Source: Hyphochytrium catenoides (lineage: Eukaryota; Protista; Hyphochytriomycota). Taken from it: a DNA stretch of 64,000 nt. Both the position numbers and the translations under genes were made by a program. Below are positions 1 through 64,000 of the stretch, in pieces (position 1 is the stretch's first letter; each line of letters opens with the position of its first letter). Where the stretch lies: the NCBI GenBank assembly GCA_900088475.1, contig FLMG01000355.1:310001-374000 (forward strand), written 5' to 3'. The notes beneath the pieces were generated by a model. That model was given only the letters and a program-made list of their open reading frames with translations, did no database searches and was not told where the DNA came from.

Positions 1-894
1 GCGACAAGGCGAAGGGCGGAGGACGCAGAAAGCAGAGTTCAAGCGCTCAGCATTTACCGCACCTCCTTGGAACACTTGTTGGACGAGTTGTGCCTGATGC
101 TTGACTCTCCATCCTCGTGGCCTTTGTCTCACGTTTTTCTTGCGCCTGAGGCCCTCTGTCTCTATGAACTAAAGACAGTGCTCTCAATGCAAATGAGGCG
201 AAAGCTACTGAATGGACTGGAGTCTCAAGAGTATTCACTGCGGTGAGGAAAGAACGAGTTGCTAGTAGTCGATAAGGCCTGCCTAGGACGTCCATCTACT
301 GCTTTACTCTACTTTGCCTGTGTTGCCGCGTGTCTCTACCTCTTCTCCCTGGGCGTAGAAGATGCTGTTGCTCTTTGACGTTAGGCTTCCTTCCATAGTA
401 TTCTCTGGCCTTTTGTCTCATTTTACCCTGAGAACAGCGAGGGCCCGCATAATTGCTGTGTGTCTTGCTTTACGTCTCACTGTTTTGTTCATATTTTACT
501 ATGCTTTAGGTGCGATTGCTGTCATGACCCAAAGCAGGATCAAGGTACCTCCGCTACGATGGAGGACATCGTCATTGCCTATCGTCTTCTGGTGGAGAAC
601 GGAGAAAAGAATATCTCCCTCTCCAGCTGGTATGACAGTTATCTTGCAGTCTATAACGACGAAGGGAAGACAGAGAGACCAGATAACCCGAGCGAGCAAG
701 GGAGAGGACGTCAGAGAAGGAAGCGGAGTCGATCAGAAGACACAAGAAAAGAGGAGACTTCTGAAGAAAGCCTCTCTGCCGAACTGTTGCTTGCTCGCTT
801 TACACGAGCCGTCTCTGAGCTTCAGTTTATGGGTATTGTCAGGCCCTTTGGGAAACAGGGAGATACCATGGAAAGGCTAGTTTATAAGAGCTGA
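1..894 (+). CDS. ORC3: Origin recognition complex subunit 3, 3' end (winged-helix C-terminal domain); gene starts upstream of the window
   Basis: Last exon 510-894 (after intron gtgagg at 243 to tttag at 509) encodes CDCCH...DIVIAYRLLVENGEKNISLSSWYDSY...LARFTRAVSELQFMGIVRP. This matches the ORC3 C-terminal pattern D..IAY.L......INL.DW...F and ARF..AV.EL.F.G..KP. Confidence 0.85.
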
Positions 895-1107
895 AAAGCG
901 TTTAGGGAGTGAGCTGCAGCAAGAGTGGGTCAGGCTTAGTTAGAGCAAGCTAACCAGAGAGCCCCGCCATTGTTTTGGCCGATTGCCGCCTTGGAGCCAA
1001 TGGCGCTTGCTCCTTCTCTCACTTCCTTCATCTGTCTGTCTCTATTGGCTCGTCCTCTCATTCAGTCACTTTTGCTCACTCCTGCAAGCGCCCATTGTCA
1101 CGAATGC

Positions 1108-1734
1108 CTAGCTCTTAGGGTCGTAGGAGCAGGAGAAGGGAGGGCGGAACTCCGTCTCATGGACAAACTCCGATATAGTGCCATAGAGGCCAACGACCAT
1201 ACATACAGAAGAGACCACTATAATGGTGTAGCACAGCCATCTCTCCCCTTTCTTCATCTCTTCCTGGAGCATCCTCAGTGCGAAGAGGCAAGGGAGAACA
1301 TACAGAGTGATTAGCCCAACAGTGGCGCCAATCAGCCCTGCCAGCGGCTCAGCGTAGGGAAGAATAAAAGCAGCGAGAAAGCTAGCAAAGATGGCACTAC
1401 TAGTGATCCAGAACCAGGTCGTTCGAGCCTGAAGGAAGAGGGCGAGGCTCTTGACACTTCTTTGGCTCTTCGTCTTCTGTGCCACACTATGGGCCTCGGA
1501 GAGCAGCGATGACGAAGTGAAGAACCTATCAACAAGAACCTTTGTGAAGACGTAGATTTGTATGCCATAAGCCACAATGATGTGGAGAAGCATGAAAGAA
1601 GAGGCCCATTTCTGCACCTCGCCGGTCAGATTATATATGATTGGGTGCTGGACACTGTCCCCTAAATGGACGAAGAGTTAGGACTGGAGGCCCTGACGAG
1701 GGCGAGAAATCGAAGGTGGCAAGGAGATCGCTTG

Positions 1735-1774
<40 letters not shown>

Positions 1775-4221
1775 GAGAGAAGAGAGCGACAAAGAGAGAG
1801 AGAGAGAGAGAGTGTAGAAGAGGGAAACGAACTTAGTCCTTAGATCTGTGAAGTCGTGCAACGTACCGAAGAAGTAAAAGCCGGTGCTTGCCACAGTGAG
1901 GTAAAGCATGAGGAAGATCGAGTTCGAGGTGCAGGTAACCTTCAGATAATTCTGTGGCTGCTTCATCTCGCACACAACTTGCACGATAATGTACTGTCCG
2001 GTGCTGAGAGAAAGAGAAAGAGGGAGAAGATGGGACACAAAGAAGATGAGACGTCAGAAGATGAGACGACAAAGAGAGAGCAATGGCAGGGAAGATAAAT
2101 AAGAGTGTCATGGAAGAGGAATCTCGGGGTAACGCCACGCCTCTCCCTCTTAAGGTGGGCGACCCTGGTGCTTGGGCTATGACAGCAGCGGAGGTTCACA
2201 TGGATTTCGCTACAAACAGCCATCTATTGCTGCCATTGAGGAACTTCAACAGTGGACTCACGGTGAGAAGCGGATTGTGAGAACAATGAAAGAGATAGTC
2301 AAAAGCGCGAAGAGATGATAGCGCTAAATCACTTACAAGGCAAAGACAATGTTCATCCATCCGGTTATCGCACGAGAGGAGTTATTTGCTTTAGGGTAGA
2401 CAGCGCTCTCTTGGGCTAGAGGGAGAGAAGCCATCATAATGATAGCGGGGATGATGACACTGAGGACTCCGACGACAGTCAGGAAGAGCATTTCATAGAG
2501 AGAACGGTTCTGTGCTATTGGCAACATGATTATGATCATGATGAAGCCGCAGGTGTAGAAGCACAGATGGTTTACTAATGCATGGAGGACTTCCGCACCA
2601 AGGAGATGCATGAGAACCTGTAAGAGGGTCGGTAAGTCATCAGAGACTTAGGTAGAAATGAGGGAGTGAGAGACAACAGTACTAGGAAGGCATAGATGTG
2701 CCCTTGCCTGGCTGAAGAGAAAAGTAGGATGAGCAGCAACGCCATTGATAATGAACTGTTGGGAAAGGGACACAGAGCTATGAGCCAGATGGAAGGCTGG
2801 GTCAAGAAATGAAAAAAAGTTGAGGCAGGCAGGTTGATCGCAAATTCAAGCAGCTCTCTAGATGTAGCCTTTGCGGTCATACTTCTAAAGCGGATAGATA
2901 AAGAAAAGGATGGTCAATTGGCACGACTCAAGCCGTACAAAGGTTGGGACCAAGTTAGACCAGAGGAGAGAGGAAGGACTCACACAGACGCCGCAGATGA
3001 AAGTGTACAGCAGACCATCTACAATGATGCCTCCGATCCTCCCAAAGGCTAATGTAGACACATCGGACAGAGAAAGCCGTAAGAAGACGATAGCAATAGG
3101 ATCGCGGAGCTCAAAGGGAGGGATCGAGGTTCAGGTCAAAGAGGTGACGCGGGGAGGAGGTGCAAAGGATCACACTGTGTGAGTGGAGCAAGGAAGACGA
3201 AGCTGTGAAACAAACCTATAATTCCAATGTCCCTAAAGGAGTTGATCTCAGGATGCTTTATCTTCAAGCGGCCCAGCAGCGTGGTAGTATACGTGGCTCC
3301 AAGGGAGAGGAGAACAGTGCTACTGATTCCCACTCTATCAGAAGTAAGACGTCAGCAGGCAGCCAGAAAGCATACAAAGAACCACATGCAGAGCAAACAC
3401 GAAGAAACAAGAGTGACTGCGCACAAAGACAGACGAAAGATAATAGAGAGGCAAGGATATAGTAGCTATATCAGCCCATCAAGCTCTATGGGACGAGGGA
3501 GAAAGTGAGCGGCAGGTGGGAGAGAGACAAGCACCGAGAGCGAGACACAGGCTGGCGACATGATGGGAGTGGAAAGAAGTGGTATCGCCAGTAGTAAGGC
3601 CTAGAGGAGGCTCTATCTCGTACTAAGGCCTAGAGGAGGCTCTATCTCGAAATGGCAGCTAGATCGGCAAACGTATCCGAAAGGCCGCGGGAGGACAAAG
3701 TGATAGACAGAGTAGCAGATGTTTACAACGTAGATGCAAAAGCCAAACGGAGACAGAGCCAAAGAGAGGCAGAGCCAGGAAGAGGCAGGTTGTCCCAAGT
3801 AAAATGGAGGCAAACAGGTGGTGACACGTACATCCAGCCCACACGGGCAAAGGCTGACGGGGAGCTAAGCACTCCCACTCCCAAGGCATTGGACAACACG
3901 ACAATGACTCCAAAGAACCAGGAGAACTTGTGCAACCCCATAATGGTCACGTCCGTGCCCTTATAGAATAGCTTGCCAGGGACGCTGAGAGTTCGCCGCC
4001 GGACGGTTGACAATACGCTTTGTCGGATGGACGAACGTGAAGGAGCACGGCTCGGCCGCATTTCCTAGAAAAACCCCACTGGTGTTTAGACCAACGCCAA
4101 AGCTTCATTTGTCCTGGACTTTACTTAGTGCACCTACCGATGGTCTTGCATGGTTTGCTTCTGTCAGGTTGGGGTCAGGCAAGAGAGGAGACGAGGCGGA
4201 CTCTACATCATTGTTCTCCAT
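1108..4221 (-). CDS. Amino acid/auxin permease (AAAP, Aa_trans) family transporter, multi-exon
   Basis: Spliced model starts MENNDVESASSPLL (ATG 4221). Exons encode VIVVLSNALGVGVLSSPSAFARVGW, KHPEINSFRDIG, IIVQVVCEMKQPQNY and ILPYAEPLAGLIGATVGLITLYVLP, with many hydrophobic TM segments and GT-AG introns. Confidence 0.9.
1739..1811. repeat. (GA)n microsatellite in a permease intron
   Basis: Two long GA runs seen directly. Confidence 0.9.
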
Positions 4222-5640
4222 TAGAGCGCTTGAGTTTACGATGGCGTACCGCAGCTCTACTGTCTAGCCGATGACCGTAGGACCGATTCCAGTTGCTCAA
4301 GGTCCGCCTATATGCTTACGGCAAGGCACACTGATGTTTTTCTGGGATATCAGAGGTCAGGATAGTGCAGCTTATAAACTCTTCTAAAGGTGTCTAAAAG
4401 CGCGCAGGCCTAGCGGGAGACTCCATGGTGTCAACCTATGAGTCCATTCAGTGCCTCGTTATCGCCAGCCTGTGGACTCCATTTCCCATCCCCTTCCAGC
4501 CTTGCAAGCATCTAGCGATCTCTTGATGCCTGAGCAGTCCTCCATGGAGCTCTGAAGCCACCGCTCCCTTGGCGCTCATCATCCTGTTGATGGACAGTGC
4601 CTCGAAGATCGAAGAAGTATCAGCATCTCCTTCCCAACATAGCATGCCATCCTGGCTTCTCTAGCCGTTAGCGGTAACGGACGACGGTTCGATTGAGAGA
4701 TCCAAATCCTGGAGGAGCTTTGAGAGAAGTGGGGACTCGATGTAGTAGTAAGCACTGTTTGCACAAGAACCCTGGAGCCAGCATGTTGACACACTGTATT
4801 AAGGGGCTACCCGATGGCCGTTAGCGGCTACCTAATGGCCGTTAGCGGCTACAGCTCAAGGGTAGGCCATGCTAATAAATGACGAGGTTTCCTTTTGGCC
4901 AGGCAGGGCGGGCGGGGCTGTGGGCTGGATATCCAGAGTCCGAAGAGCGTCGTCCAACCTCATCAGCCGCGGTCCGCTCCATGCTTGCGCTGGATGGCTG
5001 GCTCTCTGAGTCCAAAGAGTTGCTGATCAACAGCCTCAGTCATGTCTTGACCCATAGAAGCAAGGGGCTTTATCCAGGGGTAGACAATAGTCGTTCTACT
5101 GGTTCGTTCTTAGGCCGGTGAGGGGCTGTGTATCTTTCAGACGATGGTGACATCAACCTCCTGTTGTGCTTGCTGGTCGCCAGTCCAGTGCTGCCTCGCT
5201 GTTTGCTTCTTTTGGTTGATTTCCCTCATCCATTCAGCTTCCCACCTTATAAATCACAAGGGCAGAATCTTGGGATTGCGAGGATGCGCTGCTGCCTTGC
5301 TAGGGCCTTCCTAGTTGGACACGCTGAACCTAAAGAATAATGATAAGAGATGGGATCAGTAGCGCTCTTTCTCCTTGTTACAAGACGATGTGTCTTCCTC
5401 TCTTCTTACCTGCATTACGGTTGAAGATCACTTGCCGCTTGTGAAAGGCAGAAGTACTCACGGTCCGTCAGCGTTAGTCAGCAAGTTTCTCTCTTCCGGT
5501 GAGAGGGAGGAGTAGAAGTTATAGGTCACAATTAATCTCCTCGGCAGCTATATAATATCCTTTCACCGAGTCTTTGAGCTTTTAGCCAGTGCCAGCCAGA
5601 GCTTGTTGTTGGTGGTGGCAAAGAGGCAAAGCTTGACAGC

Positions 5641-8034
5641 ATGAAGATCACGCTCTTCGCTCGGGTCTTCCCTTTTCTGGCTCTTGCACTGCCAACTTCC
5701 ATTTTCTTTGCCGGTGAAGTTCATGGCGCTGTGGGACCATGGGGCAGCAATAAAATCTGGGGTCTTAACTACGACCCGCAACTACGACCAGGCGACGGGG
5801 TTCACGATTGCGGCTACAATGAGCAATCAATAGAGTCCGATCTGTGGAAGATTAAAGCTGTGACTGGCCGCTTCCGTACTTATAGTTTACTCGGATGCGA
5901 TGTGGGCCGAATATACCTGGAGAAGGCAGATAAAGTGGGGCTGAAGGTCTGGCTGGGAATGTGGGTTGGCAAAGACAACGGTGCACACATTAGGCGCGAG
6001 ATTGCTGAGCTCTCTAGATTGCTTTCGGATCCAAGGCTACGGGACATCTATTCAAGAACTGTTGAGGGTGTCATCGTTGGATCCGAGGTCCTATTCCGGG
6101 AAGACGCTACGCCAGAGCAGGTAAGGGCTATCTTCAGTAGGTGCTACAGCGCAAACTCGCCTCCAGAAGAGGAGGAATCAAGAAACAGAGAAAGAGCAAG
6201 GCCAGAAAAGGGACAAAGGCCAACTATCCATGCCAGGAGAGAAAGAGACCGGCAACAGCTGCTAAGGTGCCTGATATCTGACACTCTAATTACCCTTCCG
6301 CAGCTGACGCAGTATGTTAAGGAGTTGAGGGCCGTGGCGCGGGAGAAGGGGGTCTCTGTCACTGTGGCCAACGCTGATGTCATAACCACGGACAGCGTCA
6401 TCCAAGCGGTGTGTATGAGTCTAATACTCTGCTGCCTAGCTTGTTACTCTCCTTGCCGCTGGTCTTCTGAGCCTCATATTTATTGGCTTGAGGCTAAATG
6501 TCTGAGAGACGCTCATTGTTTTCTAACGTTCTGGTGCTCTATAGGTTGATGTCGTGATGCAGAACAACTTCCCATTTTGGGCAGGCTATAGCATTGACGG
6601 GGCTGTAGAGTCTCTCCCCACCCTCATCCGGGAAACAAGGGAGAGAGCTCAGAGGTACGGGAAGACCTACATCATCGGTGAGACTGGCTGGCCATCTCGT
6701 GGCAATCCCATGAAGCCTTCCACACCTGGCAATAAGCCCGGCATGGCTTCCCAGAATGTAAGAGATCATCTTCATGGTTTTCAGCATGAGGTATTGCCGT
6801 CAATCCGTCCACAGCACTAAGCCAAGGCCTTGCTCATTCCTTTCGCAGCGGTACCTGAATGAGTTAACCTGCCTCCTCAACCAGAAACAGATTCCTTTTC
6901 TCTACTTCCAGGCCTTCGACATGGCTTTTGATAAGACCAACAATCCTAGTAAGTGGACATACGAAGGGAGACCACAAGATGAAGTATAATTAACTAGCTC
7001 CTTAACCCTCCTCAAATATAGATGGAATCGGAGTGGATCAGCACTGGGGCATCTACAATGCTCAGCGGACTGCCATGAACTCCTGGATCCAGATTCCTAC
7101 CACGTGCGCCACACGCACACCCGCTCCAGCATGCACAATAGAGGATGGTTATGACTACATTGGGAACGATCTTGCGGAGGTTCCAGGAGGCAGCGCCGAA
7201 GTTTGTTGCGGCCTTTGCCAGGCCAGGCAGGGCTGCGAGGCCTTTGTTTGGTCCACCTACAATTCCGGCACGTGCTTTTTGAAGTCGGCAGCCGTAGAGC
7301 CCCCTGCGGACAAACCCTTCAACTACATGCTTCGAAGGGGAAAGATCTCTGCTCGATGCCCTCCATTGGAGGATAACCTAGACATTGTCGGGGGCGATGT
7401 AGGCAGTGTAAACGGAGTGAAAGATGCTGCAGAATGCTGCGCGCATTGCAACCGTTTCGCGGGATGCAAGGTCTTTACCTGGAGTGATTTCGAGGGCGGG
7501 ACCTGTTGGTTGAAGAGTGGAAGGGGACAGACAGCGTTCAAGGCTGGAGTGAAGTCAGGTGGCCGAGTGCTCTCACCTTCTGCTGGTGTCTGCAACAGTG
7601 CAGTGAAGCCGCTTGCTGGTGACTTTTCTGGCAATGATGTTGGCAGCGCCAAGAGCTCCTCGGCAGAAGGCTGCTGCGCTGTCTGTACTAGCCGCAGTGA
7701 CTGCTTCGCTTACACCTGGACAAGCTATGAGGGTGGGACGTGCTGGCTGAAAAGCGCACCTACGCTAACGCGACAGAACCCCTCAGGTGGTGCACTGTCC
7801 GCTCCTGTGTGCCCTGGAGGTGTGGAGGAGGGTGTGGACTTTGTAGGCCAAGATATTGGGTCTCGGGGTGGAGTGCCTGTGGCAGAGTACTGCTGCGGGT
7901 TGTGCAATAAGACGCCCGGATGCAGGGCCTTTACCTGGTTGTCTGGGTACCAGGGCGGGACCTGCTTCTTTAAGTCCGGCGCTAGCCAACGGGCAGCCAA
8001 CGCTCAGTGCCGCTCTGCTGTAGTGAAAAGATAG
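5641..8034 (+). CDS. Secreted GH17 beta-1,3-glucanase/transglucosylase with four C-terminal PAN/Apple (PAN_4, CBEL-type) domains
   Basis: Signal peptide. GH17 motifs FRTYS, GVIVGSEVLFR (acid/base E), IIGETGWPS (nucleophile E) and QHWGIY. Introns at about 6121-6303, 6409-6544, 6758-6848 and 6984-7022. Four repeats of D..G.D......A..CC..C....GC..F.W....GGTC.LKS. Confidence 0.92.
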
Positions 8035-8732
8035 AGCCCCGCTTACTTGCCTAATGTGAGTGAAGATGGAACAGCGAGGGCCAATGCTGGGTCATGGCTC
8101 CCAGCTACTGACCGTGCTCTGCTCACCTCGCATTTTGAAGATAAGATTGAGTATTAATAAAGTTTGCAAAGATATAGCTTGCGTTCAAGAAAGGGAGAAG
8201 GTGTCTAACAAACGGAAAACCTAAGTAAGGGCCCGGATCTAGCCTTACTAAGTCATTGTCAGATGATCTCAGCAGAGGTCAACGGCTGGCCTTGGAAGGA
8301 ACCTTGATCGAATCACCAGGTTGATGAAAATAGGTTTATGAGTATCTTCTTCTGAAGGGCCGGCCAGACACCATGGACGCCTAAGTTGCCGCCGCTGCTC
8401 ATTGATGGCCCTTCGTGCTCAGGTATCGCTCTGCCCTTACGACTGCCTTAGCCATTTATGGTATCCTGTGCCTCTTTAGCTTGATTTTCCTTGGCCAGAT
8501 AATGAAGAACGCTCTTCGCTAAGCTTTTTCTCTTCCCAGGGCGAAGCTTTTCACTTGCATGGAGGTTAATCCTGGACTGGAGTCCCGTCCGCTAGATCGC
8601 CAGTGATTTGTAACAGAGCTTCGAGTTCTCTTTATTTGAGCTTATATCGCCTTTTCTTAGACTTCGTCGACCTCTGCTAGCTAAGGCCAAAGGAACCGAT
8701 ATCAGCGCTCTAGAAGCTACAGAACATGGATC

Positions 8733-10538
8733 TTAGGTCTCCTCACGCTCCTCAATCTGCCTCCAAGCACGGACAAAGGAAGTATTAATCAGGTGACGCG
8801 TATCGAACGCAAAACTCTCGCTTTGCTTGTGATAGGTCACACTCTCCGCATACGCAGCGCCGAGGACATTGATGAGATTCTTATCTTTGTCTGCGCAGTC
8901 ATTATCACAGGAATGCTGGAAATAGACCCACACATCTCTCTCACAAAGATACTGGGCAAACTCCTCCGACACATACGGACAATGGCCGTCTAAGAAGAGG
9001 AATATGGGCGTTTTCTGACCGCAAGAGGGCTGCCTCTGAAGCTGCTTGACAATATGCTTGGCGAGAAAGAGGTCTGCCAGTTCTTCTGGGTGATCGTCAT
9101 CAGTGGAATAGGAGTGGTGCACCTCGTAACTGTCTGACAAACCCTTTCTCAAGGCAGTGGTGGTATCGTCTTCGTGTTCAGTCAGATGGTGCACGATGAA
9201 CGGTGTGATGGGAGTCTGGCCTTCACCAGAGCTGAGGATATGGACACTGGCCCATTGCGAAGCCATCGCTTTGCCTTTCATAGTTTTGAAAGGCTGGTTT
9301 CTGTCTTCCTTCTGGCAATACACTTGGCAACACGCCCCTTCTGTGTCTAAAGCAAACTCCCTCCAGTGAAGGATTTGATTGGTTTGGATGTGCCGCTGTA
9401 CTACCTTGGCCAGCTCTCCACTATTTCTTAGAGTGTTCGCGATGTTATGCGCCGTTATCTCAAGATACCTTGGTAGACCATTCATGGGGCTGAATGGCTC
9501 TCGATATGCTGGCTTCTCATGCGTTCTAGATGCGAGTTGCCTTAGCCTAAACTTCAGGAGGTCCAGCTCTCTCTTATCCTGTCTCTCACGCCATCTATAG
9601 AACTGCTGGCTGTTTCCCATTCCAACATACTCTTCCAAAGGGTCGCCCTCCTCCTCCTCTAGCGACCAAAGGGCATCCAACGGGGCTCTTTTCAGAAGTG
9701 CTCGGAGCCCTTCACGCACGTCGTCAGCCCCATAGAGCAACAGTGCAGCTATGAACATCTGCTCTTTGTTCGGAAAGGTCGTGAGTCGGCCAAAGAATAG
9801 TTCCTGCCTTATCGCGGCGAGTTTGGCTGCTAGAGTCTCCTTTCCAGTGGCTCCTTGCATCCTTCCATCCTCAAAGTCTTCTTTGATCTTCTTCCAGCAT
9901 TGCTGCCGGCTCCTCACTTGCCTTAGGTAAATCTCAAAGCCCTCATCGTCCACGGATGACTCTTCAGAATCACATAAAAGGTTGCGACTGTCCTTCGACG
10001 CTGAAGAAGTTTGTGACATCTTCCTGTTATTACGTGGAGCTGAAGGCTTAGTCTTCTTCTTCCGGCGGCCAGGATGAGGGATCTTCAATCTTCTTACAGC
10101 TTTAGCGATATCGCCCAAAGACGCCTTTCTAGGGTTCGGTAGGTCCAGGAGCTCCATATACCGCCGGAGTGTCCTCCCAGGAATGTGGTATTGCTCCTCT
10201 ACCTGTTTCTGGGTCAAATGACCCTGGCAGTGGAGTCGAAGAGCTCTCTTTACCGTGGCATCAGTGTAACTGCGCTTTGGTCCAATTTTCAAGAGCTTAC
10301 GCAGCTCTCGACGGAGGGAGGTCTCGCTATAGAAGTTCTTGAATCTTCTCAAGTATGGCTGTACTGCCTCCTCCTGAACATCAAGGTTGTGGAGAGCATC
10401 AGTTTGTGGCACCTTATGGATTATGATGCTGAGGACAGCTTGCATTAGCTGCTCCCTTGAGGCTCTCTCCTTGGCGGACTTTGGCGGAGCCAGCTCGAGC
10501 ATGCTGTTACTCTTAGACGCCATGCTGTTGAATTCCAA
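8733..10538 (-). CDS. pogo/Fot1-like (Tc1/mariner superfamily) transposase-derived protein, HTH-psq plus degenerate DDE_1, probably domesticated
   Basis: Intronless 601-aa ORF. Pipsqueak-like HTH RSYTDATVKRALRLHCQGHLTQKQVEEQYHIPGRTLRRY and DDE_1 motif PIFLFLDGH. The first (DETG) and third (QPLD) catalytic motifs are not recognisable, and no TIRs were seen. Confidence 0.7.
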   Translation of the reverse strand: MEFNSMASKSNSMLELAPPKSAKERASREQLMQAVLSIIIHKVPQTDALHNLDVQEEAVQPYLRRFKNFYSETSLRRELRKLLKIGPKRSYTDATVKRALRLHCQGHLTQKQVEEQYHIPGRTLRRYMELLDLPNPRKASLGDIAKAVRRLKIPHPGRRKKKTKPSAPRNNRKMSQTSSASKDSRNLLCDSEESSVDDEGFEIYLRQVRSRQQCWKKIKEDFEDGRMQGATGKETLAAKLAAIRQELFFGRLTTFPNKEQMFIAALLLYGADDVREGLRALLKRAPLDALWSLEEEEGDPLEEYVGMGNSQQFYRWRERQDKRELDLLKFRLRQLASRTHEKPAYREPFSPMNGLPRYLEITAHNIANTLRNSGELAKVVQRHIQTNQILHWREFALDTEGACCQVYCQKEDRNQPFKTMKGKAMASQWASVHILSSGEGQTPITPFIVHHLTEHEDDTTTALRKGLSDSYEVHHSYSTDDDHPEELADLFLAKHIVKQLQRQPSCGQKTPIFLFLDGHCPYVSEEFAQYLCERDVWVYFQHSCDNDCADKDKNLINVLGAAYAESVTYHKQSESFAFDTRHLINTSFVRAWRQIEEREET

Positions 10539-11322
10539 GCTCTATACAATGCTGTTGGCCTCGAAGCTCTATACACTTTCTGGTCTAGACAGTGCGCTGA
10601 AGTTAGTCTGGAGCTTCACTCGTGCTCTCGGGAGAAAGCGCTGTCAGAGCGGCGCTTCCAGAAGTCGCTTCTCATCCGTTTTTGAGGGAACTAACTCCGC
10701 CCCGCGCGCCCCCACAGTGAAGGAAAGGGTATGACGTCTGAGGAGCTTCGTAGCGGAGTATTGATTTCAAAGTCTCCATGGAGTTCTGATGTTCGCAACA
10801 CGAGTTCTGATGTTCGCACTTTGACAGCTCATTCAGAATACTGAAAGGGCTATTTCTGCATAAAGTGCATCTTGGCACACTCAGTTTCTGATAAGAACCA
10901 TACACTATATTATGAATATAATGAGCTCACTAGTTTGTTATTCCGTATGGGAATAGGCGAGCTACTCATTATACTGAAAAGGGAAATAAGAAAGGAGCCG
11001 AGGAGACAACTGAAACAAACGGCAAGCGAACAACATCGGACGCACTTTGAGGTTTGATGAGAGCGCTAATTGCTGTTGAGCTCCATCCTCCGAGCTGGAG
11101 CTTCACATTCCCCTTGACAGAGCTTTTTGCAGCTCCTCAGACACTGATATCTGTCTTTCTACTGGAGCCAGAGGATGGCATGTCAGGCCAGCAGCGGCAC
11201 TCAAGCTCTCATGAACATCGTCTTCCTTGCTGATTAGCTAGTCCACATGGACTCCGCATAACTCTCTCCACCACCTGTAGATTAGGGGAATTCCAACGTC
11301 ACAGATCACCCCTTATTAAACA

Positions 11323-12928
11323 ATGGTAAGGCGTCGCATTAGATCAAGGATGGAGACCTCGCTGTCTTCGCTCTGGCTTTCGGACTTAATCTGTTGCTTG
11401 CCACCTTTGGGGCGTCAATGGTCCTGTCCTTGCTCTTCACCTCTTTGTATGTCAACAAGCTTAGCCTACTAGCCTATTACTCTCTGCATCACAGTTATGT
11501 GCTAATATGTGTACTAATACTTCATCCGCCGTTTGCAAGTAGTCTGTCACCCTGCATACGTCTCACGGTGACATCAAGATAGAGGTGTGCTGTGACACAG
11601 CGCCAACAGCCTCAGAGGTAGGCGATCATGGTCTAAGTGCTCACTCCTAGTGCCTCACTTGCACCCACAGAACTTTCTCGCACTATGCGCTTCAGGATAC
11701 TATGACAACACCAAGTTCCACAGGTCAGGATGCAACAAGCACGGGCATAGACTTCTGGTCAACCCGTACTCATCGTTCATTTACTCTATCCTTGCTTTGA
11801 TAAAAGGAACATCAAGGGGTTCATGGTCCAGGGTGGAGACCCTACTGGCACTGGAAAGGGAGGAGAAAGTATATGGGGAGGCAAGTTTGCCGACGAATTC
11901 CACCCCGAGAATCGAGTGAGTAGCTTGTACTTCCACTGCTGTTGCTCCTTTATGAAGTCCCTGTTGCACCGACTCTCTTACTGTTGATAGTGGGTATCAT
12001 GTTCTCACTCTTTCTCTCTCTCTCTCTCCATTTCTCTTACCTATCTTCCTATCCAACCCTCTCCATTCCCTCTCTTCTGCCGCTCTTTCACTCTCTTTGG
12101 TCCCTGTCGTCCGAGCGTTGCTCAAACTGTCCTCTCCTATGCAGCCTTTATTTCCTGTTTTGGTGACTTCTCAGTCTTCACGATCTTGCGTCTGGGTTGT
12201 CTAGTTGTGAGTAAGTGATCTCAGACTTCGCCTGACGCTTTGCTCTTCATAATAGCATGACCGGCGAGGAATAGTGTCCATGGCCAACAGCGGCCCAAAT
12301 ACGAATAAGTCGCAATTCTTCATCACGTACGCCAAGCAGCCGCACTTAAATAACGTTTACACTGTCGTCGGAAGGTAAATTGCCTGCGTGGCTCTCCGGC
12401 AGCCACTTGTTCCCTCCCCTTGGTGTCCGCCTCTCATCAGTGCTTCATATTGGCTCTTAATGACCAGCTCCCTTGCTGATGGGAGTTCATACCACGCATG
12501 AGACGTTCCGTCTCATCTACGCATATTCGGTCTTAAGTTCCCTCACTCTTCTTACTATCGATGTTGCTATCTCATCTCTACTCTTTCGAGTGACCTCCGT
12601 GCGTTTTCCTTGTCTCCTTAGCTATAGTAACTTTCCATATGTCCTTCTATCTATTTCTCTGCAAGAGGTTATCCTACGCTTCTGCACTATGTCGCAGTTT
12701 TCTTTAGTCCTGGGTTACTCTTCCTAGCTTCACACTTGTACTGCACCTCGACCACCATGCATGAATTTAACCTCATACCCTCCCGGCCCCTACTTTCTGT
12801 GCAGAGTCATTGATGGTATGGAAACTCTTGACGCGATGGAAAAAGTTCCCACTGATAGTAAAGACCGGCCTTTGAGTGAGATAATCCTCAAGAGCGTCAC
12901 TATACACGCCAACCCTCTTGCAGACTAA
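11323..12928 (+). CDS. PPIL3: Peptidyl-prolyl cis-trans isomerase-like 3 (cyclophilin), 6 coding exons
   Basis: Spliced translation: M|[25 protein letters not shown]|[18 protein letters not shown]|[36 protein letters not shown]|[40 protein letters not shown]|[15 protein letters not shown]...[10 protein letters not shown]. Confidence 0.95.
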
Positions 12929-13174
12929 GGACACTGGCAAGAAGGAAAAAAAAAATAAAAGGACTGAATAGTCATGCATGCTTATTGAAGAACGTCACCC
13001 ATCTTTTCTTTGCTCATCCATCCTGTCCCTGACCCCGCCTCCTACTCAAAGAACGCCATATCTCCTTCTTTTCGCCTTCAGAATAATCTGCATCTCTTCA
13101 TCACTTCTTAGCAGTGTGGTGCTTGGTGTTTCTGGCATGTCCGCTAGGGGACATTGTTCGTAAGTCTTCTCTCC

Positions 13175-16100
13175 TCATAGTTCTTTGCTATCAATCGGTT
13201 CACGGTTATCAGCTCCATGTTTATGAGATGATGTCAGGTGGAGCTTCTCTTCTGTCTTTTCAATCACATTCTCCGCCAACTCTAAGATCCTTGACTCGAT
13301 TTGCTGGTGGCCGGTTCCTTCTTTCCACCGATAGTGCTTGTTTGCAACTATCCCAGTGTAATGCTCAACCTTTCCAGATGGCCAGGTTACCTGAGCGCCA
13401 AAAATGGACGTTAGATAAAAGAAAGTAAGAGAGATAGGAAAGGAGAGGCAGCACTAAGCCATGATAAGGACAAGGAAGTGTCCGCAGAGGCCAGGCAAGC
13501 ATAGAGAATAGCGAGACCAGAAGATTATAGAAGAGTAGCAGTGAAGGGTCAGGAATCGGCCAGCCAGAACCCAGGGGACCATTTCAAGGGCACGAGGAGA
13601 CCTTGAAGTTGGCGGCTTCGTCTTGGCCATCTCCAAGGCCGAAGATCAGTCTTCGAGACTCCGAGGAAGCGAAAGAGGAGCCACCCGTCACTTCCTTCAC
13701 TCCTGCGATGGTGTCCGGAATTGGAGCGGCGAGGTACATCTCTACTCTTGCACCCACAGCGTCTCTATAGCAACATCAGGCGGGGTTACAGGATATAGTA
13801 AAGCAAAATAGTATCTGATAAAGCAGTTCAGACTCAATCTCAATAAGTGGCGACCAGAGATGTAACCTATAGTTGTGCTGTGAGGAGGCAGGCTTACCTG
13901 TTGCTCTCCACGCCAATCAGCTGAATGGAGATGTACCGATTACCGTTTCCTGCACAGCACGAGGCACAACATAGAGTAAGACCTTCTTGCTCTGTCCTTG
14001 CTCCTTACTCTCTTGAAATTCCACATCTTCTCTCTCGTGTGACTTTTGGCCCCCGACAATGTTTCTCTGTCGCCTACCATTGTTCATCAAGACAGTGGGG
14101 GTGCCATCCCCTTGCCAGCCAAACTTTTTCTCAGTGCCAAAAAGGTTTAGATCAGCACCGAACTTGGTTGTGGCCACCACGATGTCAGGGAATCCTAATA
14201 AGAAACAGGAAGGCACGAGAAAAGAGATGAGTACCCATACCTTAAAACCTTCACAAAGGAGACAGTATGACACAAACGCAAGAAACTGAAAGGCACCGCT
14301 TCTCCTCCTACCATCGTTATCAAAGTCGGCGATAGCTGAACCTGAGGTGAAGATGTCACTGAGGTCCACTCGGAGGTACTCCGAGGCTTCCTTCATAGTA
14401 ACGTTGCCTCGCCATCCAGGCCGCTGATGGGTGAAGAAGAGGCGACCTGTAGGCCAGTACAAAGCGTGATGTAGGATGCAGCGGGGTGTGATGAACCCGA
14501 AAGGTTGAAGTTAGAGTGGTCCTCCAGCTGCTTTTTAGCTCTTGAACTTACCTGGATTTGAGTACAGAAAGGGCCTCATAGCAGCTGCCCCGAACATGGC
14601 AAGGTCATCGAAGCCTAGACAAGCCAAAAAAGAGCTCAATTAAAAATGGATCGTAGTATGATAACAACATTAACGCAGCAAAGGAAAGGGATGCCAAAGC
14701 GAAGAGACGTCAGGGAAAGCAATGTCTGAGGTCAAGATACGTTGACTAGTAGCACTGATTGGATCAGCCTGGAGGTGAATCAGCCCTACCATCATTGTTG
14801 AAGTCCGCACTGTTGACGCCCCACCCCATCTCATACTGCCCTATGCCGTACTGGTCAGCGGCGTTGGTGAAAGTCCCTTCACAGTCACTTAGAAAAAGTC
14901 CGTGGGGCTGATCCTTGATATAACTCAGTACTTGATGCTCATGCTTGGTCATACCCATGTTCGTCGCGCTTCAGAGCAGGAAGAGAGACAAACAATGAGG
15001 GAGTACAGGGCACGCAACGTAGCAGGGAAGGGATATAATGACGGCAGGGAGAGTGAAAGTGACAAGAGAGTTCTGCTTAGGTGTTGAAGTCAGAGCTGTG
15101 TCGAATGTAAGGACTGCGCCACCCCACATTTTGGTCCTCAAGGAAACTTGTAAGGCTCTCTCACCAGAAGTCCAGGCAACCGTCCTTGTTGAAATCTCCG
15201 TAGGTTATTCCGCGCCAGTATCCCAAAGCAGTGTCCAAGCCTGCTTCGCTGGTTCGATCCCGGAAGGTGCCATCTCCAAGCTGTTCGAAGAGAAAGATAG
15301 GCCCCGGTTCCACACTCGGATGGACAGTATTGCCATTCAGGGCAAGCATGTCCAGATCCCCATCCCCATCGTAATCAAAGAAAGAGACCATTGGAAGGCC
15401 AGGGTACGGTGTGAGAAGAGCAGCTAGGCCGCTGGACTCCGTAGCGTCTTCGAACGTCAACTTCTTCTTGCCTGGCAATCGGAGGGATAAATGTTAGACG
15501 AATAGAATGGAAAAATGGAATGGGTAACTCAATGCTTTAGATGACAAGCCCTGATGTGACTCCTTCGGTCTCCAACTCCCAATGGATGGGACTAGCTAGC
15601 ATATCACGCTTGCCTCACCTTGCCACCCTTCCTCTTAATCCGGGTCATCTCTCCCTTCCTTTTACCCTGCTCCTCCTAGCCCAATGTTCAACAACAGATC
15701 ATCGTACTACTTCTGCACCGTCAAGCCTAGCCTCTACCATCTCTCCGGCCTCTGCTGACTTTACCTCTATTTAAAAAAAGCTTGCTGGGGTAGTTCCTCC
15801 TGTTTAAAGGTTTCCACTTGGCATCACCATGAGCTGCAATGAAGACATCAAGATAACCGTCATTGTCTATGTCCGCCAAAGCTGCTGAGGAAGCTGTAGC
15901 AGGCCCAAGGAGCCCAGAGTCCTAACCGCAACGAGATGAGCATTCACGATCACCACGCCAGAAGGAGATAATGAAGTCCAAGAGAATCAAAGGACGATCA
16001 AGGAGTGAGAGGTGAAGAGATAAAACGGTACGAAGGTGCATGTCAGTTAAAGAGGGAGGAGCTTAACGGAGGGAAATAACCCTGAGAGAAGAAACAACGT

Positions 16101-16876
16101 AAGCACGATCTGGGCAAAGAAGCAAAGAGAATTTTGTGCACGAGCTAACACCGAAGAAGATCAAAGAGCAAAGCGAGGGCTGTCGAGTGTGATTGGAGGG
16201 GATCAGGTACACCGTTCAGCTTCATGTTAAAGAATCGGTGGCCGTCAAGTCAGAGCCACAGACCTTAACAATCTCAAAAGTGCCGTCGCCATTGTTCCGC
16301 CACAGAACAGTTTTATCACCGTCTGCGACACACAGAAGGTCTACCAGTCCGTCATTGTCAAAGTCCGCCGCCAGAAGTGCTGTCGCCTGCGCAAGTGCCT
16401 GTGGGTCCCCAAACGCCTTCGCGGTGACATCCTGATTCGCAAGAGTGCCAAAGAACGACTATGTAAGTCTATCCGAATGCCATAAGAACTAGATAGCATT
16501 ATAGGCATGAACCTCGAAAGAGGTAAATCTCTGTCCTTTGTTTCTGTAGAGTCCTCTTGCCACTGCAAAGTCCTCGAAACCATCCCCATCATAGTCTAAG
16601 ACTGCCACTCCAGACAATAGATTAGAGACGGTAACCTGGCGGCAGGCGGAGCAAGGGTAAGTGCGAAGGAAGCCTAAATCAATGCGAATGGAAGGAAAAC
16701 TAAGCTGACACAGGGGAAAGCATATCGGTCGCCTCGCTTACATCGTTGGCAGGGATCTCTAGCTTTGAGAAGCTGACCGGTCGGAAAGGGTACTGAAAAT
16801 TGTACTGTTTCGAGTCTTCTCCGTCACCAAGCTTTACTGATACGAAGGCCAAGGACAGCCACGCCCAGGCCCTCAT
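13175..16876 (-). CDS. CRTAC1-like secreted protein: FG-GAP/VCBS beta-propeller repeats plus ASPIC/UnbV domain, multi-exon
   Basis: Signal peptide MRAWAWLSLAFVSVKLG. Repeated D(Y/F)D.DG..D motifs (LDYDGDGFED, ADFDNDGLVD, FDYDGDGDLD, GDFNKDGCLD, ADFNNDG). C-terminal ASPIC-like LIGVESNRDAVGARVE...KEVTGGSSFASSESRRLIFGLG...VTWPSGKVE. Ends IDSKEL*. Confidence 0.88.
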
Positions 16877-17219
16877 ACTGCCGCTTGTCTAGTAGAACGC
16901 TTCGTTCAAGTCAGGTCGCTGCCTTCTAGACGGCGATGCCCCAGAGTAAACACTGCCGATCTCTAGAGGTAATTTGAGACCGACTCTGAAAGCTCTGACA
17001 TCGCTCCAGCCTCCAGCAGCAAGGCACAGAATCTACGATGAGCTCGTACAAAAGATCTGCTGACAAGATCTTTGTGTCCCGTCTGACGCCTGACTTCAAG
17101 CTTCGCAGTGCCGATTGAGAATAAGTAAGGAAGGAATCAAGAACGCCTTCTATTCTCCGCACTACTATCGTGGATAAGGGGTAGATTCGATATCAGAACA
17201 ATGCTCTTGTCAGGTCGTT

Positions 17220-18580
17220 ATGGGTCTTGACGGTCTTCAATCCTCAACTTTCCACGGTCAACAACAGGGTGTCGTCTTTTGTTCTGGCAGCCCCTGTCTG
17301 CAGCATTGGAAGCAAGGCTCCTCTTCAGATCATAAATCGACGCTATCCAGCATGGCAAGAGATGACGTGTCCGCGGCCACCATTACAAGTGCAAGGACAC
17401 ATCCATACCATAGATGCGCCATTGCCTCAATGCTCCTGTTGGAGTCATCACAACGCGGTCACCTATTGACGACGATGCCTTCGTCGTGGTCCTCTATTAA
17501 CATCAAGCCGGGAAAGCGTCTCCTATGGCGCAACAAACATTATAGAAGATCGGCTTCTTCTCTTACGACTATACAAAAGGACATGTATGGCAGACCGAAG
17601 AAGAGAGATCTTGTGGTGGCGGCTGAAGAATACGTTAGCACAAAGCCACTCGCCTGCTCTTCACCGCATTGACAAAAGGGTCCAACAGGGACATTGCCAG
17701 GATCTTTCCTAGAACGAAGCCTCTGTCGTCTCTCTTCCGTATTTCCCGCAGGAGGTTAGCTCCAATGCACTACCCACACGTCTTCTTCCAATTTGTTTGG
17801 GAGGAACAGGTCAAGTAATAAGGATGACGACGGTGACACTGAAGGCAGGAGCGTGGTCACGCTCATGAAGGAAAGAAACAGCCGCCCTAGAGGCGGAGAA
17901 ATCCCCAACACGAAGAACTATCTTGCCTCTCCCAACAGCAGGTTTGCCGCTTCTACTGATCACCTTTTTTTTGTAACACATGTATGGCGTCATGGCTTTT
18001 GACAACAACTTCAACAACGCAGTCGACGAGCGAGTGGTCGGCGGAGATTAGAGCTGTAACTGTCATCACTGACACTACTACTTCCTTTCTCGACAGAAAG
18101 AAAGCAACCAATAAGCTCTCACACCGACTTCCCAACAAAACTACATCTCCTACGTAAGAGAAGCCATACAGACACAGCTCTTGTCACGACAAGAGAAGAA
18201 GAGCCCCTTCAACAACACAGAAAACTACTTCAACATCTCAATCACCCTAGAGAGAGGAGGGAAGCCTACATCATCGTCCGCGAACTGTACAAAGTAAGTA
18301 ACAAATAACTCCTCTCACTCCAGGTCATAGCCACCACTAGAACCACCGACGACCACTCACCACTAAACAACGCCTATTGCAATTCCTCAGCATCACTATC
18401 ACAGAGAGTACTCATCACTACTGAAGACCTTCACCTACACCCATCAGTGTACCGAAGGAAATAAAGTGCCATGGAACCCAAGCCCTAATAAGAGCAGCTC
18501 TTCTTGGACCTCTGCCGGTAGACCGTGGAGTAGAGATCTGGTTCGATATTTGCAGGCTATAGTGCTATAGCAGATTCTAT
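17220..18580 (+). mobile_element. Decayed Ty3/Gypsy (chromovirus-like) integrase relic
   Basis: Frame-broken fragments in integrase order: EEYVS, GPTGTL (~17680), LFFVTHVWRHG (~17965-17996), TER..NQ-like (~18092), SPF-like (~18203), then chromodomain-like RGVE.LVR..GYSAIADS (~18525-18578). Many stops and stutter insertions. Confidence 0.5.
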
Positions 18581-18680
18581 GCGTATCAAACCAGATTTTC
18601 AACTACAAGGTCTACCAGAGGGCCAAGAGCTGCTCTTAGGGGTTGTTGGGTTTCCCATGGCCCTTCATTTCTTCCTTCAG
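18450..18680. repeat. Imperfect inverted repeat (foldback hairpin, ~110-nt arms, centre 18563-18564)
   Basis: Symmetric complementary blocks: gctatag/ctatagc, atctggttcgata/tatcaaaccagat, ggtagacc (18517)/ggtctacc (18609), taagagcagctctt (18489)/aagagctgctctta (18625), gaagga/tccttc. Confidence 0.8.
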
Positions 18681-19283
18681 TAGTAGTGTTGATAGAACCA
18701 GCCAGATCTCTACTTCTTCAAGGTCTCACAGAAAAGTATCTTCTGTCCTTGATTCTCATCTAACAAGCGCTACTTCGTCGAAATTACCTCTCCTACATTA
18801 GGCAACGCCGAAGTTACTCATAAAGGGCTTGTGATTATTTAGAATGTTCTCAATGGTCCACTTTGTGTCCACCACAGTGCTGTACAGCGTAGTAGCGTGT
18901 TGAAATTAGAATTACACAACCCCTATTCGGAATCTGTATGGACGTTACAGTGATGTGATGACCAAAGCCGAATGTTTCCCCATGATAAAAGCCTTAGCTG
19001 TTCTACCGGCAAAAAGATGACAAGCAAATGATAATGAATGACCGGCATCATCAGTGTGCTTCCCACGAAGCGACAGTGCTGTTTGCGACGGAGCGGGCGG
19101 GAGGAAGCGATCTTGTCTATGATGGGACTTGTCATCGGAACACCACCACAGAAAGAATCTGACATCCTTGGCGCTGTTTAAGGTCTCTTGCTGGTCAATG
19201 CGCTGAGGACTGTAAGGAACAAGACATCAATAACAAGGGAGGGCCATCATCTAGGATTCGAACGCGTAGACTCGAGGAGCGCC

Positions 19284-20060
19284 ATGGGAGCGAGTACGTC
19301 CTCCACCACCGAGAACAATCCCTATGACAACTTCGTTCGAGAGGAGTTCAGGAGGCTCACTGCCGGTCACCATCCTCCGCGAAAGTATTTGGCCTTGAAA
19401 GACCTCATGAAGCTTGGGCGAAGTGAGTTCATTCCGGTTGATTTCTCTCATATTGGGGTGCTCTTTGTCCTAGATCAATCGAGGGATGGCACTATCTCCT
19501 TGGAAGAGATCTTCAATTTTGTCTCGATCTGCCGAAAGGAGCAGCCTAAGTACACAGCGCATGATTTCGGTACTCAAATGCATGCATACTGCACACTACG
19601 GATGTGGACCTACCTCAACCAGTCCCCAGAAAACAAAGAGAGGTTCATTGACTGGGTCATGCAGCTGATCATTGAGTCGGTTATGGTGTCCTATACCAGC
19701 GAGGATTCCTCCAAGGTCGTCCTTGATGACTCTATGGCCTTTGATAACTCTATGGTGGACCCTCTTGTGACAATCAAAGGTGTAAAATTCATTGACACGG
19801 AGGCGGTGGCCATTGTGCACGACCTGCTTGGTATACAGACGAACTATGACATCGGCTACCAGACGTTCCTAGATCAATTACAGCAGGTTGGGGAGGAGAT
19901 GGGGCTGATGGAGCTCAGCGACTCGTCATTTGATGAGTATGTGCCACTTCAGGTCATCAGAGACTTCATACGGGACTTCATTGGGGGATTCTTGCAGTTT
20001 ATGGAGGTCTTAGACTTTACGGCTCCGCCAACCACGTCGCCAAATATCAATCCATCGTGA
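19284..20060 (+). CDS. Uncharacterised N-myristoylated EF-hand protein (intronless)
   Basis: ATG 19284 in gccATGG context gives MGASTSS (MGxxxS myristoylation consensus). Canonical EF-hand loop DQSRDGTISLEE. Confidence 0.75.
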   Translation: MGASTSSTTENNPYDNFVREEFRRLTAGHHPPRKYLALKDLMKLGRSEFIPVDFSHIGVLFVLDQSRDGTISLEEIFNFVSICRKEQPKYTAHDFGTQMHAYCTLRMWTYLNQSPENKERFIDWVMQLIIESVMVSYTSEDSSKVVLDDSMAFDNSMVDPLVTIKGVKFIDTEAVAIVHDLLGIQTNYDIGYQTFLDQLQQVGEEMGLMELSDSSFDEYVPLQVIRDFIRDFIGGFLQFMEVLDFTAPPTTSPNINPS

Positions 20061-21017
20061 GGAAGGGGATGCTGTTTTTAAACTTTGCTTGGCGGATTGC
20101 TGTGGCCAAACTCTCTATTCTGGCGCGCTAGCTGGAAAGCAGACTTGTTGGTCTCTCCCGCCTCGCCTCAAGTTCGTACGAGGACTGATGATCTACTAGT
20201 AGACTCTCTTCCAATGAGCGAGGCTGAAGACAAGACCGTGAAAACTTTTATCATAACTAGACCGGCTTGGACATTGTGCTGGATGGGCTGCTGCGCTTCA
20301 TCAAACTGCCAGTAAGGCACGATGCGAAACTTGAAGAAGGATAACCGCAGTACTTCATTTAGGACGAGATGTCCAGTTGTTCTAGTCTAGAGGTTCCTTT
20401 ATAGGAGACTTGTACGTGAAAAATGATCTCACCCGCCTTTGTGTCTGTGCCACGAAAGTGCGCATGCTCAATGAAGAAAGCAGTATGTTCATCACGCTGC
20501 TTAGATGCCGCTTTGTGTTACGGCTATGTAACTCTTAAATTCAACAAGCTCTCTCGTTCTCTTAGTTATACTTCCAGATTCTTGCAATGCAAGTCCATCA
20601 TGGAGTAGAAGGTATAACATCTTCAGGGCCTTACCGACTTTAGAGTCTTTGAGAGATTAAAGCAGAAGACTACTTCCAATAAAGCAAATCCTGGATGTCT
20701 TTCAGTCTTGAGCCCAGCATCTTAAGCAGAGATGGGAAGTACAACCTTAAGCTACCACTGAGAATCCACCAAACGCCTTAATAGTGCTGCTATACGTAGG
20801 TCATACGGGGAAATAAAGCATCGTCGAAATCGAGTAGAAGAGTTATGTTACCGGACTCTCAGACGTGGGGCTGCTGCTGCTTGCCTTGTCATTTAACATA
20901 GTATATCATCCACTAATGAGAATCCCAATCCATCCTCATGAGGCGACACGGTCGTCACTATATGCCTCCTCCTCGCTCTTGCTTTAACACCACCGCTAAT
21001 TGGTGGACAAGAATCTC

Positions 21018-21260
21018 CTATACAACTTGGCTACAGCTCAATTCCCTGGCGAATGTCTTGCCTCTCCACCTACTCTCAGACTGGAAAGGCTGTGTCAGTG
21101 GGCTAGCGGCTGAATAAGATCCGTGCATCATCATCATCTCTCCCTCTCCCGTGTTCTCAATCACGTCTTCACTTCTCTTGCGCGCGACTTTTCTATATCT
21201 GCCTCTTCTACAGTGTCCATAAACGCGTCTCATGGCGTCATCGATTGGAGAAGTAGGCAC
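21018..21260 (-). mobile_element. Possible PIF/Harbinger (DDE_Tnp_4) transposase relic
   Basis: HGSYSAASPLTQPFQSESRWRGKTFARELSCSQVV* resembles the D.GY.....L.TPF.......FN..LS..RVVVE pattern. Degenerate. Confidence 0.35.
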
Positions 21261-21649
21261 ACGAGTACGATAGCAAATAGTAGAGGCTTTCCATTATAAC
21301 AGAAGCAACAAAAAGCTCGCACTGGCGCTTGTTCGCAGGTTAATTAAAGATTGCGGTGCTGGCGGCATTGACGCTCGTCATCTGAACGGAGTGTGGCTTT
21401 CTGTAACAACAGCGGCAACTTCGGCCAAACTCTGTCTTCTGCTGCCTCCCAATAAAATCATCTGTTTCTTTCTGATAGAACCACTCACAAACTGAACTTC
21501 CCAAAGAGCTAAAGGTTGCTATTTATTACATGATGTAGAACCCGAACTACAGTTCTCGATTGTAGGCATAAACCGTGAACAACAACAACATTTTGGGGTG
21601 TACTTGGAACAACCCAAAATTCAAGCGAGAGAAAGGAGGAAAAAAGATG

Positions 21650-21731
21650 TGGGCGAAGTGGGATTCGAACCCACGCGTGCGAACACACCGCAACTTGAGT
21701 GCGGCACCTTAACCAACTCGGTCATCCGCCC
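21650..21731 (-). tRNA. tRNA-Leu (anticodon CAA), intronless, long variable arm
   Basis: Minus strand reads GGGCGGA TG ACCGAGTTGGTTAAGGT G CCGCA CTCAAGT TGCGG TGTGTTCGCAC GC GTGGG TTCGAAT CCCAC TTCGCCC A. Full cloverleaf followed by an oligo-T Pol III terminator (aaaaaa at 21640-21645 on +). Confidence 0.96.
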
Positions 21732-23056
21732 ATCTGACTGAGAGTCGAAGCCACACCTTTGGTCTATGTACCTGCCATAGAACAAACACCATTTATTCAA
21801 TGATACGGTGTACTACGCTGTACAGAATACAGCGGGAGAGTGTGAGAGAAGAGCGAGGAAGAGGACCATTTACGAACTACACCAACTCTTTTGTCTTTTT
21901 CGGGGCTGCCCACCATTTTTTTCCCATGGAAAGAAACATACTTCATCTTGTTGTGTACTAATAACCTTTTGTCATCAACTTTGAAAGTATCAATGCTTCC
22001 GAAATAATCCAATTCGGCGTTGTGTTTGTGGGAAGAGCCAGTTTTGGGTGATAGAGAGCCAGAGTGCCCAAAGAGCCATTTCTGGTTCGGAGGCTCTCTT
22101 ACTCCGTCCCACCTTCAATCTTCGTATCTCTTGCTCTCTCTATCTTGGATCATCCACTCTATCTCCCTCTTGAATGGATGTCCGTCTTCTTATCAATGGC
22201 TTTGCTCAACTCCTTCTCATCTCTGTCGCCCAAGTAGATATATTGACTACCTCTGTCTCTTCTCCCTGTTGCGTCTTTCTCTCTCTCTCTCTCTGTATCT
22301 CTCTCCCTCGTCTCTCTCTGTGTTTCTGTCTTTCTCTCTCCCACTCACTCTTCTTCTTAGTCTTTCCCACCACTTCAATCGCAAGGTCAACGGTTTGACA
22401 TCTGCTGATGTGTTGACGATGAAGAGCTTTGAGCTCCAGATGCATCTTCACAAGTGCAGGCAAACATTCTTAGTATGAGCTCCTCTCTCCTGCCCAGTGG
22501 GCTGGCTCTATGCACTGGCGGACTACTCTTCTCTTCCACCGTATCGTATCTTATGGCTCCATTGCGGCTGAGATTAGGCCCTGGGCGGACAAGGGTTCTG
22601 CCTTTAGATAGGATAGCAAGATAACCCCAACCCTTGTGATGAGAGACAATCACCACCATGTTTGTTGCCAGTCTCTCTTACTTCTGTCTCTCTGCCTCCA
22701 TTCTCTCTACTATATTTATCGCCTCTTCCCCCCCGCGGCGGAGACTCCATAATCTCCATTTTCTGACTGAGAGTTCCAGCCACCCCGATCTCAGCTTGCG
22801 TGCCATTCTTGCGCAGTCTGACGAAGCTGGCTCACTCTCACACGCTCTCGCTCCCAGTCCCGTCGCTTACACCTTCGGAACGGGGTTGCCAGACTGAGCC
22901 TTTGTTGGTGTCATTTAAATTTTCTCCCTAGCTGCAGACCTTCAGCAGCTTCGGAGTTCGGAGTTCGCGACCCAGCTAACAGCGCGTCCGCACCTTTATT
23001 CTTTTCTCTCTATCTTCATAACTTATCGTGCTTTCGCTGTTTCCAACTGAAGCACA

Positions 23057-24544
23057 ATGCCGCCAAAATCTTTAAAATACCTGCTAGGCTTGGCCCTGCT
23101 GGCGTCCACAGCTGCTGCCAATCAATCTCTCTCCTGCTTCAACTACTCTCCATTTTATCATGAAGATTACTTTAACGGAAGGGTAGCAGAACTGCTCGAC
23201 AGAGACTTCGCGACAGCCAGACGGCGTGGCATTACGTGCGTCAAGACGTTTCACACCGCATTTTTTGGCAATTCGGTCACTGATGTAGCTGCAAAGCACG
23301 GACTTAAAGTTGTACTCGGAGTTTTCATGCAGGATCCAAGCCTTCTGGGGGGGGAAGTAGACAACGCCATCAAAGCCTGCCAGCAACGTCCTGACAGTCT
23401 AATCGGTATCGTCGTGGGCAATGAGAACCTTAACGGGGGGAATCAGGGAGAGTTCTTCGCCATCATTGACAAGATCAAAGGCTCTGGCTGCAGAGTCCCC
23501 GTCGGAACAGCTCAAAAGTCCCCTACTTACCTGGACGGTACCTTCTCCAAAGAGTTTGCGGAGAAGGTGGACTTCATGGGCGTCTCTCTTTACTCTTTCT
23601 TTGGTCCTATCCCTAACCAGGAAAGACCCATCGAACCCATCAGGGGGCAATTAGATAGACTGAGAGGACTTTGGGAAGGGCAAGGGCACAAATTCAGAGC
23701 CACAGAGATTGGCTGGCCGACAGGTGGAAGCTTTGCTGGCAACGTTGGTTCCTTGGAAACTGGCCAGCGGTTTATTGATCAGATTGCAGGGCCGGTCTGT
23801 GAGGGGTATTTTGGCGATTGGATTGCCTTTTTCCAAATGTTTGATGAGCCCAACAAGCAAGGAGGGGAATTTGAGAGGCATTTCGGGCTTCTACAGCCTG
23901 ACGGCTCTAACAAGCTTAATATTGACGTCCTGATCCAGTGCTCGAAAGATGCTAATGCTGTTGCTGCTCCTCCGGCGGGGCCAGAGGCTCCTGCACGTGG
24001 TCCTCCAGCACCTGCACCTGGCCCTCCTGCACCTCCTCCAGAGCCTGCACCTACTCCTGCTCCGCCAGCTCCCACTCCTGCTCCTCCGTCCACGACTCCC
24101 ATGTATCCACTCGCTACTGATGCTCCAAAAGATTCCACTGAACCAGTGGTCGTCCAACTTCCCGGTGCTACCTTTACGCCTAGCCCTGCTGATGGTAGCG
24201 CCGAAGGCAATGAGGGCCCCGTCGGCCCGGTGAACGATGATGCAGATAATCAATTGGGCGGTGCGCAGGATGACTCTGACTATGAAGACGAAGGAGAGGA
24301 CGATGGAAGCTCTTCCCTTTCTGTGATCGGTAACGACGGCTTGTCCGGCCCAGACAACAATGTGCCCTGCCCCATTGGCCAGCTCCCGGTCTCTGTTGAG
24401 GGCATTGGGACCTTCTGTACCGCTATTCCTATCTGTGTTGGTGGGATACCTGACGGCAACTGTCCTCCTCAGCAAGCGGGTCTCCCCAATGGCGCCAGAT
24501 GTGCTATCGTGAAGACTGGGGTGGCTGGCTGTGTAAGCAACTAA
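23057..24544 (+). CDS. Secreted GH17 glucanase with Pro/Thr-rich and acidic linker and C-terminal oomycete-type Cys-rich module (intronless)
   Basis: Signal peptide. GH17 motifs GIVVGNE, ATEIGWPT, FFQMFD and ERHFGL. PAP-rich linker. C-terminus CPIGQLPVSVEGIGTFC...CVG...GNCP..Q.GLP.G..C.IVKTGV.GCV. Confidence 0.92.
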   Translation: MPPKSLKYLLGLALLASTAAANQSLSCFNYSPFYHEDYFNGRVAELLDRDFATARRRGITCVKTFHTAFFGNSVTDVAAKHGLKVVLGVFMQDPSLLGGEVDNAIKACQQRPDSLIGIVVGNENLNGGNQGEFFAIIDKIKGSGCRVPVGTAQKSPTYLDGTFSKEFAEKVDFMGVSLYSFFGPIPNQERPIEPIRGQLDRLRGLWEGQGHKFRATEIGWPTGGSFAGNVGSLETGQRFIDQIAGPVCEGYFGDWIAFFQMFDEPNKQGGEFERHFGLLQPDGSNKLNIDVLIQCSKDANAVAAPPAGPEAPARGPPAPAPGPPAPPPEPAPTPAPPAPTPAPPSTTPMYPLATDAPKDSTEPVVVQLPGATFTPSPADGSAEGNEGPVGPVNDDADNQLGGAQDDSDYEDEGEDDGSSSLSVIGNDGLSGPDNNVPCPIGQLPVSVEGIGTFCTAIPICVGGIPDGNCPPQQAGLPNGARCAIVKTGVAGCVSN

Positions 24545-25015
24545 GGGACAAGCCGGCTACCAACGGGTAAAACACACATAGTGAGCCATCAGACCAGTGT
24601 CTGGGGCCGTAGGGCCGGGAAGCTGCCAATGCTGTCCGTAGGGGTCGCTCTTTTTCCTATAAAGTTTAAATGAAAGCTCCAAGTAGAGTTACAGCATTCC
24701 TCCTCCCCAAGTGCTAGACTGAGATGATGTTCAAGGCTGAAGAATATTCAAGGCAGCAGTGAGCTTCTTCTTTGGAAGGCTTCTCTAGCCTTTCCGTCCG
24801 TTGAGCTGCTCAGTCGATTTGCCAGGGCAGGTGACTCGCAGGGTCTCCAGCATTTCCCTTCCTGCTAAATGCTTGTTATCTTCTGAACTAGCTTCTTTAA
24901 CCTCTTGACCATAATCTTGGTGCCTCTCACCGTCTAGTGGTACGATAATCTCTAGCTGAGACATTCTCACTCAATTGCAATAAATTAGAATTAACTCCAG
25001 AGCTGTCAGTGGCGT

Positions 25016-27589
25016 CTACTTGTTGAAGAGAAAGTGCATGACGTCTCCATCTTGCACAATGTAGTCCTTCCCTTCTGATCTCATAGCCCCAGCTTCCTTG
25101 GACTTCTTCTCTCCCCCGTGCTTCACAAAGTCATCGTAGGAGATAGTCTCTGCTCTAATAAAGTACCTCTCAAAGTCCGAGTGGATCACCCCGGCAGCTT
25201 CTGGCGCCCGAGATCCTTAACAAGTGCCAAAAAAAAAGCGAAGTGCAGAATTAGGCGGAGTGGTCATGTCAAAAACAATGGACTTTCAGAGGGACAGTAC
25301 GCTATTCAGGCCCGGGCGAGGAGAAGACACAGCCTTACCGATTCGAATGTCCCAGGCCCTTGCCTCAGTCTCTCCCACTGTGTAGAATGATTGGAGGTGA
25401 AGGAGACGCTTGGATTCCCTCATAACCTGCAAGGCTGAGAGTCAACAGACTGGGACTGAAAATTTAGGTTGTGCTGCGTCGCGTCTGACCTTAGTAAGCC
25501 CTGTCTCTTTGAGATTGAAGCATTCCAGATACTCCATCTGTGACTCCTCGTCGTCGAAGCCAGCTGCTGCTTCCTCCAGCCCTGCCGACACCACCAGGCA
25601 GTCGGAGCCAGTCCTTTCCGCCTCCTCTTTCACTAGCTGACAAAAGGCATTTCCATCTGCAGCCTCCTCTTCCTTGACATTGCAGACGTACAGTACAGGC
25701 TTGGCGGAAAGGAGTTGGAGGGAGGAGACGTCCTTCCTTAGGTCTTCGGGTACATCTATAGCGTTAGCAGGGATGCCCTCTCCCAGAGATGATGACAGGA
25801 GCTGAAGAGCTTCACGAAGCTGAACGGCGTCTTTGTCTCCCGATCTGTCAACATCCCAGATCCAGAGGGAAGAGAGCAGACGGATATCAGACAGCCCAGA
25901 AGCAGAAGCGTCATAGCCGTACTCGCAGGAATATTGACGACCAGAGGAAGGAGTTACCCTCTATAGATTCAGGCCATCGTTTGCAACCTAGGACGCATGT
26001 AGTTGAGTGGTCTTACCTTGCTTTTTTTGCCAGGTTGGTCAACCTCGATTCCACAGTCTGTAAGTCTGGGAGAGGCGGCCAAGCATGGCGTTAAGCGAAG
26101 GACGGTCTCTCTTATCACGCGCCCATCCCTGTGTGTCATGTCTCTCCTTCTTTAGCCCACTAGTTTACCCCGCTAGTTTCCATTCCGTTAGGGGCTTCTA
26201 ATCTCTCTGTCCTGGTCTGGCTTCAATCAACCTCTCCTGGTTACTTGTCCTGCGTCCATCACGGAAGATTCACCCATTACGTCCTTCTGCCTACCTGCCA
26301 GTACTAGCTCCGAGCGAATCGTCTCCAGGTCCCTTAAGGGGTCTACGGTTGTCTCTACGTGGATAATATTTGGATCCTCGAAGCAGCGAATGACGTGAAG
26401 AACTACTGCTACTTGACGAATGTTCGATAGAAACTGATTCCCTAGGAACGGCGACGCATTAGTTTATGGGCTAAACGCACCCCGATAGCCAGAGCCTACT
26501 AAAGAGGTTATGACAGATAATGCACCGCTCGAGTCGGAAGGAATAAAGAGGTGATGGCCCATCGTAGCGTGGTGAGTCAGGGTCGAAAAGAAGAGGGACC
26601 GCCATCAGCAACCAACCTAAGCCTTCTCCCTTGTGAGCGCCTCTCACCAAGCCCGCAATATCTACGAACTCTAACTGCATGAATCAACGCCCCAGATAGG
26701 AGACAGAACAAGGGTTACGCCAGAGAATAGTGAGAGATTGAAAGAGGAGCCAGACAATAAGCACTGTAGACCAAGGAGGATAGTTCAAAAAGCAGATAGG
26801 CGCTGAAGAGGGCAAGGGATAGACAGAACACGGATGGAGAAGCAAGAGCTGGACACAAATGAAAGAGGCTCATCCCCAGAACCTATAGGAACAGAGAGGA
26901 AAGAAGTGCAGCCGACACCTAGACCGGCCAGACAATATATTGGCGGAGGCGCTGTGTCCCACCTGTGTCTCGACTACTCTCTTAGACTTCTCGATTTCTG
27001 CCAAGACGTGCAGCCGTGGATCCGGCACTGGCACCCGTGCTACGTTTGGCTCTATTGTGCAGAAGGGATAGTTAGCTGCTTGAGCTACCTGTACAGATAG
27101 AGAGTGATGGTGAGGACCAATCCAAGTTCGGCGTTCTCTCCCGCTGTCTCTCTATCTTGGTGTTGTTCGTGTCTCAGTTCCTTACATCTACTTGCTATTT
27201 TTCTCCCTTGCCCCGTCGCTGTCTCTCCATAATCGGTTCTAATTCTCATGCCGTCTTTCGTTTGCAAGCCCTCCCCTCCATGCTTCGTTGTCTCTCGCTA
27301 TCCCTTTCTGCTCCTCGCATCTGGGTCTCTTCCAATGCCTCTTTCTCATGCGCTCTGCCAAGAGGCAACTTCGGTCACTTTGTGTGTTCTGCTTTGGCCT
27401 CCACCGCCTCCTTACCTGACTCTTCGTGAGTGCATTGAATAGCGTGGACTTCCCAACATTGGGCATCCCTACGATGCCGATGGGTCGATGATAGCCTCTA
27501 CTTTGCTGAAAGACAGCGCGCAAGGGCCACCCCTGCGCGGCTCGGAGCAACCTCCTGGCGCCCGGAGTGGCAGCACAGAGTCGCAGCAT
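25016..27589 (-). CDS. ychF: Obg-like ATPase YchF/OLA1, bacterial-type, probable mitochondrial presequence, multi-exon
   Basis: Arg-rich leader [18 protein letters not shown]. Motifs [66 protein letters not shown] and [19 protein letters not shown]. Confidence 0.95.
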
Positions 27590-28184
27590 TACGTTGAAGC
27601 AGGGCACACGATGATGAACCTTTCTTGTCAACGCGAGGGCAGAGAGGAAGCGCAAGGCAGCAGGAACGAGCGCTAGCCAAGCCGATATGCGAGAACGGCG
27701 TGCGGCACTGGCTTTTATAAGAGAAAGGAGAGGCCGCCCGCCAAGAAAAACTTGGGGCAAGTGGGAGGGAGGCGAAGAAGTGAGAGAGAGGCATTGACGA
27801 AGAGGTGATGATCGGGGAAGGGCAAAGTGCAGGAGGAGGAGGGACCACCAACAGTGCGAATCCATCATGGGCGGAATAGGAATAGGTGATAGGTCAATGT
27901 GCGGCGTAGCTGTTATTATACACACATTTGCTTTAGTGGTTATTCTTTAGATCAATCGGGTGGCTTACTGCGCTGACGAAGCGTCAAGGTTATTATGGCA
28001 CAATCTGTCTGTCTTTCTCCCTTTCTCTTCTCTCTCTCTCTCTCTCTGTCTCTCTTTCTCACTCACACACACATTCATATGTTTCCTCTATGTTTGGGCT
28101 CTATCTGATCCTCTCCTTCCTTCTTTGTCAGCAGCAAGCGCGAAGAACGGGAGGATAGGATGAACTTGGCTGGGCCAGCTCCGG

Positions 28185-29986
28185 TTACTTCCTTCCTCGG
28201 CCTTTGTCTTTGTCCTTGTTCATATACTGCTCCTTAGGAAAGTTCGTGATGGCTTGCTCCCCATGATACTGAAGGGCTGCGAGATCATAGGCCTTGGCTG
28301 CCTCCACCTCGGTCTCATACAGGCCTAGCTCAATCTTCCTTCCTCCCACCGTGATGCGCGCCCTCCATTTCTTCTTGTCCTTGCGATAGTACGCACCTCT
28401 GAAGGGTTGGTCCTCGGCATGCTCGCTGTGCAAGACCCCAAGTAAGCCAAATCGTTATCCCACCTTCGTCCTGAAAAGAATCTCTCGCTCTGCTGCCCCT
28501 ACCATGCGCGGAACTGATAACCGGACGTCTTCCGCCTCCTTCCGTACATTCTAGATTTTTCACTGCGATGTTCTCTACTTTTCTCTACCCTGTGAGAATC
28601 CTTTCTCTCTCTCACACACACACATTAAAGCTTCATAGAAACACTTCTGAATCTTACCTAGGGTCCTGATGTTTCACCAGTGACTCCTTCAACTCTGGAG
28701 GCTCTGGCATAGAACACTGCTGCTTTACGAGCTGATAGTAGCTTGCTGCGGATTTTGTTGTCCTCTCATCCGCTCTGATGGTTGCCTCATCGATAGCGTC
28801 CATGATAAAGGCTCGCACCGCGTCCATGGTGTGAACGCTACCGCTTTGAATCTTGTCTCTCAGTGTCTCTAAGGGTACCGACCACCAATATAACAGGAGC
28901 AGCGAGACAACAGCAAAGCAAGACAGGGGCCAAATGTCAGGACAGAAATGGACCGAAATACAGAGTAGGAGAGAAGAGTCCATCTCCGCATCATAAAGAG
29001 CCCACGGCGGCGGCACAATCTATTGAGAAGTAGGTCGTGGTCACGCTTCCCGATGACTTAAGATAGCCATAATAGACACATAGACACAAAGACAAACAAT
29101 CGCCTCATTCAGGCAAAATAAGCAAGAAATGGATAAAGGCTCTTCCTCTACCACTGTGTGACGGCCCCCACCAACTTACCAATGGCCCTCGTCATAGAAG
29201 GAGCAATCTCTAAGAAGTTATGGTCGGTCAGATTGTTCAGTATGCTCTGAAACCACCGCCGTCTTCTGTTAAAGTTCACATTTGCCGTTTTCTTCCTCCG
29301 CGCCATGGTATCTTTGGTCTGCTGCGGGTATCTGGAGCAAAGATAAGATAGATGGCCTTGCCTAGTCAGGTTATGACTTACTTTTTAGGCGGAGCTCCAG
29401 GTTTGGCTTTGATCCAGATCTTCAAGGCGTTGTTGAGCTGTGCACGAACTTTGAAAGGCATTTAAGGAACTCTGCATCGTCCCTGAAGGTGAAGCTATGG
29501 CTCACCGGTTTCATGCTCTCGAATCAGTGCCTCAAAAGCTTTGATTAGCGTCGGGCTGACATTGGAGAAGATTAGAGACGGTAGAATAGCATGAGGCTTA
29601 GATGTGAAACGTACTCTGCATTTTCGACTACTTCCTTTAGTTCTGAGGCTACAGGGAAGGGCTTCACTGGATATAATGAGGCGAATGTGTCCGTCCTAAG
29701 CCGCTTGGTGGCCTCCTGTTGCTCGACAGCAGCAGCCTGCGCCCCCTACAGATGATTAGGCCCCCACAGCCGACCTAGATCTTTTACTGGAGGCTCGAAG
29801 ACTACCAACCTCTTTACGCGTCTCATCCGTAGGAGTCTTTGCGGGAGAAGGCTCTGTAGAGTTTCTCGTCCGCCTCTTGTTGACGCTGTTTGTGCTATAA
29901 TGGGCCAAGTAGGTCAAAAGAACAAGGGTTAGACTCATCTATCGTGGCTGTTGGCGTCTCTTCAACCAGTATAACCCCTACCTCAT
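28185..29986 (-). CDS. AP2/ERF DNA-binding domain protein, multi-exon, with an apparent 1-nt frameshift at ~29462
   Basis: Last exon FRGAYYRKDKKKWRARITVGGRKIELGLYETEVEAAKAYDLAALQYHGEQAITNFP is a textbook AP2 domain. Upstream GT-AG exons chain in phase back to a putative ATG at 29986, except for one missing base. The start is uncertain. Confidence 0.75.
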
Positions 29987-30835
29987 ATTTCTCTGGTTGG
30001 ATGGAAGAGCGCCAGAAGGCCAGGTAACCTCAGCTCAGCATCCAACGCCTCCCTTCCTGTCTGGTTGTATACTCTGAAGAGACTCCAATGCCTGCCAACC
30101 GAATGAAGCTATGAATCCCTCTGCCAGTGCTAGCTAACTGATAGTTGTTGAGCCTTTTATCGAGCTCCGCGGAGGATCTGGCGCTCCTCCAACAGCAACA
30201 TCAAAAAGCTCCACACTGAGACTCAAAAATAGATAACCCAGGTCAGCACAATAACCATAATGGGGCTATTGGGCCTAGGAAGACTCACAGCACTCTAAGA
30301 AGGATAGGATCCAAAATAGGTTAACCCAGTTGGCCGATCCTGCTCTTCTTGCTTCTTGTGGCGCCGCCGCTGCGCGACTTCCAGGAGACAAGCGCACAAA
30401 GGAAAAAGTGGAGCAGGCTTGAGCTTCTTGTCTGGCCGTTCTCTCCTCTTTCTTTAAAGCACTTTTGGCTGCTTGGAGCTTTGTCGGTGCATCACCGCTC
30501 TATATGTGACTATGAGCTGCACTTTACTGACTCCAGTTGACCTGAGCATAAGCTAATTATACCTTCTGCCACTCTATGATATCCTACCTGCGACCTGAGA
30601 TTGCGTAGGCTCTAGTCGTACTCACGTGTCACCGATCTTTTCCGCTTGTACATTGGAGGCGCTAGCATGTCCTCTTATGCGGACTGAAAGAGAAACACGA
30701 ACCTCATTGGCGTCGGCGTAAAGGGAGATTGGGGAAAGGAACTGACACACGTGCTCACAGTTTTGAAGGGATTGCCTTTGCTCTTGACTCCCTTTGATCC
30801 CGCAAAGCACACCCTGAGTTATCCATCCTGACAGG

Positions 30836-33800
30836 ATGGGGGACCTCTTTCGACAGTATGACCATGGCCTTGAGGAGGTGGGCGAGTTCCCGGCGAAACA
30901 CGTTATCAATAACCTTACCATGATAGCCGAGGATAACATCGTCAGGGCAGCCGACATCGCAGACTTAATCATAAAGAAAATCTTCAATGTATGTACTCCA
31001 GGGGGACAGGAAAGGGTCAAGGAGGCAGTAGAGTAGGCAAGATAGGAATACCATTCGTTAGAAGCTCTCTCAGTATGAATCAACCAGCGACAGGGGAGGC
31101 TTGGGAGCGGTAAAGGAAGATGTAGATGACATCGAATACGTCCCAGGAGGGTTCTGCTTGGTGGCCTATGGTGCAAAGTCTACTGGGCTCTCTCCTTTTG
31201 CTCTTCTTCTCTCCGCCTCTCTCGCTTATACGCGTTGCTTTCTGTCTATGCCTTCTCTTCTGGTCTTCCTTTTTCCTTGAAAATCTTTGGTGTGTGCTGG
31301 TTATCTCTATTGCAGACGGCGCCAAGGCGAAAGATTCCCCTGTGTTACCTCATGGATTCGATACTTAAGAACGTGAGAGACGTGTACATCGGCTTTTTTG
31401 GCGCGCACATTGTGGAGATCTTCGACCACTGCTGGGAAACTGTAAGCCACTTGCGTAGTCTATGTTGGACGTCTACGATCGACTGCTGACGTCTTATTAA
31501 CACATTTCCCTCTTTATCTTTCTTTGTGTGTCACTCCGGGCCCTAAATCTGGTGGTGCTTTATCTCATGGGCGTTGTCTACATAGTAGTAACTTTCCCTT
31601 TCCGCTGTTGTTGACCATTATCGTATCGCAAGCTAAGGAAGCATGTCTCTGTTTATCTCATGCACGTTGCTGCACGATCATCTATGTAGGTTGGCAGAGA
31701 TGATGATAGAGCCAGACTCGAACGCCTCTTGCGGACATGGGAAGAGATGCGCCTTTTTTCTGACATGAAACTACGAGCAATGAGGGCAAGGGTGCAACAG
31801 GGAGTGGCTCAGCCTCTCGTTTATCAGTCTTACGCACCGCAGCCGATGGCTCCTGGACCTCCAATGGTGATGGGAAGGGGTCCTAGACCAGGGTTCAGGC
31901 CAAGACCCCCACCAATGCACCAGCCACCACTCATGCGTCCTGCGGCTCCACCGGTGAATAGGTACATTCTTATATCCCTTCCTCTATTCTACCTATCTCT
32001 CCGCCTAGGAGCTTTGTCTGTTCTAAGCTGATAGCCCAGCGACGTTTCGTAAGACTCTTCTGCTTATTGTTAGCCTCTGTCTCACTTCTGTAGCACGGAA
32101 CCCGTTGACTTGTTTTATAATTTACCTCTCTGTACGGACAACGCTGCGTTCCCTCCTGTTATGCCCTAATCTCAATAAATGATAGATTGCAGGGCTTACT
32201 CACCTTCTTCTCATCCTCTGTCTCGTCGTTTGGGGCATTGGGCTTTTGCCCCTCCCTGCGACTTGCTTGACATCGCCCCTGCTAGGCCTGGCCCGGGTGC
32301 TCTGCCCCCTCGGTCAACGGAGGATGATGAGCTTCGTCGTATTCTTGTTCAACTGCAAGACAGCATGGGCATTCCTCCAGATACAAGGATGACTTTAGAG
32401 GAAGTGAGACAAGGCAATCCGACCCTTTATGGGCAGCTTCTACAGTATAGAGAGCAAGGTGCCAGCGGATCCCGCGCAGGACCTCCCACAAGAGGAGCTG
32501 GACCGGGACCTATCCCTTCGAGAGCTGGACACATACACCCCGCAGGAGCGCAAGGTCATCCTATTCGAGAGCCAGCTCCTCTTCAAGGTGAGCCTTCGGA
32601 GAACTCATTGCTAGAGCCTTTACCATCATGAGGCCTTTGACTGTCAGCTTGTTTCCTTGTTCTTAATGACTTCCACTCCATCCTACTCACCCTCCCCCTT
32701 CCTTTACTCCATCCTACTCACTCTTCCCCTCCTTTGTGGTGGCCGGCTACCGTCAGCGAGGCAGCCTGCAGTCGTAGGTCATCCAAGCCGTACCCAAACT
32801 CAGGTGTCTGCCTCAACAATTGGAGGTATGGGTATAATCTCCCTTCAAACTTCTTTTGCTTACTTGCCATACCGGCTGCTAAGTTCCACCTTGCTAGCTT
32901 TGCTGTTGCCAACTCCGACTTCCTACTCTAGCGTACTCCATGTGTCCTTCTTTCTAGATAGATGCGTTTCTAATGGGTATGGGGAGCAGCGACCGCGTCT
33001 CTTCCGCCAGCTGCGAACAAGAATTTGCAGGAGATCCTTGCACGGCTGAAGTCTCAGAAAGAGCAGAGTCAGATCGGGTCTCAAGCCTATCGTCAGCCTG
33101 CAGAGCAAAGGTTCGATGGGGGCCGAGTGATCAATGGTAGAGCGTCTGGTGATGCTAGTGGAAGAGGTCGCACTCCAAGTCCAGGGCCAAGCACAGGTCA
33201 GGCGCATCCGTCTCTTTTGCGACCCGCTTTCTAAAGCGGGTCTATATTCGTTGCATCTCTAGTACCTCCATCTCCTCTCTCTTGTACTCTTTTAACCCGG
33301 CCAAACGATCTTATTATGTTTGCAGGTCCAATCAAGCATACACAGTTCACACAGATCAAGAACGATAAAGAGTGAGTTTAGTGTGTCCTACAATCTCACA
33401 GAGGCGGTTCATGGCTGTCCCTGAGTAGCTTTAACCAGCCAATCTAGGGATTCTATCTACATCCATCTCATCACTTTTGTCCGGTCCATAAGCCACCATT
33501 GTGATTCTGAAGTCGCCCTTCCTTTTTTGACCCACTGTCTTCTCTGACATTCCCCAGCCGCCATGAGATTGTTATCATGGCTTTGTACAAGCAGTTTCCC
33601 CTGCAATGCGCACAGTGTGGGCTAAGGCTTGAGTCGAAAGAGAAGGTAGTGTATGACCTTCGTCGGACTGCTCAAATGCCCATCACTGGGTCCAATTATA
33701 AACTAGGCATCCGGGGATCGTCGGACCTCTCCATCGCCCTCCTGTTGGCATGCCCTCTGTACTTTCGTCGTATTCATTTTTGAGCGCTGTCTCAGCTTTC

Positions 33801-35323
33801 GAGCTCCCTTGGCCACTTCTGCTCTCAGATTTCGGTTTTGCTCCTTATACTCTTTCTCACTTCGTTGACACACTGCTGCCTGTATGTTGGCCAGCTCAAT
33901 GATTCAATATGTTTCACTCTATTGTAGATGGCTTCACACTATGATGCGCATTTCCGGATTAATAAGGCTCGCCAAGAAAGGGCCCATGGATCCACCTCTC
34001 GGTCTTGGTACCAGCTTCTCCGGACCTGGCAGTCGGATTTCAGCGAGTTAGACGAGACCAGAGGAGAGCAAACTTCCTCCATATTTGAGAGACAGGATTC
34101 AGGTATGAGAGCCTCCCTTTATACTCTTAATCAGTTTTCCGGTATCGTGTAGCAACATCATATGGGAGTTAGCCCTTTATTCGTTACCACACTGCACATG
34201 CTGCGGGTTTTGGTACCTTCATAACGTCAGCTGTCTTTTGCTGCCATTAGGTGACACTCCTGAGGAGAACAAGTATACGAGCTACTGTGTTCCCGCAGAT
34301 GATTCCATTACGAAGTGCCGGATATGCGGGTATGTCATTCTCATGTCGGTCCATTGAAAGAGGCTTGAGTTTTTTAATCTGGCCGTTGGACCGTTGCTGC
34401 CTCATCAGAGAGACTTTTGAACGCTTCTACAACGACGAAGAAGAGGAATGGATGTATCGGTAAGTTCACGGCTTGTGGAGTCAGGCAAATGGCATAGCCG
34501 GTCAACCTCAATTTACCTAAAGACTGAAAGCTACAGATCAGATATCCACACCTTGCGACGATAGAACCGCAGAGGTTCGAAAGATCGGACTGCCTCATTA
34601 ATATTGCTGAAGACATAGAGCAAGACAGAAAGAGAGAAAGGAAGAGAGAAAGAGGGAGGGAGAGCATTAGAAGAACTGCGGGTGGGAAGGACCTGGGAAA
34701 GATCTAATTGACATGTTGCTAGCGGTGCTGTCCCAGGAAAAATTTCCAGTGAGACTCCTGGAGGACCGTCAATCGAGACCATATTCCATAAGCGATGCTC
34801 CGATGCTGTCCTCAAACATTCCACTGCCATCACCCAAGGACACCTAGTGCCTTGGTCGCCTGAGGCGAAGCCAGCGGGGCTAAGTACTATGAGTTGGGCT
34901 GATGTGGCAGAAGCTGTAAGAGCTTCACAAGGTGAGGACCCAACTGAAAACAGACGAGATGAAGCTGAAGGAGTATCTGGAGGGCCAGCGAGCGAAACAG
35001 ACCCTGCAAGAGAATGAGGGACAGCGGGTGAAGGAGGAAGGAAAGGATAGCAACAGAAAAAGATTCTTTGTCTTATAGTGACTCCTATCGTTCTTCAGGG
35101 GTGAACGAGGACATTAAGGCTGAGCCTATCAAGGAAGAGGAAGGCATCCATCCGAAGGTTGAGATACCTCCACCGGAAGAGGAGCAGAGCGATACTAATG
35201 TGTCACCTAAGGAGGTGAGGACAGCCTTTTGCCATGTCTCTTTCTGTCGACAAGACTGAGCCTACCTCTAAGCAGGAGCCTACAGAGGAAGGAGGACCGC
35301 GAAAGAAGCGAGCCCGATTCTAA
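30836..35323 (+). CDS. PCF11: Pre-mRNA cleavage factor PCF11 (CID domain plus C-terminal zinc fingers), multi-exon
   Basis: CID: KHVINNLTMIAE and KIPLCYLMDSILKNV. Zinc fingers: LYKQFPLQCAQCGLR...HYDAHFRINK...SRSWY and [30 protein letters not shown]. Confidence 0.92.
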
Positions 35324-36467
35324 ACATTAGTATTAAGTCCATAGGAACAGATCCACAGATCCCGGAAGCACCTTCCCATAGTCGTTAGCTCCCGCAGCCT
35401 GGGCATAACCCAAAAGGACCTAAAAGCTACTAACAGCCTTAACTATCAGGCGTATAGCCAGCAGGCATAGGACGGAATATGCCGGAAGCCCTCAATTGGA
35501 AGACTCTCCAGGGCTCTATCACACTTGGCGCATGGCTATAGAAAGAGGCAGCTCCTCACGGCGTGGTCAAGCGTCGCAAGAAGACGGCTTGTTGCTTGCG
35601 CTAAAAGAGGCTCCAGTCACTTGGGAGTGGTTAGGATCATAGTCAAGGATGATTCATACGATAAAGATTGTTATAGATGGACATCCAGGACTATCACTTG
35701 TTGCTTTCACGCTGTTAGCTCTGCGAGGAGGTTTTATTAAATTATCATGGGGTTGTCGACGGCGATGGTGGCTGCAGCCTGTCAGCACTGAATTTAATGA
35801 CCATTCGGACAAGCAAGCACAACTACCTTCAGACAAGCGTCTGCAGGGACTTCGAGAAGTAGGAATCGAAGGTTGAGAAGCAGGACGAACACCACTTGAT
35901 AAGCTTCACTCTATATGGCCTTCAAAGATCCAAGGCCGAGAATCACACCTCAACCGCTAATGGGCGACCTCAGCTAACAGCTTTATATTCATGGCAATGG
36001 CTTTATTTAAAGAGCTGTGACTTATTGCTTAAGAGGGCGGGTCCACATTCCCTCTGAGAGGAGAAGAACTAAGGCACATAACCAGCTACTGAGCACAGGC
36101 CCGAAGTGTCTATAAGGAAAAGATATGCCCAACGCACTGTCTGCTTATGCATTATAGCCGCGAGGCAAGCACAAGACAACGTAAGCACATTGGCACTTCA
36201 ATATTTGCTGAAGTAAACCCCATTCAATCACGGGCGTCCTGATGGGAGTACGAATCAGCACATGCACCAAAGAGAGGTGTTACATCTTACAAATAACAGT
36301 GAAGGCCTCCTTATCCTTGACGCAATATCCATGGACACGAAGACTTTCTAAGACACATCTATTGATTGCTCTCCATGGCAATGTCAGCCAACTCTGTCCA
36401 ACAAAATCCCTTCGCGGGGGGGTGGGGGAGAAGAACTTCGCTTGCTGCGGCAAGCAAGTCAGATTGA

Positions 36468-37136
36468 CTACATGCGGTCTTCCTCAACCAAACGTATCCA
36501 GTCCGTTCTCAGACGCCGCTTCACAAGATGAAATGGCCGAGATGCTACAAAGAGTGGATGACAAGTGCACCTAGTTCTTAGCCATGACCTTAAGATCAAT
36601 GCCTCAAGCAGAGCCACCAGTGCAGCACTGGATGATCGAAGTGTATCAACAGGCACTATCAAGCGACATCTTTGTTATCTTAACAGGTCGCGCAAGTTGT
36701 CTCCTGACAAGGCTCTGATGGGTCTTGGTTGCGTGGCTTGTGACCTTGCAGTGGTATCTTGCTGAATGACAGCGGACGCGAGAAGAACGGCCAAGATATC
36801 TTTCCTGTAGTGCTGCTCCCCGTACCCTCACCACACATCCCACATTTTAGACAGGCCTTTAAGCCTAACATTTCTGGACCCCAGAGGAATGTCCTCTAAT
36901 GTAAGGATCATAGAGACCCAGCTAGCCAGTTCTGATATAAAGACCCTCCTTTTTGATTCTTTCCTTTTAGCATGGAAAGCTTCCTTTGAATCCTTCCTCA
37001 CTCTAGCTAGGGCTTTGAGTGAAAGTTCCGTAAAGTACGGAAAGAACGAAGGTTTCAGATTTTCACAAGAGTATGCAGCATCCACAACCCCAACCCAACT
37101 GACCCTATTCTGAATGTATTTGCTTACATTTAACAT
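36468..37136 (-). pseudogene. Unidentified pseudogene-like frame (223 codons, two internal stops)
   Basis: ORF-track entries 36828..37136 and 36468..36662 are in the same frame, and the intervening codons are open except for two stops. No family recognised. Confidence 0.25.
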
Positions 37137-37748
37137 AAGTTAATGATTATCAGTGATAGCGTGGGTTCTGCCAAAAATAACGCCCCAATCCTGGCTCCGT
37201 GGCTGTCATCAGAACAGGAATCAGACCTTCCCAGATGATCAGTAAGCAAGGCACAGATGTTACTTCGCAGCTTCAAAGCTACTACTTCTGCTGCTGCTGC
37301 TTCCACTCTGTCTCTTCTATTGCTTTCCTCTCTTCTTTGCCCCACTCTTCTCTTCCTTTCCTCCTCTTCTTCCTCCCTACACTTCTCACCTCCCTCTCTA
37401 CTTTCCCCCTGTCTCCCGCATTGCTCTCCCTTGCTTCTCTCCTCTCTTACCCTCCTATATCTCCCTCTATCTACTTGGAAGTCCACCTAAGAGCTACTCT
37501 CCATGTTTGCAGGTCTTTCAAGCGACATTCACTTTTTGCTCTCCCTGAAGCGACACTTGGACGTGAAGCAAGTTCCAAGCAAATCAGCTCACTATGCACT
37601 TCTTCAGACTCCTCAGCAACGTCAACTCTGAACAATAGTCATTCATAAGTTGTCTCTCCTGCAACAACACTCCCAAGAGCGCGGTTTTGCGCAGCGTTGG
37701 CGCCACCCTAAGGATCCTTTATAGAGCGTCTGAAGTCTATCAGCCACA

Positions 37749-38480
37749 ATGACGGAGATGAAATGCAGATATCGGACGGGAAAGTGCAGCAATACACGAG
37801 CCGTCAAGCAGGACGGAACGCTGCACAACTTGTGCGAAGCACATAGACAAAAAGCTAATGAGAGTCAGAGAAAGCTGGACAGAAAGAAACAGGCAGCAAA
37901 GAACATGCTCCGTTCTCCTCCCTCTCCAGTGAAGAGCTCAGTGCAGCGGTACTCCCCTTATGATCAGAACAAAAGGATAAAACTTTCCAATGAGACGACT
38001 GCAAAGGCCGTCACTTCGAACCCAACATCCACGGTGAAGAAAGAGTCAACACCCCATACTACCAAGCGCGCAAGCTCTATTGTTGCGGCTTCACCTCAGA
38101 AGGAGAATCACATCAAGCCAGCTCTTCACACATCTCAACAGGCTCCTACCAGTAAACCTTTTGCTCACACCAGGAAGGACACGATTCTCACCTCGCGAGG
38201 ACGGACTGACCTAATGGTCCGTACGCTGCCTGACGAGAAGTCAATGGTCCTCAACTCTGTGGCCCCAACTTATATCCCAGTTGTCAGTCCTGAAAACGCA
38301 GCAGACTTTAAGATTGACCGCTTCTTCAACGATGGCGTTTTTAGCTCCAGTACATCTCATTCTTCTCCAACCAGTGTCACTGCAACTCTCTCGGCACGTG
38401 ACCTGGCAGTTATGGATAAGCTGGACTTCTGCTCAGATGATGGATGGGACATTCTGATGTCGGATCCTCTTCTTCTTTAG
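37749..38480 (+). CDS. Oomycete-type C-x6-C-x15-C-x2-H zinc-binding plus basic helix protein, putative transcription factor (intronless)
   Basis: N-terminal CRYRTGKCSNTRAVKQDGTLHNLCEAHRQKANESQRKLDRKK, a motif I recall from an expanded family of oomycete hypothetical proteins. S/T/P-rich tail with an acidic-hydrophobic end. Confidence 0.8.
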   Translation: MTEMKCRYRTGKCSNTRAVKQDGTLHNLCEAHRQKANESQRKLDRKKQAAKNMLRSPPSPVKSSVQRYSPYDQNKRIKLSNETTAKAVTSNPTSTVKKESTPHTTKRASSIVAASPQKENHIKPALHTSQQAPTSKPFAHTRKDTILTSRGRTDLMVRTLPDEKSMVLNSVAPTYIPVVSPENAADFKIDRFFNDGVFSSSTSHSSPTSVTATLSARDLAVMDKLDFCSDDGWDILMSDPLLL

Positions 38481-38769
38481 GTTACTTTCAAAAGGTGTAC
38501 AAGAACTTGTTTCATAGAAGGATGATGGTGAGTCCGTCGAGGTCCCGTTTGCAGAATGCCATGTGGTGCCATAGAGAAGATTGCGGCCTTGGAGTAGGGT
38601 GGCGGCGCTGTGAATATGATGTGAAGTTTGCTAGTCCTCCCTAGATGTAGTCATAAATAGTCCCCTGTGTTTTATAAACCTTAACTTAACGATCCTTTAT
38701 CTATTGCTGCTCGTTGCGAATGGCACTGCTGTGATATGTATGAGCCCCAAAAGACCAGTGGTGCGAGAC

Positions 38770-39520
38770 TGTTGAAGGTTATTTTGAGTCAGGCATCCGG
38801 ACTTCTTACGTCCTTTCAGAGGCATTCGAATAAACATTATGGTCGATAATGAACTCTGGTTGACCTACGACTCCCACAGTTGAAATCCCTATAAAGTTCT
38901 CCTACTACCAACGTGGTTGCCATCATAAACGATCATGAGGTACAGACACCAAGCTTGACAACAAGAGACTTAGACTCCACTGCTCGACAGAAGTTACACA
39001 TCTCATACACACTATCATTCTTTTGCATCCACAAAGTCCTTAAAGTGCATGAGGATGATGAGAGTAAGGTCCTAATGCTTCTTCCTACCCGATCTTATAG
39101 CTGCCGGTTCGTATGTCTGCCTCGAGGCACATGCCTATCTTGTCTGGCTTTTCACCTTCATCTTCCTTGCGATTGAGCGGGCGGTGTGCTCATCAACAAA
39201 CCAACGTAAGAACCTGCTACTGCTGCTGCTCAAGCAACCCCGCCAACAAGCTAGCGCCGCACCACAGTCTTCCACTGATGACATCTCCAATGACAGAGAG
39301 GACATACAATACAGTAGCAAGGTAGTTGAGGTTCCTGGGGGATAACTCAAGCAGCGGAATGTCACGAAGGTATTTGACTGAATCCAGTATTAGTCTCAAG
39401 TTAGCGTTCATATTCGTTATACAAGGTAGATGCAGCTTACACCAGCTTCTGAATAACCCCAGAAATAGCCTCGGTATTCCTTTATATCCTCTTCTATATC
39501 CGTGATCCAAACTTCAACCT
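38770..39520 (-). CDS. Possible small multi-exon gene of unknown function; boundaries not resolved
   Basis: Exon-like segments bounded by cag/gtaag: VEVWITDIEEDIKEYRGYFWGYSEAG, SNTFVTFRCLSYPPG, RFLRWFVDEHTARSIARKMK and DLTLIILMHFKDFVDAKRMI. Confidence 0.3.
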
Positions 39521-39927
39521 GCAGGACAAAGAGCCAAGCTTCACAAGCTTTGCCGCCAAGCTTTTTCCTTCTGGAACTTCCGTCTGACGAAGGGACATGA
39601 AGACTGGGATCGCGCCTTTCAGCCTTCTCGAGACAGCCTTCAGGTCTCGTCAGGCCTTGCTTTTTATTCTTCTCCCTTCAGGATCTTCTTTCTCTGCATC
39701 TCCGTACCGTGCTTCCTCCTCCTCGCCACTCGTCAGCTGATTGTTCTTGAGAGCTGTTTACTTTGCTGGCAACCGTTACTTGTAGCTTCCTACGGCCTTT
39801 TGAGCTGACCTGGATAGCGCATTAACATCGGTTCTCGGTCCTCGAGATCCCTGTTCTTTCTCCTCGTTGTTGGCTCCTTTGGGCTCTGGGTCTCATTGGC
39901 GTAACAGACTTCTTCATAACGGAGAGT

Positions 39928-42734
39928 ATGAAGGCCATGTCGTTCTGTAACATGCCTCTATTCAGTATCGGCGTCGTGCTGTTCGCAGGGCTACTGCCGC
40001 CGCCCTGTATGGGTGGGAGCTCGCCCTTGGACGTGCAATCAAGCTTGGCGGAGGTCCGCATTGAGCCTCCTAACGGCATGGTTGAAGACTTTCTTTTTGA
40101 CAAAACAGCGCTTGAGCTCCCTGACCAAGAGCCGTCAGACGGTTTTTCGCCAAATAGTGAAGAAGCATTTCACGAGTGGCTCCGAGCAGGAGGCTTCGCC
40201 TTTCAGGTATCGATAGCGCCAGGCACAGCATCGTTTCTGCGGTAGATACTTAGCTAACAACTGTAACAGTCCATTGCGCGATTGACTGAAATGCAGGAAG
40301 GACGAGGACGAGGCATGGTCACCACGGGGCCTATTGCTAAAGGAAGCCCTATCTTTGTGTTGCCATTATCACTAGCAATGAGCAAACGCACCGCCAAACA
40401 ATCCGGACTCAAGCCTTTCCTAGATGTTAACCCGGCGCTTTCGGAGCAGGCAGTGATGAGCCTTCACCTGCTTTATGAGAAGTCCTTAGGAAATGCTTCC
40501 GGTTGGGCCCCCTATATGGGGCAGCTTCTGGGAAGAGAGGATCTTCACTCTACTATCATGTGGACAGAGGTAGACAGGCTTGATTATCGGAACGTCATCA
40601 AACTTTGCTTACAACTGCCTTGCTCTGGATATTGCCCCTTCTACACTGTTACGAATTATTGTTATGCGCCCTCAAATTGTCCGTCGATGCTGTCTGTAGG
40701 AGGAGCTTGAGGAGCTAGCAGGCACACATCTGTATGATGCGACGATTGCTAGAAAGCATGCTCTTGACCGGACCTTCGAGCTGCTGGAACGGCCAATGAC
40801 CATGACAATTCAAGAACTAGGAGGTAACAAGAAACTTGCGTTTCTTAAGGCCCTAAGGTGTACTTGCGTTTCCTAAGGGCATTAGGTGTAGACATTTGTA
40901 GGGTCTTTACCTCTTCTCGCGTCCTTGAGCTCGCATATTCCAAAGACCCTTTGAAACACCATGCTCCTCGTAGTCACAATTATTATGCTAACCCTATCCC
41001 TGTGTGAAGGGTCATTCTTTTCTCCGGGAGAGTTTACCAAAGACAAATTCTACTGGGCTGCAGCCACAATTTGGTGCGACTATGAGCAAGGCATAGTACC
41101 ATTGACAGTTTTGGTTACCTCTTATGTTTGATCGTTGTCCTATGGGGTTCCGGCACCATGCATGTCCTCAAACTCTGGACGAGTGTGTCTAGTGACGTTT
41201 ACTTGCTTGGAAGGAATGAATCCTTCTTCCATCCTCACCTAACCTTTCTCTTACTGCTTACAGGGCCTTTAGCACAAACCTTAATTTTGATGATGGGAAA
41301 GTTGAGCTGATGTTGATCCCACTCTTGGACTCGCTCTGGCACAGAAGTGGAGAGCTGGTATAGTGGCCGGAAAGATTCTTCCTTTGCGTCCGCTTCTCCC
41401 TTCTCTCAGCTCTAGCTCTGCTGGAATATTGGCTAATCAAAGTCCTCTCAGTAACTCCTTAGCTTGCTTCCACTTTCTCTCAAGAACTAATACGCAGTGA
41501 AGTTCCTTCTTGCGTTCCTTGCCTTGTCGTGGTTTGCTGTTACGCTTGTTCATCTTCTGGCAAATCGCACGACGCTCATACTCGCCATTAAGCTTTGCTG
41601 ACGCTCTCCCCCGCGGTAGAATGGCCTCGTCCTCCATGAACAAAGCAACAATATCACGTTCTACGCAGCGCGGAACTATCAAGGCTCAGAACCGGTACAC
41701 CTAATTGACGTGCTCTTTTCGCTCACAACCTTCGAAAGCAGATATCCATTGGGAATCCCATTGAGCACAGTTCGAGAGGATTAACCTTGCTAATTAACCT
41801 ATTCTCAGCTCTTCATCAACCTTGGAACACTCTCTGGCTCAGGGAAGCTTCTGCGATATGGTTTGCCACTGCATCGGGATGACCCAGAGATGTTGGCCCT
41901 TGAGAGTTCTGTCAAGGACAGACCAGAGCTAAAGAATATTTGGGTCAAGCATCACTTACAAGAGTAAGAGCTAGGCTACAATGTTCATCCTAACCCTGAT
42001 TCCATCGTCCTACCCAACCTGTCCTGACACTGGTCCCATTCTCTCTGTAGAGCTGATGTCACTATCAGGATGACTAATGGGACCATCAGCATTCCTGACG
42101 CCATCTTCACTGCTTATCGTATGAAGGTGAGACGGGCACTCTACATCCCTTCAGCTGCGGCCCAATGTAACAAGACTACTCCCGATCTAACCTTCCCCCA
42201 TTTCTTGTTTCGTTCCCTCAGGCCCTCCTGCCAGAAGAGATAGAAAAGTATGAGGAAAGCGACTTTTCCAGCGGCTTCAGGTACCGATGACCGCCTTCTC
42301 CCCGTGCCAAGAGTGGGTTAGAAAGGAACTGAACTCCAATCTTATTTTAGTGTGGAGGTTGAAGTGAGAATGCTACGAACCCTTTCAAAGAAGATTCAGA
42401 ACAAACTCAGCCTTATAAAGGGCTCACAGCCGGAGGTACTCATGTACTCAATAGACCAAACGATTGGTTCCCTATAAGAACTGTGTATCTTCGTCCCATC
42501 TTTGATATCCATTTACATGGTCGGCCCGCCCTCATCTGCTTCAGTTCCTAGCTTACAGCCATTCTTCACTCTTGTGTTTAGGACCTTGAGCTCCTGGCGT
42601 CAAAGGACAATCTGCCTTACCGCAAGCGGCAGGCCATCAGCTATCGGACAAGGGAGAGACAGCTTTATCTCGCTCTGAAGGAAAAAGTCCAGACCTTATG
42701 GGCTGACATTCTAGAGAGCGATTTGCCTCTCTGA
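39928..42734 (+). CDS. SET-domain protein of the SETD3/Rubisco-LSMT class with hydrophobic N-terminal leader; catalytic motifs altered
   Basis: AFHEWLRAGG, GRGRGMVTTGPIAKGSPIFVLP, LHLLYEK...SGWAPY, WTEEEL.ELAGT, F.WAAATIW, LIPLLDSLWH, LFINLG...KLLRYG and an LSMT substrate-binding-like tail EDLELL...RKRQAISYR..E. About 10 exons. Confidence 0.85.
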
Positions 42735-42811
42735 CTGCAAAGGGTCCAGTAGTTCGTCCTCTGTCTGCGTTGTAGCCTGTTAATTTGACTTCTCCTTTTG
42801 CTTTCCTCTCC

Positions 42812-45800
42812 TCATTCAAAGCAATAAAGCTGCAGAGCCTTCTCACACGCCTTAAAGGTGGCGTTTTGTTTACTCCCTCCCTTTCCCCTAGCCACCAACC
42901 GCCGCCTGATAAAGAGTCCCACAGTGAACTGTCTATTGTGAGGTGGGCCTGTAGTTTCCAGCACCTCAAACCTAGAACAAGCAACGTTAGCGAAGCTCAT
43001 TCGTGCTCCGATGCTACTAGCTGCGACGACTCCTCCATTCTCCTCGCCATTCGCTTCAGTATACAATTTATCCTAAAATTCACCCTTCCTTGACTCTGCA
43101 CTGGCACTACCTACGCTGCCCGCTAGTTACCCCTGCCCAATCAGTATGTACCATAGTTTAAGGTTGGCGTCTTCTCCGTTGGCGCTATTGACCGAGTCGA
43201 ACAGCCTGGTCTTCGAGTCCAGCCACTCCTTCGACACAATGGCCTGTGATAGCAAGACTGAGATTAGGAATACGCACTGGGAGGCTCCAAAAGCCAAAGC
43301 AAGCACTTTCCCACCTTTCGTATCCGTGGGTAGAGCACTTTTCTGGAGAATTTTTCTACCGCTCCAAGTCCCTGTGCAGATGGAGAGGACAATTAGTCAT
43401 AAGAATCGGAAGAGAGACTCACCAGCTCCCGGAACTAAACTCGTTGTCTTCTACTACGGCTCATGGTGCTGTAATGACCGCCGAGCGCTGTTGGCTTTCA
43501 CTTATATCTTGGTGCAGTGCTCAAGTTGCGCCCCTTTGCACTCTAACCTCCTCCTCTATTTTCTCTCAGGCCCCAAACTACGCACTCACCTGGTCTATGT
43601 ATAGCGCCGCCAAGAATGACTCGAAAGCGTCCGAGAGCATTCCTTGCCTCGCCTTCGTGTCTTCTTCTAGTACTGCTGACGGGTTGTACCTGATGTAAGG
43701 CACGAGTCCGATAGCGCTTGTGATAGCAGCCAGGCGGTTGTTATTAACCAAGGCCGAACGGAGGAGAGTGAGATGGTTCTCTTGGTGAACAGGGAAATGA
43801 TCGTACAGGAATCTAGAAGATGAAGCGGACATGAAAGAACAGTCAGAGCTCTTTTCATCCTCGACTTCTCTACTCTACTCCTATTTCGGTAAGCCCCGCG
43901 GCGGCCTATACGTTCCAGGTCTTACTACTGTCATCCATAGCATGCCTACTTAGCACTTCACGTTCTCAAGTTGGCACACGGCGCTGTCTACTATGGTATC
44001 CCTGTCGCGAGCACCTGGAGATTATAAGCTGCAGGACCGCGTCGCCCAAGAACTCCAAGCGCTGGTTTTGTCCCAGGCCCATCACATCAGACTCAACAAC
44101 GAAGTTTGGGTGAGTGAGGCTTTGTATCAAGAGTCGCGGGCTATTGAACTTGATCCCAACATCTTGCTCAAAGGTCCGGTACCTTTCACGATACAGAGCC
44201 AGATCAGACCCATTCAAAGAGGCCAGCGAAGGGTAGGGGCACCTATATGAGGGAAAGGAATGACAAGAACCCATGGCTTGCAAAGAAAGGTCGTCCAGAA
44301 AGCAGCTACAGTATAACTCCAGAGTAGCTGAACCCAAGGATCAGGATGTAAAGAGACCACAGGGTTGGACAGCGATCATGGCATGCATACCTTTCATAAG
44401 CTAGAGAGCTCCTAACTTCCTCTTCATCTTTATGCATTCCGGCTCGAATGGTCTTCAGTTCCTCGTTAGACAGCCATATAGACCGGAGATCAGGCTCCTG
44501 GGAAAAGAGAAGATCACCGTATAGTTTTCTGCAAGCAGCCAGCCCCTGAGATCCAGATAATTAGAGTTAGACACTTTCTGCCAGTCAATGCCACGGGCTG
44601 CATCAAAGACGTCACACTTTTGAGAGCAAGATGAAAGAAACCGCCGTTACATGTCGAAATGACGGTACCACGGAGACTTCCAGCACGCAGAACGTCGAAG
44701 GGACGACGACAAACAAAGCTTACCTGGTCTAAAAATAGGGCTCCAGCCAGCGCCTCTACGCAGTCCGCAAGCAGGTTCTGCTTATCAAACTTTGACATTC
44801 TATCAGATCGGAGTGAGCAGAGAACGTAGTCCTGGAACCTGAATCGGAGAGCGATATCGCATAAAATCTCGTTGTTGACAATCCCTGAGAGAGGAGACGG
44901 GTGTTTGGTTGGAAGAAGAGGGGGGAGGGGAAGAGGGGAGGAGAGTAAGCAAGCAGGAAGGACTCAGCCGGCTTAACTTCTGCAATCGACAAGCACAAAA
45001 AGCGAGTGCGGAAATGCCTGGCGGATCTGAGAACATGGCGTGGGCGAACGGGGTAGCGCGGACGTAGATGTATAGCATCAGCATGGATAGACTATATGAC
45101 GTATGGGTACGGAGGAGGCCTGCTCGTGCTGCCCTACCAGCCCTAAACCGTGTAAGCCCTCCTTCTTGTTCTTCAGGAAGGTGAAAGTAGAGGGAAGTAG
45201 AGGTGATTAGCTCTATCACGGCGTCCCCTAAGAACTCTAGGCGCTGATTGTGCCCATCGAAGGACCAACGGAGATTGGATGAAGTCCAGCGGAGTGCCAC
45301 CCGCGAATCTTCCTGATAGGTTGCCTGCACCCCTCGGGCCTGCGCACATTCTATGTAAGGAACTAGAGAAAGGAAATAGCTTCCCTCTCATAAAGCTAAG
45401 GCAAGGAGATAGCCGTAACCTCATGTGAGTTCCTCTTCCGCTGCCGCCTACCCTAGTGTCCGTACATGGGCCCTCTTAGTGCTTTCCTCGTTTCGTCACT
45501 TTGTGGCTAACTTTGCACCCCTAATGACTAGAGTGTTGACCGCTACGCCGACCACCACCACTTATGATTTCCTGACTTGGGGCTTTATTCGCACCTTCTG
45601 TTTTTCAGTTTCTAGTACATCTCTTTCCATGGTGTGCATCAACCGAGCTCTTTTGGATGTCCCTTCTGAGTCCTTGCCCTGAAGCAACAGCAGTGCAGCT
45701 TGGGCGCTGTCCATACTATCCAATTCGTTCTCCGCAACGGCCTAAACAACGTTGAATATCAGACAAGACCTAAGAGAAGAGGTTTCCTACAATGCAGATG

Positions 45801-48800
45801 ATAGTCTCTATTTAACCCTATACCTTCTCAGCCTGAGGGTAGCGGTGTCCGACCCTCACAAGCGCTTTTTGGCCCTCGGGGGTGTTCAGGGACTGCATGC
45901 CTGTTGGGGCCGTTAGTGAATCCGAAAGAATGAAGAGGAAGCACGAGGAATCTTTGATTGAGGGACTAGGCTTAAATGGAAAGAGAAAGGGAGACGAGAG
46001 AAGAATGGTGGAGTGACACGGGGACGCAGAAATAACAATGCACCACCATTTAATTTGAGCATGTCGGAGCTAAGAAGACAGAGGCACCACTGCGCACCGA
46101 GTAGAGAGAAATGTGAATAATGGGAGAAGAGGAAGGTTGCGGAAGGAGGCAGGATAGGGCCAAGTACTCTTGAGTCACGACGACGTGAGGGAGCTGCTTA
46201 GAGGAGGTTTGGATTGGCAAGTTTTAAGAGAATGTGAAATGACAGCAATGTATGCGCACCAGCATCCACATAGGAAGGATGAGTGAACGCTTGTCTAAGC
46301 AGTGCCTTGTTTTTGAAGGTGACACCAATCTTCGCTTCTAGCTTTATGAAGTCTGTGAAGTTTCGGACGTAACGAAGTATAATAGGCAGAACCCCAGCCA
46401 TCTACGCAGAGCAACAAATGGAAGGGCGGATAAGAAGAAGGTTACGAAGAAGTCAGAGAGAGCATGCTCACGGACGGGCCCATTGAGGCTCATTCACGTT
46501 TAGCATCGAGAGACGCGGGACAGACGAACCACTTCAAGGAGAGGAGGCTGTACAGAAAGGACGGTGTAGTCCAAGTTATGGAACAAAGTATAGAAAAGAA
46601 GCGCTCCGACACACTACCTCGGTTATATCGGTTCGGAGGCCCGTAAGGAAGCAAATTTCGCTAAGGAAACATTTTGAGCTTGCTTCTCCTTGGTCAGCAT
46701 CAGGCTGTCGCTGATCTTCCGCCATCTTCCAGATCTGTTTACCCATAAAGTACCCCTTGCAGCCTCGAATCTGCAACTGAACGAGAAATAGAGCATGAGA
46801 TCACNNNNNNNNNTCAGTACTTCTTCAGCACAACTGAGCCCTTTGCCTTGTGGGCAAATGTTTCCAGAGGGATCAGTTTTGTACTGAAGAAGAGAATAGT
46901 CAACATTTGTACCAATCGTCCTTCTTCTCTCTCTCTCTCTCTTTTTTGGATAGACCTACAATTTTCTGACTAGGAAGCACCTCATCAACTCGGAAGAATT
47001 TCTCTGTGACGAAGAAAGGGTCGGGATTAGCTACGCTCAACTCAAGGACAGATGCAATGCACCCCAAAATGGGTAAAAAGGTTGACAGAGTCTGCGGCCT
47101 ACAGTTAAGATCATATGTTGTCCAACTTCTTACTCAGATATGGGGCCGTCAACACCTGGTCTACAAGGTTCTCGCCATTGTTGATTGCATCCAGCGCTGT
47201 AACGGACTGACGGGCCTTCAGAGCTCTGTGGGAACCAAAATATAAACAACGGGCAGAAAAAAGAGGCAATTGACATATTGAAGAAACTTGATATCGGAAA
47301 AGACCCGAACAACGAAGCGAGGAGGCGGATCACAAGCACAGTGAACGTATGTCACATACTTAAAACTTATCGCTCCGAGCACAAAGCACTGAAAGGGAGA
47401 TAAGGGTTGCGAAGGTAGGGACCCCGCTATGCATGTTCAGAACAGAGGCAAGATAATTCTGAGCTTACTCAACGACAGCCTTAAGAGAAAGGTGTGGTGA
47501 TGTCCCTAGACCGCATTGCGTGGCCGTAGGCAGCTTGGTCGGATCCTCCTTCTACACGTAACGTGAGCGAATAATCGTTAGAAAATGACCGCAAGTTTTT
47601 GGAAAAATTGGAGGATATGGTGAAGCCGAAAGACCACAGCTAGTGATAGATACAGGCAAGGACTGAGGCTTCCCTCCCTACCGTTGGGTCTATGAAGCGA
47701 GGGTAGAGGTAAAATTCGCAGAGGTCAGCAGGAAGACCGTTAAGAATGACGCTCCGAAACCCGCAAATGGATTGCCCTGCCAAAGCTAGCTTAGAAGAAC
47801 GTCCAGAGGCCTAGGGCTGCGCTGCCCGAATATTCCTCTGCATCGACTCTGACAAGATGTCTCTTGGTGCTCCTCTGACTCGCTCTTCCGCTAGTTAGTA
47901 TCTTTGGTTCCGAGGGCTCCTCTAACCGCTCTAAGTCTGGTCGGACTCTCTTGGCGCTAGCTAACAGCAAGTTGCCCGCTTCTCTTCCTTTGTACTCTAT
48001 TGCTCTCTTCAATACATTCGTCAAGTCCCTTGGGCAACATCATTCTCTATACACCCAGCATACCGATATCCAGCACATCTTCCAGCAGCATCTTCGAGAA
48101 CGCTCCTAGCTCCTCTTCATAGTGGCCTCTTTCTCCCTTGACCAAGTACGCCTCTAGTAAGCTGGCCACATCCTCTGGAACGGGCTCTGGCTCGAAGGTG
48201 ACAGACTGCATCACTCTATCTCGAACGAACTCCAGCTAGTAATGGAGTGAAGAGAAACATCAAAAATTGTCAACCCCGCAGACGTTCATTGCAAGACAAG
48301 AAGCAGATTGATAAAGCATAATGAGACAGAGTCTTGAGCTATCTATTTTGATGAGGTAGCATTGAGCGTACGTACCAGAGGGACGGCGGGCAACTCGCCA
48401 AGGCGAATGACGAGGAACCCGTCAAACACGAAGTCATTACCATTAACACTAAGCGTCGTCGGGCCTTGGAAGCGAGGTGGCGTGTCTGTCAACAGCGAAG
48501 GTTTAGACTTGTGTCGGTACGCCTATTTTCGTTCTTTCTTCCCTCCGATGCAATGTTCTACCTAAGTCGTCTACTTCTTTGAAAGTGGCAACTCCTTCCC
48601 GTTATACTGCTCCCATTTATTCCTTTCCAACCCTTCAGCAGTATGCCCTGCTGCTTGGCTTCCCCTGGGCACTCTTGGGGTAGCACTTCCTCCATAGATT
48701 TCTCACCAGGATCAATTTTCCATGTCATCCTTAGACAATGTAATTTGCCTATATCTTCCAGCTTTTCGATTTGAAGGTTCTCTACAGCGGCATAAGTCAG

Positions 48801-50216
48801 AAGGGCACCAAAGTGGTTGAACAAGGGCCTTACCTGGAGGGGGCGAAGCGTTTTTCTTCTCACCTGCAGGGAGCCAGACAAAGCTTCTTTAGCACACGAT
48901 GAAAAGAGTAGGACGAATGAAGAAGATCATTGGGTGATAACGTTAGGGACTAGGATGGAGGGGAGACATGTAGGAGGAGGAATGAAGAAGGTCATTGGGT
49001 GATAACGTCAGGGACTAGGATGAAGGGGAAACATGTAGGCACAATAACTAAAGAGTCATGTGGCTTACTGGGTTCATTTCGCGCTGCGGCCGCTGGACTG
49101 CTCCAGTGTCTGTTGGTATCTTTCTTCCGGAAGTTCGTTGGGGTATCCCCACCTAGAAAACATTCGCTTCGTTGTAAGTGGTCCAGAGATTTGAAGGAGA
49201 AGCTAACGGAATGAGAATGAAAGAAGGTCCCTACCTCCACGACTAGACCGGCGCTCCTGTCCACCCCGGTATCTATCAGAAGAGCTCCTTCTCTCAGAAC
49301 GCTGATAGTCCCCTTCATCGATCGCTAGATAGATTGATAGACCACCGGTAGCGGGTGTAGCAAGGTTCACGATAAGTCGAGGGGAGGAGAGAAGAAGGTG
49401 GTGCGGTGAGGCGAAGAAGATCAAGTTGGACGAAAGGATCGAAGCAAACTACTCTCCCCCCGTGATATAGTAGAACGACTGAAAGAAAAATACACTAGAC
49501 ACTAGAGGGATCCACTGCACGTTCAGAGAGAGGCATGGAGAGGGAGAGCTGACATAGAGAGGTCGGCCTTCTGAATCAGGTTGTGCACCTTTACCTTCTC
49601 GGGGTCGTTTCCTTTTGACAGCATCGGCCTTGAAGGGTGTCTCTTCACGGGATGCGTGTCTGGGACTATCTAACCTGTAACTCTTATCAGTGCGAGAAGA
49701 GTAGTAAACGCCACAGCCCTGGTCCTCTCTCAGCGTGTCTTGTTGCTGATCGGATGTCACTCTATAATCATGCCAAGTTGTCTGATTACCATGCCCTTGG
49801 TTGGTTACAAGTGGATAGACTTGTGAGTGCGGCGAGTTCTCCCGAGCATATTGGACGTTTTGTCGGTAGGCCGCAGGTGACTGGTAAGAAGAAGGAGGAG
49901 GATATGTGGAATGCTGCGGATAGGGAGTCAGCATGTCATACTCCATTGAGGGAGGAGACTGGGTTGATACCCCGGCCCCATCAGGTCTTTGCTGATAATA
50001 GTGCCAAGAAGCCATGCTCTCCGATTGAGGGTATGAGTAATATGCAGGGTGGATGTGTGACTGTGGCTGAGCTTCTTGGTGGCCACCGTGATAAGAATCT
50101 CTTGCAGCACCAGGAGACACCTCTTGACCAGCGGAAGGACTCTGATGGTGGCTGCTGGCGTTCCGTTGGTAAGAAGACCGACCTAGGTTTCGGCTTATCT
50201 GACCAGGTGGTGACAT
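42812..50216 (-). CDS. DROSHA: Drosha-type class 2 RNase III (N-terminal P/S/Q/Y and RS-rich region, central domain, two RNase III domains, dsRBD); oomycete DCL2-like
   Basis: Central-domain matches: [36 protein letters not shown]...[22 protein letters not shown]. RIIIDa: [24 protein letters not shown]...[18 protein letters not shown]...EGGLTRFR...[14 protein letters not shown]. RIIIDb: [14 protein letters not shown]...[16 protein letters not shown]...[14 protein letters not shown]. dsRBD: [13 protein letters not shown]...G.G.SKQ.A. No helicase domain. Confidence 0.93.
48919..49039. repeat. ~65-bp imperfect direct tandem duplication in a Drosha intron
   Basis: gaagaag.tcattgggtgataacgt.agggactaggatg...acatgtagg occurs twice. 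Confidence 0.85.
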
Positions 50217-50799
50217 GCCTCCCCGTCCGTAACTACTATCTGTTTCACAAAAGTTTCCTTTCGTGGGCTTCTTATATTGTGCTTGGCATCCAGTTCTCAC
50301 GATGCGTTGAAGCTATAAACTGTCAAGAAGCGCCCTCATACTGGGAGTTAGGGCTGCTCAAAACGTCCGCCAAAGAGAAGTAAAGATGTGATATATCTCC
50401 AGATTGTGCTCTTTCTCTTCCGCCTCATTGGCCCAGGCAAGGGAGGGAGCTCAGCCTAAGACGTTCTTATCTGCCTCTTCGACCTGCTTTCCTTACCTTT
50501 GTCAGCCTACCATCTCACTCTGTCTGTCACTCTGTCTTGGACTCTCTGGCTCCTTCAACCAATCAAGAAAACCTCCTCCATCTTCTGATGCACTCCACTT
50601 TTTCTGGCTCTCTCTCTGCCTTTAACCCCTCCATCCGAAAATGACCCCTCCTGTCTGAAAATACCACCAGTTACACTTCATGCCCCCTAATTCAATACGA
50701 GTAGACTGATGACATACATGCATTTGCCCCTGGATTGTCGTACCTAAGCCAAGGGCCTACGAGAACAAATGTGGGGTTCCGAAAATATAAGGTCTGGTG

Positions 50800-52300
50800 A
50801 TGAGAAGCAATATTCCTCGACATGGCCAAGGCAGACAAGCGTAGTAAGAAGAAGAACCACCACCAGTGGCGGAAAGAGGAAGAAGAACGAACGAAGAAGG
50901 TGATGATGGTGATGATTCTGATTTTGCCACCGAGAGAACATTGCCTTCGCTAGGCATGATGGCACCTTGCTCTCCTACTTTCAGATGATGATTCATCAAG
51001 CCACTTTCAGATGATTCAAGCCACTTTCATGATCACTTCTTATCTTACTGGGTATCTTTCCTATTTATTATATATTATCGTTCAAAGAAGAAGCGGCGGC
51101 GGAGTCATCATCCATTGATGACCTCTTCTCCTGCTCCTTATCATCAACGACGGGCCAGGAAGTTAAATTGTTCTTCTTCATAACTTCTTGTCTTCTTATC
51201 GACCGCTGCTGCCGTCCAATCTGTAGTTGATGACCGACCCTGAAAGAAAGAAGATCCTCCCTACTTCTTCTTCCTACTGTTTCTTTTTTTTCAAAAAATA
51301 AGTCAAGATAATAAACATCACTACTCATCCACAACTCAAGAAGCGTGTCCATACCTCTCCTCCTCCTTAGGCTATCTGGTTCATCAATCACACAGAAGGA
51401 AGCCAGCAAGGGATCATCAACTACTACGGAGTTCCATGAGGATTGCGACCTCAGCCACAGCTTTCTCTTTGTATCAAGTGTCTTCGTTGTATCTAAACTT
51501 CGTTACGTACTTCATCAAGATTGTTATTTTTATTAACAACCGACGACACAAACACCACATCATCATCATCTTTCCCGCGCACCTCACCGCAACAACCCGC
51601 AGGAGAGTCAGCTAGACTAGCAGCAATCAGTTTACTAGATCCTCGTGAAATGTATGGAAAGAAGATGAAGAAGGAGGGACAAATAAAGAAGTAACCAAGC
51701 CCGGCAGCTCCTGCTGCTTCTGGTGGACATTCCGTCGATTCATATTATGTTGACTGCATGATAGGCATATCACCTATCGGAAGATCGTCGCGGAGGAGGA
51801 GGATAATAATAACGCCAAATTTGAATGACTATTTATAACTAATCCCCAACGACGACACGCACGGCAGCATCACATGAGTACAGCTGTAGTACCACCCCTC
51901 ATATCCACCAATTTTCTGGTATTACTCCGTACCACTATCGACAGCGACCCATCAACAGCAGCAAGTAAGTGCCGTGATGAATATAGTGCTGCGATGATAC
52001 TGTGGTGAGAGCGCTAGCGCAGTTATTATCTTCCTTACTCTTCATCAACAATCAGTCATCACCACTATTATACTTAAGACATTCTACAGGACGACGTAGT
52101 AGAATAGCGACCGACCAACAACGACACTGTAAGCAAGCAGAAGAGGACATGGCGAGTGTCTGAGCCAGGAGGGAGAACGCTACGTGCGTCGCCCCTACAT
52201 CCATCATCATTCATCACCAGGAGGAGTTACCGATCGATGAGGATGATGACTTAGTTAGCGGTGACAGATCCTCTTCCTACCTCAAGGACGACGTGCAGGG
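50800..52300 (+). mobile_element. Decayed Ty3/Gypsy pol relic (RT to RNase H)
   Basis: Motif fragments in the correct order: IAF..HDG (~50940), SYFQMM (50973), IDDL (51114, YxDD position), LKK, LGYLV (51367), FVTYFIK (51499), IATDQ (52104, TDH position). Spacing is inflated by micro-duplications. Confidence 0.55.
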
Positions 52301-52992
52301 GCCACCCACTGACAAAGTTATTTTAGGCATGTCCCAAACTATTATTCAGACACGAAGGTAAGAAGTTGACCCCCTTTACTCTCAACCCTCCTGGTCCCCC
52401 CAGAGGCCATAGATAGTACCAGGTGGTCCCAACCGACAGATGTCCACAAACTTCGTGGCTACGAATTTCAAAAAAGCCGTTACTCTGTTTAACTTTGTTG
52501 GGGTTGTTTGATGACTTGTGTTGGACGCTCCTCCGGCTCTGCTGCTGCATCAGTCTGAGCAGAGGACAGACAGCCCATAGAGGGCCAGGCAACCTGAAGC
52601 CAACAAGGCTTCGAACAGAGAAGCTTAGCGCAAGACAGAGATGATGTCACGCAGCACGACTCCGCTCCTCCGTTGTTGGTGGTGGTGTCCTGGTGCTGGG
52701 CCGCAGAGGTGAAGAGGAGATGGAGGGTAGGATAACGTAGGTGAGTTCCTCCACTCGGTCGTCAGAAGTGGGCTGACCGACGTTAGGTTATTGCTCGCTC
52801 AAGCCTCCTCAGACAGGTGCAGTGAGTGAGCCTAGAATGGCTCTACTACATGTTTGGAAACCCAAAGGTGCTTTTTGGCGTTTGACCTCGTTAATGACGA
52901 CCGATTAGACAGTGAGTCCCACCTTGTAGTGAAGTGCCTAAAGAAACGACCAAGACCCATAACTTTACTGATCGGCCACATCAGTCCTATGA

Positions 52993-55029
52993 ATGTTAAA
53001 AGTAGAGACAATATCTGCCTCTTTCTACACAGAAAAGCCAGGATTCAAGAGCCTTTTTGCGTCGTCATCAAAGGAACGGCAGGACGGACTGCATCCTCCA
53101 GTCCAGACTATCGTCTCAGATCTTTGGCGTGAGGCCATGATGAATAGCAGGGCTGTCTACCCTCTTGCTTCTTCTTACAATGGAGGACGAGAAGAACGAC
53201 ACATTACCCCCAAAGATCAGCTGCGCCAACAGCAGGAAGTGTTATCGAGACGAGAAAGGACCCAGCTCGGCCTAAGGATGTTGCTTGACTTCATGTTTCT
53301 CCTCTTCGCCAGCATCCTCCTGGCCTCGCTCTACTTGGGCATCTACACAGCCCTAGTCATTCACTTCCCCCAACCCGTGACAGTGAGCTACTGCACCGAT
53401 ATATGTCCACCTTCGGACTGCGTGGGCGTCTTTCCTTACCCGACACCATGTGCCCTGTCGTACAGCTTCGGTGGGTACCTGTATGGAACTATCTTCAATG
53501 TCCCAGGCTGCTCCTGCGGAGTTTTGTTTGTCTATGCGGAGACCTTTGGTGTCAAGAGGTGGAGATCAAAGAACCGGGATCATAGGACCATGATGAGAAG
53601 AAAAGTAGCGGGAGTCTTGACTCTTACAGGACTCTCTCTTTCTCTCTACACGGTCCAAGTCTTTCTTCTTTCCAACTTCCACTTTTCTACCCAGCAGACT
53701 TTCTACTTTCTGGTGATGCTCTGGGTCTTCTTTGACCGTAGACTCAAAGACTTCATCCTTCCTTTCATAGCTAAGCTTCTTCCTAACTTGACGGCCGTTG
53801 CCTGTTTAGAGTTCGTCTTTCCAACCACTCTGTTTACCGAACTCTCCATTTCTCAGCGGAAAAATGTCTTTGTGAGCTTTCTTCTGCCTTCTATCTTCTT
53901 CCTTCTTTCCTTTATAACAAAGCAGTGTCTGAAGCAGCTGTTGGCAGTCCATGGGGAGGAGCTCTCCTCTGACTCTATTCTCTTCTCCATGTACGTGGTG
54001 TACCAGATGTTGCAGCTCACTGCCAGCATCAGTCGGGGGACCGACACGTTAGCAGTGATCATTGCCTCCACTGTCTCCTCCTGCGCGGGCTATATTCTCA
54101 CCGTGGTATGGAACCTGTGGAGATTGGCCAAGGTCACTAGCGAGGAGCAGAGCAAGATCAGTGGGCGTCACCAATCTCTCAACTTCTGGACCTTCTTCTG
54201 GTCTGGCCTAAACGGAAGGCCAACAGGGACGGCAGAAAGAGTCAGAGCGAGAAGAATTAGCACCCATACAAGCGATCAACTAGCAGTTATTCAAGGGACA
54301 TCGCATGAAGCACCACTGGCGGTGAGCGCGCCAGCGTCAGATACACGACATGACTTTGAGAAAGCTCAGCAAGAGCAGCCAAAACTACTGGGAGAGAATG
54401 GGGGAAGTGGCAAGAGAGATCCTTGTGCAGCTTCAGAAAGGTCTGCACATGCTGGCAAGGGCCGAGAGGTGCCAGGAACAGAAAGAGGGAAGGGTCGTCC
54501 GCAGGCATTTTCGCCTGTACGCCCCTTAGCTCTGCTAACACAGGGGGAGAAGAGCTTAACGAGGCCATCGCTTGACCCTTCCGGACATAGTGAACAGAGA
54601 AAAGATGAGATAGAGCCAACCGCCATGGAAATATCGGTGTTCAACTCCACCATATTATGGAAACGTATGGCAATCAGTATGACTGTGGCGATGGTCTCTG
54701 GGGTTGGGGCCCTAACTTCTGTCATACTCTATAGCAACTTCTTCCACTCTACAATCATCACCTCTTCCCCTTGCTTTGAACCCAAGGCGTCATTCTACAC
54801 AGCGCTCCGAGTTCGGAGTCAGCATTTCTTTGTGGTGCTGATAGTTGTGGCACTGATGATGGTCTTCATCTCTATTCTAGAGATGATGCAGCTCGGCATC
54901 CTGAAGAGTTGGCAGCGTGATCGATTGAATATCATACGCACAGCGCTCATTCTACTACTCTGTTATGGACCCTACTTCTTGTCCTGGGTTCTCTATAGCA
55001 TGATAGTCAATAAGGTGAGCGGATGCTAA
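52993..55029 (+). CDS. Orphan multi-pass membrane protein (~10-11 TM), intronless; alternative start at 53137
   Basis: 678-codon ORF. About eight hydrophobic segments, a ~170-aa hydrophilic loop, then three more TM segments. Cys-rich loop after TM1. Confidence 0.75.
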   Translation: MLKVETISASFYTEKPGFKSLFASSSKERQDGLHPPVQTIVSDLWREAMMNSRAVYPLASSYNGGREERHITPKDQLRQQQEVLSRRERTQLGLRMLLDFMFLLFASILLASLYLGIYTALVIHFPQPVTVSYCTDICPPSDCVGVFPYPTPCALSYSFGGYLYGTIFNVPGCSCGVLFVYAETFGVKRWRSKNRDHRTMMRRKVAGVLTLTGLSLSLYTVQVFLLSNFHFSTQQTFYFLVMLWVFFDRRLKDFILPFIAKLLPNLTAVACLEFVFPTTLFTELSISQRKNVFVSFLLPSIFFLLSFITKQCLKQLLAVHGEELSSDSILFSMYVVYQMLQLTASISRGTDTLAVIIASTVSSCAGYILTVVWNLWRLAKVTSEEQSKISGRHQSLNFWTFFWSGLNGRPTGTAERVRARRISTHTSDQLAVIQGTSHEAPLAVSAPASDTRHDFEKAQQEQPKLLGENGGSGKRDPCAASERSAHAGKGREVPGTERGKGRPQAFSPVRPLALLTQGEKSLTRPSLDPSGHSEQRKDEIEPTAMEISVFNSTILWKRMAISMTVAMVSGVGALTSVILYSNFFHSTIITSSPCFEPKASFYTALRVRSQHFFVVLIVVALMMVFISILEMMQLGILKSWQRDRLNIIRTALILLLCYGPYFLSWVLYSMIVNKVSGC

Positions 55030-56140
55030 TCGCTTTGAATGAAGACGGGCATAGCGTGAGCGTGAGGTTCACAGCTTCAGAAGCAATGCATCTTCTTCCG
55101 GAAGTCCAAAAGGCAAGATGAACGGTGAGGTAGGAAGGAGCACACAGCAGATAGAGACGGATGAATGCACAAGTTTTAAAACCTCCCATATTCACTAATT
55201 TGACATATGACTTTCAACGTTGGCCATAGCGTTTCACCTTACTAGCTACGTAGCTCTCTCAGCAAGCGGAACACGCTAGGTAATGAAACTATGCTGACAG
55301 CCTCTATGAAGAAGGTGGTGGGCTCGGTGCACACCCTGACATTGTTGTCAGAGCACTCCGCAGAAGGGGATACGTGGGGATTGATGTGCGCAACATCAAG
55401 AACTACTAGCATCAGCCGCAGGAGGATATATAGCGTCAAGAAGCGCCAGTGGCATAGTCGCTGTTCGAACTCTGGACTCAAGAGACACTGTCCAGATCCT
55501 GGTAGCCAGCTTCCATTAGCAGCCAAGAACGAAAGGACTGCAGTAAGCTAGACTTCCGGAAGACGTCTCCTGTTGCGTCGAAAACTCCGACAAATGTAGC
55601 GTCTTATTAGGTCTGTCCCCAGCTCAAAAGTGAATGATGGTCTTATTTATTAGATGGAAAGGCTTACCAGCGGCCAAGGTGTACGGGTGGAGATGGATGC
55701 GGACAAAAGCGCGTTCTCTTCTTCCCATCATTTGGCCCTTCTCATTGCTACATCTATATTATGCAGCTTCGTTCTAGGGTCTGTTGACACTCCATCACGC
55801 TCAAATCTAGTTCGCTCTGGATAGGTGCATCATGGATGGCAGAATGGAATCACTGATGGTGATTTTTCGTTAAATAGCGTTAGTGAATGTATAGAAAGAT
55901 CAACAAAAAGCAGAGGAGAACGGGAACAGAAGACGACACGCTTCAGAGAACAGTGGTCCACTCTCCTACTTTCACCATGAGAGGGAGGTCACAGGATTGT
56001 CTCTGCAGCTAAATCGGAAGGAGAGGACGATGAAGTTGCTTCTTTCGAGTTCGGGTTTGCCTCTGTTCTGCTCAATCCTGCCACCTCCAGAACTGAAGAA
56101 GGATTCTGTAAAGGTCCACGGCTTCTGTGGCTCTTAGAGC

Positions 56141-59100
56141 TCAAAGGCTCTCGCGGACTGTCTCGCGACCCTCTTTTTCTAGACGTAGATGAGGCCGAAG
56201 GCTTGAGAGCTCTTCTAAGAAGCTCCATATCTTCACTGCTCTCGCGCCTTCCACGGGTTTGCCTTTCNNNNNNNNNNNNNNNNNNNNNCCTCCTTGTTCT
56301 TGAGGTTCTATGGGATCATCTGAAGGAGCGGATTGCCTCTTCTGTTCTGGCAGCTCTACCTGCTCACTCCTCGACAAATGAACTGCATCCCTTCTTATCT
56401 GCGACTCGATAGCTCCTTTGTATATGTCGGGTGGCAGCACCTTGCTTTCCAGGAGCAATCTTTCAAGGTTGTCCAGAGCAACTGCGCTCAACCCGGAAGA
56501 CAGTGAAGAAGTCAAGAAAGAACCAGGTGATGCCCGCGCCATCAATTCTGCCCGAAGCTCTCTCCAGTCCTTCCTGAGAAACTGGACAGTGGCTGGATGC
56601 TGGAAGAGGAGCGTCACCGACTGATGGTGGACTGTGGCCATATAAGCGCTGTTGAGCGCTTGAAAGGAAGAGAGAGCGGAGAAGAGCAGCGCAAGCAAAC
56701 GGTGAAGGGTGACTTCTGCGTCTGGACTCTCCAGAAAGATTAGCACATTCCGCAGCATGGATAACCCTTGATTTCCTACCAGACGCTTACGGCCGTCGTC
56801 CTCACTTCGCTCTGGTCTTGATCTTAGAGCCCCATCAACGTAGGAAAGAGCTTCCCAGATGACGTCTCTAGGGGTTGCGACAAGGATGTTCACAACTCTC
56901 TCCCTTGGCGTAGCCTCATTAGGACGTACCAGGCTGGATAAAACCTTCAGAAACCAGAGGGGATCCTCTCGCAGCGCTTGAAGACAACCAGCACGATAGA
57001 CAGCCACTGTAATTGGAGACAAGGCTGCCTGCCAAGTAGCTTTTTGTATTCCTTGGCTCTCAGAGGTACCAGGATTTCCGCTTGCAATCAACTCGAAGGA
57101 ACCGCCAGCCATCAGTTGAACCCAAGCTGTCATGAGTGCCGCAGGCGAGCCCTGGTACTGCAAATGACAGTACAATCTACAGATGAAGAAGTTCAAATAC
57201 CCATACTGGCTTTCTTCAGGTTCTGACGGAAGGTTCCAGTCCTCGCATTCACTTGCATGCCGCTTCAGCCATGGTTCCAATGACGGAAGCCAGAGCTGAT
57301 TGGGCCTTCGAGAAGAAGGCCAATAACTTAAAAGCGGCTGTATGACTGAGCTCTCGACCAATCGAGATCTTTCTCGTACCTTCCCGCCACTGCATAGTGC
57401 GGCCCACCACTGCTCTTCTCCTGTGTTGGCCTTCGTACGGCTAAGGAGATAAGCCTCCGTCCCTTTTGCTTCATCTTGGTGTTCCTCGTCGCTTCCCAAA
57501 CCTTCCTCAAATCTGTGTGCAATTGCTTCAATCAATGTGTGACTCCTCACTCTAGCCATCAGCACCTCATAAGCATTTTTTGCTTGCTCTCTGCTCCTAG
57601 CTGTAAGAGCCGGAAAAAGTGCTTCCGCGCAGAGCAAGCTCGCTAGACGAGGAATAATTAGCAGGTGATCCAGCTCCACATTCTCCTCATTCAGGAGCAG
57701 GAAGTCCACGTACACGATCAATAGGGACCTTGACTCCGTTTGCGCCGGAATCTTAGACAAAAAGGAGGAAGTAAATATTAGACTCCAGCTGTGACCGCGA
57801 GCTGCCATTCGCAGTAGCTTCAATAAACTCGAAGCTTTCTCTATAAAAGTTGGGTTCAAGGAAGAAGAGAGAGAAGGTGCAAGAACTGTCATCTGTTGCA
57901 GTACTTCTGCTATCATCTCGGCGTCCAAGAGGTCGTTATACTTCTCAAGTAACAATAGAAAGTCCTCTACCACTCCCGAATGAAGAGAGGGGAAGCCTAA
58001 GAGGAGAACCAGGGTCAGGTGACGGAGATCAGGTACTTTTCCTTCATCTGGCTGTAGCAAATAAAGCTTCAAGGCTGTCTCCAGCCTTAGCAAGGAAGGT
58101 CTTTTCTCTCCTACTTGGCCCAGAGAGCCTATGAAAGTAGGGTGATGAGCCAGAGCTGTTCCACTTGAGAACGCAAGTTTATCCTCGGGCAAAGAGGTGT
58201 CTGATCCCAGGCCAAGAAGCTGGAGAAGGGAGTGGGGAGGCGGGTACAGTAACGAGCCCAATGGTTTCCAACTCGATCGTTGTTCGCTGTAAAGTCGGTT
58301 TACGGTCTTTATAACACGCCTCCGGTCTCCAGCGCTGTACATTGTAGGTAAAGAGAAGAAGTATTCTCTCAGCAGTGCTACGACAGCTTCGGCTACTGGC
58401 ATTGTCTTCGGCGAGCGCGTCTGGGAGCTTTCAGTACTTAGATTCCCGTCATGGCTGCACCCATAGAGCTCTTCCAGCTCCTCTCTAGTCATTGAGCATA
58501 TCTTGAGAACCAGCTGCCGCCCATTGCCATCACTCTCTTCAAACTCGGGCTCTTCCACATATAGCTCGTCAGCAGTTCTTCCACCTTGTCCTCTATGGCC
58601 AGCTGCTCGCGTTCCACTGCTGTTTAGTGCCAACCGCGAATCAAATCGTCCGTCCACCTCCAAACCGGCGGCTTCAAACTCTCGGAAAAGTTTCTTCTCA
58701 ACCTCCGGTGGACAGAATGCCGACATCCGTAAAGTCTTTGACAAAAGGAGGAGCAGTGCGGGGACGTCTTGTGGTAGATGTGAGGGGATGAAGGGAGACA
58801 TGGGGCTAGTGCGCAGTGATGAGGGAGAGGATAGAAAAGGCGTTTCCCATTTGGCACTCTTGAGCCATTGCCGGATAACCGCTGGTGCTGTCTGGCTTAG
58901 AACTGGAAAGGTTATAGGTGAGCAGGAACAAAGAACGAGCCAGAGCTTCACGAGATAAGAAACTGAAGGCCCTTGTCTGCTATCCTGATACTTGGTTGTC
59001 ATGGGGGTTTCATTGCCCCTAAAGATAAGAGTGAACAAGAGGCAGAGCTCGTCTGCGAAAGAGACGCTGTGTTCTTCACCGAGAGAGCCCCGCGAGGACC

Positions 59101-60974
59101 TTTGAATCGTAAGGAAAAAAGAGACAAGTTGACAGGTAACGGCAGCGAGGGCAGAAGTACAAGGATATCCAGCCTCTTTCCTGCCTCTCGTACCCATCCT
59201 GCAGAGAAGATGGCAGAGCATACCCTTGCAAAGCTCCCTTCGAGACTGAATAATCGAGGAGTTCGCCACCAGATACGGGGCCATGAGAGCCTTCAGCTGT
59301 TCCAAACAGGTTTCTGCTTTGCTCTGTCGCTCTCCCTGATCATAAAGGCTGACAATTGTTGTCTCTATCTGGATAGAAAGGACAGAGAGAAGAAAGCGAC
59401 AGCAAGGAAGAACCTTTGCCTGGGGTCCAGTGGCGCTCCCTAGCTGAAGAAGAATAGCACCTAACTTAGCTTGCAAGGAAAGTATGTCCTCTCTCTCCTC
59501 ATGCCCACGAGCAGTTGTTAGGAGCCCTAATGTCTCCACAAGAACTTCGGATAGCTCGTCCTCTCCCTCTTCCTTTTCCTGACTGCTATGTTCCGTCCTA
59601 AGCAGCTCGCTCACACGTCGAAGCAATCCCAATACGTAGGCTTCCCTGCCTTCAAGCAATGGAGAGGAAGGAGATCTGGACGAGAGGAGCGTCCGGTTGA
59701 CCACAGAAAGGGCTCGACTTAGAACCTGAACAGCGCTACCGGCAAAAGGCCGTCTTGTGCCTAAATGACAACAGGTGTGCGATTTACCGTTATCTACGAA
59801 GTTTTTTGTCTCATCTGAAGCCAGGATAAGGACAGGACGGAGAAAGGAGAGGATTGGAAAAGGCAGAGGGAAAGAACGAAGAGGGATGCCAACATCTTAT
59901 GTCTATACCTCTGTTAGGACTTGCCGAGGGAGAGGTACTGCGGCTTGTTCTGCCTTCAGTGTTTGCCCCAGTCTTCCTGCCCGAGCAGCTCCGCAGCAGA
60001 TCTCCAAACCTGCGGAGCGGCCCGTCATTTTCCCTTGTCCTCAGCCTGCGGTCCAGCTCTTCATTCCCTCCTAGGAGCACCCAGCCTGCTCCGCTCTCTT
60101 GAATGAGAAGAAGGAGGTTCTGACCGCGTCCTACCTCTGCTTTTCCTCTTTCCTCATCTTTCTTCCGCCTGGAAGGCGCGAGGGTGTTATCGGTCGATGC
60201 GACCCCGCTCTCCAGCGCCCACTGACAGGCACAAGGCACTGACATATCTCTCATCTTTGCTTGGTGGACCTGCCACAGCTCAAGAAGCGTGCTCAAAGTC
60301 GACCGCAAGGCTTGCACCCTTTCTCTATCTTCCAGGCCAACCACTCCGCCTTCTTGAAGCTTGGGAGTCAATCTACAGATGGAGAGAAAGAAGCTCTTTG
60401 TGGCCGCGGAGAAGTAGACGTCCTCTCCTTCTATCCGACGAGAGTCGCCCTTTCCCCCGAGAAGAGCTTGCGATACCAGATCTAATCCAGGGCCAAGCCA
60501 CTTATGTCGCACCAGCAGGCCGAGAGAGAGTTTTTTCTCTCTTTTGTCCCTCTCCAATCGGTCCAATTCTGCCCCCAGCACCACCATCAGACTTTGGCAG
60601 CTCAGTTCGCCAGTCTGAAGGAGTCCGCCCCACTCTTCCTCTTCAACGGAGAGGATCAATCGAAGCAGTAGTTGCTTATCATGACTGGGGTCCAGGGACC
60701 TGAGGATGCTCTCCAATGAGCGGCAGAACACCTCAACAAGGACATCAGGGCTTCTGCCCCTTAGAGGCAAACCTTCCGAGCTTGGCAGTGGCGGAGCAAG
60801 TTCGTTAGCAAGGCGCTGGCGCCGCGTAAGGACCTGACTAACAGCAAATTCTTTGAGAACTGGGAACCGCTTGAGAGCCGCTGTAAGCCCTGTCCCTGCG
60901 TTGTGAGCCTCCTTACCACTGCCATCGAACTGTTGATTGACGGCACGGCGCACCAGTTGGTAGGCCCCTTCCAT
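56141..60974 (-). CDS. Large Leu-rich alpha-helical (solenoid-like) protein, tentatively FANCA-like; 3' end obscured by an N gap
   Basis: The 387- and 1187-codon ORFs can be joined through GT-AG introns around 59730-60140. Leu/Ser-rich helical composition, with weak FANCA-like segments (see findings). Confidence 0.7.
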
Positions 60975-61237
60975 ACTGTGGAGACTTCGTTATGGCATCA
61001 TCTGCTGCTTGTCAGACCCCAGACAAAGCGAGGGAGATGATGGACCAAGCCGCTGGTCTTCTCTACATCTGACCCAGCGGGCAAACAGCGGGCTTGACTT
61101 ACGCTTACGCTGTCCGCTTACCAGGAAACCTCACTGTCTTACTCACTGTCCACCTCGCTGCCATGACAGGAACCTGGTTCGTCCTCCGCTCATCCAGTGA
61201 TGTGTATCTTTCATCGTGGGCTGTCGCTCGCTCTCAG

Positions 61238-61239
<2 letters not shown>

Positions 61240-61275
<36 letters not shown>

Positions 61276-61360
61276 NNNNNNNNNNNNNNNNNNNNNNNNN
61301 NNNNNNNNNNNNNNNNNNNNNNNNNNNNNNNCTCTCTCTCTTTCTCTCTCTCTCTCTCTC
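61240..61360. repeat. (CT)n microsatellite containing an assembly gap
   Basis: CT runs flank the N run at 61276-61331. Other gaps lie at 46805-46813 and 56268-56288. Confidence 0.9.
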
Positions 61361-61850
61361 CGTCTCTTTTTATCTTCACGCTCGCATTTTCTCTTTCTCA
61401 CGGATTTTGAAGAAGTTTGAAGCTTGATGGACCTTTGAGGCTTAGGTTTAGGGAGTCTGACCTCTCTCTATCAATCTACACCTCTGAAAGGCGGCATATT
61501 ATCAGGTAAGACGCCCCCCAGGAGCCTCGTGCAGATGTTTCTGTCTGGCAGGAAGAGCGAGATCAGAAGCACGGAAATGATGAGGAAGCAGGGAGACAGA
61601 GGAGGAAGGAGAGAGAGAGAGAGAGAAGCGCCGCGAGAGGAGAGAAACGATGTCTTCATCGGCTGCGCTGGAGAGCTAAAGCCTCCGAGAGGGCAACAGA
61701 ATGGGATCGAAGTGCCGCTGTCAGGTGCGCGCAACTCTGGGCCAAGGCAAGACACTTGAGAGACAGAAGGACCAGGACTGAGGGGAAGACACAGGATGAG
61801 CTAGAGACAAAGGTAGAGGCACTCAAGAGTGTATCTGTTCATCACTTAGT

Positions 61851-63988
61851 ATGAAGCTTCCTAAAGAGGAAATCATCGCGGCAGTAGAGCAGGTAACGGA
61901 GGCAGTAGATCTCCTTCTGGCCCCACAGATTGACAACTCTTTTGACCTGTTCGATATTTCCCTGTCTCTTGGCCGGACTCTTTCTCTGCCTTCTATAGTC
62001 CCTTCTCTGACGCATGAGGAAGGCTTGATAAGTCCTAGTGTCCGCTGCTCTAAGCTTGACTTTGTCTCAACCTATTTTCACCCGACCTTATCTGTCTCCC
62101 TGCTCCCTCTGCCCTCTCTCTCTCACACACTCTCTCTCCTCTTCTTCTCCTCTTCTTCTCTCTTCTTTTCTTCCTCCTCACTTATTGTTCGCCTCTGTGT
62201 ATTAACTCAAGACTCTACGTGCGCTAAGTTTACTTCACTCAGTCTCCTTTGTTGATCTGCCGTGATAATGTCGCTGTCCTCCACATCCCGCCCCATCTCC
62301 GTCTTACACCTTTTACTAATCATCTCTGTTTCTCGCCCCCCCTTTCTCTCTCTCTTCTCTGTCTCCGCTTCTTTGCCCTTCATGCCCTCACCGACTCAGC
62401 ATGGGCCCTCTGTCACGCCCTCCAAAATCTGTCTCGCGACTGGTTTGCCCCTCAGTGAGGTTGAATATGGTAGGTAGTCAACCCTCCAGCCCTAGGCATG
62501 ATCCTTCAATGGTTCTCCCTGTCTCTCCTCATGATTCTCCAGCCCAGGGCCATTACCTCCTCTCTTGTCTCTTCTGCTTACACGCAGCTCTCCGGTCAGT
62601 CTCATCCTTCCAAACCCTCTTGTCCATACCTTGGGAGCTCATCGTCCATTTGAGACTCACTCCACACATTTTCTTGGCCGTAGAGCTCGCTATCCTTTTG
62701 AAAGAAGCTGGAGGACACTTAGAGGTAGAGAGGTTCCGCCCTGTCCCTCTGCCATCCCAAGCCCTTTCTATCACCTCTCTTCTCGCTGTCTTCCTTGTGG
62801 ACTATTAATCGTTGATTTCATACTCTGATTAGTTCTTAGCGTCTGCCCTTGTATATAACGCTCTCTAACATGTATGCAGATGACGCTGGAGGACGGTAGA
62901 GACAATGTCCTGTATATCTATCCCGCTCATCTTCGGCTCGCCCTTCAGTCCAGAAGCTGGCTTTTCAGGCTCCGTGCAGTCCTGGAGAGGTGAGGATCAT
63001 TGCTGCTCTTGGCTCCATTAGATGAGTGGAGCTGTTGCTTCTGGATATCGTAACGACGATCCTACTACTCTTTCTTCGACTCCTTATCGCTAGCTCGCTG
63101 TTTTGCTCTCTCGGGTTCCGTGCTATGCGATGTGGTCAACGAGCAGAAGAGTTGAGCCCCTCAATCGCTCTTCTTAATAGGATTCTTGGCAGCCTCTACT
63201 ACACGCTGCGGCTATCATTCGGCCTATTTCTTCTGGTCTCCCTCCTTATCGTCCTGGTGGCAGTGATTGTCGTCCTTGTTCTAGCGAGCAGCAGAAGGAG
63301 TGGCGGTTCCGATGTGGGAGGAGCAGCAATCAGAGCTGTGGGCGGACACCGGACTGACGCTATGTCAAGAGTATGTCATGGACCACTTTCGATTTCTAGT
63401 CACAGTTAAAGTGCCGTGACGGCTTGTCCCTCCCTCAGGGATTGTCGGCACAAGTCTTCTCGTTCTTCTTTCTATCTCTCTTTCGGTATACCTACTTCTA
63501 ATCTGTCTCTCATCGCACGTGTGTAGTTCCTATGTGATAGTTTGTACATCTTGTGGCATTTCGAGCACAACCCTTTCTTCGCCGTCCAAGCGGCCCCTCC
63601 GCTCCCCGTCCGAAGACGTAGAATGGCGCAGAGAGGTCCAGGAGTTGTGCAAAGAGAGTTTACCCAGCATAGAGAGACCCAGGGAGAGGAGGTAAGCCCA
63701 GGAGCTTTAGGAAACCTCGTTCCGGTAACTGCTACCTTTTCTCTGTCTCTCCACCTCTCGGCCTTGACCCTTATGTTCTTGTTCATAAGCTCCTGGGCTA
63801 TATATCTTTTCTCTTCCTCATCCAATAACGCATTCTTCCTTCGTTCTGCCATCAAGCTTGTTGGCTTTCATGCGCAGGAAAACGTCGAAGACCCACGCTC
63901 CGAGGAAGAGGCTGAAGATAGAGAAATGAACTTTCTTGAGGCAATTTTCTCATTCTTATTTGGTGATGGCCATCCCGGACCCTCGGAG
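61851..63988 (+). CDS. Homologue of the cyanobacterial/chloroplast At5g03900-type membrane protein (N-terminal wHTH-like domain, TM helix, FLFGDG.P motif); continues beyond the window
   Basis: Seven in-phase GT-AG exons (61851-61892, 62400-62469, 62684-62724, 62880-62989, 63181-63370, 63527-63691, 63878-63988) give MKLPKEEIIAAVEQHGPSVTPSKICLATGLPLSEVEYELAILLKEAGGHLEMTLEDGRDNVLYIYPAHLRLALQSRSWLFRLRAVLERILGSLYYTLRLSFGLFLLVSLLIV...EMNFLEAIFSFLFGDGHP. Confidence 0.88.
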
Positions 63989-64000
63989 GTAATGTATCTG

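Follow-up and report, generated by a model that had tools for sequence, protein, structure and literature searches.

A divergent VIA1-family gene with no visible targeting leader in the pseudofungus Hyphochytrium catenoides

The protein family of Arabidopsis At5g03900 is now named VIA1 (VIPP1-Associated protein 1), a winged-helix membrane partner of VIPP1 also known as CPLD50/VPL3 in Chlamydomonas and as VIA1 in Synechocystis. The naming is recent (2023-2026). VIA1 binds VIPP1 via its winged-helix loops and protects thylakoids, and a Chlamydomonas mutant is rescued by the orthologues from either Synechocystis or Arabidopsis (10.1101/2023.10.10.561251, 10.64898/2026.03.26.714412). Both papers on its distribution treat VIA1 as characteristic of oxygenic phototrophs (GreenCut; cyanobacteria, algae and plants), and make no mention of any plastid-free eukaryote with a VIA1 gene. 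According to a published structural comparison, the winged helices of VIA1 touch the first helices of an ESCRT-III-like protein, as Vps25, a component of ESCRT-II together with Vps22/Snf8 and Vps36, does with Vps20. No sequence relationship between VIA1 and ESCRT-II was detected in Pfam, NCBIfam or PDB sequences, and VIA1 is membrane-embedded and monomeric in models, whereas ESCRT-II is a soluble Y-shaped complex. As a working analogy, VIA1 may be regarded as a protein that resembles ESCRT-II in its way of working without belonging to it.

On the other hand, the photosynthetic ancestry of the pseudofungi is a matter of dispute, to which the genome paper of Hyphochytrium catenoides contributed four plastid-derived candidates: a PAS-histidine kinase, a cytidylyltransferase, a conserved hypothetical protein and a haem oxygenase. 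No plastid genome was found in that work, in keeping with the non-photosynthetic pseudofungal host that a first-pass annotation of the present DNA had proposed. The VIA1-family gene described here bears on the same question through the same type of evidence, a nuclear gene of algal or bacterial affinity. However, none of the four candidates has Archaeplastida orthologues with predicted plastid-targeting peptides (0 of 4), and one of them goes weakly with cyanobacteria, whereas the plant and algal orthologues of VIA1 are genuine membrane proteins of the chloroplast and, among prokaryotes, it is restricted to Cyanobacteriota. This gene was thus apparently missed by the published genome screen.

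The gene lies at the end of the window, by which we mean the whole 64,000-nt stretch of DNA analysed, and spans positions 61851-63988 of the + strand. Its parts are as follows:

60975 to 61850, + strand: upstream intergenic region, with (CT)n repeats, a 56-N gap and an acceptor-like tract.
61851 to 61892, + strand: exon 1, 42 nt, codons 1-14, with the ATG start and the onset of the first winged helix, WH1 (..IIAAVEQ).
62400 to 62469, + strand: exon 2, 70 nt, WH1 helices (..VT..GL..).
62684 to 62724, + strand: exon 3, 41 nt, ..LAILLKEAGGHLE, followed by a phase-0 intron.
62880 to 62989, + strand: exon 4, 110 nt, with the beta-hairpin loop of WH1 (LEDGRDN), the ..YIYP.. block and a helix that leads on to the first transmembrane helix, TM1.
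63181 to 63370, + strand: exon 5, 190 nt, the Y..RLSFG block, TM1 and the onset of a variable linker.
63527 to 63691, + strand: exon 6, 165 nt, a weakly hydrophobic stretch that is conserved (..DSLYILWHFEHNPFF..), plus a charged linker specific to the host.
63878 to 63988, + strand: exon 7, 111 nt, an acidic linker and the family signature MNFLEAIFSFLFGDG, with a GTAATG donor next.
Within 61893 to 63877, + strand: six introns of 507, 214, 155, 191, 156 and 186 nt, all GT..AG and pyrimidine-rich, the sixth being in frame and free of stops.

All seven short GT-AG exons of the first-pass annotation were recovered, each bounded by AG and GT, and they chain in phase (0,0,1,0,2,0,0) to 729 nt, that is, 243 codons with zero stops, where the track of open reading frames offers fragments only. 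The predicted junctions are supported by homology, canonical splice sites and the distribution of SNPs, the reads being those of three DNA runs, one from 2017 and two from a single 2011 sample; three very small runs under the same species label contained no match. This set of runs and the allelic bubbles agree with the design of the H. catenoides project and with the diploidy of that organism. A GT donor follows position 63988 and the window ends at 64000, so the gene runs off its edge and the C-terminal half is absent from it. One assembled contig, X1, extends 132 nt beyond 63999. The sequence evidence confirms this gene model of a seven-exon VIA1-like gene as real, far beyond chance.

Database queries were made with cyanobacterial or algal relatives, and the spliced window protein was compared against local sequence sets. 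Against a profile of 13 cyanobacterial sequences it reaches 109.3 bits (E 1.7e-26 at Z = 1.8e9), and at 28-32% identity its residues 4-242 align with residues ~8-215 of cyanobacterial proteins (small local databases, E 1e-27 to 4e-30). BLASTP gave up to 111 bits, with 32% identity over residues 7-242. These results bear out the At5g03900-family membership first proposed from four sequence blocks, all of which are present in the spliced protein. The homology to the N-terminal half of VIA1 is collinear from the first Met, every one of the seven exons contributing to it, and the protein is identical at 23 of the 30 columns conserved in at least 80% of 67 cyanobacterial and eukaryotic homologues. 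The signature [MNSG]F[LF]E[AS].FS[FY].FGDG.P is found at residues 223-241 (MNFLEAIFSFLFGDGHPGP), and the 14 residues at its core match the most frequent cyanobacterial form exactly. When N-F-L-E-A-[IVM]-F-S-F-L-F-G-D-G was used as a degenerate DNA pattern, at least 120 prokaryotic genome loci matched; among the matches listed, the titles were those of cyanobacteria, save one contig under the label Acetobacteraceae and a few unnamed bins of the type "uncultured bacterium".

In the sequence alignment, the putative WH1 region (residues 4-88) matches its relatives without large gaps and keeps the positions AVE, VT, GL, L..L, GG.L, G and Y.(F/Y)P. One strong hydrophobic segment at about residues 99-123, with 19-residue Kyte-Doolittle windows of up to 3.6, points to a transmembrane helix after WH1. 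It is followed by the stretch ..DSLYILWHFEHNPFF.., which aligns with the cyanobacterial ..PDLFWFFNPNPY.. and corresponds to the weakly hydrophobic stretch after TM1 of VIA1 orthologues described in a 2026 preprint (10.64898/2026.03.26.714412). The same preprint reports mutant data by which A171/S172/G173, in the WH1 hairpin loop of the Chlamydomonas protein, are needed for VIPP1 binding. The window loop LEDGRDN, which keeps the Gly and has an insertion of 2-3 residues relative to its relatives, would be the counterpart of these residues and of the cyanobacterial ..AESGE.., as inferred from the alignment. No Pfam family was found on the exon pieces, no NCBIfam on the relatives and no match among PDB sequences. 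By its sequence, the window gene is a divergent VIA1 member, whose N-terminal half comprises a predicted WH1, one transmembrane helix, the weakly hydrophobic stretch and the NFLEAIFSFLFGDG signature.

In its layout it follows the known VIA1 proteins (WH1, TM1, weakly hydrophobic stretch and the NFLEA.FSF.FGDG signature, in this order), with most of the invariant residues kept. On the other hand, the window protein is only 25-32% identical to any member and sits on a very long branch, its linker between TM1 and the signature has about 100 residues instead of the 45-75 of its relatives, and its WH1 hairpin loop carries the insertion mentioned above. The WH2 and the second and third transmembrane helices of known members would lie beyond position 64000; the gene is assumed to be intact and full-length, with WH2 and these last two helices in that part. 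A further difference lies in the host, which is probably free of both plastids and thylakoids.

VIA1 relatives were also found in metagenome-assembled genomes of the non-photosynthetic Candidatus Obscuribacterales, in the thylakoid-less Gloeobacterales and in the non-photosynthetic diatom Nitzschia sp. Nitz4, the Gloeobacter VIA1 having been recorded as well in 10.1101/2023.10.10.561251. The cyanobacterial or plastid-type character first attributed to the family holds in that its range is essentially Cyanobacteriota plus plastids, but the Obscuribacterales and Gloeobacterales copies mean that VIA1 is not a strict marker of thylakoids or photosynthesis. Since the family persists in these two groups and in Nitz4 without thylakoids or without photosynthesis, a non-thylakoid role is plausible for the window VIA1. 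However, these organisms keep a bacterial inner membrane or a plastid envelope and the window host seems to have neither, and the window protein falls outside the Obscuribacterales clade in trees.

Regarding its origin, the best BLAST matches of the spliced protein among 402 family proteins are cyanobacterial. With leave-one-out profiles of equal span, it scores 138.4 bits against the cyanobacterial profile and 120.3 bits against that of plastid eukaryotes, whereas all nine eukaryote controls (9/9) favour the plastid-eukaryote profile, by 21-100 bits. Two signature positions, A228 and L233, show the cyanobacterial state, and the ochrophyte signature states (GFLES..FSY/V.FGDG) are absent. In phylogenetic trees the window protein, which covers 43% of the columns, forms a long branch (1.9-2.4), and its placement, at the border between cyanobacteria and eukaryotes, is weak: a careful tree without constraints puts it basal to the plastid eukaryotes (89/78), a constrained tree with plastid eukaryotes monophyletic to its exclusion is 4 lnL better than the free one, a quick tree rich in cyanobacteria places it among crown cyanobacteria, and a eukaryote-only tree leaves it in the root region beside Cyanophora (96/87), outside the green (100/99) and red-lineage (99/95) clades. 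In none of the three trees does it group with ochrophytes or the red lineage, the red-algal/ochrophyte clade excluding it at 98/89 and 99/95, but the AU test does not reject its union with the complex-plastid clade (delta lnL 7.6, p 0.38). An N-terminal "LP.E" likeness to red-lineage proteins was discarded, as this region is too variable. Searches around the best eukaryotic match, P0170 from an uncultured ochrophyte, returned only ochrophyte and cyanobacterial names; no close relatives appeared in JGI metagenome contigs searched with exons 5 and 6. Neither search showed a relative from pseudofungi or other heterotrophs. Nor was VIA1 found in the IMG/VR viral contigs, where a possible viral vector was sought.

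The introns give a different hint. Intron 3 (phase 0) coincides in exact position and phase with introns of Protea, Guillardia and Chrysoparadoxa (a plant, a cryptophyte and an ochrophyte, respectively), whereas the positions of the other five of the six are unshared. The identity of intron 3 favours a eukaryotic donor; alternatively, it could reflect a parallel gain at a conserved AG|R site, with a chance of 0.8-14%.

In our reading of these sequence data, the gene would have been acquired long ago and colonised by introns, and would now work outside a plastid, with an origin that leans away from an ochrophyte-plastid relic. The explanation that best combines the evidence, and which we hold to be probable, is a selectively maintained nuclear gene of the VIA1 family, taken up in the distant past from a cyanobacterium (an alga being the less likely donor), leaderless as assembled, and serving a non-plastid membrane. 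After the transfer, the gene would have gained spliceosomal introns, adopted the composition of the host and evolved fast. An old, intron-colonised horizontal transfer repurposed outside the plastid was one of the two origins initially put forward, and it is the one that fits the trees and the profiles better, even if intron 3 would favour a donor other than a bacterium.

The closest competitor would be that a eukaryotic alga, perhaps a prey organism or a primary alga on a deep branch, donated the gene by horizontal transfer and that the targeting leader was lost later. This scenario would account for the intron shared by three distant algal and plant lineages, for the sister position to Cyanophora in the eukaryote-only tree and for the basal position to eukaryotes in the free one. 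Nevertheless, we consider it rather unlikely: in the pairing with Cyanophora, the two basal branches of greatest length come together where the root attaches, as is typical of long branches; cyanobacterial states are favoured by BLAST and by the profile test; 5 of 6 introns are unshared; and the start Met corresponds to the bacterial start, so that a fortuitous new ATG would be needed at the mature N-terminus.

The other origin initially put forward, a relic of endosymbiotic transfer, would require that pseudofungi and ochrophytes descend from a shared ancestor with a red-type plastid, the gene being kept after the loss of the plastid and its bipartite leader shed. The otherwise plastid or cyanobacterial range of the family, the intron common to an ochrophyte, a cryptophyte and a plant, and the eukaryotic side taken by the window protein in the free tree are all in line with such a relic, and the AU test tolerates the grouping it predicts. 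However, no tree joins the protein to ochrophytes or the red lineage, its signature lacks the ochrophyte states and, contrary to every eukaryote control, its match to the cyanobacterial profile is 18 bits better; the lack of pseudofungal or other heterotroph relatives in the searches above also counts against it, which together make a relic quite unlikely. Moreover, one gene is insufficient for such a claim, the published genome screen having yielded only four candidates, all of them weak, with the question judged inconclusive by its authors.

The N-terminus of the protein is another point to be addressed. In the alignment, the window Met and the start Met of cyanobacterial proteins are at most one residue apart, in agreement with the earlier observation that the MKLP start sits where cyanobacterial proteins begin. 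There is an in-frame stop 18 codons 5′ of the ATG with no intervening ATG, and the net charge of the N-terminus is 0. Eukaryotic VIA1 proteins have 60-130 extra N-terminal residues, such as the leader of about 95 residues in Nannochloropsis, with a classic signal peptide and an SWA|F motif, whereas the window protein has no transit peptide or bipartite leader visible in the assembled sequence, as had been noticed from the start. A divergent minus-strand ORF starts at 60974, leaving ~877 bp up to the VIA1 ATG, and among all ATG-to-GT upstream exons in these assembled 877 bp that fit two possible acceptors there was no hydrophobic signal-like candidate. On the other hand, this interval contains an assembly gap of 56 N (61276-61331) flanked by (CT)n, 520 nt 5′ of the ATG, and an acceptor-like polypyrimidine tract with an AG (..ctgttcatcacttag) immediately before the ATG, both of which allow for a possible upstream leader exon. 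If such an exon lay in the gap or farther upstream, the protein could be targeted to an organelle, either a cryptic plastid-derived compartment or a plastid proper should the host not be plastid-free, and several algal VIA1 models in databases also lack a leader, owing to truncation. We regard this as very unlikely, given that no candidate exon has a hydrophobic signal core, that the divergent ORF leaves so little room, and that the authors of the genome paper, having found no plastid genome, consider the organism plastid-free.

The gene also behaves as a host gene under constraint. Its coding sequence has a GC content of 0.53 and a GC3 of 0.56, both within the values shown by seven further long ORFs of the window, and paired allelic contigs with similar depth carry on from the flanks into the gene. 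Allelic differences fall mainly in introns (26 of 29), only three being exonic, although exons make up 34% of the span (binomial p 0.0035); these three SNPs are all non-synonymous. The composition, the intron sizes, the depth with paired alleles and the mainly intronic SNPs indicate a selected host gene rather than contamination. An artefact (contamination by algal or cyanobacterial DNA, exons that chain by chance, or a pseudogene in decay) might be suspected from the truncation by the window, the long branch and the three non-synonymous SNPs (3/3), but is scarcely credible and was ruled out, given a gene embedded in a 64-kb host window with matching composition, depth and paired alleles, six spliceosomal introns, 243 stop-free codons, E 2e-26, 23 of 30 invariant columns kept and too few SNPs in the exons (p 0.0035). 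A GH17-like ORF was observed elsewhere in the same window; a protein search with it gave one weak match, which did not place the host.

A last question is what a VIA1 protein would do in a heterotrophic stramenopile, and here the role, localisation and partner that we propose are a matter of pure inference by analogy. The ancestral bacterial Met start, the lack of a signal or transit peptide and the plastid-free host lead us to propose insertion into a non-plastid membrane, where the first helix would act as a signal anchor and leave the winged-helix domain facing the cytosol. The biochemical role of the family would be kept, that of a membrane-anchored winged-helix adaptor that recruits a protein of the ESCRT-III superfamily. 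The recruit would be either a PspA/VIPP1 homologue kept by the host or its native ESCRT-III in the cytosol, ESCRT-III proteins being distant kin of VIPP1/PspA. Such recruitment would serve membrane maintenance under stress. The altered WH1 hairpin loop, the counterpart of which matters for VIPP1 binding, speaks against this proposal. In its most daring and still doubtful version, a plastid-free eukaryote would have captured the cyanobacterial VIA1 adaptor for a membrane of its own (ER-derived, vacuolar or mitochondrial), the winged helices engaging the host ESCRT-III. If true, a bacterial "ESCRT-II-like" part would have been plugged into the eukaryotic ESCRT system, and the core activity of VIA1 would be general membrane repair, not thylakoid biogenesis.

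With prokaryotic relatives only in Cyanobacteriota and algal orthologues that are true plastid proteins, VIA1 offers a clean test gene for the disputed photosynthetic ancestry of pseudofungi. The sequence evidence leans to an independent horizontal acquisition, which, if upheld, would count against the gene being a relic, although a single gene cannot decide the dispute either way. In any case, a conserved and apparently leaderless VIA1 in a heterotrophic stramenopile constitutes a natural experiment on the non-thylakoid role of the family and, together with the copies of Obscuribacterales, Gloeobacterales and the colourless diatom, argues for a role of the winged-helix/ESCRT-III-like module beyond thylakoids.

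The spliced gene that the first-pass annotation had proposed at the end of the window, where the mechanical ORF list indeed offers only fragments, was confirmed at the level of the DNA: scripted splicing of 61001-64000 joins the seven predicted exons, with canonical GT-AG sites, in phase into 729 nt, or 243 stop-free codons.

Predicted exons of the VIA1-like gene
61851-61892, + strand: exon 1, starting at the Met, no AG before, GT after
62400-62469, + strand: exon 2, AG before, GT after
62684-62724, + strand: exon 3, AG before, GT after
62880-62989, + strand: exon 4, AG before, GT after
63181-63370, + strand: exon 5, AG before, GT after
63527-63691, + strand: exon 6, AG before, GT after
63878-63988, + strand: exon 7, AG before, GTAATG donor after

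The donor after exon 7, together with the window end at 64000, indicates that the gene is cut by the window; a contig of the DNA sequencing run X1 extends 132 nt further. The introns (155-507 nt) are AT-richer than the coding sequence. In the published genome, a gene has ~3.6 introns on average, and the mean intron length is 208 bp (H. catenoides genome paper). Intron 6 (63692-63877; 186 nt, 62 codons) has no in-frame stop, so that an open frame extends from 63527 as far as the end of the window, and its retention would add a partly hydrophobic 62-residue segment ahead of the family signature, N-F-L-E-A-[IVM]-F-S-F-L-F-G-D-G. This segment was treated as an intron because it carries 7 SNPs between alleles and its inclusion would make a long linker longer still.

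Contamination, a chance chain of exons or a pseudogene are very unlikely, given a coding composition (GC 0.53, GC3 0.56) that falls within the values of seven further long ORFs in the window, X1 contigs with paired alleles and a depth equal to the flanks, and a deficit of exonic SNPs. Of 29 allelic differences in 61851-63988, 26 fall in introns and three in exons (R83H, N208S, V209I), which make up 34% of the span (binomial p 0.0035); the gene is conserved under selection. Throughout 60900-64000, X1 contains two haplotypes, each at about half depth. They differ by clustered SNPs and by small indels (6 nt missing at 61098 and 1 nt at 63003, one base inserted at 62674), a pattern that fits a diploid, heterozygous genome. 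The locus is present in three DNA runs of one organism, one dating from 2017 and two from a single 2011 sample. The published genome, sequenced on one HiSeq lane and two GAIIx lanes, was described as diploid, with large-DNA-virus insertions and two rhodopsin genes with adjacent identifiers (H. catenoides genome paper).

Other features of the window
7033-8034, + strand: ORF with four PAN/Apple domains (PAN_4, E 8e-35)
23057-24544, + strand: ATG ORF of 495 residues; its C-terminal match to Glyco_hydro_17 is weak (E 1e-8), and 5.8 billion proteins include essentially no relative (best E 6.6e-7) and no self match
56141-59704 and 59811-60974, - strand: very long open frames of 1187 and 387 residues, without Pfam match, probably one gene with an intron of ~100 nt between them

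The exon pieces gave no Pfam match, and no Pfam, NCBIfam or PDB entry was found for the VIA1 family itself. The Arabidopsis At5g03900 product, to whose family the gene had been ascribed, is now named VIA1 (VIPP1-Associated protein 1; CPLD50/VPL3 in Chlamydomonas), a membrane protein that has three helices and two winged-helix domains and is a binding partner of the ESCRT-III-like VIPP1. Thylakoids depend on VIA1 for their integrity at high light, and the protein is conserved across cyanobacteria, algae and plants (10.1101/2023.10.10.561251; 10.64898/2026.03.26.714412, hereafter the VIA1 preprints). A degenerate DNA pattern for the signature, searched in a prokaryotic genome collection, retrieved at least 120 loci, all with cyanobacterial titles except for a few 'uncultured bacterium' bins and one Acetobacteraceae contig. 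The latter (L070, CAZZZY010000355.1, binned as 'uncultured Acetobacteraceae bacterium') has a typical cyanobacterial VIA1 gene and is probably mis-binned cyanobacterial sequence. Complete ORFs at these loci (n=104) have 420-465 residues, with the motif near residue 175-200. Residues 4-242 of the window protein are collinear with them at 28-32% identity, its score against the cyanobacterial profile is 109 bits (E 1.7e-26, scaled to 1.8 billion targets), and it is identical in 23 of the 30 columns that are at least 80% conserved among 67 cyanobacterial and eukaryotic relatives. The assignment to the VIA1 family is secure. According to the collinear alignment, the window holds the predicted first winged-helix domain (WH1), the first transmembrane helix (about residues 99-123), a weakly hydrophobic stretch and the signature, with WH2 and the last two helices expected outside.

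An exhaustive profile search for the VIA1 family returned 2382 clusters at E <= 1e-3, and the matches listed include Cyanophora, a land plant, the red algae Bangiopsis, Cyanidium and Galdieria, as well as Guillardia, Vitrella, Eutreptiella, Nannochloropsis, Chrysoparadoxa, Tribonema, Ectocarpus and diatoms. Members also occur in the non-photosynthetic diatom Nitzschia sp. Nitz4 (P0247), in Gloeobacterales (P0293) and Thermostichales, and in a well-supported clade (P0222, P0296, P0251 and relatives; FastTree local support 100) whose named members are MAGs of Candidatus Obscuribacterales, non-photosynthetic Cyanobacteriota. The Obscuribacterales and Nitz4 occurrences are absent from both VIA1 preprints. 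That Obscuribacterales, Gloeobacterales and also a colourless diatom have VIA1 shows that its retention does not depend on thylakoids. No oomycete or other plastid-free eukaryote was named among the best 120-150 matches of each list, obtained with relatives as queries, and neither JGI metagenomes nor viral contigs, scanned at exon level, yielded a relative.

The cyanobacterial start and the Met at 61851 coincide to within one residue (M.PNP.IM..VEQ versus MKLPKEEIIAAVEQ), as first proposed, and the apparent lack of a plastid-targeting leader also holds in the assembled sequence. Upstream, the frame runs for 17 codons to a stop without an ATG, and 877 bp separate the gene from the divergent minus-strand ORF starting at 60974. 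The tract before the ATG (..ctgttcatcacttag) resembles a good acceptor. Every upstream ATG-to-GT exon in the 877 bp, joinable to either of two possible acceptors (the AG at 61848-61849 or that inside codon 2), was enumerated, and all encode peptides that are either rich in Arg/Glu or only weakly hydrophobic, in no case with the core of a signal peptide. The promoter region shared by both genes contains a (CT)n/(TC)n microsatellite (61229-61373) flanking a 56-N assembly gap (61276-61331), with (CT)n on both sides, which no X1 contig crosses. In eukaryotic relatives homology begins 60-130 residues in, whereas in the window protein it begins at the start, and Nannochloropsis VIA1 carries a textbook signal peptide leading into SWA|F, with no visible counterpart here. 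A leaderless protein acting outside a plastid is the probable reading of the sequence.

With regard to origin, the window protein forms a long branch, with 25-32% identity to all relatives. FastTree (152 rows) places it on the branch that joins cyanobacteria to plastid eukaryotes (support 41/74), and IQ-TREE LG+C20 PMSF (68 rows) as sister to all plastid eukaryotes but Cyanophora (89/78) and not within the green and red crown (98/89); a constrained tree with plastid eukaryotes monophyletic without it lies 4 lnL above the free tree (p 0.56). A quick tree of many cyanobacteria and five eukaryotes puts it within the polytomy of crown cyanobacteria (SH-aLRT 82). Its best BLAST matches and the states of signature positions 228 and 233 lean cyanobacterial, as does a leave-one-out profile comparison over the same span (138.4 bits with the cyanobacterial versus 120.3 with the plastid-eukaryote profile), in which 9/9 control eukaryotes preferred their own profile by 21-100 bits and 5/5 cyanobacteria theirs by 2-39 bits. 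Direct transfer from a cyanobacterium has about an even chance of being the correct origin.

An algal donor, which these cyanobacterial leanings make rather unlikely, would draw on intron 3, whose position (phase 0, after ..GG.L(E/Q)) leans eukaryotic. Exons mapped from genomic loci of five relatives reveal this WH1 intron at exactly the same position in the cryptophyte Guillardia, the land plant Protea and the ochrophyte Chrysoparadoxa (L121, L124, L125) and its absence in Vitrella; none of the other five window introns is shared. It falls on a conserved AG|R proto-splice site, with a chance match of 0.8% (any site) to 14% (AG|R only), so that the intron either is ancient or was inserted there repeatedly. 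The relic of endosymbiotic transfer first suggested is not favoured, and an ochrophyte-type plastid relic seems unlikely: an AU test did not reject a clade with complex-plastid lineages (delta lnL 7.6, p 0.38), but the eukaryote-only tree pairs the protein with Cyanophora near the root (96/87), apart from the green (100/99) and red-lineage (99/95) clades. In the H. catenoides genome paper, a plastid genome was not found, and the candidates for plastid-derived genes, all weak, numbered only four; the Archaeplastida orthologues of these are without plastid-targeting peptides, so that VIA1 is not among them.

A last question is what a WH1, a signal-anchor-like helix and the signature could do outside a plastid. 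Winged-helix loops of VIA1 bind the N-terminal helices of VIPP1, its loss causes thylakoid swelling under high light, and in Chlamydomonas its cyanobacterial and plant orthologues can replace one another (VIA1 preprints). Without a leader, the first helix of the window protein would act as a signal anchor in a non-plastid membrane, leaving WH1 in the cytosol, where it could recruit an ESCRT-III-superfamily protein to that membrane; both the alteration of the WH1 loop and the length of the branch would fit a changed partner.
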